Below are positions 1 to 64,000 of a stretch of DNA of 64,000 nt, one piece after another. Every line of letters starts with the position of its first letter. Within the stretch, counting starts at the first letter, position 1. The stretch covers positions 38,275 through 102,274 of the forward strand of contig CAVPSB010000020.1 in assembly GCA_963708025.1 (NCBI GenBank). The letters run 5' to 3'. A program made the translations under genes and the position numbers. This stretch comes from an uncultured Candidatus Rokubacteria bacterium (GTDB taxonomy: Bacteria > Methylomirabilota > Methylomirabilia > Rokubacteriales > DASRDR01). A model generated the notes under the pieces. That model was not told where the DNA came from. It did not search any database and saw nothing but the letters and a program-made list of their open reading frames with translations.

Positions 1-165
1 CGGCCAGGCGGCCAGGGCTCGAGACAACCGACGAGGTCAACCTGTGGCGACCCCGCCGAGAAACGCGCCTCCACACGGCTGGAGGTGGAAGCAGCCGAAA
101 GATTGCGGTGGCCCGGCCCGGGAAGACTGATCCGGTTTCGGCCCTCCTGGGACAGAGCCCATCCT

Positions 166-411
166 CTATCGGCCGAACAGCCTCTCGATGAGTTCCTCTC
201 GAGTGAGACCGAAGTGCTGGGCCACGTCGCCCAGGAGCCCAGCCAGCGTCCCGACCCGGAGTGCCGTGTGGCGTGGGATCGTAACGTGATGCTCGCCGCG
301 TTCGCCGGTCGTCAATCGGAGGTGGCTGCCGGTCTGGCGGGTCAGCCGGTAACCGAGATCGGCGAGGGCTTTCGCGAGGTCGTCACCGGAGACGTCCCGC
401 GGAAGCCTCAA
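166..411 (-). CDS. hicA: HicA-family mRNA interferase toxin
   Basis: 81 aa with RQTGSH...HHVTIPRH..LRVGTL motif typical of HicA; overlaps the upstream antitoxin by 4 nt. Confidence 0.9.
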   Translation of the reverse strand: MRLPRDVSGDDLAKALADLGYRLTRQTGSHLRLTTGERGEHHVTIPRHTALRVGTLAGLLGDVAQHFGLTREELIERLFGR

Positions 412-641
412 GCGTTGATGACTTCCTCGCGTACGAAATGGAGCCGAATGACCTTCGGAACGCTGCCCTCGTCGAAGTGGCAGCGAACGGCGTCGCGGAC
501 CTTCGCATGCAGATCTGCCAGGTCGTCGGCCTCGGTGAAGATCGACTCGCCCAGGGCCCGGGCGGTGAAGCCGCCCTCGGGAGCTTCCTGGACAAGAAAA
601 ATCACTTCCGGCAAGCTATGGCTTCCGGCTGATGGGCTCAT
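408..641 (-). CDS. hicB: HicB-like antitoxin
   Basis: EVIFLVQEAPEGGFTARALGESIFTEADD...VRDAVRCHF is HicB-like; directly upstream of hicA; start uncertain. Confidence 0.8.
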   Translation of the reverse strand: MSPSAGSHSLPEVIFLVQEAPEGGFTARALGESIFTEADDLADLHAKVRDAVRCHFDEGSVPKVIRLHFVREEVINA

Positions 642-916
642 GGTGTGGCTAGGATAGCACCGTTTCGTTCCGGCCCAGCTCGCGACGCGTTCCGTGGGCC
701 GAGCGGCGAGTAGTGCACAAGGCTCCACAACCAGGTCGTGGCGCAGCCTCGACGTGACGACGCCGAGGCTGCGCCGGGGTTAGTTTACCTGGGGGTCTTT
801 GTCGGGCCGCTGTCTCGTAACGTGCTGGATTTCCAGGCACGCGCGTGGGGGTCAGATGCTTCTGGAAGTTCCGCCCGCTGCTAGGTAGCTGAGGGCGTTG
901 ACGTTTTTGCACCGGA

Positions 917-1808
917 TTACTTACACCCCGGGAGGGCAAATAACTCGGCGATGCGGCGGGTGCGCTCGAAGGACACCTGGGTGTAGATCTTGGTCGATTC
1001 GAGCGACTCATGGCCGAGCGCTTCGGCGATGATCCGGATGTCAACGCCGCGGTGACGCAGTGCTTGCCATAGGCGTGGCGGAGCTTGTGCGGGGTGAGGC
1101 GGACGCCCAGATGACGGCGCGTCCAGCGCGTTACCACACGGTTGATCACGAGGTAGCTGAGCCCGTCGTCGGTCCGTCCTCCTTGCGGAGCAGCGGCGTG
1201 TCGGGATGGGTGCGGCTGGTCCCGGTTGTGCTGGCCAGGTAGGCCGGACGATCTCGAGCGCCTGGGGCGGGAGCGTCACCGAGCGCTGCTTCTGACCCTT
1301 GCTCACGAACCCGATGCAGCCCCGTGGTTGGCACGAAGTGAGCACGCTGGAGCTCGCGATCTCGGCGACGCGAGCCTGCCGAAGAGCGCGATGGCGAGGA
1401 TGGCGCGGTTCCGGAGGCTCGGCTCGCTGGCGACTGGGTCGCGAGGTCGTGGAACGCGGGCAGGATCGGGATGGTGCGCTATGAGCCGAGGAGTGCGGAA
1501 CCGGGCACCAGGGTCGGTGACGAGGTGCCCGTTGGCGTTGAGCCACCGGGTGAACCCCGTGAGGGCCATCAGATACGTCCGGCAGGTCCAGTCCTGCCTT
1601 CCCACCTCCTTCAGGGAGAACTGCCTCTCCAGGAGCCGCTCGTAGCTGATGTCGCCGGCGTCCCGGAGACGCCAGCCCATCGACCGCGAGGTGGCCACGA
1701 AGAGTTCCAGCCCGTCTCGTAGGCACGGCGCATCCTGTCCGCGACGGCTCGATCGATCCGCAACTCGGACAGGTACCTCCTCCACAGGACCGGGAGTCCA
1801 AGCGTCAT
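917..1808 (-). pseudogene. XerC/D-like tyrosine recombinase, multiply frameshifted
   Basis: Motifs spread over several frames: ARVAEIA (R), SKGQKQRSV (K), HKLRH (HxxR), LGHESLESTKIY (H, Y). Confidence 0.85.
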
Positions 1809-1949
1809 GGGATGTCCCCGACGCGGCCCAGCCCGACGCTGCCTCGCACGGTAGCGAAGCCGCCGCCGCGAGGCAAGCTACCGATTCCGGCGCAGCTATA
1901 CCCGCGGGACGTCGGACTCGGAGCGATGTCAGCTCCGCCGCGACGTAGC

Positions 1950-2163
1950 GCGCGGAGCAAAAACGGCGCTCGTGGAAGCGGCGATCGAGACGTTCCCTAG
2001 CCAGTTCACGCTGGGCGATCTAGAACGAGCCTGCCCCGAGGTTAGCCGGGACATGATCCGCCGTGTTCTGCGCGATCTCCAGAAGGCGCGACGGGTGGCC
2101 TGCCTCGGCCGTGGCCCCGGCGCCCTCTGGCGGAAAGAGGGTAATACCTCGAAGAGAGGGTGA
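1950..2163 (+). pseudogene. C-terminal remnant of a Fic-family protein (winged-helix tail)
   Basis: RGAKTALVEAAIETFPSQFTLGDLERACPEVSRDMIRRVLRDLQK...CLGRGPGALW resembles Fic C-termini; no Fic catalytic domain upstream. Confidence 0.6.
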
Positions 2164-2339
2164 TAGAAGGGGTAATATCTCAGGCGGGTCAAGTGCAGAC
2201 GTCGGCCGGGGCTGCGGCGGGACGCTCAACTATAGGGCGAGGAATGACCAAGCAGACATCGCCGAACAACGTGAGCACCGTCCTTCGAGAAGGCCGACGT
2301 GGAACTCGTGGTCGCCGCGTTTGGGGAAGCGAGCAGACC

Positions 2340-2588
2340 ACGGCAGATCAGACAGTACTCGAGCGCATCATCGTGAACCCGGACATCTTTGGTGGAAAGC
2401 CAATCATCCGGGGACTGCGTATCTCGGTCGAGCTGATCCTGAGCCTGCTAGCTCAGGGAGAGACCCCCGAATCGATCCTGGGCGACTATCCGGATCTCGA
2501 GCCCGATGACATTCGGGCGTGCCTCGCCTACGCGCACGCCGTCATCGCCCACGACTCGCTCGATGCCGTTCGAGTCGGGACGAGGTGA
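2340..2588 (+). CDS. DUF433-family antitoxin
   Basis: LERIIVNPDIFGGKPIIRGLRISVELIL...DYPDLEPDDIRACLAYA; natural start position reads ACG (2340); in-frame ATG at 2244. Confidence 0.85.
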   Translation, partial: TADQTVLERIIVNPDIFGGKPIIRGLRISVELILSLLAQGETPESILGDYPDLEPDDIRACLAYAHAVIAHDSLDAVRVGTR

Positions 2589-2755
2589 AATTCCTCATAG
2601 ACGCATGCGTCGGGCGGCGCCTTGCTGACTGGCTGCGCCGTGGCGGGCACGACGTCGTCGAGTCGCGCGAGCGAGGTAGAGATCCGGGCGATCGAGAGCT
2701 CCTCAGATGGGCGGCGACAGAGGACCGGATCCGTGTGACGGCAGCTCCCTCCTGA
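2585..2755 (+). pseudogene. Truncated DUF5615/PIN-like toxin
   Basis: VKFLIDACVGRRLADWLRRGGHDV...DPGDRELLRWAATEDRI; GTGA overlap with DUF433; stops after about 56 aa. Confidence 0.75.
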
Positions 2756-2994
2756 TGTAATCCCGGATGTCTGGCGGAGCTCCGGCTGGCCGCTGGTAGC
2801 GTGTGGCTGCTCGCTGAGATCGCCGAGGCGAAGGGACGCAGACGCTCCCGGCCGGCGCTATTGGAGCAAAGAAGGCAATAACCTAGAAGAGGGGGCAACA
2901 GAAGGGGTAGCATCGCTCAAGCCGGCGACAGGGGGAGCGGGTCGGGGGCGGATCAGGTCGTCGAGTCACCGAGCGAGGTGCCTGGCCTCGGCAA

Positions 2995-3094
2995 GCGCGA
3001 GCAGGCCCCGAGCATGCCACCGACGCCAGGGGAGATGGGCATGCGGTTCTGGCCGAGCCAGGCGGAGCCAGAGATGAGAGACCTCGACGCATGA
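2995..3094 (+). pseudogene. 3' remnant of a third cyclase-ATPase-TPR paralog
   Basis: GAGATGGGCATGCGGTTCTGG..CAGGCGGAGCCAGAGATGAGAGACCTCGACGCATGA matches the 3' ends of the two downstream paralogs; ATGA overlap with the next gene. Confidence 0.7.
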
Positions 3095-6000
3095 CGTGTC
3101 AGCGATGCGCCTTCGAGAATCCTCCCGCGATGGCGTTCTGCGGGCGCTGCGGGACGCGGCTCGCGACTCTATGCCCGTCCTGCGGATTCGCGAATCCCGA
3201 CGGGTTCACCTTCTGCGGCAAGTGCGGCACGCGTGTGGCCGAGGCCGCGCTACCGCCTCGCGAAGGCTACCCTGACTTCACCTCACCGCAGTCCTACACT
3301 CCCAAGCACCTCGCCGAGAGGATCCTCACCTCGAAGGCCGCCCTCGAAGGCGAGCGCAAGCAGGTCACGGTGCTGTTCGCCGACTTGAAAGGCTCGATGG
3401 AGCTCCTGGCGGACCGGGACCCCGAGGAGGCGCGGAAGCTTCTCGATCCGGTGCTCGAGCAGATGATGGAAGCGGTCCACCGCTACGAGGGCACGGTCAA
3501 CCAGGTGATGGGCGACGGGATCATGGCGCTGTTCGGGGCGCCGGTCGCCCACGAGGACCACGCGGTGCGAGCGTGCTACGCCGCGCTCGACATGCAGGCC
3601 GCCATGCGCCGGTACGCCGAGGAGGTCCGGCGAGCCCACGGTGTCGTCCTCCAGGTCCGAGTCGGCCTGAACTCCGGCGAGGTGGTGGTCCGGGCCATCG
3701 GCAGCGATCTGCGGATGGACTACACGGCGGTCGGGCAGACGACTCATCTGGCCGCCCGCATGGAGCAGCTGGCCAAGCCCGACACCACCCTGCTGACGGC
3801 CGACGTCCTCCGTCTCGCGGAGGGATTCGTCGCGGTCACGCCGCTCGGTCCGGTGCCCGTGAAGGGCCTGGAGGCGCCGGTCGAGGTCTACGAGCTGACC
3901 GGCGCCGGGCCGCGGCGCTCGCGGCTCCACGCGGCGGCGGCGCGCGGGTTGACCCGCTTCGTGGGACGTGCGGGCGAGCTGGATCAGCTCCGCCAGGCGC
4001 TCGGCCGCGCCGGCAACGGCCAGGGCCAGATCGTGGCGATCGTGGGGGAGCCGGGCGTGGGCAAGTCGCGCCTGGTCTGGGAAGTCACCCACTCGTACCG
4101 CGTCCACGGCTGGCTCGTGCTGCAGGCGGGCTCGGTCTCGTACGGGAAGGCGACGTCCTATCTGCCGGTGATCGATCTTGCTCAAGGGCTACTTCGCGAT
4201 CGAGGACCGGGACGGCCCACGCGCGGTGCAGGAGAAGGCTGACCGGGAAGCTGCTGACCCTGGACCGCGCGCTGGAGGGCAGCCTGCCGGCGCTCCTGTC
4301 GCTGCTCGACGTGCCGGCCGACGACGCCGCAGTGGGCGGCGCTCGATCCGTCCCAGCGCCGCCGGCGGACCCTGGACGCGGTGAAGCGGCTCCTGCTGCG
4401 GGAGAGCCAGGTGCAGCCGCTGCTGGTGGTCTTCGAGGACCTCCACTGGATCGATTCCGAGACCCAGGCGCTGCTCGACGCGCTGGTCGAGAGCCTGCCG
4501 GCGGCCCGGGTGCTGCTCCTCGTGAACTACCGGCCGGAGTATCGGCACCAGTGGGGCAGCCGCACCTACTACACGCAGCTCCGGCTCGACCCCTTGCCGC
4601 ACGATCACGCCGAGGAGCTCCTCGGCGCGCTGGTCGGGTCCGACGCCGGTCTCGACCCGCTCAAGCGCGTGTTGATCGAGCGGACCGAGGGCAATCCGTT
4701 CTTCCTGGAGGAGAGCGTGCGGTCGCTCGTCGAGACCGGGTCCCTGGTCGGCGAGCGTGGCGCCTACCGGCTGGCGCGGCCCCTGCCGACGATCCAGGTC
4801 CCGGCGACGGTGCAGGCCGTGCTGGCCGCCCGCATCGACCGGCTGCCGCCCGCGGACCGGGCACTCCTCCAGACGGCATCGGTGGTCGGGAAGGACGTCC
4901 CGCTCGGGCTGCTCCAGGCGATCGCCGAGCCAGGGCGAGGCGGAGCTGCACGCCGCGATCGGGCGGCTTCAGGCCGCCGAGTTCCTCTACGAGACGCGCA
5001 TGTTCCCGGACGTCGAGTACACGTTCAAGCATGCCCTGACGCACGACGTCACCTACGGCGGCCTGCTCCAGGATCGCCGCCGCCGCCTGCACGGCCAGAT
5101 CGTGGAGACGATCGAGCAGCGCTATCCCGACCGGCTCGGCGAGCACGTCGAGCGGCTGGCCCACCACGCGTTTCGGGCCGAGGAGTGGGAGAAGGCGGTC
5201 GGCTACCTGCGGCAGGCCGGGGCCAAGGCCCTGGCCCGGTCCGCCAACCTGGAGGCCGCCACGCACCTCGAGCGGGCGCTCGAGGCGTTGCGACACCTGC
5301 CGGAAGCCTCCGAGACCCTGGAGTCGGCGTTCGACCTCCGGGTCGAGCTCTGGAACGCGATCACCCCGCTCGGGCACTTCGCGCGGGCCAGCGACGTGAT
5401 GCGCGACGCCGAAGGTGCCGCGGAGCGGCTCGGCGACCAGCGCCGGCTCGGTCGAGTCGTGGGGGTTGATGGGCAATCTCCTGTGTTTCGCCGGTCGCCG
5501 GGCCGAGTCGGAGGCCATCTCCGAGCGGGCCCGGGCGGCGGGCGAGGCGATCGGGGACCTGGTCTCGCAGATCTCGGCGAACATGAACCTCGGTCTCAAC
5601 GCCTACTCGGCCGGGGACTACCGGCGGGCCCAGGCGTTCCAGGAGAGGATCCTGGGGCTGATCCCGCCCGAGCGGTTCCGCGAGCGGTTCGGGCGCGCCC
5701 TCCTGCCAGCGGTGAATGCGCTGTCGAACCTCGCGGCGGCCCTGGCCCAGCGTGGCGTCTTCGACGATGCGGTCCGCCACGGCCAGGCCGCGATCGAGCT
5801 GGCCGAGGAGGTCGGCCATCCGTACAGCCTGGCCGTCGCGTGCTGGAACGTCGGACGCATTCACACGCTCCGGGGCGACGCTCGCGCAGGCCAGGCCGAC
5901 TCCTGAGTCAGGCGCGCTCACTGGCGGCGGAGCTGACGATCGGCTTCCTGATCCCCCCGGTGGCGCTGGAACTGAGTGCGCTCTCGGTCCTGGAAGGGCG

Positions 6001-6479
6001 CGTGAAGGACGCCCTGAACCTCGTGCCGGCGGCACGAGCCGCCATCGAGGAGGTCGGCCTGGGATGGTGGGAGGCGCTCGCCGAGCTGCGCATGGGCGAG
6101 GCGCTCGTCGCGGCCGGCCGCGTCGACGAGGCCCGGGTCGCCGCGACGCGGGCGCTCGACCTGGCCCGCGAGCGCGGGGAGCAGGGCCACGAGGCCTGGA
6201 CGCTCCGGCTCCTCGGCGAGATCGCCGCTCATCCACGCGCGACAGCTGCTGACGAGGCAGAGCGCCACTACCGGCAGGCCCTCGCGCTGGCCGAACGGCT
6301 CGACATGCGCCCTCTCGTCGCCCACTGCCATCGCGGCCTCGGCGCGCTCTACCGGCGCACGGCCACGCCCGAGCAGGCAGAGAAGCACCTCACCACCGCC
6401 ACCGCGATGTACCGCGAGATGGGCATGGGCTTCTGGCTGGAGCAGGCGGAGCCACGGATCGAGAGACCGCGGCGCATGA
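3091..6479 (+). CDS. Double zinc ribbon + class III adenylate/guanylate cyclase + P-loop ATPase + TPR protein, copy 1 (several frameshifts)
   Basis: Four CxxC motifs, VLFADLKGS/MGDG cyclase motifs, Walker A GEPGVGKS, Walker B VFEDLHW, GNPFFLEE, TPR tail; split over ORFs 3091, 4381, 4757 and 5415. Confidence 0.9.
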
Positions 6480-9400
6480 CCTGTCCGCGGTGCAGCTTCG
6501 AGAATCCGCCCGCGATGGCGTTCTGCGGGCGCTGCGGCACGAGGCTCGCGGCCCCGTGCCCGTCCTGCGGATACGCGAACCCCGAGGGGTTCGCCTTCTG
6601 CGGCAAGTGCGGTGCGCGCGTGGCCGAGGTCGCCGCACCGCCGCGACAAGGCTCTCCGGCTTTCGCCTCGCCTGAGTCCTACACCCCCAAGCACCTCGCC
6701 GAGAAGATCCTGACCTCCCGGAGGCGCTCTCGAGGGCGAGCGCAAGCAGGTCACGGTGCTCTTCGCCGACCTCAAGGGCTCGATGGAGCTCCTCGCCGAC
6801 CGGGATCCCGAGGAGGCGCGCAAGCTCCTCGACCCGGTGCTGGAACGGATGATGGAGGCCGTCCACCGCTACGAGGGCACGGTCAACCAGGTGATGGGCG
6901 ACGGCATCATGGCGCTCTTCGGGGCGCCGGTCGCCCACGAGGACCACGCCGTGCGGGCGTGCTATGCCGCGCTCGACATGCAGGCCGCCATGCGCCGGTA
7001 TGCCGAGGAGGTGCGTCGCGCCCACGGCGTCTCGCTCGAGATCCGCGTCGGGCTGAACTCGGGCGCGGTCGTGGTCCGGGCCATCGGGAGCGATCTCCAC
7101 ATGGACTACACCGCCGTCGGCCAGACCACGCACCTGGCGGCCCGGATGGAACAGCTCGCGACGGGCGGGCGAAGCCTCCTCACCGCCGACACGCTGCGGC
7201 TCGCGGAGGGGTATGTCGAGGTCACGCCGCTCGGGCCGGTGCCCGTGAAGGGCCTCGAAGCCCCGGTCGAGGTCTACGAGCTGGTCGGGACCGGAGCCCG
7301 CCGCTCCCGGCTGTCGGCGGCCGCCACGCGCGGCCTGACGCGCTTCGTGGGACGGGACGCCGAGCTGGAGCAGCTGCGCCAGGCGCTCGGGCGGGCCGCC
7401 GCCGGGCATGGCCAGGTGGTGGCGATCGTCGGCGAGCCGGGCGTCGGGAAATCACGGCTCGTGTGGGAGGTGACGCACTCCCACCGCGTCCACGGCTGGC
7501 TCGTCCTCCAGGCCGGCTCGGTCTCGTACGGCAAGGCGACGTCCTATCTGCCGGTGGTCGATCTCCTCAAGGGCTACTTCGCGATCGAGGACCGGGACGG
7601 CCCGCGGGCGGTGCGCGAGAAGGTGACGGGGAAGCTCTTGACGCTGGACCGCGCCCAGGAGGCCAGCCTGCCGGCGCTCCTGGCCCTGCTCGATGTCCCG
7701 AGCCGGCGATCCGTCCTGGGACGGGCTCGACCCCCGACAGCGTCGCCAGCGGACGCTCCACGCGCTGAAGCAGCTCCTGATCCGCGAGAGCCAGGTCCAG
7801 CCGCTCCTGGTGGTCTTCGAGGACCTCCACTGGATCGACTCCGAGACCCAGGCGCTGCTCGACGGGCTCGTCGAGAGCCTGCCGGCGGCGCGGCTCCTGC
7901 TCCTCGTGAACTACCGGCCGGAGTATCAGCACCAGTGGGGCAGCCGGACCTACTACACGCAGCTCCGGCTCGACCCCCTGCCGCCGGAGACCGCCGAGGA
8001 GCTCCTCGGCGCGTTGCTCGGGCCCGACGCCGGCCTCGACGCCGCTCAAGCGCATGCTGATCGCGCGGACCGAGGGCAACCCGTTCTTCCTGGAGGAGAG
8101 CGTGCGGGCCCTCGTCGAGACCGAGGCGCTCTCGGGCGAGCGCGGGGCGTACCGGCTGGCGCGGCCGCTCCCGGCCATCCAGGTCCCCGCCACGGTGCAG
8201 GCCATCCTGGCCGCCCGCATCGACCGGCTGGCCCCCGGCGACAAGGCGCTCCTGCAGACGGCGTCGGTGATCGGGAAGGACGTGCCGTTCGCGCTGCTCC
8301 AGGCGACGGCCGCGCTGGCCGAGGACGAGCTGCGCGCCGCGATCGGCCGCCTCCAGGCCGCCGAGTTCCTGTACGAGACGAGCCTCTTCCCGGATCTCGA
8401 GTACACCTTCAAGCATGCCCTCACCCACGAGGTGGCCTACGGGAGCCTGCTCCAGGACCGGCGCCGCCGCCTCCACGGCGAGATCGTGGACGGCCATCGA
8501 GCGCCTCTACCCCGATCGGCTCGGCGAGCACATCGACCGCCTGGGCCATCATGCCTTCCGGGCGGAGCGGTGGGAGACGGCCGCCGCGTACCTCCGGCAG
8601 GCCGGGCACAAGGCGGTCTCGCGCTCGGCGTTCCGGGAGGCCGTGGTCGGCGTACGAGGACGCGCTGGTGGCCGTCGAGCACCTCCCCGAGACCCGCGAG
8701 ACGCAGGAGCAGGCGATCGACCTGCGGCTCGACCTGCGGGTGCCTCTGCAGGCGCTCTCGCGGATGAGCCGCATCCTCGAGGGCGACCGGGTGGCCGAAG
8801 CCATCGCCCGGACGCCTCGGAGACGAGCGGCGGCTGGGGCGGATCTCGTCGGGACTGGCCAACACCCTCTGGATCACCGGCGACCACGCCGCCGCGATCG
8901 CGGCGGCCTCGCGCGCCCTGGACATCGGTCAGCGGCTCGGCGATGTCGCCACTCACGCCACCGCCGTCCTGCGCCTCGGCGCCATCCATTACACGATCGG
9001 CGAGTACGGCAAGGCGGTCGTCTACCTCCGGCAGGCCGTGGAGTTGACCGGGGGCGAGCGACTGCGAGAGCAGTTCGGAATGGCGGGAATCGCGTCGGTG
9101 CTCGCGCGCCTCTGGCTCGCGCGGACTCTCGCCGAGCTGGGGGAGTTCTCCGAAGGGCTGGCGGTGGCCCAGGAGGGCCTGGACATCAACCTGTCGACGG
9201 ACAACGTGGCCGGTCTCCCCGCCGCCCACTGCGGCGGTCGGGTACGTCCACCTCCACCGCGGGGAGCTCGCGGAGGCGCTCGCGCCGCTCACGCGAGCCG
9301 TCGAGGTCGGGAAGGCGGCGGAAGTCCTCAACTGGGAGAGCATCTGCGTCGGCTTGCTGGGTCTGCAGCGACGCGCTCACCGGGCATCTGGCCGAGGGTG

Positions 9401-9861
9401 TCGCGCTGGTGGAGCGCGCGACCGGTCTGGCCGAGCAACGGGGCGAGCGGTTCAACCTGGCGCTGCTCCAGGGCTGGCTCGGCGAGGCGCATCTCGCCTC
9501 TGGAGACCTGGAGCGGGCGAGGCGGCACGGCCAGGCGAGCCTCGAGATGGCGCGCGCCCAGCCCCAGCGCGGGACCGAGGCGTGGGCGTGGCGGCTTCTC
9601 GGTGAGATCGCCGCGGAGACCGACCCGCCTGGTGTCCAGGAGGCCGAGACCGCCTACCGAGAGGCGTTGACGCGGGCCTCCGACCTCGGCATGCGCCCCC
9701 TCGTCGCCCACTGCCACCTCGGCCTCGGCAAGCTGTACCGGCGCACAGACAAGCGGCAGGAGGCCCAGGAGCACCTGACCACGGCGATTACTATGTACCG
9801 AGAGATGGACATGCGGTTCTGGCTGGAGAAGGCAGAGCGAGAGATAGGGCAACTGGCGTAG
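6476..9861 (+). CDS. Double zinc ribbon + cyclase + ATPase + TPR protein, copy 2 (several frameshifts)
   Basis: Same motifs as copy 1; ends MYREMDMRFWLEKAEREIGQLA*. Confidence 0.9.
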
Positions 9862-9933
9862 GGGGAATTCCACCATCCTGCCGGGCTGTCGCATGGATTT
9901 CTCGCCCGCGGCATGCCGGAGTAGAGTTATCTC

Positions 9934-10078
9934 ACGGCTGACGCCGTGGAGCAGGTCCTCGAGGAAGCCCTTCGACTGTCGCCCGATCAGCGAGCCCGGC
10001 TTGTGACCGAGCTGCCGCCCACTCTTGAGTCTGATACGCCGGGCGAGCGACGCAGTGAAGCGGAATGGATCGCGAGGC
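9934..10078 (+). pseudogene. N-terminal remnant of an addiction-module antitoxin (TIGR02574-like)
   Basis: Manual translation (T)ADAVEQVLEEALRLSPDQRARLVTEL..LESDTPGERRSEAEWIA; start reads ACG. Confidence 0.6.
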
Positions 10079-10366
10079 CGAGCGTGGCCTTCGGAGCCTG
10101 ATAGAAGTCACGGTCACCCCACCCTATTTCCAGGTACTCGGCGTCGGCAAGATCTTGACGCTCCGACCACAGGTCCGCGGGAACGTCCGCCCGGCGCACG
10201 ACGAGCCCCGTGTGGAGCCCGTGGTCCACGACGTAGATGGACGGGCCTGGCTCGACTCTCGCGACGGACCAGCGCCTCGCATCGGGGCGGCGCATCCCGC
10301 CCACAGGGTCACGAGGACGAGCACCGGGGTGATGGCAGACGGCCCAGGGCATCGCCGCACCGTCAT
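10078..10366 (-). pseudogene. N-terminal fragment of a DUF2459-like lipoprotein
   Basis: Lipobox WAGC, then (other frame) SIYVVDHGLHTGLVV...YLEIGWGDRDFYQAP; truncated. Confidence 0.65.
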
Positions 10367-10900
10367 TCAGCCAGCCTGCCCGTTATCCGCGCGCGCCGAG
10401 TCGTGTGCCGGGCGATCGTAACCGAGAGGTTGTCCGCCCTGGCCGTGAGCATCAGAAGTCCCGATGCGCAGGAGGCCATTGCCCAGAGCGCCAAGGTGTC
10501 GAAGTTCGGTAGACTGGAAGCGGGCCTAGGACCTGCCCGGGGGGGGGGGTGAGACGGGTGGAAGGATTGTGGGTGGTGGTCGCACTGCTGGTCTCGGGGT
10601 CTCGGACCGACCCGACGATTCTGGATGTCCGATTCTGGATGTCACTGATCGCGGCCGAGGGATGGGCCGCTTTCTGATCGCTGGATCGGAACTCGCCCGC
10701 GGCTCACGATGAGCGGGTGGGCGTGGGGGGTCAGCACGCACTCTCGCGCACCGCGGGCGCTCCGCTCGTCCCGAGGAACCGCGTCCGCCCGGATGCCCAG
10801 GTGCCGCCCGAGATGCACGTCTGCGGACGGCGTGTTGCCCGGGCGGTATGCCGCATGGTGGGCGAGGACGTCGCCGCGGAAGCTCAGTCTCTGCGTGTCG

Positions 10901-12492
10901 ATGCTCGTCGCGCTCCTGTTCCTGCTCGCCCGACCGCCCGCGGTGGACGGGGCGGCCGCCAGCTCCGGGGGGGCCCTGCTGCGTGCCGCGCTGGCGGCTC
11001 CGGACAAGGCGTGTCGCGGTTTCCGCCTCGACGGTCAGGGGCTCGCGCGCTTCTATTCGGCGGCCTCCCCGATGCTGCTGTGGGTCAACGAGGGCGGACC
11101 GGGCCCGCGGGCCCGTCAGCTGCGGGCGGCCCTGGAGCGCGCGGACGACGAGGGGCTGCCACCCGCGCGTTACGGGCTTGCCGGCATCGAAGCCTACTGG
11201 CACGCCTCCGCGCCTGCCGAGCTGGCGTGCCTCGATCTGATGCTGACCGCCGCCTTCGAGCGCTATGCGCGGGATCTCGCGGTGGGGCGGGTTGCACCCC
11301 GCGAGGCGGATCGCACGTGGCACCTTCCGACGGCTGCCTTCGATCCCGTCACCACCCTGCAGGCCATCCTCCCAGGTGCGGACATCGGGGAGCAGCTGGG
11401 GAGGCTGGCCCCCGCGCACGGCCTGTACCGCCGCCTGCGCCCGGCGCTGGCGCACTACCGCCACCTGGCTGAGCACGGCGGGTGGGACACGTCGCTGACG
11501 GGGCCGAGACTCAAGGCCGGTGACGAGGGCGAGCGGATCGCGGCGCTCCGGGAGCGGCTGCGTCCCGAGGGCGATCTCGAGCCCGCCGCGTCCTCTTCCG
11601 GTCGGTACTTCGACACGGTTCTGACGGATGCGGTGCAGCGGTTTCAACGCCGTCACGGGCTGCTGGACGACGGCATCGTAGGTCCCCGCACGCTGGCCGC
11701 TCTCAACACGTCCGCGGCAGAGCGTGTCGCGCAGCTACGGCGCGCGATGGAACGCCTGCGCTGGATGCCCCGCGATCTCGGCCCGCACTACGTTCTGGTC
11801 AACACCGCCGCCTTCGAGCTCGCGGTGGTCGAGGGCGACCGTTCGGTGCTCGGCATGCGCGTTATCGTCGGCACGCTGGACCAGCCGACGCCGTCGTTCA
11901 CCGCGACGCTCAGGTCGCTGGTGATCAACCCCTACTGGAACGTCCCCCTCCGCATCGCGCGCGACAAGCTCCTCCCGAGGGAGCGGCAGAGCCAAGGCTA
12001 TCTTGCCGCCCACGGGTTCCGCATCTTCGACGCTCGTACCGGCGGATGGCGCGAGCCGGACGCCACGGCTCTCGCGCGCGCGCAGCGCGGGGACAGCGGG
12101 TCCTCCCTCCGGCTCCGGCAGGAGCCAGGGCCGGGCAATCTGATGGGGCGGCTGTCGTTCGTGTTCCCCAACCCCTACGACGTGTTCCTGCATGACACCC
12201 CGGATCGCTCCCTCTTCGAGCGCGAAGTCCGGGCCTGCAGCGAGGGGTGCGTGCGCATCGAGCAGGCCATGGCGCTCGCCCTGCACGTGCTGCGCCGGAC
12301 ACCGGAGTGGACGGAGAAGCGCCTCCAGCAGGAGATCGATGCGCTCCGGCACCAAGTCCTGACCCTGCCCGAACCGATCCCCGTGTACGTGGTGTATCTG
12401 CCGACCTGGGTCAACGACGAGGGGGTCGTGCACTTCCGGCCGGACCACTACCGCCGCGAGAGCGTGCTGGCCAGGAGCCGCCTGCTCGGTGA
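10901..12492 (+). CDS. ycbB: YcbB/LdtD-type murein L,D-transpeptidase
   Basis: Signal peptide, PG-binding domain (AVQRFQRRHGLLDDGIVG), NPYWNVP, VFLHDTP...SEGCVRI; true stop probably near 12492 (frameshift lets the ORF run to 13018). Confidence 0.85.
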
Positions 12493-12616
12493 GGGCGACC
12501 AGGTAGCGACGGCGGCCGCGCACCGCCACGGCGTCGCTCACGACCGGCTGTCGGCCGACGGCCGCCGGTCCGTGCCCGTCAGGACGGGCCGGGTCTCCCG
12601 CGGCACCGCGGACGCC

Positions 12617-13170
12617 TCACCACAGGCGCACGCGCCCCACGTCGAGATGGACGAAGTCGGATTCCGGGTAGTAGCCGACGCCGCCGCGTCGCAGGGCGAC
12701 GGCGGCTGCACGGATCCTCGGCAGGGGCCGGCCCGGGACGCGGAGGTCAACGGCCATGCCCCGGGGATGAAGGCTGTTCGAGGCCACGCCTGTCGTCGTG
12801 GCCTGGAGGAGCGCGTTGCTCGCGGGCGAGCGGTAAGCCGAGATGATCTCGAACGGCTCGGCGGTGTCGAGGCTCGAGCGAAGGGCGCTCAGGAGCCGGA
12901 GCAGCCCTCGATCGATCTCGTGGACCTCGCCCGTGCGGTGATCCCGCAGCACCCGGTCGATGTCTCGCAGCGCGTCGGGGACGAAGCGGCCGTCCTCCCA
13001 GTACACACGGTGGAGTGACTCCCCGGTGTGGAGGTTCCGCAGCGCGAGGGCGCGGCGGGCAGGCGCCGCGCTGGCGGCCCGGTTCGGCCGGGCGAGAAGG
13101 GCAGGGATGGCGGCGAGGGCGATGCGGAGGAAAGCGCGGCGGCCGAGGCGCCCGGATCCCGGGCACCGCC
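12617..13170 (-). CDS. ycbK: YcbK/DUF882 (peptidase M15, MepK-like) with Tat signal
   Basis: GRRAFLR...NLHTGE...ISAYRSPASN...SLHPRGMAVD...GVGYYPESDFVHLDVG; start codon unclear. Confidence 0.85.
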
Positions 13171-13249
13171 GCTCTCAGCGCGGCGTCCGAGTCGCGCACC
13201 CGACTACGCTCGTCGCCGGGGCCGGCCCGGCCACGGCCGGGGCGCCGGC

Positions 13250-13580
13250 ATCGCCGAGGGCGACCGCGAGCCGGCGGTCACGCCCATAGACGTCGTCACG
13301 GAAGTGCAGGGTACCGTCTTCGACGAACGCTGTCCAGTACAGGAGGTCCGCAGTACAGGAGGTCCACGGGTGTCGGGCGGTCGATCGGCACCCATCGCGT
13401 CGCGCACGTGGGAAGGGCGCGCCCGAGGGCGTGGCGGTCGGCGAGGTCCTGCCCGGCGAGCAGGGAGATGGCGAGCTCCAGGGCCTGTTCCACCCGGACG
13501 CAGCCGTGGGAGCGCGTCCGGACCGGTTAGACGAAGAGCGCGGTCGCCGGCGTGTCGTGGAGGTACACGTCGAAGCGGTT
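13250..13580 (-). pseudogene. C-terminal remnant of a second YcbB-like L,D-transpeptidase
   Basis: [36 protein letters not shown]...YWTAFVEDGTLHFRDDVYGRD; in-frame TAA at 13527-13529 and a 16-nt duplication at 13335-13365. Confidence 0.8.
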
Positions 13581-13699
13581 GGTTGGCCGATCTTACCCGG
13601 AGTGGGGAACGGATGAGGACCCGGCCGGGTTTTCAGACACTACGGGGTGGTGGCGATCTCCTTCATCGCGTAGTAGTCGAGGACACGAGACCTACCGCG

Positions 13700-14647
13700 T
13701 CAGGGTGTCGTCCACGTGGCATCCGGGTCGAACGCCGCGAGCTGGGCCGCGATGATGGGCGTACCCGGGCCGAGGTTCTTCTGGTAGACGATGCCGGTCT
13801 GGTTGACCAGGAACGTCATGATGCCGGAGTTGCCGTACTTGGCGGGAAACGCCACCAGCGCGAAGCCTCCCCGCATGTGGCCGTCAACGATGTAGTCGCG
13901 CGGACCTCCGGGGGCGTTGGCCCCCTGACGCGTGAGGATCCGGTAGTAGTAGCCGTGGTAGGGGATGGGCTGGGCGGCCGGCGTGCGTCGGTAGCCCTCG
14001 GCGCGGGCGCTGGCGACCAGGGGGCCGAGCGGGCTGTCCGGCTCGCCGGGCTGGGTCGGCCAGTACAGGCCGTCGCGGGTCCCCGGCGTGCTGAGGAAGC
14101 GCTGGGCGAACTCCGCGAGGCCGGTCCCCATCGGGTCCCGCGCGGCATACTCGCGCTGCGCCACGACGAAGGCCCGGCAGACCTCGATGACGTTGAACTC
14201 GTTCCGCCCGACGCGTCGATTCAGGATCTCCTGGACACCGGCGGGTGTGTCGAAGTGCCAGCCCGTCCCATCGCGGACCAAGGGGATGGGGAAGGGCCAC
14301 TGCTCGGGGCCGACGATCAGGACCCCCCGGTCCGATCCGGTCATCTCGAGCCGGTGGCCGTGGTCGTAGGCCGCGATGAACTTGTCCCGCCCCAGCCGAT
14401 CGGCGACCCGATCGCCCGACCAGATCAGGGCCCGGCCCTCCGTCCCCAGGATCTGGCGCAGTTCGGCCAACCGGGTATTCCGGGTGGCGGTCACGAGCGC
14501 GTCCACGGCCTGCTCCGCGGAGGCGAACGTCGCCGGTGGCCCGCCGGCCGTCCACCCCGGCGTGCTCGGGGCCACCAGGAGGAGGGCCGTCACCAGGATC
14601 CGTAAGCCTGCCTGGAGGGCGTGTAACCGGCGCGCGCGACGCTTCAT
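13700..14647 (-). CDS. DUF2950-family protein
   Basis: WPFPIPLV...RRVGRNE...DGLYWP...PYHGYYYRILTRQG...YGNSGIMTFLVNQ. Confidence 0.9.
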   Translation of the reverse strand: MKRRARRLHALQAGLRILVTALLLVAPSTPGWTAGGPPATFASAEQAVDALVTATRNTRLAELRQILGTEGRALIWSGDRVADRLGRDKFIAAYDHGHRLEMTGSDRGVLIVGPEQWPFPIPLVRDGTGWHFDTPAGVQEILNRRVGRNEFNVIEVCRAFVVAQREYAARDPMGTGLAEFAQRFLSTPGTRDGLYWPTQPGEPDSPLGPLVASARAEGYRRTPAAQPIPYHGYYYRILTRQGANAPGGPRDYIVDGHMRGGFALVAFPAKYGNSGIMTFLVNQTGIVYQKNLGPGTPIIAAQLAAFDPDATWTTP

Positions 14648-14658
14648 CCTCTCGGACC

Positions 14659-16242
14659 TCAGCGGCGGCCTTGGCCGCTCCCGGACTTGGTTTCCCCGGA
14701 GCGCGCTCCTCCGGAGGGCGTTCCCCCGGAGCGTGTCCCGCCTGATGGCGGCGTGGCCGGGGCCCGCGGCGAGGCGGGGGCGATGGTCTGTCGGCTCGAC
14801 TGGCCACGCTCGGTGTGTGTGTGTACGTCGGCGCCCCGCCCGAAGGACTCGAAGGCGGGAGCGAGCGGGCGGAGCGCCCCGCCGGGGGCGGGAGTCACGC
14901 GGGTCGGGACCGGGCTCTTCGGAGGAGCGGCAGCCGGAGGGGGCAAGATGAGGCTCCCCGGACGAGTGCCCGGTCCCACCGCGGGACCACTGCCGGCGCC
15001 GCCGGGGGCGGGAGTCACGCGGGTCGGGACTGGGCTCTTCGGAGGAGCGGCAGCCGGAGGGGGCAAGATGGGGCTTCCCGGACGAGTGCCCGGTCCCACC
15101 GCGGGGCCACTGCCGGCGCCGCCGGGGGCGGGAGTCACGCGGGTCGGGACTGGGCTCTTCGGAGGAGCGGCAGCCGGAGGGGGCAAGATGAGGCTCCCCG
15201 GACGAGTGCCCGGTCCCACCGCGGGACCACTGCCGGCGCCGCCGGGGGCGGGAGTCACGCGGGGCGGGACTGGGCTCTTCGGAGGAGCGGCAGCCGGAGG
15301 GGGCAAGATGGGGCTCCCCGGACGAGTGCCCGGCCCCACCGCGGGGCCAGTGCCGTAGCCACGCACGTCGCCGTAGGGGCCCACCAGGAAGCGCGCGCGC
15401 GTTCCCGGATCCCGATAAGGGACCCCGCGGCGATGGCCCGGGTCGTGCTGCCAGATGCCCCCCGGTGGGGGGCGGTGACCGCCGATGCGGGAGAATCGGT
15501 CGTGGTCGACGTGGAGCCGATGACGATGCCAGTCCCAGTGATGCCAGCCCCACAATGACGGCACGACGACGATGGCGACACCGAAGCTGAGCCCGCCCAC
15601 GCCCCCGAGCGGGGCGACGACGAGGGGCGAGGGATAGCCGAAGAACGGACTCGGCGCGTATACCCACGTCCCGTACACCGCACCCGGGTCATACGTCGGT
15701 ACGTAGACGACCTGAGGATCAGCCGGGATAATGCCGATCGCCTGGTCCGCCGTGAACACCATCTGCTGCTCGGTGGTGACAAGGGTCCCGGCCGACTGCG
15801 CCCGCTGTCGCAGCCGCTGGATCGCGTCCATGACGGCGGCTTGATCGGACAGGAATGCGTCGCCGACTGCTTCCGTCCAGTCGAGGGAGCCGTCCATCAT
15901 GCGCAGGATCTGGGGAAAGGACACGAGGGCCTTGACGCTGGGATCCCACGGCCGCAGGTCGAGAGCCGCCGCCAGCGCGGGGCCGGTCAGGGCCGCGTGA
16001 CTGGGGTCCTGGAGCCAGCGGGTCGCCTGGACCACCTCGAGTGGATAGGTGGCGGCCATCAGGATCTGGCCAACCAGGGGATCCGGGTGGAGCGCGATCG
16101 GCGCCAGCAGCTGGTCGAGCTGGTCCGGCGTGAAGACGGCCGGCCCCTGAGGGGGCGCGCTCGGCAGCGATTGCGCCTGACCGGCCGAGGCCACCAGGCT
16201 CACGGTAAGCACGAGGCTGATGATCAGGGTCGGGGAAACCAT
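14659..16242 (-). CDS. DUF3300-family protein with Pro-rich repeat tail
   Basis: QLDQLLAPIALHPDPLVGQILMAATYPLEVVQA...WDPSVKAL...VYVPTYDP; usual partner of DUF2950. Confidence 0.9.
   Translation of the reverse strand: MVSPTLIISLVLTVSLVASAGQAQSLPSAPPQGPAVFTPDQLDQLLAPIALHPDPLVGQILMAATYPLEVVQATRWLQDPSHAALTGPALAAALDLRPWDPSVKALVSFPQILRMMDGSLDWTEAVGDAFLSDQAAVMDAIQRLRQRAQSAGTLVTTEQQMVFTADQAIGIIPADPQVVYVPTYDPGAVYGTWVYAPSPFFGYPSPLVVAPLGGVGGLSFGVAIVVVPSLWGWHHWDWHRHRLHVDHDRFSRIGGHRPPPGGIWQHDPGHRRGVPYRDPGTRARFLVGPYGDVRGYGTGPAVGPGTRPGSPILPPPAAAPPKSPVPPRVTPAPGGAGSGPAVGPGTRPGSLILPPPAAAPPKSPVPTRVTPAPGGAGSGPAVGPGTRPGSPILPPPAAAPPKSPVPTRVTPAPGGAGSGPAVGPGTRPGSLILPPPAAAPPKSPVPTRVTPAPGGALRPLAPAFESFGRGADVHTHTERGQSSRQTIAPASPRAPATPPSGGTRSGGTPSGGARSGETKSGSGQGRR
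14881..15355. repeat. 120-bp tandem repeat, about 4 copies, in frame in DUF3300
   Basis: Units start at 14881, 15001, 15121 and 15241; encode GSGPAVGPGTRPGS(P/L)ILPPPAAAPPKSPVPTRVTPAPGGA. Confidence 0.95.
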
Positions 16243-16594
16243 CGCACATCGTCATCAAGCAACGATGGTGCCACGAACCCATTGGCGGCGCGCCTCATTC
16301 CCACGCCGCATGTGGCAGCGGAGCCGGTGCGAGGTCGCCCGGCCACCTCGGTCAGCACTGCTCGCACTCCCATGGCTGCTGCTCCATTCGCCGGGAAGGC
16401 CGCCCAATGGCACGCAGCCGCCCGGCTGAGCCGCCGGCCGGACGGATCCGGTGGAACCAGACTGCCACCGCCTGCCGGCTGCTTGGCAAGACGGATGCAC
16501 GGAGGTCATCCGAGGACACGACGTGCGAAGTCGGAGCGAGACCCGGCGCGATCGCCGGCCGACCGACCGCGCGGCGATCGAGCGCGGGTCGACC

Positions 16595-16876
16595 ATGCCC
16601 TGCCGCATCTGCGAGCGCGTCTTTCGGCGGACGCGGTGGGCCTCTCACTATTGCGCCTGCTGCGAACAGGCCTTCTGCGAGGAGCACGGAGGCGTGGCGG
16701 TGGGCGGCCGGGGCGCGTGCGTGGGAGTGCGGCCGGCACGGGTGATGGGACCGGCTGTCCCGCTCGCGCCCCACTGGGGCCGTGCTGTCCCAGTCTCGGG
16801 GCTGCCCCGGCGGCGAGTCCGCGTGACGGAGGAGGCCATGGGCGGATGGAAGGGCTGCGAAGGGGAGGGGACCTGA
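16595..16876 (+). CDS. Small Cys-rich putative zinc-finger protein
   Basis: MPCRICERVF...HYCACCEQAFCEEH; C-terminus doubtful. Confidence 0.5.
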   Translation: MPCRICERVFRRTRWASHYCACCEQAFCEEHGGVAVGGRGACVGVRPARVMGPAVPLAPHWGRAVPVSGLPRRRVRVTEEAMGGWKGCEGEGT

Positions 16877-16969
16877 ACCTTGGTCGCGGGGATGCCAGGC
16901 ACAGGGCCGGCCGAGCCGGGGGCGACGGCGATCCCCGCGAGCTGTCACGAGCGGTGCGCCGACGGGCCA

Positions 16970-17090
16970 TTGTTGGCCGACGCGCTGAGGGTACTCGAGG
17001 CCCGCTACTTGCGAAGGGACGCCGCCGGGGGTGTGATCGAGACGCCGGACGAACTCTTTCGCCGGGTGGCCCGGGCGGTCGCCCACGCGA
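16970..17090 (+). pseudogene. N-terminal scrap of a ribonucleotide reductase (NrdJ-like)
   Basis: ALRVLEARYLRRDAAGGVIETPDELFRRVARAVA. Confidence 0.75.
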
Positions 17091-17360
17091 GCTCCTGCTC
17101 GGGACCTCGCCTGGTCGGCCTGTATGCCGTGACGTTGGGCGTCCTGACCCTCTTGGCGGCCTTCTGGCTGCGTGGGGCCGGCGGGCAGGCGTCACTGGAG
17201 ATCCGGCGGCCTGAGGCCGCCTGACGGCTCACCGCCGTACGTCCGGGAGCCCGCGAGCCGCGGGCGTCAGGCGCCGGCCCGCTGGCGGCTCGGCGCGAGG
17301 CGGGGCGGGCACGGCAGGTCACTGAAGCGGATCTGCCGGAACGTAGCCGAGGGACACGAT

Positions 17361-17753
17361 ATGGCAACCGAGTTCAGAGTGGTAATCCAAGACAAGCCCG
17401 GGACCTTGGCCCGACTCGGCAGTGTCCTCGGCAATGCTGGAGTCAACATCGAGGCCATCCAGGGAACCAGCCGTGAAGGGCAGGGCTTCATCCAGTTCGT
17501 GCCCACCGAGCCCGACAAGGCCGCAGAAGCGCTCGACACGGCCGGAATCCCCTATACGAGGCGGGAGGTCCTCATCGTGAAGGTTCTGGATCAGCCCGGC
17601 ATGCTGGGTGACGTCGCGCTCACGATGTCCGAGGCGGGGATCAACATCGACTCGGTCTACATCACGACTCGCGGGCACGTCGTCCTTGGTGTGGACGACC
17701 TCGTCGGGGCCATCCAGGTCGCGGCCGGCATGGCGGCGATGACGCTCGAATGA
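17361..17753 (+). CDS. Tandem ACT-domain protein
   Basis: DKPGTLARLGSVLGNAGVNI and DQPGMLGDVALTMSEAGINI. Confidence 0.9.
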   Translation: MATEFRVVIQDKPGTLARLGSVLGNAGVNIEAIQGTSREGQGFIQFVPTEPDKAAEALDTAGIPYTRREVLIVKVLDQPGMLGDVALTMSEAGINIDSVYITTRGHVVLGVDDLVGAIQVAAGMAAMTLE

Positions 17754-18016
17754 AGGGCCTCGTGCACCGCCTCCACCGACTGCCGGCATGTCGCTCTGTC
17801 CGATTCTCTCTGGAGCTCGCGAGCGAGGGAACGGTCGACCGGCGCGATGGCGGGCTCTCCTTCACCGAGATCGTGCTTCGGCCGCGCCTCTTGGTTCGGG
17901 CCGGCACCGACCAGGAGCGCGTGCTCCGTGTCGTCGAGAAGGCAAAGAAGGCCTGTCTGGTCTCGGCATCGCTCTCGACTCCGATCCGCCTCGAGCCGGA
18001 GATCGCGACGGAATGA
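17750..18016 (+). pseudogene. OsmC-family C-terminal half
   Basis: EGTVDRRDGGLSFTEIVLRPRL...EKAKKACLVSASLSTPIRLEP; N-terminal half missing. Confidence 0.65.
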
Positions 18017-18472
18017 ACGAGGAGGGTTGTGGTCTGGCGGTCGCGCGTGAGCGGATCGACCGTCTGTGGTCCAACAGTTGCAGGTGAGTGGGCCGCGGTG
18101 TGTCGTCGCGTAGGTCGGCTGCCGTCGGCCCGGACGGCTGTCGGAATAGGTTGCGCGGAGGTGAGGGACCCTCAGCCGGCGGCGCTCGGGCCGCGGGCGA
18201 CGGAGTGCAGGCCCACGGCTGGGGCATTGCCGAGACGGGTCGCGTGGAGTCACTCCGTTGGCGGCCGACCGCTGTCGTGGTGCCCCACGCTCGCCTCACC
18301 CGAGGCGGCACTGCCTCGGTTCAGGTTCTCGCAGCACACGGCTCCGGCTTCCGTACCGAGCGGTCCGGTGAGGAGCGCTCGGTTGGCCGATGGGCAGGAG
18401 CGGGGAGCGGGGGGCGTTCATGCGGCAGCGGCAGACGGGGGTGCGCGAGCGAGTCCGCTCAGAAGGAGCCCC

Positions 18473-18709
18473 ATGATGGCGCTCATCACAGTCGGCGACG
18501 AAGTCAACCATCGAGTCGGCGATGCGCAGTGCCCCGAATGCTGGGAGGAGTATCCGGAAGCGTGCACGTGTGGGGGGCTCGTCCACGCGGCGGGCGGCCC
18601 GGATGAGGACGAGGATGGCGATGCCCTGCTGACCACCCGGTGCGATCAGTGCGGTCGCTCCGTGGAGCAGCTCGACATCGAAACGGAACTCGGGCAGGGC
18701 GCCCCGTGA
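18473..18709 (+). CDS. Small putative zinc-binding protein
   Basis: RBS AAGGAG; CPEC, CTCGGLVH, CDQC. Confidence 0.7.
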   Translation: MMALITVGDEVNHRVGDAQCPECWEEYPEACTCGGLVHAAGGPDEDEDGDALLTTRCDQCGRSVEQLDIETELGQGAP

Positions 18710-18864
18710 TCTGTCGGCCTGCCGGGTGTCAGGGACGCAGCGGTGTCCCGTCGCCGCCCCGCGGGCGATCAGGTCCTCGGAGACGCGTCCGAGCCAAACC
18801 GGAGGTGAACAGTGCTGACTGACAGCTGCCCCGCGGGCGGGCTTTAGCGGTTCGGTCTCCGCCA

Positions 18865-19248
18865 ATGGAAGAACGCGAGTTTCTTGTCCGGATCCAGGAG
18901 CTGGGAAGCCTGCCGAGCCGAGAGGAGGCGGACCGGTGGGCGATGACGGTGCTCCTCGCCCTGATCCATCTCTTGCCGGACCGCCACAAGCGACGGCGGT
19001 TGATCACTCAGCTTCCCGGCACCGTCAAGGCGCGGCTCCGGGACGAGCCGCCCGGTGCGGTTCTCATGGACCTGGATACCTTCCTGCAGCGTGTCGCCGC
19101 AGGTCTCGGCACGCATGCGTCGGAGGGCGCACGCGCCGTCCGCATCGTGTACAGCGCGCTCCGGGAAGCCGTGTCTCCAGGTGAGTTGATCAAGGTCGAG
19201 GCACATCTCCCGAAGGACGTCGTTGGCTTCCTGACGCCCACCGCGTGA
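18865..19248 (+). CDS. DUF2267-family protein
   Basis: EFLVRIQELGSL..REEA...LITQLP...VYSALREAVSPGEL..VEAHLPKD. Confidence 0.75.
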   Translation: MEEREFLVRIQELGSLPSREEADRWAMTVLLALIHLLPDRHKRRRLITQLPGTVKARLRDEPPGAVLMDLDTFLQRVAAGLGTHASEGARAVRIVYSALREAVSPGELIKVEAHLPKDVVGFLTPTA

Positions 19249-19332
19249 GCCGCACGGTGGTGGGGTTGTTTCCCGAACGTCCAGGTCGGGGAATCCGAAG
19301 CGTGTGCGGCACCCAGTCGAGGAGGAACGTCG

Positions 19333-19626
19333 ATGGCCACCTACGTCGTGTTGACCCGACTGACGCCTGAGTCGGCGAAGACCCCGGCCGACCTCAAGCG
19401 TCTGGAGCAGGTCGTGACCGAGCGCATCCGCAAGGAGTGTCCTCAGGTGAAATGGGTGGCGAACTATGCCATCCTCGGCCCGTGTGACTACATGGACATC
19501 TTCGAGGCACCCGACGAGATCGTCGCCGCGAAGGTGGTGATGATCATCCGGTCCTACGGGCACGCCACGACCGAGACCTGGACCGCGATGCCCTGGGAGC
19601 GGTTTGAGATCGTGATTCCGGCCTGA
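19333..19626 (+). CDS. GYD-domain protein
   Basis: RBS GAGGAGG; YAILGPCDYMDIFEAPD...GHATTETW. Confidence 0.85.
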   Translation: MATYVVLTRLTPESAKTPADLKRLEQVVTERIRKECPQVKWVANYAILGPCDYMDIFEAPDEIVAAKVVMIIRSYGHATTETWTAMPWERFEIVIPA

Positions 19627-19641
19627 CAACCGAGGAGCACC

Positions 19642-20508
19642 ATGGTTACGAACGGGACGAGGCGGAGGTGGATCGAAAGCGGTCGGCCGCCTGACGGGGG
19701 CGCTTGGCTCCAGAGCGGATCGTTGCCGCGACATGACTGTGCCATGCCGACGGTGACGCCGACAGCGGCATCGGGAGCGACCAGCGCGCCGTCGGGCGGC
19801 GCCACTGCGGCGGGAGCGGCGCCGACAGGGAAGAGCGCCGTGGTACCGCCTCCGGGTACCGCCCTGGGCATCCGTGTCCTCGATCTATCCGCCGCCGGAC
19901 CGGGCGCGGTCGAGGAGGTCGCGGCGTTCCTGCCGAGCTGCTTCGCCCGGTGGGGATATCTCCCGTCCGTCGTCGCGGCGCGGGTGGAGGTGCTGGAGTC
20001 TCTCGGCCCGGCGCGGCTGAGCCGGGTGGCCGTCGGTGAGGACGGCCGCGTGCTCGGCTGGTACGGCGGCATTCGGGAGTACGACGGTCGGGTGTGGGAG
20101 CTGCACCCGATGGCGGTCCGGCCCGACCACCAGCGCCGGGGCATCGGTCGGATGCTGCTGGCGGACTTCGAGGCGCGGGTGCGGGAGCGGGGCGGACCCA
20201 CCGCGGTGCTGGTGACCGACGACGTCGACGGCGCCTCCACCGCCTGCGGCGTCGACCTCTATCCTGAGATCTGGCGCCACATCCGTGATCTCCGGGTGCT
20301 CAAGGACCACCCGGTCGGCTTCTATCAGCGCTGTGGGTATGTGGTCTACGGCCTCCTGCCCGACGCCAGCGGCTGGGGGAAACCGGGCATCCTGATGGCC
20401 AAACGGCTGGAGGCGGTCCGGCCGGGAGCTTCACACCGTCTCTCCGGGAGCCTGGTCTCGGTCCGCGAGGCGCCGCCTGGAGTGGGTGACGGCAAAGAAC
20501 GGGCCTGA
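19642..20508 (+). CDS. GNAT acetyltransferase, AAC(6')-Ia/Ii-like
   Basis: VWELHPMAVRPDHQRRGIGRML...VTDD...DLY...HPVGFYQRCGY...PDASGWGKPGILMAKRL; start uncertain. Confidence 0.8.
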   Translation: MVTNGTRRRWIESGRPPDGGAWLQSGSLPRHDCAMPTVTPTAASGATSAPSGGATAAGAAPTGKSAVVPPPGTALGIRVLDLSAAGPGAVEEVAAFLPSCFARWGYLPSVVAARVEVLESLGPARLSRVAVGEDGRVLGWYGGIREYDGRVWELHPMAVRPDHQRRGIGRMLLADFEARVRERGGPTAVLVTDDVDGASTACGVDLYPEIWRHIRDLRVLKDHPVGFYQRCGYVVYGLLPDASGWGKPGILMAKRLEAVRPGASHRLSGSLVSVREAPPGVGDGKERA

Positions 20509-20740
20509 CGCACGAGACGATTCTGGCGCGGCTCGCCCAAGCCCACCAGGCCGAGCGTAGCGCCCGTGCGCGGCGCGAACGCGCGGGTCGGCGAGCCGTC
20601 TTGCCGTCGCGGGCGCTCGCCCGGCCGAGGAGACAGAAACTCGCGTAGGGAGGCGGCCCGGGCTGGCCTGAGGGCTCGGCGGCCGAGCGGGCACGCGGCC
20701 CGTGGGACACCCGGCAGCATGGGCCCAAGCCGTGGAAAGC

Positions 20741-23428
20741 CTAACGGGCCGCGTCGCTCCACGCACGGCTCCGGCCCAGCCCCGCGACCGCTGCCTGCAG
20801 GGCCTGGGCGATGCGGCGGGCTGCCTCCTCGGGTGAGGCCTCGGGCCCAGCCAGTCGCCGGGGGTCGAGAGAGGCCCCGAAGACCACCCTGACCGGACGG
20901 CGTCTGGGCCAGCGGCGGCCTCGCGGCAGGGCCGCGAAGGTGCCGTGGATGTACACGGGCACTGCCGGCCGCGAGAAGCGGTGGAGGAGAAGCCCGATGC
21001 CGGGGCGGAAGGGCAGGAGCTCGCCGCTCTTGGAGCGTTCCCCCTCCGGGAACCAGACCAGGCAGTCCCCCCGCTTCAGCACGGCCGCCGCCAGCGCCAG
21101 GCTGGAGGCGATCCCGCTCTCCGGCTCGACAGGAAGCACGCGTCCGAGTCGGCTGACGACCCGCATGAGAGGGTTCCGGAAGGCGATCCCCGTCCACCCG
21201 CCCCAGTAGGTGTGCGCGAGGTGCCGCCACCCCAGGGCGGCCGACAGGGCCAGGGGGTCCAGCAGGCTCACGTGGTTCGAGGCCAGCACCCAGGGCTCTT
21301 CGGGCAGGGCCCCCAGGCCCTCCACGCGGAGCCGAAAGACGGCGCGCATCAGCCAGGCGTTCGAGGCGAAGAGGCCGCGAGAGACGAGAGTCAGCCACGG
21401 GCCCAGGGGGCTCAGCCACCGGGCCTGCGCGGGGCTCAGGAGCCGTTCCGGCTCGTCCCAAGGGACGCCGGGGGCGGTCGCCCCGCGACCCGGCGCCGCC
21501 GCCACTTCGCGCAGCAGGTCTCGCACCGTGCCGACCCGCGCGATGGCCCCCTCGTCGAGCTCGATGGCCGCCCGGCGCTCGATCTCCAGCGTGAGGACCA
21601 ACCACTCGAGCGAGTCCACCCCGAGGTCGAGGGCGGGACTCATGTCCATCGTCAGGCGCCGGTCGCGATAGTGCTGCCCGAGCCAGTCCCACACGGCCCG
21701 GGCGCCGGCGTGCTCGAGGAGCACCCGGTCCGCCTCGGCCAGGTCGGCGATCGCGATGGGGCCGACCGGGCCCGGGGCCCCCTGCTCGAGCGCCTTGGCC
21801 CGCTCGTAGGCCTCGAGCAGCCAGGGGCGGCGCAGCTTCCCCAGCCGCGTGCGGGACAGCGAATCGCGGGTGATGGCCAGGTCGACCACCCGCTGGTACG
21901 AGGGCAACCGCGCGTTGACCTCGGCCACCGCCTGCTGGATGGCTTCGGCCACATCCGTGCGCTCCGCCGCCTGGATCTTTCCCGGCTCGGGCAGGACGAG
22001 CCCCACGAGGCGGCCGCCCCGCTGGAGCAGGGCGAAGTCCCGGATAAAGGGATGTCCGAGAAAGACGGCCTCCACGTTCTCCGGCTGAACGTTCTCGCCG
22101 CCTTCCGTGACGAGCATCTCGTCCAGCCGTCCCGTGACGTGCAGATAGCCATGGGCGTCCAAGTGTCCGAGGTCGCCCGTGCGGAACCAGCCATCCGGCG
22201 TGAAGGCTTGCCGCGTCTTCTCCTCGAGGTTGAGGTAGCCGTGGAAGATGCCGGGCCCCCGGGCCTGGATCTCTCCCTCCGTGGGTCCGGCGCCGCTCGC
22301 CGGGCGGATGCGCAGCTCCACGCCCGGGATGGGCCGGCCTGCGCTGTCGGGGTGGCGGCTTCCGGGGAGGTTCACGGTGAGGAGCGGCGAGGTCTCCGTG
22401 AGACCGTAGCCGCTCGCGAGTCGCCAGCCCAGACCCTCCAGCGTCCAGGCGACCGACGGCTCCAGGGCAGCCCCGCCCGAGGCGACGAGCCGGAGCGTCG
22501 GGGCGAGGCGGGCGTGCAGAGCGCCCAGCAACCGCTTGCCCCAGTAGACGCCGAGCCGACGACGAGCGCGGACCGACACGGCGAGGGCGAAGCGGACGAG
22601 AGCCGCACTCGCGCGGCCACGGGCGGCGACCTGCGCCTCGATCGCGGACAGCAGCGCGCTGTAGAGGCGAGGGACTCCCACCAGGACGGTGACCTCGCCT
22701 TCTCTGAGGGCCCGTAGAATCTGCGGACCCGTAAATGCCAGGGGCAGGATCACGGGCAGCCCCAGCGCCAGCGGGGTCAGCAACCCCACCACGAACGGAT
22801 AGACGTGGTGAAGAGGGAGCGGCAGGCATACCCGGTCCCCGGGCCTGACCAGCCCGATGCCGACGAGACTGTTCACCTGGAAGACCAGGTTCTCGTGGGT
22901 CAGGGGCACCCCCTTGGGGGGTCCCGTCGTGCCGGATGTGTAGAAGAGCGCTGCGACATCGTCCGACCGGCTCGGTGGCAGGTCCCGGTCCTGAGCCAGT
23001 CGCCAGTGCTGCCAGCTCGCGGGATCGGTTGCCGGGGCGTCCAGCGAGAGGAGACGAGCGCCCGGCCGCAGGCGAGCGACGCGCTCCATACGGTCGCTCG
23101 TGGTGAGGACGAGCCCCGCGCCGCTGTCCGTCAGCACGTGCGCCAGCGCCACGTCCGTGAACTGGACGTCCAGAGGGACGGCCGTGGCTCCGGCTCGCAC
23201 GACTGCCAGCGCCGCGACGATCCACTCCGGCCGGTCCGGCCCGAAGAGGGCCACAACCGCCCCGGCCCCGATCCCCGCGGCGGCCAGTCCCCCGGCCAAC
23301 TCCCGGACGGTCCCGGCCAGCGATCCGTAGGTCCACGCCCGGCGGGCCTCGCCGGTGAAGGCGATCAGGGCGGGGTCCTCCCCGAAGCTGGCGAGGCCGT
23401 CCACGAGATCGTGAAGGGTAGTCAGCAC
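20741..23428 (-). CDS. AMP-binding acyl ligase + carrier domain + PlsC-type acyltransferase fusion
   Basis: YTSGTTGPPKG, GYGLTE, TGDLG; LGVDSL (Ppant Ser); NHVSLLD and FPEGER. Confidence 0.9.
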   Translation of the reverse strand: MLTTLHDLVDGLASFGEDPALIAFTGEARRAWTYGSLAGTVRELAGGLAAAGIGAGAVVALFGPDRPEWIVAALAVVRAGATAVPLDVQFTDVALAHVLTDSGAGLVLTTSDRMERVARLRPGARLLSLDAPATDPASWQHWRLAQDRDLPPSRSDDVAALFYTSGTTGPPKGVPLTHENLVFQVNSLVGIGLVRPGDRVCLPLPLHHVYPFVVGLLTPLALGLPVILPLAFTGPQILRALREGEVTVLVGVPRLYSALLSAIEAQVAARGRASAALVRFALAVSVRARRRLGVYWGKRLLGALHARLAPTLRLVASGGAALEPSVAWTLEGLGWRLASGYGLTETSPLLTVNLPGSRHPDSAGRPIPGVELRIRPASGAGPTEGEIQARGPGIFHGYLNLEEKTRQAFTPDGWFRTGDLGHLDAHGYLHVTGRLDEMLVTEGGENVQPENVEAVFLGHPFIRDFALLQRGGRLVGLVLPEPGKIQAAERTDVAEAIQQAVAEVNARLPSYQRVVDLAITRDSLSRTRLGKLRRPWLLEAYERAKALEQGAPGPVGPIAIADLAEADRVLLEHAGARAVWDWLGQHYRDRRLTMDMSPALDLGVDSLEWLVLTLEIERRAAIELDEGAIARVGTVRDLLREVAAAPGRGATAPGVPWDEPERLLSPAQARWLSPLGPWLTLVSRGLFASNAWLMRAVFRLRVEGLGALPEEPWVLASNHVSLLDPLALSAALGWRHLAHTYWGGWTGIAFRNPLMRVVSRLGRVLPVEPESGIASSLALAAAVLKRGDCLVWFPEGERSKSGELLPFRPGIGLLLHRFSRPAVPVYIHGTFAALPRGRRWPRRRPVRVVFGASLDPRRLAGPEASPEEAARRIAQALQAAVAGLGRSRAWSDAAR

Positions 23429-23682
23429 GGCGTGGTCACGTTCCGCGTCCGAGGCGACAGCCCTCTCCGGTTCCCCTGGAACGCTGCCGGGCAGAACGGG
23501 CGGTCGCTGGCCGGGCGGCGTTCCTCGACCACGGCTCGGTCGACCAAGCCGGGCTACCCCTTCTCGATCTTGGGTCGGGTTCTGCCCCAGAGGACACGAG
23601 GGCCCTCGCGTGCTTCCAGCAAGATGGTGTCCTTGCGGACCGCACCGTGTGCCGTAGGGGCTAGCTCGCTGCCACTCGGGGC

Positions 23683-24081
23683 TCAGGGCATCCTGATCTT
23701 GCCACCTCCCGGCCCTCCCACATCGCCGATGCCGAGGCTGCCACGGGCTGGCACGATGAGTGATGATGCTGCCTCGCGGCGGATCTGTTCGAGTTCCTCG
23801 AGCGTCCGTTCCAGTGCCCTCTGGGCGGCACTGGAAAACCTCTCAACGGCTTCGGTGAGTGTGTGTGCCTCGATCTCGAAAGTGAGGGGCAGGGGACCGG
23901 CAGGCGTAACCAGGCTCGTCTGACCTTCGAAGACCGCCTTCCGCCCGCTGTCGGCGGAGCCATCCGCCCGGATCGGGACGAGCGTCCGGATCGAGCCGAC
24001 CCGTCGGTCCGTGAAGAGCTCCTCTCGGTAAAGGCTCTCGGCATCCATGTGGATTTCGGACAGATCCTTCTGTGGGCTCAT
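23683..24081 (-). CDS. Conserved hypothetical protein
   Basis: LYREELFTDRRVGSIR...GPLPLTFEIEA..L.EAV...RREAASSLIVP; protein-like composition. Confidence 0.75.
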   Translation of the reverse strand: MSPQKDLSEIHMDAESLYREELFTDRRVGSIRTLVPIRADGSADSGRKAVFEGQTSLVTPAGPLPLTFEIEAHTLTEAVERFSSAAQRALERTLEELEQIRREAASSLIVPARGSLGIGDVGGPGGGKIRMP

Positions 24082-24105
24082 CGGTGCTCACCCGGCGGAG
24101 AACCG

Positions 24106-24516
24106 TCAGCGGGCCGCCGCCTCGGGGCTCGGTCGCAGGACCTCCACGCTGCGCGCGACCAGCCGCCCGTCCCGCGTCTCCGTCGTCACGGTCACGAAGT
24201 CTCCTGGCTTGATCGCCGCGGCCGTCAGGGGGGCGGTGGCGAAGTCGCCCCGCCAGCCATCCTTGGTGGGTCGATCCGAGCGGCTGATCGCGGCAACCTT
24301 CGTCTCCGGGACGAGCGCGATCCAGCGCTTCACGATGCCCTGCTTCGGCCCCGCCCAGGGGCCCATCTCCTCGACGGCGATCAGGTGGCGGTCCGGCTCC
24401 ACCGCCGCGACGGTGCCCGTGTGCTTGGCCTCAGAGGCACGCAGGGACGCGGCGGCCGCGAGGCCGACGAGGACGAGGGTCAGCGAGACGATCCACTTGG
24501 TCGGCGTGCGGAACAC
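24106..24516 (-). CDS. Secreted hypothetical protein (OB-fold-like)
   Basis: Signal peptide; HTGTVAAV...IKPGDFVTVT. Confidence 0.65.
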   Translation of the reverse strand: MFRTPTKWIVSLTLVLVGLAAAASLRASEAKHTGTVAAVEPDRHLIAVEEMGPWAGPKQGIVKRWIALVPETKVAAISRSDRPTKDGWRGDFATAPLTAAAIKPGDFVTVTTETRDGRLVARSVEVLRPSPEAAAR

Positions 24517-24550
24517 GCGAGGCTCCTCTCTCGGTGCCGGGTCTCCGGCA

Positions 24551-25345
24551 TCACGGGGTTGCGAGCTTCACGAGGAAGTGCGCGCGGCGGTTCTGCGCCC
24601 AGCAGGCTTCGTCCCGCCCGATGCAGACCGGCCGCTCCTCGCCGTAGCTGATCAGGGTGATGCGGGAGGCGGCGACACCGAGGGACACCAGGTAGTCGCG
24701 GGTGGCCGTCGCCCGCCGCTGCCCGAGCGCCAGGTTGTACTCGTTGGTGCCCCGCTCGTCACAATGTCCTTCGATGAGGACCAGCACGTTCGGATGGGCC
24801 GTGAGCCAGGCGGCGACTTCCGTGAGAACGGCCGCGTCGCCCGGTCGAATCTCATAGCGGTCGAAGTCGAAGTAGACGTTCCGGAGCGCGGCGGTCTCCA
24901 CGAACTCCTGGGGAGCAGGCAAGGCAGGGATGACGGTCCCGGCACCCGGCACCCCTGGCACCGCACCGGGGACTCCACCCGGGGGGGCCCCGGGGGCCGC
25001 CCCGCCGGGGCCGGGCGCCACGGGGCCGGGGCCGACAGCTCCCGCAGGCGGGCCGGCGACCCCGGGAGGCGCACCGGCCGCCCCGGGTTGGGCCGGTCCA
25101 CCCGGCGTGGCCGCACTCGGGGCGGCACTCGGCCCCGCCGGCGTGGGAGCGCCGGGAGCCGGGCCGATGGCGGCCGGCGGAGCGCCAGCGACCGCACCCG
25201 GTGGCGGGCTGACCGGGGCACCGACCCCCGGCGCGGCGGCCGTCGGCGCGGCGGCCGTCGGCGTGAGCGCCGGCCGCTTCGGGCAACCGGTCGAGGCCAG
25301 CGCGATCACGCCGAGCATCAGAGTCGCCGTCCACTGTCTCGTCAT
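24551..25345 (-). CDS. pal: Peptidoglycan-associated lipoprotein (OmpA family) with long Pro/Ala/Gly linker
   Basis: Lipobox STGC; VYFDFDRY, IEGHCDERGTNEYNLALGQRRA, ISYGEERP, QNRRA. Confidence 0.9.
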   Translation of the reverse strand: MTRQWTATLMLGVIALASTGCPKRPALTPTAAAPTAAAPGVGAPVSPPPGAVAGAPPAAIGPAPGAPTPAGPSAAPSAATPGGPAQPGAAGAPPGVAGPPAGAVGPGPVAPGPGGAAPGAPPGGVPGAVPGVPGAGTVIPALPAPQEFVETAALRNVYFDFDRYEIRPGDAAVLTEVAAWLTAHPNVLVLIEGHCDERGTNEYNLALGQRRATATRDYLVSLGVAASRITLISYGEERPVCIGRDEACWAQNRRAHFLVKLATP

Positions 25346-25759
25346 CGGCAAGCCTTCCCTTCGCATCAGATTCCGTGGACAACCAATCCCGTCTGGTGGA
25401 GCAACGGCGGTGCCAGCCGATGTGGACAGCGAGCGCCTCATCGGATCCTCGATAGTCCCACGATCCCTCGGCCCAGCCGGCGCTCGGACCGCGGCACTCG
25501 CGCCCCAGTGGGTCAGCCGCGCCTCACTGCGGATTGCCAGGGAACGCACCCGGTGACGTGGGAGCTGGTCAGCTCCGCATGGGTCGGCGTCGACGATCAC
25601 GGGGGGACTGACACCGTTCGAGGCGCCCGAGCACCGAGGCGAGGCCTCGTGGGTGGGAAAAGCGCCAACTTCGTGGTCCCGGACTTGCACCTTCCGGTTG
25701 CGTCCCGCCGACGACGTGTCGCCGAGCTCGATCTCCACGGTCTTCGGTCAGGAGGAGCC

Positions 25760-25903
25760 ATGGCCCCCACAGTGCCGACGACGTCCGCGCGATGGGCTAG
25801 CGTCCTGGCCGGCGGCAGGGACACTCGACTGCGCCCACTGGTAGTCACGCCGCTGGCCCAGCCAGGGATCCGGCCGGCCGGGGTCCGCCGCCGGTCTGGC
25901 TGA
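25760..25903 (+). pseudogene. N-terminal scrap of a sugar-phosphate nucleotidyltransferase
   Basis: Strong RBS AGGAGG; WASVLAGGRDTRLRPL resembles the LAGGxGTRLxP motif. Confidence 0.55.
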
Positions 25904-25939
25904 GGCGCACCCCCGGCCATCCCGGTGCCCCCGAGTCCG

Positions 25940-28303
25940 ATGGTGACGGCGGCCAATCTCGGCTTCCCCCGGATCGGCGCTCGGCGGGAGCTGAAGGCGG
26001 CGCTCGAGCGGTTCTGGGCTGCCGAGATCACCGAAGACGAGCTCGCCGCGGCGGGTCGCGCGCTGCGACGCGACCACTGGACACTCCAGGCGGCGCTCGG
26101 CCTGGACCAGATCCCGTCGAACGACTTCTCCTTCTACGATCACGTGCTCGACATGGCGATGACCGTCGGCGCCGTGCCCCGACGCTACCGCGAGGCCCTG
26201 CCAGGGCCGGCAGGACTGGCGACGTACTTCCTCATGGCGCGCGGCTCCTCCCCTGGACGGGCCCTTCGAGCGCCCGAGCTGTCCGCCCTGCCACTGACGA
26301 AGTGGTTCGACACGAACTACCACTATGTCGTGCCCGAGTTCGACCCGGCGCAACCGTTCCAGCTCGAATCGACCAAACCCGTCGACGAGTACCTGGAGGC
26401 CCGGGCCCTCGGGGTGGAGACGCGTCCCGTGCTGCTGGGCCCCGTCTCGTTTCTGCTGCTGGGGAGGGGTCGAGACGGCGCCGTCGATGCACTCAGCGCG
26501 CTCGATCGCCTCCTGCCCGTCTACGAGGCCCTCCTCGGGCGGCTGGCCTCGGCGGGGGCGGCCTGGGTGCAACTCGACGAGCCCTGCCTGGTCCTGGATC
26601 TCGGCCCGGCGGCGCTCCGGGCGTTCGAGCGGGCCTATGCTCGTCTGGCCCAGGCCGGTCCCGGGCTGCGCCGGCTCCTCGCCACGTACTTTGGCGGGCT
26701 CGGCGCGAAGCTGCCGCTTGCGCTTCGCCTCCCGGTGGATGCGCTGCACCTGGACCTCGTTCGTGCGCCCGAGCAGCTCGACCCGGTGCTCGCGCAGGTC
26801 CCCGGGCACCTCGCGCTCTCGCTCGGCGTGGTGGACGGCCGCAACGTGTGGCGGACCGATCTCGACCAGGCCCTGCTCACGCTCGAGCGCGCGTGCGGTC
26901 GGGTCGGCCCGGATCGCGTCCAGGTGGCGCCCTCCTGCTCCTTGCTCCATGTGCCCCTCGACCTCCAGCTCGAGACCGGCCTCGACCCCGAGCTGCGGTC
27001 CTGGCTCGCCTTCGCCACGCAGCGGCTCGGAGAGGTCGGCGTGCTCACGGCGGCCCTGCGCGAGGGCCGGCACGCGGTCGAGGACGAGCTGGCCGCGAGC
27101 CGCGCGGCGGCGCGCGCCCGGCGGGTGTCGCCCCGGACGCATGACCCCGCCGCCCGACAGCGTGTCGCGGCCGTCTCCCCGGACATGCTCCACCGGCCGT
27201 CGCCGTGCGGGGTACGCCGACCGCGCCAGCGAGACGCCCTCCGGCTCCCGCTCCTGCCCACCACGACCATCGGGTCGTTCCCGCAGACCCCGGAGCTCCG
27301 GGCCGCCCGCGCGGCCCTCCGGAGCGGCGACACGACACGAGAGGCCTACGAGCGTCTGATCGCCGGCGAGATCGAGCGAACGATCCGCGTTCAGGAGGCC
27401 ATCGGCCTCGACGTGCTCGTGCACGGCGAGTTCGAACGCGGCGACATGGTCGAGTACTTCGCCGACCAGCTGAGCGGCTTCGCGCTCACCCAGCAGGGCT
27501 GGGTGCAGAGCTATGGCTCGCGCTGCGTCAAGCCGCCGATCCTCTTCGGCGACGTGTCCCGCCGTGGGCCGATGACCGTGCGGTGGGCGCGGTTCGCCCA
27601 GTCGCTCACCGCGAAGCCGGTCAAGGGCATGGTGACCGGACCGGTGACGATGACCCACTGGTCGTTCATCCGGGACGACCAGCCGCCGTCGGTGACATGC
27701 CGGCAGATCGCGCTGGCCCTCCGGGACGAGATCGCCGACCTGGAGGCGGCCGGCCTTCGCGTCATCCAGATCGACGAGCCGGCATTCCGGGAAGGCCTGC
27801 CGCTCCGGACGGAGGCTCGCCCGGTGTATCTCGCCTGGGCGGTCGAGGCCTTCCGGCTCGCCTCCGCCGGCCTCCGGGACGCGACCCAGCTCCACGCACA
27901 CATGTGCTACGCGGACGTCGAGGACATCATCGGAGCGGTCGAAGACCTGGACGTCGACGTCCTGGCCATCGAGGCATCGCGGTCCGGGATGCGGTCGCTC
28001 GACGTGTTCCGGCGATCTCGCATCCCCTGCGAGGTGGGCCCCGGCGTCTACGACGTCCACTCCCCGCGCGTGCCCGGCACCGAGGAGATCCTGGCCCGTC
28101 TCCACCGGGCGCTGGAGGTGCTACCGGCCGAGCGGCTCTGGGTCAATCCCGACTGTGGCCTGAAGACGCGGCGATGGGAGGAAGTCCGCCCCTCCCTGAC
28201 GGCCATGGTCAGCGCTGCCCGGCGCCTCCGTCAGGCAGGCACCGACGGGCCCCCCGCGCGGTGGGAAGACGGCCCGGCCGCCGCCCGCTCCCCCGAGCCG
28301 TGA
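25940..28303 (+). CDS. metE: Cobalamin-independent methionine synthase
   Basis: NLGFPRIG, KWFDTNYHY, TTTIGSFPQ, HGEFER, HAHMCY..E, WVNPDCGLKTR. Confidence 0.97.
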   Translation: MVTAANLGFPRIGARRELKAALERFWAAEITEDELAAAGRALRRDHWTLQAALGLDQIPSNDFSFYDHVLDMAMTVGAVPRRYREALPGPAGLATYFLMARGSSPGRALRAPELSALPLTKWFDTNYHYVVPEFDPAQPFQLESTKPVDEYLEARALGVETRPVLLGPVSFLLLGRGRDGAVDALSALDRLLPVYEALLGRLASAGAAWVQLDEPCLVLDLGPAALRAFERAYARLAQAGPGLRRLLATYFGGLGAKLPLALRLPVDALHLDLVRAPEQLDPVLAQVPGHLALSLGVVDGRNVWRTDLDQALLTLERACGRVGPDRVQVAPSCSLLHVPLDLQLETGLDPELRSWLAFATQRLGEVGVLTAALREGRHAVEDELAASRAAARARRVSPRTHDPAARQRVAAVSPDMLHRPSPCGVRRPRQRDALRLPLLPTTTIGSFPQTPELRAARAALRSGDTTREAYERLIAGEIERTIRVQEAIGLDVLVHGEFERGDMVEYFADQLSGFALTQQGWVQSYGSRCVKPPILFGDVSRRGPMTVRWARFAQSLTAKPVKGMVTGPVTMTHWSFIRDDQPPSVTCRQIALALRDEIADLEAAGLRVIQIDEPAFREGLPLRTEARPVYLAWAVEAFRLASAGLRDATQLHAHMCYADVEDIIGAVEDLDVDVLAIEASRSGMRSLDVFRRSRIPCEVGPGVYDVHSPRVPGTEEILARLHRALEVLPAERLWVNPDCGLKTRRWEEVRPSLTAMVSAARRLRQAGTDGPPARWEDGPAAARSPEP

Positions 28304-29166
28304 TGGACCCGGGATTCGACTTCAGCGTCGAGGTCTTTCCACCCAAGACCCCCGACGGGATCGCGAGGCTCCGGGTCACGGCGGACCAGCTCGCCGCGCT
28401 GGGCCCGCGCTACATCTCGGTGACCTGCGGCGCCGGCGGTGGAGCCCGTGACCGCACCGCCCAGACGGTCGGCGAGCTCCGCGAACGTCTCGGCTCGGTG
28501 GTCGACGTCGTGCCGCACGTCACAGGCTTCGCCGCCACGCGCGACAGTGTCCGGGAGCTCCTCGCCGCGTACGCCTCACTGCAGATCGGCCACCTCGTCG
28601 TCGTGCGAGGCGACGCGCCCCCCGGCGCGCCGGGGCCGACCGGCGACTTCCCCCACGCCAGCGACCTCGTGTCCTTCATCCGCGTCGAGACGCGCGACCG
28701 GTTCCGGATCGCGGTCGCGGCGCATCCCGAGGTCCACCCCGAGGCGCCCAGCGCCGCAGTCGACCTCGCCGCCTTTCGACGCAAGGTCGAGGCGGGTGCC
28801 GACTCGGCGCTCACCCAGTACTTCTACAATGCCGACGCGTACGTCCACTTCGTGGAGTCCTGCCGGCGTCTCGGCGTGGCCCTGCCGATCGTGCCGGGCA
28901 TCATGCCGATCCTGGATTACCCTCGGCTGCGGCGCTTCTCGGTGGCGGCGGGTGTGGAGATCCCGCGGTGGCTGGCGAAGCGACTCGACGACCTCGTCGC
29001 CGCCCCGGAGGCGCTCCGGGCGTTCGGCGTCGAGGTGGTGAGTCGTCTCTGCGCGCGACTGCTCGCCGACGGCGCCCCGGGGCTCCACTTCTACACGATG
29101 AACAACGTGGAGCCCACGCGGACCATCTGGGAGCGCCTGAGGTCCTCCGCGTCCGAACCGGCCTGA
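28303..29166 (+). CDS. metF: 5,10-methylenetetrahydrofolate reductase
   Basis: FSVEVFPPKT, ISVTCGAGG, RGD, HPEVHP, TQYFY, LHFYTMN; TGATG overlap with metE. Confidence 0.95.
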   Translation: MDPGFDFSVEVFPPKTPDGIARLRVTADQLAALGPRYISVTCGAGGGARDRTAQTVGELRERLGSVVDVVPHVTGFAATRDSVRELLAAYASLQIGHLVVVRGDAPPGAPGPTGDFPHASDLVSFIRVETRDRFRIAVAAHPEVHPEAPSAAVDLAAFRRKVEAGADSALTQYFYNADAYVHFVESCRRLGVALPIVPGIMPILDYPRLRRFSVAAGVEIPRWLAKRLDDLVAAPEALRAFGVEVVSRLCARLLADGAPGLHFYTMNNVEPTRTIWERLRSSASEPA

Positions 29167-29187
29167 AGGATCCTGCCCTCGTCGGGG

Positions 29188-30513
29188 TCAGCGAGTTCCA
29201 GGCGGCCTACTCTGGACCGCATCGCGCGAGGTCCGGCCCTCCATGCGGTCGGCCGGGCGAGATGCGCTTCGGGATCCGGCGCCGGGACCGGGCCGATCCA
29301 GGCGACTCTCGGGCGCGGCCCCCGCCGGGTTCCGCGCGGTGGGGGACGGAGACAGCACCGCCCGCAGCGGCCGAGGGTGGTCGGTCGCCGTCCCCGGTTC
29401 GACGAGCAGGGTCCCGTCGGCCTCCAGCTCCACGCGCGTTCCGAACCCGCCACTCACGCGCTCGAGGGTGTCCCGGAGCCACTCGGTGTCGACCGCTGAG
29501 GCGTGAGTGAGCCGGAGCCTCCTGTGCTGGAGCGGCACCATGCGCAGGCGCTCCAGCTCGCCGGCGGGTGTCAGCGACGCGAAGTACATCAGGACGAGAT
29601 CATCTCGGTACGCCTCGTACCCGGCGATTCCCTCGTAGTCATCGATGAAGTCGCCACAGCCATAGAGGATCAGGCGATGCCTGTACACCTCGATCGGTCG
29701 AGGGTGATGCGAGGAGTGGCCGTGGACGATGTCGAGGCCGGCGTCGATCAGCCGGCGGGCAAACCGCACATGCTCGGGAGGGACATCGTACCCCCAGTTC
29801 TCGCCCCAGTGAACGGAGGCGACCGCCACGTCCAGCGGTTGCTTCACCTGCTCCACTCGCTTGCCGATCGCGTCGGCCGTGGCATCCGAGAGATCGGGCA
29901 GGAGATCCACGCCGGGGCGGCCCTCGGTTGCCGCCCAGTCCGGCCGGATGCCGCTCGACTCCGCGCCGAATGCGATGATCACGACCCGGCCGCCGCCCGG
30001 GCGGCCGACCGTGGCGGGCCGGCGCGCCTCCTCGAGGGTCCGACCCGCCCCGGCAGTCTTCACCCCGGCCTTCTCGAGGGTCTGCAGCGTCTCGAGGAGA
30101 CCCGCCCGCCCGTAGTCGAGCACGTGGTTGTTGGCGAGCACGCAGACATCGATCCGGGCGACGGTCAGGCAGCCGACGTTGTCGGGGTGCATCCGGTAGT
30201 GGATGCCCTTGCCGGGCCAGTACGCGTCGCTGCGGGTGATGCTCGTCTCGAGGTTGACGATGCGCGCTTCCGACCCGATTCGCTCCAGCGCCCCGAGCGC
30301 ATCACCCCAGACATAGGCGTCGTCCACCGGACGCGGGATGTGGCCGTTCTGCGACTCCGCGAGCTCGACATAAGTCCGGGCGTCACGGACGGCGGGCTCG
30401 TGCAGACCGGGCTCGCTCGGGTGCCGCAGGATCTGGTCGACGCCTCTGCCGGTCATGACGTCGCCGGCCAGGAGCACACGATTCGAAGTGTTCGTCACGC
30501 CCACGTTTCGCAT
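29188..30513 (-). CDS. CapA-family (poly-gamma-glutamate synthesis-like) metallophosphoesterase
   Basis: GDVMTGRG, NLET, LANNHVLDYG, SVHWG, HGHSSHH, YGCGDFIDDYEGI; C-terminus probably over-extended. Confidence 0.9.
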   Translation of the reverse strand: MRNVGVTNTSNRVLLAGDVMTGRGVDQILRHPSEPGLHEPAVRDARTYVELAESQNGHIPRPVDDAYVWGDALGALERIGSEARIVNLETSITRSDAYWPGKGIHYRMHPDNVGCLTVARIDVCVLANNHVLDYGRAGLLETLQTLEKAGVKTAGAGRTLEEARRPATVGRPGGGRVVIIAFGAESSGIRPDWAATEGRPGVDLLPDLSDATADAIGKRVEQVKQPLDVAVASVHWGENWGYDVPPEHVRFARRLIDAGLDIVHGHSSHHPRPIEVYRHRLILYGCGDFIDDYEGIAGYEAYRDDLVLMYFASLTPAGELERLRMVPLQHRRLRLTHASAVDTEWLRDTLERVSGGFGTRVELEADGTLLVEPGTATDHPRPLRAVLSPSPTARNPAGAAPESRLDRPGPGAGSRSASRPADRMEGRTSRDAVQSRPPGTR

Positions 30514-30610
30514 CACTCTCAGTCGCAGGCCGCACACGGCGGACGAACGCTTCTCCGCAACCGACGTGCCAGTAGGCGGCCTCCTGGTGAGGACCTCGGG
30601 GCCTTCGAGC

Positions 30611-31159
30611 TCACCGCCCCGCTTTCGCCACCGACAGGATGTCGGCGGGACCGAGCACGGACAGCGCGGCGAACGGGCCGATGATGTCGACGCGCAGGGT
30701 CCTCTGCGGGTGGCTGAGGTCGACCTTGGCAGTGACGAGGGGCGCCAATCGCTCGATGACCTGCCGTGTGTGGGCGCCGTATTGTCGCTTCTCGACGCTC
30801 ATCCGCCAGGTCTCGCCGTCCGCGATCCGGTCCTTCAGCTGCCCGACGGCGTTCCGCATCGAGTCGATATCCGAGAACGTCCAGAGGTCTATGGGCACCC
30901 ACTTGCAGGTGTGCTGGAGCAGACGGGGATGGCGGGCCAGCAGGGCGCGAAGCTCCTCGATGACCAGGCGCGGGTCGAGGGTCGTCCTTGCGCCCACGAT
31001 GCCTCTCGCCGCGGTGTGCGCCACGAGGGGCTGCTCATCACCCACGAATGTCAAGAGCTTGAGGATCTCGCCCCTCGCCGCGGCATGCCCTCTCGGGGAA
31101 CAAGAGACCAGCAGATTGAACTCGTAGATCGGCGCCACTTCGCGCGGAGCGTCTGCCAT
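30611..31159 (-). CDS. Stand-alone THUMP-domain RNA-binding protein
   Basis: FNLLVS...KWVPID...TWRMSVEKR...KVDLSHPQRTLRVDIIG. Confidence 0.75.
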   Translation of the reverse strand: MADAPREVAPIYEFNLLVSCSPRGHAAARGEILKLLTFVGDEQPLVAHTAARGIVGARTTLDPRLVIEELRALLARHPRLLQHTCKWVPIDLWTFSDIDSMRNAVGQLKDRIADGETWRMSVEKRQYGAHTRQVIERLAPLVTAKVDLSHPQRTLRVDIIGPFAALSVLGPADILSVAKAGR

Positions 31160-31540
31160 CGTGCTCACCAGGTCCGCAGATCCGCAGATTCCGAGGGTCC
31201 GCGCGCAATCCGGATGGGCCGGTGTCGCGCGATCCCGGACTGCAGCCTCTGGCCCAATCTCGTGGCTGTCTCGGCGTGGGAGCCGCAGCACCGGACTTCC
31301 GCCGCACCGAACCCGTCAGCCTGGCCAATGTACCTGGAACCCATGCCCCTCGGCGTCCTCCTCGATCTCCGCCACACCGAGATGCAATGGACCTGCCACG
31401 CCAGGGGCTACCAGAACGGCCAAGTTGCGGGAGGAGCGTCGAGATGCGACGAGGCCGCGCCGCCGGGTGGCAGCAAGCGCTGGACCCGGACCGTAGGCGA
31501 CACCTGTTGAATGCCACCTCGACGGGTGTAAGGTCATCTG

Positions 31541-32605
31541 GTGCTGTCCGCCTCCCGTCGAGATCGGCAGAGCGGCCTCCGGCCAGGCAAGCTCCCACCG
31601 CGGCTGCTCGAGCGGCTCCTCCGGTGGACGGGGGCGCCCGATCGCCGGGTGGTGGTCGGTCCGCGGTGCGGGGTGGACGCCGCCGTCATCGCCCTCGGGC
31701 GCCGGCGGCTCGTGCTGAAGAGCGATCCCGTGACGTTCACCGCTCGGCGAGTCGGCTGGTACGCCGTGCAGGTCAACGCCAACGACGTCGCGGTCATGGG
31801 CGCGCGGCCCTGCTGGTTCCAGCCCACGATCCTCGTGCCGCCGGGGACCCGCGCCTCACGGGTGCTGGGCATCGCGCGAGAGATGCACGAGGCCTGCCGG
31901 GCGCTGGGCATCGCGATCACCGGTGGCCACACGGAGGTCACGGATGCCGTCACGCGACCGGTCGTCGCCGGCGACATGCAGGGCGTCCTGATCGGGGACC
32001 ACCCGATCACCGCGGCGGGCGCCCGCCCGGGCGACGCGCTCCTGATGACCAAGGCGGCGGGGCTCGAGGGCACGGCGATCCTGGCCGACGAGCGGGCCCC
32101 GCAGCTGAGGCGGTCCGTGTCGGCCGCGCTGGTGCGGGCGGCCCGCCGCCTCCGGCAGGACCCGGGGATCTCGGTGGTGGCGGAGGCGCGCACGGCGGCC
32201 CGGCACGGCGCCTCGGCGATGCACGATCCGACCGAGGGCGGTGTGCGCGCGGCGCTGCACGAGCTCGCGTACGCGTCCGGCGTGGCGCTTCGGGTCGATC
32301 TCGACCAGGTTCCGGTGCGTTCCGAGACCGCCCACATCTGCCGTCACTTCGGCCTGGATCCTCTCGGGCTGATCGGCTCGGGGGCGCTCCTGGTCACGAT
32401 CGCGGCCGGTCGGACGGCCGCCCTTCTGCGGGCCTGGGCCCGCCAGGGTATCTCCGGCCGGGTCATCGGCCGGGTCGAGCGCGGGCACGGCGTCCAGGCC
32501 GTCCGGCACGGCCGTCCCGCCGCCCTTCCGTGGATCGCGCGCGACGAGATCATCCAGGCGCTCGGCGCGGTTCACGGCCACGGCGGGCGCCGCGGGACGA
32601 TGTGA
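31541..32605 (+). CDS. AIR synthase-related (PurM/HypE-like) protein
   Basis: GKLP, GVDAAVI, SDPVT, NANDVAVMGA, GGHTEVT, MHDPTEGG. Confidence 0.88.
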   Translation: MLSASRRDRQSGLRPGKLPPRLLERLLRWTGAPDRRVVVGPRCGVDAAVIALGRRRLVLKSDPVTFTARRVGWYAVQVNANDVAVMGARPCWFQPTILVPPGTRASRVLGIAREMHEACRALGIAITGGHTEVTDAVTRPVVAGDMQGVLIGDHPITAAGARPGDALLMTKAAGLEGTAILADERAPQLRRSVSAALVRAARRLRQDPGISVVAEARTAARHGASAMHDPTEGGVRAALHELAYASGVALRVDLDQVPVRSETAHICRHFGLDPLGLIGSGALLVTIAAGRTAALLRAWARQGISGRVIGRVERGHGVQAVRHGRPAALPWIARDEIIQALGAVHGHGGRRGTM

Positions 32606-32697
32606 AGCTCGCCCCGGCTAGGCGGCGACCGGGGCTCCAGCCCCCGCGCGGCGGCGAGGCGTCGGATGGGTGCGATCTGCCAGCGAGGCCATTCGCG

Positions 32698-32804
32698 GAC
32701 CACCGGGCCGGCTTCTATCAGTTGCTGCGGCTATGTGGTCTAAGGCCTCCTGCCCGATGCGAGCGGCCGGGGGAAGCCGGGCATTTTGATGGCGAAGCGG
32801 ATGG
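32698..32804 (+). pseudogene. Degenerate copy of the 3' end of the AAC(6')-like gene
   Basis: Aligns by eye with 20305-20410 (GGCTTCTATCAG..TATGTGGTCTA.GGCCTCCTGCCCGA..GGGCAT..TGATGGC). Confidence 0.75.
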
Positions 32805-32879
32805 GAGCGAGGCCATAGGCGGGCGCCGGTCGTCTGCGCCCGCACGGGGCGCATCGCCGACAGGCCTGCCCTCGGGGGG

Positions 32880-33970
32880 GTGAGCACGCCATCCGAGCCG
32901 AGACGCTGCCCGGTCAGCCGCTCCTCATCGACGGGTCGTACGGCGAGGGCGGGGGCCAGATCCTCCGGACCGCGCTTGCGCTGGCGGTGACCTTCCGCCA
33001 GCCCGTCCAACTGATCCGGGTCCGCGCCCACCGGCCGAAACCTGGGCTCCAGCCCCAGCACCTCACCGTCGTGCGGGCGCTCCGCGAGATCGGCGCGGCC
33101 GAGGTCACCGGCGACGCGCTCGGTTCCACGGCGTTGACCTTCGTGCCGCGCAGCCTGCGGGCCGGCAGTCATCGGTTCGACATCGGCGCGATGACCGGGA
33201 GCGCAGGGTCCGTCTCGCTCCTCTTTCAGGCGTTGCTCCTCCCGCTGGCCTTCGCGGCGGCGCCCTCTCGGCTCACCCTCGTGGGCGGGACCCACGTGCC
33301 GTGGAGCCCCCCCGTCCACTACTTGACCGAGGTGTTCCTGCCAGCCCTGGAGGAGATCGGGGTGGAAGCCCGGGTCCAGCTCCGACGGTGGGGCTGGTAT
33401 CCGGCGGGAGGCGGAGAGGTCGAGGCGACCATCGGGCCGAGCGCGGTCCTCGGCGGCTTTCGGGCAGAGGGTGCGGTGATGCCACCGATCACTGGCCTGT
33501 CCGCCGTCTCGCGCCTGCCTCGCTCGATCGCCGAGCGCCAGCGGCAGCGGGCCCTGGAGCGCCTCGCGGCGGCCGGCCTCGCCGCCGAGATCGCCGTCGA
33601 GGAGGACGCGAGCGCCCGGGGGCCTGGCACCTTCCTGTTCCTCGCCCGGCGGGGACGCGCGGGCTTCTCGGCGCTGGGCCGCCGGGGGGTGCCCGCCGAG
33701 CGGGTGGCGGACGAGGCCGTTGAGGAGCTACTGGCTCACCGGGCAGCCGGCGCGGCGGTCGACCAGCACCTGGCAGACCAGCTCGTGCCGTTCCTGGCGC
33801 TAGCCGGCGCCCCGTCGAGCTACACGTGCCCGGCCGTCTCGGGGCACCTCGGCACGGTCGCCTGGGTGGTCGAGCAGTTCGTGCCGACGCGGGTGGCCGT
33901 GGACGCCGGTCTGCCGACCCGGGTGCGGATCACTCCCGGCGGCGCTGCCGCCGCCGTGCATCCCACTTAA
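32880..33970 (+). CDS. rtcA: RNA 3'-terminal phosphate cyclase
   Basis: [51 protein letters not shown]; start uncertain. Confidence 0.92.
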
Positions 33971-34302
33971 GGGTCCGCCGCACCGCCTGCGCGATTTCGG
34001 TGTCCGTCACGGGCATGCCGCCGGACGTCTTGCGCTCGGGCCGCGCCGACGTGGCGAGCAGGTCGATGTCGCCCACGGTGTCCTTCATCCGGCGGATGGA
34101 CCCGGCGGCCTCGACCTGTATGACCCCCGGCACCTGTCCAAGCGCGCGGACGAGCTCCCGCGCCAGTGGGAGGGCGTGCCCGATCGGCATTCGTTCCTGG
34201 CCGCTCTCGAGGAGCGCGAAGTTCACGCCGGCGCCGTCCCAGACCGCGCCGAGCGGATAGGGCTGGCCGGGGCCAGAGGATCGACTTCGCGCGGAGGCTC
34301 AC
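33955..34302 (-). pseudogene. Chimera of GlgX N-terminus + PolX segment + BON segment
   Basis: [21 protein letters not shown] / [11 protein letters not shown]...[17 protein letters not shown] / [17 protein letters not shown]. Confidence 0.7.
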
Positions 34303-36047
34303 GGTCCCACCCCGTCGTCCCCATACCGGCTCGCCACCGCCCGCGCGATCGCGCCTCGAAGGTCGCCGATCTCACCGCGCGCCCACCGGCTCTCGATCTT
34401 CCGGAGCTGGGTGCCGAGCTGGCGATCGGAGAAGACCCCGAGCACCCAGCGCGAGAAGTCGCCGCGCCTCGCGTGGGAGGCGAGGACGGCGTCCTCGACC
34501 TCCGCCACCGCCTGCCGGAAGCTCGAGAGGTTCTCGACCGTCTTCACCTGGCGACCGTCAGGGCGCCGGAAGATGAAGCGCCGCTCCGGGGCCACCACGG
34601 CGTCCGTGTACTTGGTGAGGTGGCGGACGTGCGCGGTCTCGCGCGGGACGGGCACGAACGTGAGGGCCCCTTCGCCGTCGTCCGGGTGGGGCTCGAGGCG
34701 CGCGAACTCCCCGCGGGGCAGATCGGGCAGGAGCTCGGCGGTGCGCTCGATGCCGGCGCACCCGGCGAACCCCCGCGAAAGGAAGGCGAGCTCTTCGGCC
34801 GCGGTCGTCCGGCCGAGCAGGAGGAGGTCGACCTGAGCGACCACCGAGGGGCGGAGCCAGCTCGAGTGGTAGGTACAGAAGCAGAACCCCTTCGCCCCGA
34901 GGTCGAGCACATCGTCGCGGACGCCCTCGCGGTGAAGCGAGTAGTGCGCCTCGTCGAGGAGAATCCAGTGGGGCCGCCCGACCCGGTCCCGGAGCCGGTG
35001 GATCCCGGCCAGTGTGGCCTCCACCGCCCGGATCTTCCGGGTGTGGGGCAGCGTCGAGAGGTCGACCACCACGGAGGCGCTCGGATCGCCCTCGATGGGG
35101 GCGAGGGCGCGGTGCAGAGCGGCGTCGCTGCGGATCTCCGTCGGCGTCATTCCCGGCAGCCGGGCGAGGACGTGGTAGTCCCCTTCGGGATCGATGACGC
35201 AGACGGCGTAACGGGCGGCGACCAGCCGCTCGACCAGGGCGCCGGCCAGCCAGGACTTGCCCGAGAGTGGGTCGCCCTGGATCAGGACGTTGACCCCTCG
35301 GGCGGGGACGCTGACGGGCCGCCCCGTCGCCGTGGTCCAGCCGATCTGGAGCCGGTGGCGTGGGGATCGCGCCAGGGGCAGGGTCCCTCCGAGGATCGGA
35401 CCGGTGATCGCCTGCGCCAGCGCCTCGCCGTTTCGGCCGGGGAAGACCCAGTCCACCCGCGCCTGCAGCGCCGGGACCGCGTCCTCCGGACAGGCCGTGA
35501 ACCCGCAGGTGTCGACCAGCGCGATGTCGTTCTCCGCGTCGCCCACGCCGAGCACGTCGTGAAACGAGAGCCCCAGCTCCCGGATCACCTGCCGGAGGCC
35601 GCTGCCCTTCGACACCCCGGGCGGGAGCAGCATCAGCCGGGCGCGGTTCGCGATGAGGTCAACATCGAGTCCCAGCGCATCCAGCACGGCGCGCACCTGC
35701 GCCTCGTCGGCCCGCGCGGTGCCGACGATCACCCGGCCCCGCTCATAGTCAACGCCACGCCGGTCGAGTTCGGCGAGGAGGCGCGGCGAGGGAGGGGGCG
35801 CCTGGTCCCGCAACACCCCGGGGCGTGGGAAGTAGAGGACAGCGCCGTTCTCGGCGACCACCGCGTTGAACAGGTCGAGGCGCTCGCACACGCGCGTCAG
35901 ATCGAAGAAGCTCCGGCCCGTGACGAGGACGAGCGCGAGGCCGGCTGACCGGGCGCGCTCGAGCGCCGCGAGCGCGGCCGGGCCGATCCGATCCTCCGAC
36001 GCCAGCGTGCCGTCGTAGTCGCACGCGAGTAGCTTCAGGAGCATCAC
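34299..36047 (-). CDS. Cof-type HAD hydrolase fused to a P-loop domain
   Basis: DYDGTL, VTGR, SKGSGL, GDAEND; GDPLSGKS and LDEAH. Confidence 0.88.
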   Translation of the reverse strand: MMLLKLLACDYDGTLASEDRIGPAALAALERARSAGLALVLVTGRSFFDLTRVCERLDLFNAVVAENGAVLYFPRPGVLRDQAPPPSPRLLAELDRRGVDYERGRVIVGTARADEAQVRAVLDALGLDVDLIANRARLMLLPPGVSKGSGLRQVIRELGLSFHDVLGVGDAENDIALVDTCGFTACPEDAVPALQARVDWVFPGRNGEALAQAITGPILGGTLPLARSPRHRLQIGWTTATGRPVSVPARGVNVLIQGDPLSGKSWLAGALVERLVAARYAVCVIDPEGDYHVLARLPGMTPTEIRSDAALHRALAPIEGDPSASVVVDLSTLPHTRKIRAVEATLAGIHRLRDRVGRPHWILLDEAHYSLHREGVRDDVLDLGAKGFCFCTYHSSWLRPSVVAQVDLLLLGRTTAAEELAFLSRGFAGCAGIERTAELLPDLPRGEFARLEPHPDDGEGALTFVPVPRETAHVRHLTKYTDAVVAPERRFIFRRPDGRQVKTVENLSSFRQAVAEVEDAVLASHARRGDFSRWVLGVFSDRQLGTQLRKIESRWARGEIGDLRGAIARAVASRYGDDGVGP

Positions 36048-36535
36048 GCGGGCGGGAGCGGGACCTCGATCGGCTGGAACCGGCGCATTCGCCTCACCCC
36101 TTCACCGCGCATTCCCGGCTCAGAAGTTGGCCTCGAAAAACCGGATCGTCCAGCCGGGCGCGCGCGGGTCCACGGTCAGGATCTGGTCGAAGGCCCCGAC
36201 CAGCCGACGCCCGAACGGCGTGTCCACGGCCCATTCCGGTGGACTTTTCAAAGGCTATCCGCTCCGCCGGTAGGGGGTTACCGAGCTTTCAGCTCCTCGG
36301 CAACGCCAGGGCGGACTCAGGCCCGCGCCACTGTGCGAATCTATAGGCTTCTCGAGGCTTCGCAAGCGCTCTGCCACGGGCATGCCAAGCGCGGAATCTG
36401 GCGCAAGCGTTGCAAAAACGCCTGGCAGGTCCCCTCCAGACTCCTGACGACCGAGGCAGTCATGCCCCACATGGGGCGGCAGTGCGACATAATGTGGCCT
36501 GCCGCCCAGAAAGCTCTGTCCCTTCCACCCGCGGC

Positions 36536-36799
36536 ATGAGGTACCTCAGCCGCGGCCCCAAGGAGCGGGTGGGGAAGGCCTCGCAGGGCTATGACGAGGG
36601 TACGCAAGAGGAGTTCAATGCCTTCGCCGACTGCATCCGCTCCGGGAAGACGCCCGACTCGAACCACGAGACCGCCCGGGTGAGCACCCTCATGTCCATG
36701 ATGGGCCGCATGGCCATGTACGACCGCGAAAGCCGCTCCTTCATCCCGCGAGTCATCGGGTGGAAGGACCTGGGGTCGAAGACCGACCCCACGGTCTGA
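36536..36799 (+). pseudogene. C-terminal remnant of a Gfo/Idh/MocA-like oxidoreductase
   Basis: EEFNAFADCIRSGKTPDSNHETARVSTLMSMMGRMA. Confidence 0.55.
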
Positions 36800-36891
36800 G
36801 GAGTCCCGCCAATGCCGATGCTGCTTCCGGCCGCCTGCTGCCCACCCGGAGTCCGGGAGGAGGCGGCGGCGACCGAGGGGGAGGCCATTCC

Positions 36892-37986
36892 ATGAACCTT
36901 CTGCTCAAGGAAATCCGCCGCAACCCTCTGCTCTGGCTCCTGGCGTTCGTCCCCGCGTTGTTCGCTGCCCAGACGCTCAAGCCCGGGGCGCACACGTTCC
37001 TGTTCATCCTCTCCGTCCTGGCCATCGTGCCGCTCGCCGCGTTGCTCAGCCACGCCACCGAGTCGGTGGCGGCAAAAACGGGCGATGCGGTCGGCGGGCT
37101 GCTCAACGCCACGCTGGGGAACCTGACCGAGCTGGTCATCGCGCTGGCGGCGCTGCGCGCCGGGGAGTACATGCTGGTGAAGGCCTCCATCGCCGGGGCC
37201 ATTGTCACCAACACGCTCTTCATGCTGGGCGCATCGTTCCTCCTCGGCGGGCTCAAACATCACGTGCAGGAATTCAACCGGGCCAGCGCCCGGATTCAAG
37301 CCGGACTCCTGTTCCTGGCCACCGTGGCGCTGCTGGTTCCCTCGGCGGTCAGCATCGCCGACTCGGCGCAGGCGGCTGAGTTCACGCAGAAACTCAGCGT
37401 GGGCCTGTCGGTGCTGCTCATCACCGCTTACGGACTCGGCCTGGTGTTCACGCTCAAGACGCATCGCGAGATCTTCGCCAGCGCCGAACAGGCCGAGGGC
37501 CACGAAGCGCCGTGGCCGCTGGGCCTGGGGCTGGCGACGCTGGCCGGTGTCACGGTGCTGGTCGCGCTGGTCAGCGAAGTGTTCGTGGAGTCGGTGCAGG
37601 GCGCCGCTCTGGAGCTGGGGATGACCCCGGCGTTCGTGGGCTTCATCGTGGTGGCGCTGGTGGGCGGCGCGGCGGAAATGGCCACCGCATTCTCGGGCGC
37701 CCGGAAGAATCGGCTGGACTTGAGCGTGGGCATCGCCCTGGGGAGCGCGACGCAGATCGCGCTGTTCGTGGCGCCGGTGCTCGTCGTGCTCAGTTACGCC
37801 GTCGGCCCGACGCCGATGAACCTGCAGTTTTGGCCCGGCGCCCTGGCGATGGTGCTCATCGCTACCATGACTGCGTCGCTGGTGACGAACGGAGGCCGCT
37901 CGGCCTGGTTCATCGGCGTGCTATTGTTGATGGTCTATTTCATCTTTGGCATGACACTTTACCTGCTGCCGCCCCGGACGCAGTGA
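36892..37986 (+). CDS. chaA: Ca2+/H+ antiporter (CaCA family)
   Basis: GGLLNATLGNLTE and GGAAEM alpha-repeats, GSATQIALFVAP; multiple TM helices. Confidence 0.9.
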   Translation: MNLLLKEIRRNPLLWLLAFVPALFAAQTLKPGAHTFLFILSVLAIVPLAALLSHATESVAAKTGDAVGGLLNATLGNLTELVIALAALRAGEYMLVKASIAGAIVTNTLFMLGASFLLGGLKHHVQEFNRASARIQAGLLFLATVALLVPSAVSIADSAQAAEFTQKLSVGLSVLLITAYGLGLVFTLKTHREIFASAEQAEGHEAPWPLGLGLATLAGVTVLVALVSEVFVESVQGAALELGMTPAFVGFIVVALVGGAAEMATAFSGARKNRLDLSVGIALGSATQIALFVAPVLVVLSYAVGPTPMNLQFWPGALAMVLIATMTASLVTNGGRSAWFIGVLLLMVYFIFGMTLYLLPPRTQ

Positions 37987-38258
37987 GTGAGATATTCCTT
38001 TGGATCGTTTGGGTTGGTCGTGCACGCCGCTTTATTTGAAACGGCCAGGAACGTTTTCAATTCGCCGTAGATGTGAAGTCGTGGCTGGCGTCAATGTCTG
38101 TCGGCATCGGCACCACGACGTGGGCCGCTTCGGCCTCCTTCATGCGGAGGGCCGAGAGTATTCGCGGCGCCGTCCTGCGACATTGGCTCATCCGCAATGG
38201 CACTATCGGGAGCCCATCCATGGACGTGGCGCTCGACTTGAGAGAACAGGAGATCCCA

Positions 38259-38612
38259 ATGTCCCCCAGCACTCCGACGATTCCGCCCGCAGAGGCGCTG
38301 CGGATCCACTCGCTCATCACGCCCACCGAACAGGGGATCGCAAGCCGCGTGCTGGCGAGAACTGCCGGCGGCAATGTCACGCTCTTCGCGTTCGACGGGG
38401 GCCAGGGACTCACCGAGCACACGTCACCGTTCGACGCGCTCGTCGTGGTCCTCGAAGGCGCCCTCACCCTGACGATCGGCGGTACCGCCGTCCGCGCGAC
38501 GCCGGGAACCATCGTGCGCATGCCCGCTGACGTGGTGCATGCCGTCGAGGCGCCGGAGGCGGCCCGGATGCTGCTCATCATGCTGCGTGACCGAACGGAA
38601 GGGGGAGCGTAA
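38259..38612 (+). CDS. Cupin-domain protein
   Basis: RBS AGGAG; FAFDGGQGLTEHTSPFDA...MPADVVHAV. Confidence 0.88.
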   Translation: MSPSTPTIPPAEALRIHSLITPTEQGIASRVLARTAGGNVTLFAFDGGQGLTEHTSPFDALVVVLEGALTLTIGGTAVRATPGTIVRMPADVVHAVEAPEAARMLLIMLRDRTEGGA

Positions 38613-38795
38613 CGGCCGTACCCAGGAGCGAGCGGTCGAGGCGGGCCCTCCACATCGGGGCTGGACCTCATGATCGCTCCCGAGACCCGCGGAGACGTGG
38701 AGGCGCGCACGAGATCGGGCTCGTGCCGATCACGACGCCGTGTGCTCGCGCCGGCCGCCCGTCGCCCGAGGGGTGCGCTTGCCACCGGCTCGCGG

Positions 38796-40223
38796 TCAGG
38801 CCGCTGGCTTGATGTTCTGGTTCATCCGGAACAGATTGGTCGCATCGTACTTCGCCTTCAGCTTCGCCAGTCGCTCGTAGTTCGTCCCGTAGGCGCCCTT
38901 CCGCACCCGCTGGCTCTCGTCCTCGGGCATGAAGTTCACGTACACGCCGCCGGTGGCGAACGGGGTCGTGGCGTCGAAGGTCTGTCGCGTCCACGCGATG
39001 CACTCCTGGTCCTGAGCCGGATCTCTCCACCGCGTGTGGATGTTCATGATGAAGTCCACGTCGCGGTGCGGATACGCGGTGGCGTCGGCCGGGATGCGAT
39101 TGATCGCCCCACCCAGGTGTGCGATGAACATCTCGCACTCCGGGGTCGGCAGCCGGCCCACCGCGTCGAGCACCACTTGGATGAATCCGTCGTCGAGCTT
39201 CTTGAAGTCGTTCGACTTCCAGTAGTTCCGCGCGCCCGGCGTGAGGAGCGGATCGAAGGCGGTCTGCCACCCCGCGAACGGGTGCGGTCCGACCACGTCG
39301 GCAATCGGCTTGCCCAGTGCCCGGAGCGACGCGACCGCCTTCTCGGCCTTCTGCATGTCCCCGACGGCGCACACCGCGAACACCAGAACCTCTCTGCCGT
39401 GGACCTCGGCCGGAAGGAAGGGCAGTGGCGGTGCCTTCCTCATCACCACCCACGCGGTGACCTCGTCGGGGGCCGAGGCGACAAAGCGACGGTACCCCTC
39501 GAGGAGCTCCCTTGCCTGCGCGAACGGATGAACGATCAGGCCGGCAATGACCTCCGGCCCCACCGGATGGAGCCGATACTCGAACGATGTCACGACGCCG
39601 AAGTCTCCGCCGCCGCCGCGCACCGCCCGGAAGAGGTCGGGGTTCTCCTTGTCGCTCGCATGCAGGAGCTCGCCGTCGGCGGTCACCGCGTCCACCGAGA
39701 GCAAGTTGTCCACCGTGAGCCCGTACTTGCGACTGATCCACCCGAAGCCGCCGCCGAGCGTGAAGCCGGCGACTCCAGTCGTGGAGTTGATCCCCACCGG
39801 AGTGGCGAGACCGAACGCCTGCGCCTCGCGATCGAACCCGCCCAGGGTCACCCCCGGCTCGACGCGCGCCGTGCGGGCCGCGGGGTCCACGCGCACCGAC
39901 TTCATCGGCGACAGGTCGAGCATCAAGCCACCGTCGCACACCGCGTTGCCCGCGATGTTGTGCCCACCGCCGCGCACCGCCAGCAACAGCTGGTGCTCGC
40001 GCGCGAAGTTGACGGCGCGCATCACGTCGGCCGCTCCGGCGGCACGCACGATGGCCGCGGGCTTACGGTCGACCATCGCGTTCCAGATAGTGCGGGCGTC
40101 TTCGTAGCCTGGCTCGCCGGGCAGGCACATCGTGCCGCGCAGCCCCGCGCGGAGTCCGTGGAGAGCATCTGTTGGGATGACTCGCTGGTTCCCATCGAGC
40201 GTCTTGAGACCGACTTGGGTCAT
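38796..40223 (-). CDS. FAD-binding oxidoreductase (berberine-bridge type)
   Basis: VRGGGHN, TTGVAGFTLGGGFG, YVNF, KYDATNLFRMNQNI. Confidence 0.93.
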   Translation of the reverse strand: MTQVGLKTLDGNQRVIPTDALHGLRAGLRGTMCLPGEPGYEDARTIWNAMVDRKPAAIVRAAGAADVMRAVNFAREHQLLLAVRGGGHNIAGNAVCDGGLMLDLSPMKSVRVDPAARTARVEPGVTLGGFDREAQAFGLATPVGINSTTGVAGFTLGGGFGWISRKYGLTVDNLLSVDAVTADGELLHASDKENPDLFRAVRGGGGDFGVVTSFEYRLHPVGPEVIAGLIVHPFAQARELLEGYRRFVASAPDEVTAWVVMRKAPPLPFLPAEVHGREVLVFAVCAVGDMQKAEKAVASLRALGKPIADVVGPHPFAGWQTAFDPLLTPGARNYWKSNDFKKLDDGFIQVVLDAVGRLPTPECEMFIAHLGGAINRIPADATAYPHRDVDFIMNIHTRWRDPAQDQECIAWTRQTFDATTPFATGGVYVNFMPEDESQRVRKGAYGTNYERLAKLKAKYDATNLFRMNQNIKPAA

Positions 40224-40329
40224 TCTAGACTCCTCCTGTGGGTTCGCCCCGGTGGGGCGTGTTCATGGGAGAAGTATGCCGATGGTGCGGAGTTGACGTC
40301 TGGCCGCGCGTCGGGAACACTTGATCGAG

Positions 40330-40500
40330 CGTCCGAGACGCATCGTCGGCATTGCCAGGCGTCCGCGGGTCCTTGCCGAACGTCCGCCGCTTTCGCCGGG
40401 ATTCGTCAACCTGGCGCGCGTTCTTGACCAACCATGTCGCGGACCTCGTCGCCATCGACTTCTTCACAGTACCCACCGCGCACTTGCGCGTGCTCAACGG
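40330..40500 (+). mobile_element. Remnant of an rve-type IS transposase/integrase
   Basis: TWRAFLTNHVADLVAIDFFTVPTAHLRVL. Confidence 0.75.
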
Positions 40501-40707
40501 CCCTCACCCACACGATCCTTCCTTCCGGGGCTAATCCGCCCACGCTGACCTCAACCGTTTGGGATGGCGGGACCGATCGCCTCAGGCTACCGACTGCCTG
40601 CGTCGAACGTCCCGGCCACCATTCTTCGGGCGTGATGGCCTGTCGTCAGAGCTGGGTGAGTCGCCCCGTGAGTCGGCCGCGCTTTTGGCGAAGGACAGGT
40701 CGGATAC

Positions 40708-40739
40708 TTGACCTCGTGATTCGAACAACGTAGGTTCGA
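40708..40739 (+). promoter_or_regulatory. Sigma70-like promoter overlapped by a palindrome
   Basis: TTGACC-N17-TAGGTT; TCGAAC-N7-GTTCGA at 40721-40739. Confidence 0.5.
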
Positions 40740-40926
40740 TAGGCCCTCCCGGCCAAGTACCGGGCCGCGGGCTTGCGGGAACGCCGGGGAGACATGTTCT
40801 GTCGAGCGCGCGCTGCTCGGACGCCACAAGGGGCACCACGAATGCCAGGCCTGGCGCCCTGTGGTCGGCCGACGGCCGCGAGCGCCGCACCGGTTCACTC
40901 TGATGCTCTCGTTGGGAGGTGATGGC

Positions 40927-42193
40927 ATGACCGGAGAGATCCCACGCTTCACCGTGCTTGCCGCTAGCCGGCTCATCGACGGGAGCGGCGATGCTCCCAT
41001 CACGCCTGCGACGCTCCTCATCGAGGGCGGCCGGATCGTCCCGGCTTGGCCGCCCCGACGAGGTGCCGGTACCCGACGCCGCCGAGGTCCACCGCGTGGA
41101 CTACGGCGACGCCACCATGCTCCCCGGCCTCGTCGATGCCCACACCCACCTGGTTGCCCCCGGGGATGGAACGCTCGGCGACGACATCGCCCGGGAGGAG
41201 GACCACATCCTCCTGCTCCAGGCGGCGAAGAACGCCCGCACCCTTCTCCACTCCGGGGTGACGACGCTCCGGGAGAACGGCGCCAAGGGTCGCGTGGCCT
41301 TCGCCCTTCGGGAGGGCGTGCGCCGCCAGCTGGCGCCAGGCCCCCGCATGATCATCTGCGGGCGGCCGATCACCATCACCGGCGGCCACATGGGATACTT
41401 CGGCTCCGAGGCCGACGGGGAGGATGCGGTGCGGGCCGAGGTTCGCCAGCTGGTCAAGGAGGGGGCCGACTACATCAAGATCGTCGCCACCGGCGGCTCC
41501 ACCCGGACGTCCGACCCCAACCGCGCGTCCTACACGGTCGCCGAGCTCAGGGCGATCACCGACGAGGCGCGCCGCCATGGCAAGCTCACCGCTGCCCATT
41601 GCACCTCGGCCCAGGGGGTCCAGAACTCCCTCGACGCGGATGTCAACATGATCATCCACTGCATCTTCGCCGAGCCCGACGGGAGCTACCGGTTTCGGCC
41701 CGACCTGGTCGAGCGGCTGGTGGCCGCCAAGGCGTGGGTCAATCCGACCCTCTACGTCCAGAAGGCCGGGATCGATCGCCAGCGGGAGGTGCGGGAGCGC
41801 GAGGGGCGCCTCACGCCGGAGCTGGCCGCACAGCTCGACCAGGCGCGGCGGGCCCTCGACGTGCGGATCGAGGCCGTCGGCCGGATGATCGACGCCGGTG
41901 TCCGGATGACGGCCGGATCAGACTCGCCGTGGGGCTGGTACGCTCCCGGCGAGTTCGCCCATGAGATCCACATGCTCGCCGCGGCCGGACTCTCCTACCA
42001 CGGCGCCATCGTGGCCGGCACCGCGGGAGCTGCCGAGTCGATCGGGACGGGGCACGTGGCGGGACGGCTGGCCGCCGGCCGTCCCGCTGACGTGCTCGTG
42101 GTCAAGGGCGACCCGGTCCGGGAGATCTCGGCCCTCTGGAACGTGCTGGACGTGTACCAGGGCGGCCAGCGCGTGGAGCGCGGGATCCGGTAG
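40927..42193 (+). CDS. Metal-dependent amidohydrolase (frameshift near 41045)
   Basis: MLPGLVDAHTH, GADYIK, AAHC, IIHC, AGSD, GRPADVLVV. Confidence 0.9.
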
Positions 42194-42302
42194 GCCGGCC
42201 CCGGGATTCGCGCCCCAGAAGAACCGCCTTGACTCGGGTCGAACCGGGCGCTATGTACCGGGCGTAATCGATACCATCGTGGCCGGCGGCCGGAGGCGAC
42301 GC

Positions 42303-43472
42303 ATGACGCGCGGTTTCGGGCGATTCTGTCCACCGGAGCGGGAGATCCGGAGCCGTCTCGATCGCGCCCAGGCCGTCCTGCGAGGGGCCAAGCTCGACGG
42401 GCTCCTCGCATTCGCCGGATTCCTCGCGAAGGATGGCCACGTTTGCTACTTCACCAACCACAAGATCACCAACGCGCCCTGGTCCTTCAACGAGCGGAAC
42501 AACGGCTTCGGCTTCGCGGCGGTAGTGCTGCCCCTCGGCGGGAGGCCCATCCTGCTGCCGGGGACCCGGTTCGACCGGAAGGCCGTGTCGCCCCTCATCC
42601 GCGACGTCCGGCCCGGCTTCGATCTGGCCGGGGGGCTGCGCGACGCGCTGCACGACGCCGGGTTCGCGCGGGCCCGGGTCGGGCTGGCCGGGACCGACGT
42701 GATGCCCGTCTACTACGCCGAGCGGCTCCGGCGCGAGTTCCCCGATCTGCGTCTGGAGCCGGCCGACGAGCTGATCGAAGGGCTCCGGATCGTCAAGAGC
42801 CCGCTCGAGATCCGGATCATGGAAGAAGCGGCGCACGTCTGTGATGCCGGCCTCGAGGCCGCTTACCGGGCGGGCCGGGTGGGGGCGACCGAGGTAGAGA
42901 TCGCCAACGCGGCGTATCTGGCCAGCATGAAGGCGGGCGCCGACCGCGTCAACCGGGTCCGGGTCCGGGCGGGGAAGGAGATGGTGGCCTGGGGCCGCTG
43001 GCCGCTCTCGACGGCGAACCGGGTGCGCGCGGGGGACCTCGTCTACATCGACTTCGTGGGCTGGTACAAGAACTACGTGTGGGACGAGGCCCGCTGCTGG
43101 GCGGTGCCGAAGCCCGACGCCTGGCAGCGGGCGCTGCTGGAGGAGGGGGCCCACCTCACCGACCGCATGCGGGAGACCGCCCGCCCCGGCCTGCCGATCG
43201 GCGAATGGGTTGGCGAGACGATCGACTACTTCCAGAAGCGCTCCTTCGGGAAGGCGCTCAGCATCGTGGGGCACGGGGTGGGCATGGAGGTCGTGGAGAA
43301 CCCGTGGTTCGAGCGCGAGGTGACGATGCCGCTCGCCCCCGGCATGGTCTTGTGCCTGGAGTCCGGCTTCGTCGTGAAGGGGAGGGCCTTCGTCCGCGTC
43401 GAGCGCGAGATCGTGATCGAAGAGCGCGGCGCCCGCTTCCTCGGCCGCTTCCGCTCCCGCCTGTGGAGGTGA
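42303..43472 (+). CDS. M24 (Xaa-Pro peptidase/creatinase-like) protein
   Basis: LRIVKSPLEI, YIDF..WDEAR, GHGVGMEVVE, CLESG, VRVE. Confidence 0.88.
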   Translation: MTRGFGRFCPPEREIRSRLDRAQAVLRGAKLDGLLAFAGFLAKDGHVCYFTNHKITNAPWSFNERNNGFGFAAVVLPLGGRPILLPGTRFDRKAVSPLIRDVRPGFDLAGGLRDALHDAGFARARVGLAGTDVMPVYYAERLRREFPDLRLEPADELIEGLRIVKSPLEIRIMEEAAHVCDAGLEAAYRAGRVGATEVEIANAAYLASMKAGADRVNRVRVRAGKEMVAWGRWPLSTANRVRAGDLVYIDFVGWYKNYVWDEARCWAVPKPDAWQRALLEEGAHLTDRMRETARPGLPIGEWVGETIDYFQKRSFGKALSIVGHGVGMEVVENPWFEREVTMPLAPGMVLCLESGFVVKGRAFVRVEREIVIEERGARFLGRFRSRLWR

Positions 43473-43515
43473 TTTCGACGGACCCCCTCGGTGGCGCCGA
43501 AACGGCCGCTCCTCG

Positions 43516-45330
43516 TCAGGTGCGGACCGCACGGCGCCGCAGGTACTCGGTGAGCCCGATCATCAGCGTGACGAACACGAGCAGGCTGGCGGAGACCGCC
43601 GCCAGCGTGGGCGTCACCTTGAAGAGGGCCTCGTCCCACATCTGCTTCGGCAGGGTCGTCGCGAGCCCGCCGGTGACGAACAGCGCGATCGTCAGCTCGT
43701 CGAACGACGTGATGAAAGCGAAGAGAAAGGCCGCGATCAGCCCGGCGCGAATCAGGGGGAACGTGATGTGCCAGAGCGTGCGGAGCCGGCTGGCGCCGAG
43801 GCTCGACGCCGCCTGGTCGAGCCGCTCGTCGTACGTCTTGAGGACGGCCATGACGGTGACGACGACGTAGGGGATCGCCAGGACGGTATGCCCGAGAACG
43901 AGGCCGAGCGGGGTCCCGATCAGCCCGACCCGGGCGTAGAGGTAGAAGAGGGCGACCGCGATGATCATCCGCGGGATGATCAGGGGCGAGAGGATGAAGG
44001 CCAGTGCCGCCGTCCGGGCGCGGAGCTCTCGGCGGGCCAGGACGAAGGCGGCCGGGGTGCCGACCAGCATCGCGAGGGTCGCGGTGGCCACGCCGACCCC
44101 GAGCGACCGGATGGTCGCGCCCACCCACTGCTGGGAGGCGAGGTAGATCCGGTACCACTTGAGCGTGAAGCCCTTGGGCGGCCACTCGATGAAAGACTCG
44201 GTCGTGAACGAGACCGGCACGATGAAGAAGGCCGGCACCGCCAGGAAGGCGATGATCAGGAGCCCGACCGCCCACTGGACCCCGCGGCCCCAGTTCCGCG
44301 CCGGACGGTCCGCGCGGAGCGGGACGACGCGGTCGCCGACCTCGGCGAGGCGATCGGTGGCCCAGCCGAGCGCGGCGATCGCCCCGCGGCCGGCCCAGCC
44401 CGCCAGCCGCTCGATCGGGTTCACGCGACCGGCCCGACGCTCAGCCGAGGCGCCGCCGGCGAGGGTCGACATCCCCAGGGCACGGTCGTAGAGGTAGAAG
44501 ACCAGGATGGCCGAGCCCAGGAGCAGGAGCGAGATGGCGCCGGCGAACGCCCAGTTCAGGAGGTCCTGCACCTGCTCGATGATCACCTGCGTGATCATGA
44601 TCTCCCGCCGCCCGCCGAGGAGCGCCGGCGTGATGAAGAACCCCATGGCGGTGATGAACACGAGGAGGCCGGCCGCCGCCACCCCCGGCAGCGAGAGCGG
44701 GAAGTAGATCCGCCAGAACGCCTGGCCGCCGCGGGCGCCGAGCGTCGAGGCCGCCCGGGGCAGGTTGGCGTCGATGTTCTCCATCACCGCCACCATGGTG
44801 AGGATGCCCAGCGGCATCAGCGCGTGCGTCATCCCGATCATGACGCCGGTGAAGTTGTAAATCAGCTCGGCCGGCGCGTCGCTCACGCCGAGCGCCCGGA
44901 GCAGGCCGTTCACCGCCCCGTTGCGGCCGAGCAGGACGATCCAGGCGAAGGTGCGGACGAGGAAGCTGGTCCAGAAGGGGAGCAGGATCAGGAGGGTCAA
45001 GTTGCTGCGCCACCGCGGCCTGGTCGTCGCCAGGAGGTAGGCGACCGGGTAGCCGCCCAGGATGCAGAGGAGCGTGGTCCAGGCCGCGATCTTGAGCGTG
45101 ATCAGCAGGACCTGCACGTACACGGGCGACGCGAACAACCGCGCGTAGTGGACGCCGGTCAGCGCGCCGCTCCGGTCCACGACGCTCAACCAGAGGAGCT
45201 GGCCCACCGGGTAGACGAAGACGAGGCCGAGGAAGACGAGGGCGGGCAGGAGCGGCCACGAGGCGAGCCATGCCCGCGGGCGCCCGGGCGCCGTCCGGGG
45301 GAGCACCGCTTCGCCGACGGCCCCGATCAC
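43516..45330 (-). CDS. Fused double ABC permease (PotB+PotC-like)
   Basis: PFWTSFLVRTFAW, RAASTLGA, QAASSLGA, SFDEL; two TM modules in one frame. Confidence 0.9.
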   Translation of the reverse strand: MIGAVGEAVLPRTAPGRPRAWLASWPLLPALVFLGLVFVYPVGQLLWLSVVDRSGALTGVHYARLFASPVYVQVLLITLKIAAWTTLLCILGGYPVAYLLATTRPRWRSNLTLLILLPFWTSFLVRTFAWIVLLGRNGAVNGLLRALGVSDAPAELIYNFTGVMIGMTHALMPLGILTMVAVMENIDANLPRAASTLGARGGQAFWRIYFPLSLPGVAAAGLLVFITAMGFFITPALLGGRREIMITQVIIEQVQDLLNWAFAGAISLLLLGSAILVFYLYDRALGMSTLAGGASAERRAGRVNPIERLAGWAGRGAIAALGWATDRLAEVGDRVVPLRADRPARNWGRGVQWAVGLLIIAFLAVPAFFIVPVSFTTESFIEWPPKGFTLKWYRIYLASQQWVGATIRSLGVGVATATLAMLVGTPAAFVLARRELRARTAALAFILSPLIIPRMIIAVALFYLYARVGLIGTPLGLVLGHTVLAIPYVVVTVMAVLKTYDERLDQAASSLGASRLRTLWHITFPLIRAGLIAAFLFAFITSFDELTIALFVTGGLATTLPKQMWDEALFKVTPTLAAVSASLLVFVTLMIGLTEYLRRRAVRT

Positions 45331-46430
45331 CCGCCGGGCCCCGGCGCGTCGGGCAGCACCACCGTGCTCTCGATCGACCAGCCGACCCGGACCTTGCCCT
45401 CGGGCGAGATCGAGCCCGGCGGCCCGGCGGTGAGCCGGGTGGCCGAGACTGTCCGCCCGTCGGCGAGCGTCACGTAGGACTTCGTCACGCCTCCGACCAG
45501 GATCACCTCCCGGAGCACCCCGTCGAGGACGTTGGGGGCGTCGTCGCCGGGGCCGAGGAGGGCGAGGCGCTCCGGCCGCACCATGAGCTTCACCCGGTCC
45601 CTCGGGCGCAGGCCGGGCGCGGCGGGGGCGCGGAACGTGCCGCCGGGCACGCCGTGCAGGAGGACGACCTCCCCGTCGGTCCCGGCGACCGTCGCCTCCA
45701 GGATGTTCGACTCGCCGAGGAAGTCGGCGGCGAAGACGGTGCGCGGCCGGAAGTACAGCTCCGACGGCGCCCCGATCTGCTCGATGCGACCCTCGTTCAT
45801 CAGGCAGATCCGGTCCGACATGATCATCGCCTCTTCCTGGTCGTGCGTGACGTAGAGGACCGTGATGCCGAGCTGGGTGTGGAGGTGCTTGATCTCGAGC
45901 TGCATCTGGTCCCGCAGCTTCTTGTCGAGCGCCCCCAGCGGCTCGTCCATCAGGACGATGGACGGCTGGTAGACGACACAGCGGGCGAGGGCCACCCGCT
46001 GCTGCTGGCCGCCCGAGAGCGCCCGCGGCAGCCGCTGGCCGACGTCGGGGAGGCGCACGACCTCGAGCACCCGCTGGACCTCGCGCGCCATCGTCGCCTC
46101 GGGCACCCGCCGCATCCGGAGCGGGAAGGCGATGTTCTCGAACACGGTCAGGTGCGGGAACAGGGCGTAGTTCTGGAATACCATGCCGATGTCGCGCTTG
46201 AAACTCGGAACGTAGGTCGCCAGCCGCCCGTCGATCCAGACCTCGCCCGAATCCGGCTGGATCAGGCCGGCGACCATCATGAGGAGCGTCGTCTTGCCCG
46301 ACCCCGACGGACCGAGGAGCGTCAGGAACTCCCCCTCGCGCATGTCGAGGTCGGCCTGCGCCACCGCGACGACGGGGCCGTAGGTCTTGCGGAGGTTCCG
46401 GATCTCGAGCTTGTGCCGCGCCTCGGTCAC
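45327..46430 (-). CDS. ABC ATP-binding protein (PotA-like)
   Basis: GPSGSGKT, LSGGQQQR, LMDEP, TOBE tail. Confidence 0.95.
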   Translation of the reverse strand: MTEARHKLEIRNLRKTYGPVVAVAQADLDMREGEFLTLLGPSGSGKTTLLMMVAGLIQPDSGEVWIDGRLATYVPSFKRDIGMVFQNYALFPHLTVFENIAFPLRMRRVPEATMAREVQRVLEVVRLPDVGQRLPRALSGGQQQRVALARCVVYQPSIVLMDEPLGALDKKLRDQMQLEIKHLHTQLGITVLYVTHDQEEAMIMSDRICLMNEGRIEQIGAPSELYFRPRTVFAADFLGESNILEATVAGTDGEVVLLHGVPGGTFRAPAAPGLRPRDRVKLMVRPERLALLGPGDDAPNVLDGVLREVILVGGVTKSYVTLADGRTVSATRLTAGPPGSISPEGKVRVGWSIESTVVLPDAPGPGG

Positions 46431-46512
46431 GCCGGCTCGGGCCCTCGGGAAGGCCGCCGCGCGGGCCCACGGGGTGGGGTCCCGCGCGACGGCCGGTGAG
46501 GGGAGCGGGAGG

Positions 46513-47605
46513 TCAGGAGATCAGCCAGGCGTTGAAGCGCTCGGTGATCTTGTCCTTGTTGCTCCCCCAGTACTCGTAGTCGACCTTGATCGACCTCGCG
46601 TAGTTCTCGGGGTGTGTCGGCAGGATCAAGGCGCGCTTCTGATCGACGTACCGGTAGGCGTTGGGGTTGGTCGGGCCGTAGGAGAGGTGCGGCGTGTAGG
46701 CCGCCTGGCGCTTGGCATTGACCGCGAACTTGATGAACTCGCGGCAGAGGTCGGCGTTCGGGGTCCCGCGCGAGGATCGACCAGCCCTCGACCGCCCACA
46801 GCCCCTGATCCCAGGCCATGGCGGCCGGCGCCCCGTCGTCGATGGCGGCCTGGGCGCGGGCGTTCCAGGTCGGGATCATGTCGACCTCGCCCGACTTCAG
46901 CATCTGGGAGGTCTGGGCGCCGCCGGTCCACCAGACCGCGACGTTCTTCTTGATCTTGTCGAGGCTCCGGAACGCCCGGTCGACGTCGCAGGGGTAGAGC
47001 TTGTCCTTCGGGACGCCGTCGGCCAGCAGCGCCTCCTCCGTCGTGTCGAACGGGTGCTTCCGGATCGCCCGGCGGCCCGGGACCCCGGCCACGTCCCACA
47101 GGTCCTTCCACGAGGTCGGCGGTTTCCGACCCTTGAACGCGTCGGTGCGGTAGGCCAGGAGCGCCGTGTAGACGTCGTTGCCGTAGCAGTAGGGCGTCCG
47201 GAACTCCGCGCGAATCTCGGTGACGTCCGGGTGGCTGTCGAGGCCGATCTTCTCGATGTACTCGCCTTCCTTGACGAGCTGGTCGGCAGCCGCCTGGCTC
47301 AGGAGGGCCATGTCCCAGGTGTAGGTCTTCGTGTCGACCATGCTCTTGATCTGGCTGGTCGGCTCGTGGGCGGAGGCGACGCCCACCGCCTCGATCCCGG
47401 TCGCCGCCTGGAAGGGCTTGTAGAACGCCTCGGCGAAGGCCACGGTGAACGGGCCGCCCGGATCGCGGATGACGATCCGCTTGCCCTGAGCGCTGGCCTT
47501 CCGCCAGACCCACGGAGCCCCGAGCACGACCCCGCCCGCCATCGCGCCCTTGAGCGCGGTGCGTCGCGAGATGTCCGGTTGCCTGGCCTGATCTCTGTTC
47601 GCCAT
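46513..47605 (-). CDS. Tat-exported ABC substrate-binding protein (PotD-like; frameshift near 46770)
   Basis: SRRTALKG Tat motif; PTSWKDLWD...LLADGV...SGEVDM; C-terminus ERFNAWLIS* in another frame. Confidence 0.88.
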
Positions 47606-47732
47606 CTGGGCCTCCCTTCGTGACTTGCGCCGTTCCGGCGCACCTGGTGGCCGCACCAGGAGGGTTGCCGAACAGGGGCACGCCCCGGGTGGAAAACCGG
47701 GCGACGGTCGAACGGACCTCTTGGGGATACGT

Positions 47733-47762
47733 ATTATAGTCCAGCCGCTGGCGCGCCGTCAC
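47733..47762 (-). promoter_or_regulatory. Possible sigma70 promoter of the ABC operon
   Basis: GTGACG-N18-TATAAT on the minus strand. Confidence 0.4.
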
Positions 47763-47779
47763 GTCACCGGCTGCTCCGC

Positions 47780-48055
47780 GCCGACGGCGCGGCGGCGGCG
47801 CTTCCCTCCAAGGTCACGAACCTGACCATCGGGGCCGGTGACGTGATCAGCATGGAGACCGCGGGGAGCGGGGGCTACGGGCCGCCGGCCGAGCGCGACC
47901 CGGCGCAGGTGCTCCAGGACGTTCTGGACGGCAAGGTATCGGTCACCCAGGCCCGCGAGGTCTATCGTGTCCTGGTGGACCTCGCGCAGGGGCGGATCGA
48001 CGCCGAGGCGACCGCCGCGCTCCGGGCGGTCAGCCCTCCTCGCGGGGGCGGCTGA
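47780..48055 (+). pseudogene. C-terminal remnant of hydantoinase B/oxoprolinase
   Basis: LPSKVTNLTIGAGDVISMETAGSGGYGPPAERDPAQVLQDVLDGKVS..AREVY. Confidence 0.75.
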
Positions 48056-49196
48056 ACACCAGCGCCTCGCTGAGCCACTCGCCGCGGGCGAAGCGGTCGA
48101 GCCCGAGCGGCGTGATGTCCACGCTCCGGGCCTCGCCGTCCAGGATCAGCTCGGCCATCACCTGGCCGGTGGCGGGGCTGTGCATGAAGCCGTGGCCGCT
48201 GAAGCCGGCGGCGACGTAGACGCGCTCGATGCCAGGGACGTGCCCGAGGATCGCGTTGCCGTCCGGCGTCATGTCGAGGGACCCCGCCCACGCACGGGTG
48301 AAGGCGGCGTTGGCGAGAGGCGGCATGCGCTGGAGCGCCAGCCCGGCCGAGGGCACGAGGTTCGCCCAGTCGACGTGGGTGTCGAAGCTGGTTCCCGGCC
48401 CCAGCCCGCCCGCCATCAGCACGCCCGGACCTTCTCGGCGGCAGTACCACTTGCGGTCGGGCTCGATCACCATCGGGGTCCCCGGCGGATGGTCGGGGAG
48501 CGCCTCGCTCACGAATACCTCGCGCTTGATCGGGCGGACCGGCAGCTCCACGCCCAGGAGCTCTCCGATCTGCCCGGACCACGCCCCTGCGGCGACGACC
48601 AGGGCGCCCGGTACCCAGACCCCCGCGCTCGTCTGGACCTCCGTCACCCGCCCCTCCTCCACGCGGATCCCGGTGACCCGGCAGCCTTCCAGCACCCGCG
48701 CCTCCAGCTCCCGTGCCCGCCGCGCGAACGCCGCGGTGACCTCCGCCGGCCCCGCCACCCCATCCGTCGGGCAGAAGGTCCCGCCGACGAGGTCGTCCAC
48801 TCGGAGCCAGGGATGGATCGTCGCGACTTCGTCCGGCGTCACCGCGCGCACCTTCACGCCGAGGCCCCGCTGCATCGCGACGTTCTGCTCGAACGCCGCC
48901 ATCTCGTCGGGACGCGTGGTGACGAGGAGGTAGCCGCACCGCTGGAAGTCCGGGTCAACGCCCATCTCCGCCTGGAAGCGCGCGAAGGCCTCGAGACTCA
49001 GGAGACTCAGCCGGACGCAGACCGGGGTGGAGAACTGCTGGCGGATGCCGCCCGCCGCCTTCCCCGACGACCCGGATCCCACCGCCGCCTGCTCGAGCAC
49101 GGTGACGTCGCGGACGCCGCGTCGCGCGAGGTGGTAGGCGATGCTGCAGCCGACCACGCCGCCACCGATGATCAGGACTTCGACCGCTCGTCGCAT
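48030..49196 (-). CDS. FAD-dependent oxidoreductase (sarcosine oxidase beta/DAO family)
   Basis: IIGGGVVG, SSGKAAGGIRQQF, TPDGNAILG, GFSGHGFM. Confidence 0.92.
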   Translation of the reverse strand: MRRAVEVLIIGGGVVGCSIAYHLARRGVRDVTVLEQAAVGSGSSGKAAGGIRQQFSTPVCVRLSLLSLEAFARFQAEMGVDPDFQRCGYLLVTTRPDEMAAFEQNVAMQRGLGVKVRAVTPDEVATIHPWLRVDDLVGGTFCPTDGVAGPAEVTAAFARRARELEARVLEGCRVTGIRVEEGRVTEVQTSAGVWVPGALVVAAGAWSGQIGELLGVELPVRPIKREVFVSEALPDHPPGTPMVIEPDRKWYCRREGPGVLMAGGLGPGTSFDTHVDWANLVPSAGLALQRMPPLANAAFTRAWAGSLDMTPDGNAILGHVPGIERVYVAAGFSGHGFMHSPATGQVMAELILDGEARSVDITPLGLDRFARGEWLSEALVFSRPREEG

Positions 49197-49310
49197 CGTC
49201 GCGTTCCCCTACTCGGTCTGGGGGGGCCTCGCCCGGGCGGGCGCGACCGGCGCCGCGTCAGCAGCCCACGCCCCGTGGTCCTCGGGCATCAGGCGCCCTC
49301 GTCTCATCGC

Positions 49311-50543
49311 TCAGACCTCCGCCAGGATCTCCTTGACCACGCGGTGGGCGGAGCGGATCGCGCCCTCCATGCCCCCCGGGCCGACCCGGTCGTCGGTGTG
49401 CTCGCCAGCGAAGAAGACGCGGCCGTCGAGCGGCGCCGCGATCGCCGGCAGGACCGTCGCTCGCTGGTCGCCGATCGGCGCCCGCACCACCGCCCGCGAC
49501 CACTCGTCATGCGTCCAGCTCTTGACGTAGCCGAAGATCCTCGTCACCGGTCGTCCCGCCAGCGAGGCGACGATCGCGTCCATCCGCTCCAGGATGCCTT
49601 CCTCGGTCTCCAGATGGGGCTCCACGTCACCGGCGGCGAGGCCCGTGAGCACGATCGCGCGGCCGGGAAGGTGCAGGGACTGGTTCATGATGAACCCGGG
49701 CATCCCGTCCGTGAAGCAGCCCGGCCCCAGCGCCTGAGCGATGAGGTCCCGCTCGGCATACTGGACGACGATGCGGAGCGCCGAGCCATAGCGCAAGGCC
49801 AGGTGCGCCTTCACCTTCTCGGCCGGCAGGGACGGGTCGAAGCCGAGCGCGAGCGTGAGGGGGCCGGGCACCGTCACCAGCACGCGGTCGCCCGCGAAGC
49901 TCTCGGATTCGGTCTCCACGACGACCTGGCGTCCAGCCCAGCCGATGACCCGGGCCGGACGCCGCAGGCGCACGTCCACGTGCTTCGCCAGCGTGCGCGG
50001 CAAGGTGTCGTTGCCGCCGACGATCTTGCGGAGGGCCTGGCCCCAGGTCAGCTCCACGTTCAGCTCCTGGGCATCGGCCAGACGTGTCGCCGCCGCCGGC
50101 GTGGACTGGGTGATCGCCTGTAGCAGGAGTTCCGCCTGCTGCGAGACCCGCGCCCGTCGGGCCCACATGGCGACGGTCTCGTAGGCGGCTGGCCGCGTCC
50201 GCGACACCGCATCCCTCAGCTCCTGGGTGATCTCCGCGCTCGCCCCCGTGCTCAGCTTCTGACCCCTGAAGAAGAGGTCGGGCGTCCGCGTGCCGAAGTT
50301 GAAGTCGGCGCTGAGCTCGACGCCGAACTGCTCGCACAGTGCGGCGATGTTGCGCTGGCCGTGGTAGATGATCTCCGCGCCCACATCGGCAAACTGGCCG
50401 TCCTCCATGCCCTCGCGCAGCGTGAAGACGCGGCCGCCGACCCGGTCGCGGGCCTCGATCACCACGACGTCGTGGCCGGCCTGCTGGACCTCGTTGGCGG
50501 CGACCAAGCCGGAAAGGCCGGCGCCCACGACGAGAAGCTTCAT
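49311..50543 (-). CDS. Flavin monoamine oxidase family protein
   Basis: VVGAGLSGL, EARDRVGGR, FFAGEHT, MEGAIRSA; RBS AAGGAG. Confidence 0.92.
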   Translation of the reverse strand: MKLLVVGAGLSGLVAANEVQQAGHDVVVIEARDRVGGRVFTLREGMEDGQFADVGAEIIYHGQRNIAALCEQFGVELSADFNFGTRTPDLFFRGQKLSTGASAEITQELRDAVSRTRPAAYETVAMWARRARVSQQAELLLQAITQSTPAAATRLADAQELNVELTWGQALRKIVGGNDTLPRTLAKHVDVRLRRPARVIGWAGRQVVVETESESFAGDRVLVTVPGPLTLALGFDPSLPAEKVKAHLALRYGSALRIVVQYAERDLIAQALGPGCFTDGMPGFIMNQSLHLPGRAIVLTGLAAGDVEPHLETEEGILERMDAIVASLAGRPVTRIFGYVKSWTHDEWSRAVVRAPIGDQRATVLPAIAAPLDGRVFFAGEHTDDRVGPGGMEGAIRSAHRVVKEILAEV

Positions 50544-50707
50544 GTCATCACTCCTTGCTGGCGACCGTCCGCTCTCCGCCTGCGCGAGGGACCGCCAGGG
50601 GTTGCCAGGAGTTGCCAGGAGTTGAAGAATAGCCCACACCGGGTAGACGGCGCCACCGGCCGAACCCGCAAGGCCCAGGCTGGGGCGCGGGCGGACGGGA
50701 ATCCGCC

Positions 50708-50945
50708 GTGACCAACGCCTGGCCCCGGGGCGCCGCCGACGTCCTGCGTCGGGTGATCCACGCCCTCGGCGACTACGGGCAGGTGTCGGTCCGGGCGGCC
50801 CGGGGGCACCTGACCATCTTCGTGGACGCAGGCGTCCCGCTCGCCGGGTCACCCCGCTTGGAGCGGGGAATTCGGTCCGACCTTCCGCACTCATAGCGGA
50901 CCGATGGGAGCCGATGCCAGTGGTCGCTGATCTCACGCAACCGGC
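50708..50945 (+). pseudogene. Frameshifted small hypothetical gene
   Basis: VSVRAARGHLTIF... continues in another frame as FRTHSGRWEPMPV-like; protein-like but unassigned. Confidence 0.3.
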
Positions 50946-51100
50946 CCGCGATCGGTCGGAGTCCTTGGTCCCTCCCTCGTCACGGCGGCCTCGAGCCCTC
51001 TCGCCGGCATCTTTCGGGTCACTGGCGCCTCGGCAGCACGGAACCGAAGCGCCGAGTTGTTTCTCCGTTCGCGTCGTGGGCGGTAGAATAGGGTTGTCAC

Positions 51101-53311
51101 GTGAGCTCCGACGAGGCCCGCTCAAGCCGCTTCTCTGCCGATCCTGTACTGCCTGCCCGTATTGGCCGGCTGACCGATCTGGCGTACGACCTCTGGTGGA
51201 CGTGGCACCGAGAAGCGCGGCACGTCTTCCGGCGCCTCGACTACCCTCTCTGGCGACTCAGCGCGCACAATCCAATCCGGATGCTGCGGACCCTGTCGCC
51301 GGGCCGACTGGCGGAAGCCGCCCGGGATCCCGCGTTCCTGGCCGTGTACGACGCGGTGATCGCAAAGCGAGAGGCCGCGTCGGTCGGGAAGGATCATTGG
51401 TGGGGTGGGCAGTTCACGGATCGCCAGGATGGACTGATCGCCTACTTTTCGGCGGAGTTCGCGGTGCATCAATCCTTGCCCATCTATGCGGGCGGTCTCG
51501 GGGTGCTGGCGGGTGACCACTGTAAGGAAGCCAGCGACCTGGGTCTGCCGTTGGTCGGGGTGGGATTCATGTATCCGCAGGGGTACTTCCATCAGCACAT
51601 GTCGGCCGAGGGACGGCAGGAGGAGGTGTATGAGACGCTGAACTGGGCTGACGCCCCAATCGAGCGGGCGATCACGCCGCAGGGGACACCCTGTGTGGTC
51701 GGAGTGCCCGTTGGTGAGCGGATAGTCCAGGTGCAGGTGTGGCGGGTGCGGTTGGGTCGCGTCACCCTGTATCTGCTCGACACACATCTCGATGACAACG
51801 CCCTCGCGGACCGGGAGCTTTCGGCCCGGCTCTATGGGGGGACGCCGAACACTCGGCTCCAGCAAGAGATCATCCTCGGGGTGGGCGGGGCGCGGGTCCT
51901 GCGAGCGATGGCGGTCAACCCGGCGATCTGGCACCTCAACGAGGGACATTCGGCGTTGGTCGTGGTCGAGCGGCTGCGGGACGCGATGGGGCGTGGCGAG
52001 ACATTCGAAGCCGCCCTCGAGCGGATCCGGCGGACTACCGTCTTTACGACCCACACCCCGGTGCTGGCTGGGCACGATGCGTTTGCGCCATCGCTGGTGG
52101 AGGAGTATCTCGCGGGATGCTGGGACGGACTCGCCGCGTGTCGAGAGGCGATCGTCGCGCTCGGCCGTCATGATGCCGGAGATGAGCCTCGGTTCGACAT
52201 GACCGCCCTGGCGCTGCGCACGGCGGAGCGTGTGAACGGCGTGAGTCACCGGCACGGGGAGGTCTCGCGCCAGATGTGGGCGTCTGCTCGACCCCACGGC
52301 TCTGAGCACGGGCCACCGATTGCTTCGATTACCAATGGTGTACACGTGCCGACGTGGATCGCGCCGGATCTGGCCACCCTCTTCGACCGCCGACTGGGGC
52401 CCGACTGGCACGAGCGGCAGGACGATCCAACGTGCTGGGACCGGCTGGTCGATGTTCCCGACGAGGAGCTGTGGGACGTGCGCCAGGCGCTCCGGCGGTA
52501 CCTGCTTTCGTTCCTGCGGGAGCGTGCCCGGCAGCTGTGGTCCGACGGGCACCTCACGGCGGCCCGGATCGCGGCGGCCGGCGTCCTGCTCGATCTGAGC
52601 GCGCTGACGATCGGCTTTGCCCGACGCTTTACGAGCTACAAGCGGCCCGAGCTGATCTTCCACGACGAGGAGCGACTGCTCCGAATCCTCGGTTCGAGCG
52701 CACGTCCCGTGCAGCTCTTGTTTGCGGGGAAGTCCCATCCGGCGGATCGGGACGGTAAGGAGCAGCTGCACCGAGTGTTCGCCCGCGCACTGAATCCCAG
52801 ATTTGGTGGGCGGATCGCGTTCCTCGAGGACTACGATCTCCACGTCGCCCATTTTCTGGTGCAAGGGTGCGATGTCTGGCTCAATACGCCCCGGGAACCG
52901 CTCGAAGCGAGCGGCACGAGTGGGATGAAAGCCGCGATGAATGGTGTTCCCCACCTCAGTATTGGCGACGGGTGGTGGGCCGAGGGCTACACGGGGTCGA
53001 ACGGCTGGTTGATTCGGGGTGAGGGCGACAGCCGCGACCCGGGCACCGCTGACGCGGCCGATGCCGCGGCGCTGTATCGGCTGCTCGAAGAGTCGGTCGT
53101 CCCGACGTTCTTCGACCGGGATGCTCACGGAGTTCCGCGACGTTGGGTTCGCCTGGTCAAAGAGGCGATCCGGACAACCGTGCCGCGCTTCAGCACCCGA
53201 CGAATGGTGAAGCAGTACGCCGAGGAAACGTACCTGCCGGCGTTTCGGGAAGCCCCGAGGGGAGTGGGGGCCGGCCTCAACGGAGCCACGGCCGCGGACC
53301 ACGAGGATTAG
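51101..53311 (+). CDS. glgP: Alpha-glucan phosphorylase
   Basis: YFSAEF, YAGGLGVLAGD, HLNEGH, TTHTP, EASGTSGMK (PLP Lys), DGWWAEG. Confidence 0.95.
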   Translation: MSSDEARSSRFSADPVLPARIGRLTDLAYDLWWTWHREARHVFRRLDYPLWRLSAHNPIRMLRTLSPGRLAEAARDPAFLAVYDAVIAKREAASVGKDHWWGGQFTDRQDGLIAYFSAEFAVHQSLPIYAGGLGVLAGDHCKEASDLGLPLVGVGFMYPQGYFHQHMSAEGRQEEVYETLNWADAPIERAITPQGTPCVVGVPVGERIVQVQVWRVRLGRVTLYLLDTHLDDNALADRELSARLYGGTPNTRLQQEIILGVGGARVLRAMAVNPAIWHLNEGHSALVVVERLRDAMGRGETFEAALERIRRTTVFTTHTPVLAGHDAFAPSLVEEYLAGCWDGLAACREAIVALGRHDAGDEPRFDMTALALRTAERVNGVSHRHGEVSRQMWASARPHGSEHGPPIASITNGVHVPTWIAPDLATLFDRRLGPDWHERQDDPTCWDRLVDVPDEELWDVRQALRRYLLSFLRERARQLWSDGHLTAARIAAAGVLLDLSALTIGFARRFTSYKRPELIFHDEERLLRILGSSARPVQLLFAGKSHPADRDGKEQLHRVFARALNPRFGGRIAFLEDYDLHVAHFLVQGCDVWLNTPREPLEASGTSGMKAAMNGVPHLSIGDGWWAEGYTGSNGWLIRGEGDSRDPGTADAADAAALYRLLEESVVPTFFDRDAHGVPRRWVRLVKEAIRTTVPRFSTRRMVKQYAEETYLPAFREAPRGVGAGLNGATAADHED

Positions 53312-53429
53312 ACGCTTTCTACGCGAGCTGTGGGTGGGCGCCGCGTTTACGTGCGACAGATCGCGGCCCTCCAGACGCGGTGGTGGGCTCGACGGTCAGA
53401 GCGACAGATGATCATGCAGCGTGACGGCG

Positions 53430-53851
53430 CCGACTGGATCAAGACCGGGGATATCGCCGTGCGCGACCGGGACGGCTATTATCGGTTCGTGGGTCGGAAC
53501 GACGATCTCATCAAGAGCGGCGGATACCGGATCGGCCGGCGGAGGTCGAAGAGTCCCTCCTCCAGTTCTCCGAGGTCGCCGAGGCCGCCGTCGTGGGTGT
53601 CCCCGTCCGACGCCGCCCGTGGCGAGATCGTCAAGGCGTTCGTGACGCTCGCGTCGGGGGTCGCCCCCTCGGAGGGGCTGGTGCGCCGGATACAGCAGCA
53701 CGTCCGCGAGAGCCTGGCCGCCTACAAGTATCCGCGCGTGGTCGAGTTCGTCGACGCGCTCCCCACGACCACGACCGGCAAGCTCGATCGCCGACCCCTC
53801 CGGGGGCAGGAGCAGGCGCGGCGGGGCGAGGGCGAGCGGCGTGGCCGATAA
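53430..53851 (+). pseudogene. C-terminal remnant of an acyl-CoA synthetase
   Basis: TGDIAVRDRDGYYRFVGRNDDLIKSGGYRIG...RGEIVKAFV...AYKYPR...LPTTTTGK. Confidence 0.8.
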
Positions 53852-54695
53852 CCGTCGCATCCCCCCGCTGGCGATAAGGGCCCGCGTGAGGGATGCCCTC
53901 CCGACGATCGGGCGACGCGCGTTCCTCGGCGCCCTGGTCACGTGGGCGCTCGCCCCGGCCCGGCGGGCGGCGGCCGCGGTCGAGGTGCGCAAGGCCAGCT
54001 ACGCCGTGCGGACCAGCCTCCTCTACGGCGTGCTGCGCTTCGAGGTCAACGGGGTGATCGACGAGGCGATCGACCGCCAGGCGGGCCGCTATGAGGTGCG
54101 CGTGGCCGGGAAGGGCGCCGAGATGACGTCGGAGATCGAGTCCAGGGGCGTGCTCCTCGACGGCCGCTGGGCCCCGCTCCGATTCCACGACCACTTCGTC
54201 GTCTACGGCCGGGAGTCGGATCTGGAGATCACCTATGACCACGCGCGCCGGGCCGCCGAGTACCACGGCCGGAGCGAGACGTTTCTCCTGCGGCGGCTCC
54301 GCTCCACCGACGACGTCGTGACCCTCCCGCCGGCGAGTCACGTGGACGACGTGATCAGCGCCGCGCTCAACTACGCCGACAACCGCTGGCCGGTGGGGCC
54401 CGACGGGACCCTCGTGACCCACGTCGTGCGGCGGCGCCGCACACCCGACGAGGGCGCGGACGACGTCGCCCGGGCCTACCGGGGTGAGGTCGTGCCGTTC
54501 GTCCTCAACCTGGTACCGGACCCCAACTCGGCGAGGCTCGAGGCGTCCTTCGACCTCACGGGGTTCACGTCGTGGGGGATCGAGAAAGAGCCGGCACGCA
54601 TCGTCTTCGGCCCCGATCGGCGGCCAGAGTCCGTCACGGCCTCGCTGATCCTCGGGACGTCGTTCTCCGTCCGGATCACGCCGAGGTCGCCGTAG
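53841..54695 (+). CDS. Tat-signal hypothetical protein
   Basis: GRRAFLG motif followed by a beta-rich domain. Confidence 0.7.
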   Translation: MADNRRIPPLAIRARVRDALPTIGRRAFLGALVTWALAPARRAAAAVEVRKASYAVRTSLLYGVLRFEVNGVIDEAIDRQAGRYEVRVAGKGAEMTSEIESRGVLLDGRWAPLRFHDHFVVYGRESDLEITYDHARRAAEYHGRSETFLLRRLRSTDDVVTLPPASHVDDVISAALNYADNRWPVGPDGTLVTHVVRRRRTPDEGADDVARAYRGEVVPFVLNLVPDPNSARLEASFDLTGFTSWGIEKEPARIVFGPDRRPESVTASLILGTSFSVRITPRSP

Positions 54696-55294
54696 CGCCG
54701 TTCCTCGACGCCGTCCCCGGCCGGGCTCCGCGTCGAGATCATCTCGGTCGGCCGGCGCCGGTCTATCGAGATCCGGGTCCGGGGGGCAACCACCGGTGCC
54801 CGGCCGACCTGGAGGTGCCGCGCGACCGAGGCGGGTCTGGCGTAGAATCCGGGAGGCCAGGCCTTCCGTCAGGTACTCGATCCGATCAGCGTCTCGGCGA
54901 GACGGGCCGAGCGCGCATGTGCGGCCAGCCGATCGGGCCGAACCAGGCCCCGCCGGCGACGGCTCCCGCGTTGATCAGGCCGAAGGCAGCCAGCGCCGCG
55001 CTCCGCGCGAGGAAGACGTGGGAGACGTGGCCGCCCCAGCGTAGCGCCAGCCGCGTGGGTTCGCGATGAGCGGCCAGAGGAGTCGCCCGGCTCCCTGCGA
55101 GTGACATCGATACCCTTTCGCTGCCGCCATCGACCGTCTGTCCCGGCCGAGGCCAACTGGAAGACGATCTCGCTTCGGTGTGACGCTCCTCGCGATCGCC
55201 CGGGCCGAGGCTGCCCGCCTTCGCCCGGCGTGCCTGCCACCAGAGCGGGGCTGGTGGGCGGTGACCCGGGTCCAGCTCCGGGGCAACCGGGGGC

Positions 55295-56032
55295 TCAGGA
55301 CGTGTCGAGATCGACCACCAGGTCCTCTTCGGCGATGACGACCTCACCGCCGAAGGTCTCGCGGGCCTGGCTGAGCGAGACGGCGCGATCGCTGCCCGGC
55401 CAGAAGTGGGTGAGCATCAGCCGCCGCGCGCCGGCCCGCGCAGCCCACTGGCCGGCTACCCGGGCGGTCATCAGGTACGGGGACACCGGCTCGCCCTGGT
55501 GGGTGGCCTCCATGACGTACAGGTCGGCGCCGTCGCCCAGCTCGGCCAGCGCGTCGGCGGGCCCGCTGTCGCCGGTGTACGCCAGGGCCACCCCGGGCGC
55601 CGTCAGCCGCACGCCGACGTTCGGCACGTGGTGGGGCAGCAGGCGGCCGTCCAGCCGGAACGGCCCAACGCGGTACGTCCCGGGCAGAGGTCGCACGTCG
55701 AACACCTGCCTCGGGTCCTCCGACGGCTCCAGGGCGCTGATGCGCTCCACCACTTCCGGCGGACAATAGAGCGGTATCCGTGCGGTGCCGCGGGCTCCGA
55801 AGTAGCGCACTCGGAACAGCGCCTGCAGGTCAACGCAGTGGTCGGGGTGCCCGTGGGTGACGACCACCGCGTCGACCGCGCCGTCCGGGCACCGGGCCAG
55901 CAGCCGCGGCAGCGTGGCGTACCCCAGGTCGAGCACGAGCCGGAAGCCGTCGTACTCGACCAGGAAGCCGCTGCAGGCCCGACCCGCCTCCGGCCACGCT
56001 CCGCAGCTACCGAGCACCGTCAGTCGCCGCAT
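55295..56032 (-). CDS. MBL-fold metallohydrolase (RNase Z-like)
   Basis: LTVLGS, THGHPDH, YTGDS, EAT, LTHFWP. Confidence 0.9.
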   Translation of the reverse strand: MRRLTVLGSCGAWPEAGRACSGFLVEYDGFRLVLDLGYATLPRLLARCPDGAVDAVVVTHGHPDHCVDLQALFRVRYFGARGTARIPLYCPPEVVERISALEPSEDPRQVFDVRPLPGTYRVGPFRLDGRLLPHHVPNVGVRLTAPGVALAYTGDSGPADALAELGDGADLYVMEATHQGEPVSPYLMTARVAGQWAARAGARRLMLTHFWPGSDRAVSLSQARETFGGEVVIAEEDLVVDLDTS

Positions 56033-56313
56033 GGCCAGATTGTCCACGAGCCAGGCGCGCAGGGTCAATCACCCGACGTGATTGGGATTCTCGGATTGGC
56101 CTATAATGCCGGCGGCCCAGTCCGTTCCCGACACTGATCTGCGGCCTGGAGGCCCTGGCATGTAGTGTCCGGATCTACGGTCGTGATCTCGCGTCCCGAC
56201 CCCGCGGGGACGACGTCGGCCACGCCGGCTGGGCGGGGGCGGCGCGACGGGAATGTCGGCCCCGTCACGACCGCCGGCAGCGCCGGGCGGGTCAACACGG
56301 AGGAGAGCCCACG

Positions 56314-57252
56314 ATGAGCACCACGAGCCTCGGGACCAGCGCGGTGTTCGCGCCGGCGGACGACGTCCCCATCCCGTACATGCAGCGGACCCGCGACTAC
56401 TACGTCGCGCTCGGCTACGGCAACCCGTATCGCTGGGCCCACTTCGTCGAGGTCCCGTTCACGCCGCTGGGGGCGCCGCTCGGCTGGACGCGGGTGGCCC
56501 TGATCACGACCGCCGCCCCGTACCAGCCGGGGGCCGGCGACCAGGGGCCGGGAGCACCGTACAACGCGGCCGCCAAGTTCTACCAGGTCTACTCGGCCCC
56601 CACCGAGAGCGTGCCCGACCTGCGCATCTCGCACGTCGGGTACGACCGCGTGCACACGTCGGCGGCGGACATCCACACCTATTTCCCGCTGGCGCGCCTG
56701 AAGGACGCGGTGGCCGCCGGACGGATCGGGGCGCTGGCGCCGCGCTTCCACGGACTGCCGACGAACCGCAGCCACCGGGCGACGACGGAGGCCGACGTCC
56801 CCGAGCTCCTGCGGCGCTGCCGGGAGGACGGAGTCGAGGCCGCGGTGCTCGTCCCCACCTGACCCGTGTGCCACCAGACCGTGAGTCTGGCCGCGCGGCA
56901 CCTCGAGGCGCACGGGATCCCGACCGTGATCATGGGCTGCGCGAAGGACATCGTCGAGCACTGCGGCGTGCCGCGCTTCCTGTTCAGCGATTTCCCGCTC
57001 GGCAACTCGGCGGGGCGGCCATTCGACGCCGAGTCCCAGGCGCAGACTCTCGATCTGGCCCTGCGGCTCCTGGAGAGCGCCCCCGCGGCGCGTACCACCG
57101 TGCAGTCGCCGCTCCGGTGGAGTGGGGAGCCGTCGTGGAAGCGCGACTACCTCGACCTCACGAAGCTCTCGCCGGAGACGATCGCGGAGCGGCGGAAGGA
57201 GTTCGACGAGGTGAAGGCCGTCGCGCGGACCAAGCGCGAGGCGTCGTCGTGA
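56314..57252 (+). CDS. GrdB/PrdB-like reductase component B, putative selenoprotein (Sec at 56860-56862)
   Basis: ORFs 56314 and 56866 are in one frame: AAVLVPT-TGA-PVCHQTVSLAARHLEAHGIPTV...PRFLFSDFPLG = UxxC motif. Confidence 0.88.
56864..56898 (+). promoter_or_regulatory. SECIS-like hairpin
   Basis: Lower stem CCGUGUG/CGCGCGG; upper stem CCAGAC/GUCUGG; loop CGUGA 17 nt after UGA. Confidence 0.75.
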
Positions 57253-58439
57253 AGCCGTTCGCGGGTGTCCGCATCCTCGACTTCACCCGCTACCTGGCGG
57301 GGCCGTACGGGACTTACCAGCTGGCGCTGATGGGCGCGGACGTCGTGAAGATCGAGACGCGGGAGGGCGACGAGACGCGGTCGCTGCTCGTCAACAAGGC
57401 GTGGGCCGAGCGGAAGATGGCGCCCTCCTTCCTGGCCGTGAACGGCAACAAGCGCAGCATCACGCTCGACCTCCGGCGGCCGGCGGCGGTGGAGGTCGTC
57501 AAGCGGCTGGTGGTCGGGGTCAACGTCGTGTGGGAGAACTTCCGGCCGGGCGTCATGGACCGCCTCGGGCTCGGCTACGAGGCGCTCTCCGCCCTCAACC
57601 CGCGCCTCATCTACTGCGCGGTCTCGGGCTTCGGCCAGACGGGGCCCGAGCGGACGACGGCCGCCTTCGACGGCAAGCTGCAGGCGATGTCGGGGCTCAT
57701 GTCGATCACCGGCGAGCCCGCCGGCGGCCCGATGCGGGCGGGGTTCGCGCTGTGCGACACGATCGGCGGCGTGACGGCGGCGCTGGCCGTCGCCAGCGCG
57801 CTCTACCAGCGGACGCACACCGGGCGCGGGCAGTTCGTGGACGTCGCGATGCTCGACGCCGCGCTCGCCTTCATCCCCGGCCCCGTCTCCGAGTACACCG
57901 TGGCGGGCATCGCGCCGCGCCAGATCGGGAACGGCTCGGTGAGCCGGAAGCCGACCGCGCACCGGTTCCGGGCGCGCGACGGCTACATCGTACTGGCGGT
58001 GCTCACCGAGAAGCAGTTCGGGAGCCTCATGCGCACGCTCGGGCGCGCCGACGCGCTGGACGATCCGCGGTTCAAGGACTGGCCCGCCCGCACCGAGAAC
58101 GTGGCGGCGCTGCGCGAGATCATCGAGACCGCGCTGGCGACCGATGACGCGAGGGGCTGGGAGGCGCGGCTGACGGCCGCCGACGTGCCCTGCGGCTCCA
58201 TCTGGACGATCGACGAGATCGTCCACCATCCGCAGCTGGAGCACCGCGACGTGATCCAGACGGTCGACACCCGCTACGGGCCGATGCGGCTCGTCGGCGC
58301 CGGGTTCCGGCTCGCGCACGGCAGCCCCAGCCTCGACCGGGAGCCGCCCACGCTCGGCGAGCACACCGACGAGATCCTGAAGGAGGCCGGCTACGCGGCG
58401 GAGGAGATCGAGCAGCTACGGCGCGATACCGTCATCTGA
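57249..58439 (+). CDS. Class III CoA-transferase (CaiB/BaiF)
   Basis: RILDFTRYLAGPY, NKRSITLDL, ENFRPG, SGFGQTGP; GTGA overlap with the upstream gene. Confidence 0.95.
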   Translation: MKPFAGVRILDFTRYLAGPYGTYQLALMGADVVKIETREGDETRSLLVNKAWAERKMAPSFLAVNGNKRSITLDLRRPAAVEVVKRLVVGVNVVWENFRPGVMDRLGLGYEALSALNPRLIYCAVSGFGQTGPERTTAAFDGKLQAMSGLMSITGEPAGGPMRAGFALCDTIGGVTAALAVASALYQRTHTGRGQFVDVAMLDAALAFIPGPVSEYTVAGIAPRQIGNGSVSRKPTAHRFRARDGYIVLAVLTEKQFGSLMRTLGRADALDDPRFKDWPARTENVAALREIIETALATDDARGWEARLTAADVPCGSIWTIDEIVHHPQLEHRDVIQTVDTRYGPMRLVGAGFRLAHGSPSLDREPPTLGEHTDEILKEAGYAAEEIEQLRRDTVI

Positions 58440-58440
58440 G

Positions 58441-58532
58441 GAGCGTGTGAAGGAATGGGATCCTCCGGCCCCCCCCCGGCCACAGGCCGAAGGCCGTCGA
58501 ACGGATCGGGTGGGCGGGAGGTCCCGAACTGA
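58441..58532 (+). repeat. ~95-bp intergenic repeat, copy 1
   Basis: GCGTGTGAAGGAATGG...CAGGCCGAAGGCCGTC...GGCGGGAGGTCCCGAACTGA. Confidence 0.85.
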
Positions 58533-58533
58533 A

Positions 58534-59469
58534 TCAGCGCCTCGACCGCTCCCACGCCATCAGCGCCTGCGCCAGGATCGCCAGGACGATCAGCGCCCCG
58601 CCGGTGAGCGTGGCCGCATTCGGCGCCTCGCCCACCCCGATCCAGACCCAGAGAGGGGACAGGACCAGCTCGGCGGTGGTGACGAGCTGCAGCTCGGCCG
58701 CCGGGAGGTGGCGCGAGGCGCGGGTGTAGAGGACCAGACCGCCGCCGAGCTGGACCACACCCATCGCGAGGCCCAGCAGGAGATCCCGGGGCGGGACGCG
58801 CGGCGATACGCCCCCGAGGCTCAGCGCGGCCAGGCCGACGAGCGCGCCGAAGAGCCCGGCGTGGAGCACTGCCGGCAGCATGTCACTCTGCCGGTTGGAT
58901 CGGAGCAGGAGGCTATGGGCGGCAAAGCTCATGGCCGAGCCGAGAGCGAGGAGGTTCCCGGCGAGCTGACCGAGGGCCAGGCCCCCTCCCAGCATCACGG
59001 CGACTCCGGTCGCCGCCAGCGCCATGGCGCCCCAGGCTCCGCGGGAGACGCGCTCCCCCAGAATCGCCTGGGCGCCGATCGCGACGAGGAAGGGGGTGAT
59101 GCCGCCCATGAAGAGGGCGTTCGCCACCGTGACGCGGGCGAGCGCCAGGATGAACAGGGCCGAGGACGCGCTCGAGAAGGCGCCGGCCAGGACGGCCGGC
59201 CAGCCGGCGAGCCTGATCGCCCGGGCGACCCGCCCGCGGTGGGTGACCGCGATCATTCCCCCCAGCATCGCGATGACCCCGAGCGAGCGATAGAGGATGA
59301 TGTGCCAGCTCGTCGCCTCCTGGATCAGACGGACCAGGATGCCGGCCAGGCTCCAGCAGAACGTCGCGCCGAGGGCGAGCGCCAGGCCCCAACCCCGGCT
59401 CGACTGAGCGGTCGGCCCCGGCCCGACGCCGCCCGAGCGAGGGGCGGCCTGCCCGCGCAGCTCAGCCAT
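58534..59469 (-). CDS. DMT/EamA-family transporter
   Basis: About 10 TM helices; ILGERVS, ELVLSPLWVWIGVGE. Confidence 0.9.
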   Translation of the reverse strand: MAELRGQAAPRSGGVGPGPTAQSSRGWGLALALGATFCWSLAGILVRLIQEATSWHIILYRSLGVIAMLGGMIAVTHRGRVARAIRLAGWPAVLAGAFSSASSALFILALARVTVANALFMGGITPFLVAIGAQAILGERVSRGAWGAMALAATGVAVMLGGGLALGQLAGNLLALGSAMSFAAHSLLLRSNRQSDMLPAVLHAGLFGALVGLAALSLGGVSPRVPPRDLLLGLAMGVVQLGGGLVLYTRASRHLPAAELQLVTTAELVLSPLWVWIGVGEAPNAATLTGGALIVLAILAQALMAWERSRR

Positions 59470-59586
59470 CGTGACCCCGGGGAGACGCGGGACCGGGCGG
59501 GGAATTCGAGCCGGACGCTGTCGTGCGCACCGGGGCCGAGTGTAGCGCAGACGCCTGTCCCGATGCGGCCGCCGAGGGTGCTTCGC

Positions 59587-59922
59587 TCAGGCTCGGCCGA
59601 GCATCTCCGTGATGGCCCGGGCGAGCTCCCGCGCATAAGCGGCCGTCGGGGTCGAGATCGGGGTCGAAGATCGTGAACTGGACGCCCGTCAGGAGTACTC
59701 GCGGATCGCTCCGGCGTTCCGGACCCGCACGACAGGGTCGAGCGCCGGGGAGTAGGGCGGTGCCGGCACCTCTCCGGCGTCCTCGGCTCCCAGGCCCGCC
59801 AGCAAGCCGATTGCCCGTAGCGAGGCGGCCATCCGGCGCACCCCGGGCTCCTGGCCCTCCCGGGGCGGCCGGAGCCCCAGGTTCGACGGCGCGTCCAGCA
59901 CCACCAGCCGCCTACGTCTCAT
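59587..59922 (-). pseudogene. Arginase-family gene with large internal deletion
   Basis: VVLDAPSNLGLRPP..EPGV...NAGAIREYS joined to GVQFTIFDPDLDPDG...; metal-binding core absent. Confidence 0.75.
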
Positions 59923-60117
59923 CGTTGGTGAGACCCCGCGCGACCGGCGGCGTGAAAGGGCGCGACTCCGGGCTGATCGTCGCCGCCGACCCCGGCCTCC
60001 ACCGGGGCCTCGTCGCGGCATTCCGGCGCGCATCGCGACCGGCCCGCGACCGGCCCGTTGACGCTCCGGCGCCACCGGGCGTAGCATCGCCTGGCCCGAG
60101 CGGACAGGACCTGCGCC

Positions 60118-60615
60118 ATGGATCTCATTCAGGAGCTCGTGGACGTCGTCGACGAGGACGACCGCGTGGTGGCGACCGTCACGCGCCGGGAGCTGCGCGC
60201 GCGCCACCTGCTGCATCGCTGCACGTACGTCCTCGTGCGCAACGCGGCCGGCGAGGTGCTGGTCCATCGTCGGACGGACACCAAGGACGTCCATCCCGGC
60301 GCCTACGACGTCTTCGCGGGCGGGGTCTGTGCCGCGGGCGAATCCTACGACGACTGCGCCCGGCGGGAGGTCGCCGAGGAGCTCGGCGTGATCGGGGCTG
60401 ACCTCCGGTTCCTGTTCCGGCACCGGTACCGGGGGCCGCACGGCCAGGCGTGGGGCGCCGTCTACGAGGTGCGATGGGACGGGCCGGTGCGCCACCAGGA
60501 GAGCGAGGTGGCCTGGAGCGCGTGGGTCGGGCCCGAGGGGCTCCAGCGGATGCTCGACGAGCTGGACTTCTGCCCGGACTCGCGCGAGGTGTTCGAGCGC
60601 TTGCGCGCCGGCTGA
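60118..60615 (+). CDS. NUDIX hydrolase (YfcD/Idi-like)
   Basis: ELVDVVDEDD, HRCTYV, GGVCAAGESYDDCARREVAEELG. Confidence 0.92.
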   Translation: MDLIQELVDVVDEDDRVVATVTRRELRARHLLHRCTYVLVRNAAGEVLVHRRTDTKDVHPGAYDVFAGGVCAAGESYDDCARREVAEELGVIGADLRFLFRHRYRGPHGQAWGAVYEVRWDGPVRHQESEVAWSAWVGPEGLQRMLDELDFCPDSREVFERLRAG

Positions 60616-60812
60616 GGGCGTGTGAAGGAATGGTTCGCTCGCCCCCCCTCCCCCGCCCCAGGCCGAAGGCCGTCCAACGGTCGGGGGAGGGGGTTGGGGG
60701 GGCGGGAGGTCTCGAACTGAGAGCCTGTGAGGGAATGGGTCGTCCGGCTCCCCCCTCCCCCCGGTGGGTGGGGGAGGGGGGTTGGGGGGGTGGGCGGGAG
60801 GTCCCGAACTGA
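60616..60812 (+). repeat. ~95-bp intergenic repeat, copies 2 and 3 in tandem (60616-60720, 60721-60812)
   Basis: Both start G(G/A)GC(G/C)TGTGA(A/G)GGAATGG and end GGCGGGAGGTC(T/C)CGAACTGA; internal C-runs and G-runs. Confidence 0.85.
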
Positions 60813-60873
60813 GTCGGACGGGACCCGCGTCGTGGGGATGCGGGGCTCGTCGTCACACCAGGAGGAATGCAGC

Positions 60874-61701
60874 ATGCTCCGGTTGCAGGGCCAGGTTGCG
60901 GTCGTCACCGGCGGGGCCAAGGGCATCGGGGGAGCGACCGCCCGCCGCCTGGCCGAGGAGGGCGCGACGGTTCTCATCGCCGATGTCAACATGGAGGCCG
61001 CCGACGGGAACGCCGCGAGGATCCGGGAGGCGGGCGGCGCCGTGGAGACGCTCCGGACCGACGTCACCGTCCCTCGCGACCTCGAGCGCATGGTCGAGCG
61101 CGCGGTCCTCTACTGGGGCCGGCTCGACATCCTGGTCAACAACGCGGTGGCGCCGTACGAGCAGGGCGGCGCCGAGCAGGTGAGCGAGGAAGGCTGGGAC
61201 GCCGGCATGGCCCTGCTGGTCAAGTCGATGTTCCTGGCCGTCAAGTACGCGGTGCCGGAGCTGCGCCGGACCGGCGGCGGCTCGATCGTCAACGTCTCGT
61301 CGGTGCACGGCCTGCTCCAGGCGCCGGGCCGCCTGGTGTACGAGGTCGGCAAGACGGCGGTGATCGGCCTGACGCGCCAGCTGGCGACCGAGTACGGGCC
61401 CGACGGGATCCGGGTGAACGCGATCTGCCCAGGCCACATCCTGACCGAGCGGCTGCAGGCTCGCTGGGAAGGGAACCCGGACGGGCTCCGCTTCTTCGAG
61501 CGTCAGTACCCGCTGCGCCGCTGCGGGACGCCCCTCGACGTCGCGAACGCGATCACCTTTCTGTGCTCGGACCAGGCCGCGTTCATCACCGGTCACGCGC
61601 TGGTGGTGGACGGTGGCCTGACCGTCCAGCTCCAGGAGGACCTGGGGGTCGCGCTCGGCCGCTACATCCAGGCGCATCCCGACACCCGGTTCCCGTACTG
61701 A
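60874..61701 (+). CDS. SDR-family oxidoreductase
   Basis: TGGAKGIG, NNA, YEVGK (YxxxK), RVNAICPG. Confidence 0.93.
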   Translation: MLRLQGQVAVVTGGAKGIGGATARRLAEEGATVLIADVNMEAADGNAARIREAGGAVETLRTDVTVPRDLERMVERAVLYWGRLDILVNNAVAPYEQGGAEQVSEEGWDAGMALLVKSMFLAVKYAVPELRRTGGGSIVNVSSVHGLLQAPGRLVYEVGKTAVIGLTRQLATEYGPDGIRVNAICPGHILTERLQARWEGNPDGLRFFERQYPLRRCGTPLDVANAITFLCSDQAAFITGHALVVDGGLTVQLQEDLGVALGRYIQAHPDTRFPY

Positions 61702-61715
61702 GATTGTCGGAGGGG

Positions 61716-62882
61716 TTAGATCACCTTGTCCTGCCGGAGACGCGCGATCTCCTCGCGGGTGAGGCCGAGCTCGCCCAGGATCTCGTCGGTGTGCTGGCCG
61801 TGCGTGGGGGCCGCCGTCCGGACGGCGCCCGGCGTCCGCGAGAGCACGGCCGGTGGCGCCTGCACCTTCATCTCGCCGCGCACCGGGTGCGTCACCGGCT
61901 GGGCCAGCCCGAGGTGCTGGACCTGCTCGTTCTCGAACACCTCCTTGACGTTCAGGATCGGGCCGGCCGGGACGCCGGCGCGGTTCAGGATCGCGATCCA
62001 GTCGGCGCTCGACCGGCCGGCCAGGATCCGGTCCAGCTCGGCGTTGAGCTGCTTGCGCTGGCGCGAGCGGTCGGCCAGCGTCTTGAACCGCGGGTCATCG
62101 ATCAGCTCGGGGGCGCCGATGGCCGTGCACAGCCGGCGGTACATCTCCTGGCTCGACGCCGCGACGTTGATGTGCCCGTCAGCGGTCGTGAACACGCCGG
62201 TGGGAATCCCGGTCGGGTGGTCGTTGCCCGCCTGGGGCGGGATCTCGCCGTCGATGAGCCAGCGGGCCGCCTGGAAGTCGAGCATGGTGACCATGGCCTG
62301 CAGCAGCGACGTGTGGACCCACTGCCCTCGCCCCGACGTCTCGCGCTCGAGGAGCGCCACCAGAATGCCCTGGGCCAGGAAGAGACCGGCCGTGAGGTCG
62401 GCGACCGGGATGCCCACGCGGACCGGTCCCTGCCCGGGGAGACCGGTGATGGACATGAGGCCCCCCATCCCCTGGGCGATCTGGTCGTAGCCGGGCCGGT
62501 CGCGGTAGGGTCCCGTCTGGCCGAAGCCGGAGATGGACCCGTAGACCAGGCGCGGGTTGGTCCGGCTCAGCGTCTCGTAGTCGATGCCCAGCCGGTGCTT
62601 CACGTCGGGCCGGTAGTTCTCGACCAGGACGTCGGCGGCCGCCACCAGCCGCAGGAGGATCTCGCGGCCCCGCGGCTGCTTGAGGTCGAGGGTCATCGCG
62701 CGCTTGTTCCGGTGGAGGTTCAGGAAATCGAAGCCGAGCGGCGTCGCGACGCCGTCCAGGTCCTCGCGCGCCTCCACCTTGATGACGGCGGCGCCCATGT
62801 CGGCGAGCTGGCGGACCGCGGTGGGGCCCGCGCGCGCCCGGGTCAGATCGATCACGCGGATCTTCTCGAGTGGAAGCGGCAT
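61716..62882 (-). CDS. Class III CoA-transferase (CaiB/BaiF)
   Basis: VIDLTRARAGP, NKRAMTLDL, ENYRP, GYDQIAQG. Confidence 0.95.
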   Translation of the reverse strand: MPLPLEKIRVIDLTRARAGPTAVRQLADMGAAVIKVEAREDLDGVATPLGFDFLNLHRNKRAMTLDLKQPRGREILLRLVAAADVLVENYRPDVKHRLGIDYETLSRTNPRLVYGSISGFGQTGPYRDRPGYDQIAQGMGGLMSITGLPGQGPVRVGIPVADLTAGLFLAQGILVALLERETSGRGQWVHTSLLQAMVTMLDFQAARWLIDGEIPPQAGNDHPTGIPTGVFTTADGHINVAASSQEMYRRLCTAIGAPELIDDPRFKTLADRSRQRKQLNAELDRILAGRSSADWIAILNRAGVPAGPILNVKEVFENEQVQHLGLAQPVTHPVRGEMKVQAPPAVLSRTPGAVRTAAPTHGQHTDEILGELGLTREEIARLRQDKVI

Positions 62883-62898
62883 CGGCGGGTCTCCCCCG

Positions 62899-63603
62899 TC
62901 AGGTGCGCTCGGCGTAGGAGGCGGTGGCGGCGGCGTAGCCGGCCAGCAGGGGATGCGGGTGGGCCGCCGTGGAGCGGGTCTGCGGCAGGAAGAGCGTGGC
63001 CAGGAAGAACGGGTGATCGGGCAGCTCGACGATGCGGATCTCGCCGTCGTCCCCCACGGCGCTCACGGTCATTCCGGCCGCCTCCAGGCGCGAGCGGTAC
63101 GCCGGATTGACGCCGTAGTTGCAGTAGTAGTCCTCGGCCGCGGTGGCCACGCCGTAGAGCCGGGCGGCCCGCGTCCCGGGGAGGACGGTCACGGTCTGGG
63201 TGGTCCCCACCAGGGAGCAGGCCAGGGGGGTGACCACGAGGCGGGGGGCGTCGGGATTCGTCTCGGCGTGGTCGGCGTCCTCGACCCCGAGGACGTTGCG
63301 CGCGAACTCGACGATCGCGTGCTGGAAGCCGCCTCAGGTGCCGACGAGCGGAACCCCCCGCTCGCGCGCGTAGCGGATCGCGGCCAGCGCCCCCTCCATG
63401 TCGCGGTAGGGGCTGGCCGGCGCGATCCAGATGCCGGCGAACGGGGCGAGGTCCGCCTCGACGGCGTCCCCGATCCGGTCCGTCGCCACCCACTCGAAGC
63501 CCAGACCTAGGTCGGCCAGCGCCCGGTTCGTCGCCAGGTGCGTCGCGTTCTTCGGGTTGAAGTCGCCCACGACGCCGATTCGCCCGCGTGCGGTCGCCGC
63601 CAC
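62899..63603 (-). CDS. Stand-alone CTP-synthase-type glutamine amidotransferase domain, putative selenoprotein (Sec at 63334-63336)
   Basis: ORFs 63334-63678 and 62899-63237 are one frame: AIRYARERGVPLVGT-TGA-GGFQHAIVEFARNVLG..DADHAE...YYCNYGVN...ELPDHPFFLATLF; GTG start after RBS GGGAGG. Confidence 0.85.
63298..63322 (-). promoter_or_regulatory. SECIS-like hairpin
   Basis: GC(A)CGCGA-UC[GUC]GA-GU-UCGCG(C)GC; GU-starting loop 21 nt after UGA. Confidence 0.6.
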
Positions 63604-63756
63604 GTCCCGCCCTCCCTTCGTCACGTCGCGGATCCCGGCGATCCGCGGGATGGCCCTTGCCCGAGGCGCTCCGCGCATAGTATAGATGAGTCACGCTCGG
63701 CGCGACGTGACGTTCTCGCCGAGCGACCACCCGCCAGCTACCAGGGAGGCACGAAG

Positions 63757-64000
63757 GTGAAGAGTGAGCTGTCTCGCCGACAGGTTCTCAAGGGTCTCGG
63801 GCTCTCGGTCGGAGCCGGCACGCTCGGGGCGCCCCGCCGCGCGCGGGCGCAGGCGGCCGGGGCCAAGCCGGTCACGCTCACCTACGTGAACTACAGCGCC
63901 GGCGTGGACAAGCCGATGTGGGACATGCTCGTCGCCGAGTTCAACAAGATCCACCCCCACATCACCGTCAAGTACCAGCCGATCCCCGGGGAGAGCTGGG
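63757..64000 (+). CDS. Tat-exported sugar-type ABC substrate-binding protein (partial, runs off the window)
   Basis: RBS GGGAGG; VKSELSRRQVLKG...VTLTYVNY...AEFNKIHPHITVKYQPIP. Confidence 0.8.
   Translation, partial: MKSELSRRQVLKGLGLSVGAGTLGAPRRARAQAAGAKPVTLTYVNYSAGVDKPMWDMLVAEFNKIHPHITVKYQPIPGESW

Follow-up and report, generated by a model that had tools for sequence, protein, structure and literature searches.

Results and Discussion

A reading frame crossed by one in-frame TGA

The window analysed here, meaning the whole stretch of 64,000 nucleotides, corresponds to positions 38275-102274 of contig 20 (C20:38275-102274) of an 8.17-Mb genome in 49 contigs, with a contamination of 8.18%. On the minus strand, positions 62899..63603 carry a CTP-synthase-like gene, a predicted selenoprotein gene of 234 residues counted from a GTG codon at 63603, the terminal TGA (62901-62899) being included in the interval. 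Translation of 62899-63678 on this strand gave a single frame whose only internal TGA lies at 63336-63334, in the context RERGVPLVGT-U-GGFQHAIVEFARNVLG, and bears out the continuous frame described in an earlier note on this DNA. The in-frame UGA (63334..63336, minus strand), assigned to selenocysteine (Sec, U), is residue 90 from the GTG and residue 115 from an upstream ATG at 63678. Its position is the nucleophile elbow of glutamine amidotransferases (GATases), in the motif G-T-U-G-G-F-Q (GT-U-GGFQH).

With regard to the translation start, a Shine-Dalgarno-like sequence, AAGGGAGG, can be read on the minus strand at 63611..63618, 7 nt before the GTG. With this element ahead of it, GTG 63603 is the likelier start, and ATG 63678 is the alternative. 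The gene, of 234-260 residues and devoid of a synthetase domain, is split in two by the ORF listing (63334-63678 and 62899-63237). Upstream lie an intergenic region and a divergent gene for an ABC-type solute-binding protein. Downstream, after a gap of 16 nt, the ORF listing places a family III CoA-transferase gene (61716..62882, minus strand). Very long overlapping ORFs are also found in the window, for instance one of 747 aa at 60867-63110 on the plus strand, which runs across three genes of both strands; these are typical spurious frames of G+C-rich DNA and not genes.

Family assignment and fold

The gene is a member of the NCBIfam family NF004836 and a stand-alone homologue of the PyrG glutaminase domain. 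Specifically, the protein matched the NF004836 model at positions 2-227 of 228 with 299.8 bits (E 9e-90), the curated cut-off being 260 bits, and a six-frame search of its own genome with the same model assigned 292.5 bits to the gene. Matches to Pfam GATase (PF00117, 1.2e-07) and to Peptidase_C26 were also obtained, while CTP synthase models gave far lower scores, under their own cut-offs. The true pyrG is located elsewhere in the genome, on contig 10 (C10), as an open frame of 550 aa that scored 152.9 bits with NF004836, below the cut-off. In the sequence library searched, the NF004836-type family comprises 539 clusters at E ≤ 1e-30, which indicates that it is large and mostly Cys-containing.

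An AlphaFold2 model built on a 96-sequence alignment, with very high confidence (pLDDT 96.4, pTM 0.93), presents the class I GATase fold. The best PDB matches found by Foldseek were glutaminase domains of CTP synthases (TMq 0.87-0.91), and the top 49 PDB matches listed were all CTP synthase chains, with E values from 1.5e-24 to 3.2e-13. By sequence, too, the solved relatives were CTP synthases only, plus a weak match to PuuD. In comparison with the PyrG glutaminase domain (PDB 3nva, 1vco, 1s1m), the fold, the nucleophile elbow and the I-E-[FY]-A-R-N helix that follows it are alike, whereas the selenoprotein family is without the synthetase domain, reads [VLQ]-P-[QE] instead of H-P-E, P-[GA]-S-P-Y instead of PGG(F)G and YYCNYG instead of HRHRYE, and has the additional conserved residues H22, C129 and C161.

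Residues of the active site

We aligned the protein by profile to solved CTP synthases. The U residue was placed on the nucleophilic Cys (PfLgtCgGfQ versus PFLGICFGFQ of 3nva), and the residues L-P-Q on the H-P-E of the triad (ATlFvPQ versus ATQAHPE). Both placements agree with the earlier note, which had located the UGA at the class I GATase nucleophile and had read the triad positions as L-P-Q. The Cys-His-Glu triad of the window protein is therefore incomplete, with U at the nucleophile, L at the His position and Q at the Glu position. In addition, the P-G-G motif of the oxyanion strand is replaced by P-A-S-P-Y, in a family that carries P-[GA]-S-P-Y.

These features were then compared within the family. 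The motif G-x-C-G-G-x-Q was found in 115 of 120 close full-length homologues. The 103 homologues with a parsed triad region read T/A-L-[FY]-[VL]-P-[QME], and never His. In a wider set of 150 representatives (50% clustering), the 14 commonest triad motifs account for 104 sequences, none with His, the most frequent being LFQPE (34), LFVPQ (28) and LFQPQ (13); the other representatives were either unparsed (35) or outside the motifs listed (11). Among 51 representatives missed by the first regular expression, nearly all still carry T-C-x-G-F-Q, and two have Ser. The triad Glu is absent in the clade of the window gene. Since all the parsed Cys members are also without His, its loss is a family trait and not an adaptation specific to Sec. 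For the same reason we do not retain the proposal of the earlier note that a more acidic selenol accounts for the missing His.

Near-invariant positions of the family are G13, H22, W38, A79, R80, P85, T89, C/U90, G92, Q94, E99, C129, E157, C161, R190, E193, F199, L204, P207 and P218. For three of them (H22, C129 and C161) the two aligned CTP synthases offer no equivalent residue. Of 96 family members, at least 90% have C129 and C161, and the matching CTP synthase positions are not Cys. H22 is located in the first turn of helix 1, directly after strand 1. In related flavodoxin-like folds a residue contacting the nucleophile occupies an H22-like place, as in the case of Glu18 of DJ-1.

Conservation of the TGA column among relatives

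An in-frame UGA that is aligned with a Cys of homologues is kept as UGA in orthologues. Specifically, 19 of 61 related genomes matched above the family cut-off, and 18 of the 19 contain exactly one TGA, the other none. After extraction and alignment, the 18 TGAs all fell in one column, in which the nineteenth orthologue has TGC (Cys). At the phylum level, 57 of 251 genomes matched at E ≤ 1e-60, giving 58 places in several families, 52 with TGA and 6 without. Above the cut-off, the phylum counts 55 places, 50 with TGA and 5 with Cys, the latter all in one genus (g23). The counts for the 61 and the 251 genomes include two genomes flagged as unpublished (G055 and G132), the first of which is also present in the alignments; their omission leaves the conclusions unchanged. 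One orthologue (G154:C145:15176-15835) has a TAG besides the TGA, and may be a pseudogene or an assembly error.

In addition, 80 loci were fetched from other taxa: 53 with TGC and 14 with TGT (67 Cys), 4 with TGA, 8 unparsed and 1 false match of the regular expression. The ratio of 67 Cys to 4 TGA is biased and gives no estimate of frequency, since one of the two search patterns was back-translated from the Cys-containing GTCGGFQH. The four TGA loci carry the names Candidatus Rokuibacteriota (three) and "Bacillati bacterium ANGP1" (one), and they are the nearest named relatives of the window gene. In a sample of 401 genomes from the phylum of a Desulfobacteraceae genome, the family was found in two, one with Cys and one with TGA. 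The tabulation of TGA against TGC/TGT recommended in the earlier note shows, accordingly, that both kinds of codon occur at this column, and supports its proposal of Sec in the place of the nucleophilic Cys in a protein of class I GATase fold.

Selection on both sides of the TGA and independent DNA

We compared purifying selection on the two sides of the codon in 29 distinct sequences (405 of 406 pairs). The median dN/dS was 0.300 for the 80 codons before the TGA and 0.305 for codons +22 to +134 after it. The equality of these values indicates that the downstream half is not decaying, so that the relaxed selection named in the earlier note as evidence against a selenoprotein was not seen.

Positions 63334-63336 are spanned by Logan contigs of three DNA runs and of one metatranscriptome library, with no differing letter listed there; the RNA-library contig over the codon (X15) stands for presence in that library only, not for transcription. 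In the three DNA runs, which are of soil type, the summed contig depth over 63283-63354 reaches 140-755, against about 8-50 elsewhere in the gene, a rise of roughly ten- to a hundred-fold. This peak suggests that many related soil organisms carry a near letter-for-letter identical stretch at 63283-63354.

Selenocysteine machinery and genetic code of the genome

All the components named for inspection in the earlier note were found in the genome, that is selA, selB, selD and a tRNA-Sec(TCA). The selA (597.8 bits) and selB (371.9 bits) genes adjoin each other on contig 32, with the tRNA-Sec (76.2 bits; tRNA-SeC with anticodon TCA according to ARAGORN) at about 1.5 kb from selA. The resulting compact sel locus (contig 32: 201569-206431; L001, L003, L019) has selB and selA on the same strand and the tRNA-Sec beyond selA.

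The selD gene (contig 7: 91381-92304; L011) itself has one in-frame TGA at the known Sec/Cys site (...LSHGAGUACKLG...). A hairpin follows this UGA, with its loop about 20-22 nt after it; that the loop lies at the same distance as in the window gene we take as a soft parallel only. A second selD-like match of 270.3 bits (contig 23: 88505-89419; L012) has no stop and lies inside an open frame of 833 residues, which may encode a fusion protein or, given the high G+C content, be no more than a long spurious frame. Neither selA, selB nor pyrG of this genome has an in-frame stop and the selenoprotein gene itself ends in TGA, so that TGA is not generally reassigned.

Hairpins downstream of the UGA

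RNAfold placed a candidate SECIS hairpin at nt 11-35 after the UGA (63298..63322, minus strand), with the apical loop GUCGA (63312-63308) beginning 21 nt past the TGA. This agrees with the earlier note, which describes a hairpin with a GU-starting loop 21 nt downstream. The folding energy of the hairpin is no better than chance (z = +0.85; of 200 shuffles, 163 gave a fold of equal or greater stability). A more stable fold than that of the window's hairpin was obtained for one Cys form, in which an unrelated hairpin forms (z -3.21). Folding energy does not separate the two forms, and was rejected as a discriminator of Sec from Cys.

Since folding energy is not above chance, the evidence for a SECIS element beyond chance is comparative, and lies in the conserved TGA column and in frozen synonymous sites. 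In 29 distinct sequences of about 60-78% protein identity, synonymous change is nearly absent from codons +4 to +13, and four-fold sites within them are fixed (GCG 29/29, CGC 29/29, CTC 29/29, GGG 29/29), whereas the codons just before the frozen stretch vary freely at synonymous sites. Among the 87 windows of 12 codons along the gene, the one starting from codon +2 has the lowest synonymous diversity, 0.026 versus a median of 0.243. In four Cys forms of the same phylum, the frozen hairpin sites vary. The hairpin with its frozen synonymous sites agrees with the SECIS-like element just 3' of the UGA proposed in the earlier note.

A different sequence, CAA CAU ACU CUG GUA GAG UAU G, was found in 7 more distant Sec forms and in the Sec form of another phylum, and is referred to here as type B, the hairpin sequence of the window being type A. 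The type B hairpin, CAUACUCU-GGU-AGAGUAUG, has 8 bp and occupies the same place, centred 2 nt further 5'. In the Rokubacteria-side copies G and U are again at nt 21-22 after the TGA. Its codons ending in A or T are conspicuous in these G+C-rich genes. The Sec forms of this type (L138-L144, L156; FATUGGFQHTL[VI]EYARNV) have a near-identical A/T-rich hairpin sequence, and come from one class-level branch of the phylum to which the window belongs, with one further genome in a different phylum. This distribution suggests that the type B gene was transferred horizontally along with its SECIS. The G of the loop is not invariant, being A in two loci (L033 and L153).

On an ungapped mixed alignment of 31 distinct Sec-form sequences, RNAalifold returned a weak compromise structure of -1.65 kcal/mol, a consensus whose weakness is accounted for by the two hairpin types being offset by 2 nt. 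A scan of 63150-63450 against Rfam, with E up to 10, gave no family match and two chance matches to miRNA models only.

A second hairpin, GUCCUCG-GGGU-CGAGGAC, is located at nt 39-56 after the UGA (63277..63294, minus strand), and its role is uncertain. At its pair 45-58, 15 sequences have C-G, 11 have U-G and 3 have U-A, with both sides changed in the last. This hairpin is kept through synonymous as well as amino-acid-changing substitutions, for example GUC...GAC to GUU...AAC in two loci (L045, L146). Some compensatory change is thus present in the second hairpin. The loops of bacterial SECIS elements usually lie nearer to the UGA than this hairpin; as it is beyond the usual distance from UGA to loop, we do not claim it as a SelB site.

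Decoding of the UGA

All together, these data very probably describe a real Sec codon in a member of a catalogued family that is not a canonical glutaminase. The Sec reading of the UGA is, by itself, well supported, and we hold it with high confidence. In the mechanism that we propose, the UGA at 63336-63334 would be decoded as Sec by the genome's own SelA, SelB, SelD and tRNA-Sec, under the direction of a SECIS hairpin inside the next ~35 nt of coding sequence, and Sec would then occupy the elbow position of the nucleophile in a class I GATase fold. We infer the insertion of Sec itself, and the decoding steps are indicated by sequence comparison.

Alternatively, the gene could be a pseudogene, with a TGA that arose by nonsense mutation or through an error of sequencing or assembly. 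The division of the genome into 49 contigs, its contamination, the indel lesions reported elsewhere in the window by the earlier note and the relative with a TAG as well as a TGA would all fit such a reading. Nevertheless, its probability is minimal, given that TGA occurs in 52 of the 58 phylum places, in several families, that the 18 orthologues examined share the column, that purifying selection is equal on either side, and that no difference is listed for the contigs that span the codon in four runs. Termination at the UGA, with an N-terminal protein of 114 residues and a separate C-terminal product from GTG 63237, would correspond to the two frames of the ORF listing. It would leave untranslated the 32 codons between them (GGFQHAIVEFARNVLG...RLV), which are among the most conserved segments of the family and run on without a break into both halves in thousands of Cys homologues; according to the model the fold would need both halves, and we regard this reading as extremely improbable. 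Observations at the protein level do not tell Sec from another residue, and the UGA could also be read through with Cys, Trp or Gly inserted, as near-cognate decoding or a variant code would bring about. Such read-through appears very unlikely in a genome with the full Sec machinery, whose selD itself has UGA at a known Sec/Cys site, whose selA, selB and pyrG are without internal TGA, and in which the gene under study ends in TGA; moreover, a SECIS would be expected to freeze synonymous sites after the codon, as is seen here.

Possible function of the Sec/Cys residue

The selenoprotein family is most likely not a glutaminase, judging from the absence of the triad His (and, in the clade of the window gene, of the Glu), the altered oxyanion strand, and the family's own H22, C129 and C161. 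The Sec or Cys residue would rather carry out covalent chemistry on another substrate, and its partners would not be the canonical His-Glu. In our estimate, nucleophilic chemistry of the acyl or seleno-ester kind, in which a residue such as H22 would serve as the relocated base, comes somewhat short of an even chance, redox or chalcogen-transfer chemistry with C129/C161 has a lower but still considerable probability, and other roles take the rest. That the amidotransferase fold bears a new catalytic arrangement, formed by Sec/Cys with a relocated His22 or with Cys129/Cys161, or has undergone a redox conversion, is a tentative idea and rather unlikely. If true, the Sec forms would be the first selenoenzymes with a seleno-ester intermediate of hydrolase or transferase type or, alternatively, an amidotransferase fold turned into a redox selenoenzyme.

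Two further readings of the function deserve comparison. In a redox or sulfur/selenium-handling protein, Sec90 would work with Cys129 and/or Cys161, for instance through a selenenyl-sulfide, instead of acting as an acyl-enzyme nucleophile. This is a real possibility, if not a probable one: in place of the two cysteines, which are widely kept in the family, the two CTP synthases have other residues; the His-Glu pair that a hydrolytic Cys requires for its activation is missing; and Sec/Cys pairs mostly mark redox-active cysteines. On the other side, the family shares with true amidotransferases the GxCxGxQ elbow, including Gln94 and Glu99, and no redox partner gene is conserved nearby. A canonical glutaminase that feeds ammonia to a partner enzyme, with Sec merely replacing Cys, would agree with the Pfam GATase and Peptidase_C26 matches and with a fold nearest to the PyrG glutaminase domain. 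We consider it improbable, because no parsed member has the triad His, the clade of the window gene is without the Glu, another sequence stands in place of the PGG oxyanion motif, Asn takes the position of the glutamine-binding Arg of HRHRYE, and no synthase partner is conserved beside the gene.

Parallels can also be drawn with known selenoproteins. In GrdB of glycine reductase and in SelD, Sec acts as a nucleophile on carbon or phosphorus, and not in peroxide or disulfide redox chemistry. The family resembles both in having Sec in place of a catalytic Cys and in having Cys-containing orthologues, whereas the folds are unrelated.

A selenoprotein family already catalogued

The selenoprotein family is already known and catalogued, and the window gene is a further member of it. 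The name of NCBIfam NF004836 already carries "(seleno)protein", and the deep-Sep study (mSystems 2025, PMC12013277) presents "Glutamine amidotransferase (COG0504, PyrG)" as a new predicted selenoprotein of Desulfosediminicola ganghwensis. The passages of that article on the PyrG-like selenoprotein describe TGA- as well as Cys-containing homologues and a SECIS-like structure, and state no experimental verification of the family. A 2026 review (PMC13188914) tabulates the PyrG-like selenoprotein with the motif GxUxG, which is present here as G-T-U-G-G, and mentions a Methylomirabilota MAG predicted to have 63 selenoprotein genes. A literature search for PRK06186/NF004836 returned that review only. 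The novelty implied by the earlier note is therefore not upheld, and the finding is sound but not new, the family being already in databases and papers.

In comparison with the catalogued NF004836 or deep-Sep PyrG selenoprotein, the window protein has the same full-length match above the cut-off, the same stand-alone domain of about 230 aa, U/C in G-T-U-G-G-F-Q and a SECIS-like hairpin right after the UGA. There is essentially no difference between the two, apart from the host and the hairpin sequence. The example named in print is that of Desulfosediminicola ganghwensis, whereas the nearest named relatives of the present genome are Candidatus Rokuibacteriota MAGs, and the hairpin is of type A in the window and of type B in the Desulfobacterota-side genome. 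The missing triad and the extra cysteines are not mentioned in the passages of PMC12013277 and PMC13188914 that deal with the family.

Few predicted selenoproteins have a hydrolase-type fold, and the family is one of them. The present gene is mis-annotated when a gene finder divides it at the UGA into two ORFs. Of mild interest is the role that an elbow Sec/Cys would play in a GATase fold from which both His-Glu and the glycines of the oxyanion motif are missing. For a first biochemical study, the present analysis adds the predominance of Sec in the phylum (50 of 55 places), the two SECIS sequence types, the family-wide loss of the triad His and of the oxyanion motif, and H22, C129 and C161 as candidate catalytic partners.

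Gene neighbourhood

To conclude the description of the locus, we searched by tblastn at 42 loci for the CoA-transferase, the solute-binding protein and the SDR of the window, whose presence next to the orthologue proved to be essentially limited to the window's own locus (L027). The CoA-transferase search gave, in addition, a weak upstream match at one locus (L148), in which an ORF matches Pfam CoA_transf_3. Pfam scans of 101 flanking ORFs at 20 phylum loci and of 89 flanking ORFs at 23 Cys-form loci of other phyla revealed no shared partner. Neighbours recur only locally and within lineages: Peptidase_M28 with isochorismatase, acyl-CoA dehydrogenase, LysR with ABM in Pseudomonas, and SHMT with RibD in Xanthomonadales-like genomes. 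On this comparison, the CoA-transferase gene appears to be a mere neighbour and not part of a conserved system. The selenoprotein gene behaves as a stand-alone unit, and its context gives no functional lead. Because neighbourhoods are not conserved, the functional part of our reading is one that we infer.

At one locus, on a Nostoc parmelioides contig (L119), the Cys form is flanked by a carbamoyltransferase, two ATP-grasp proteins and an MFS transporter, a neighbourhood that looks like a small biosynthetic cluster and could offer a lead to the substrate of the family.
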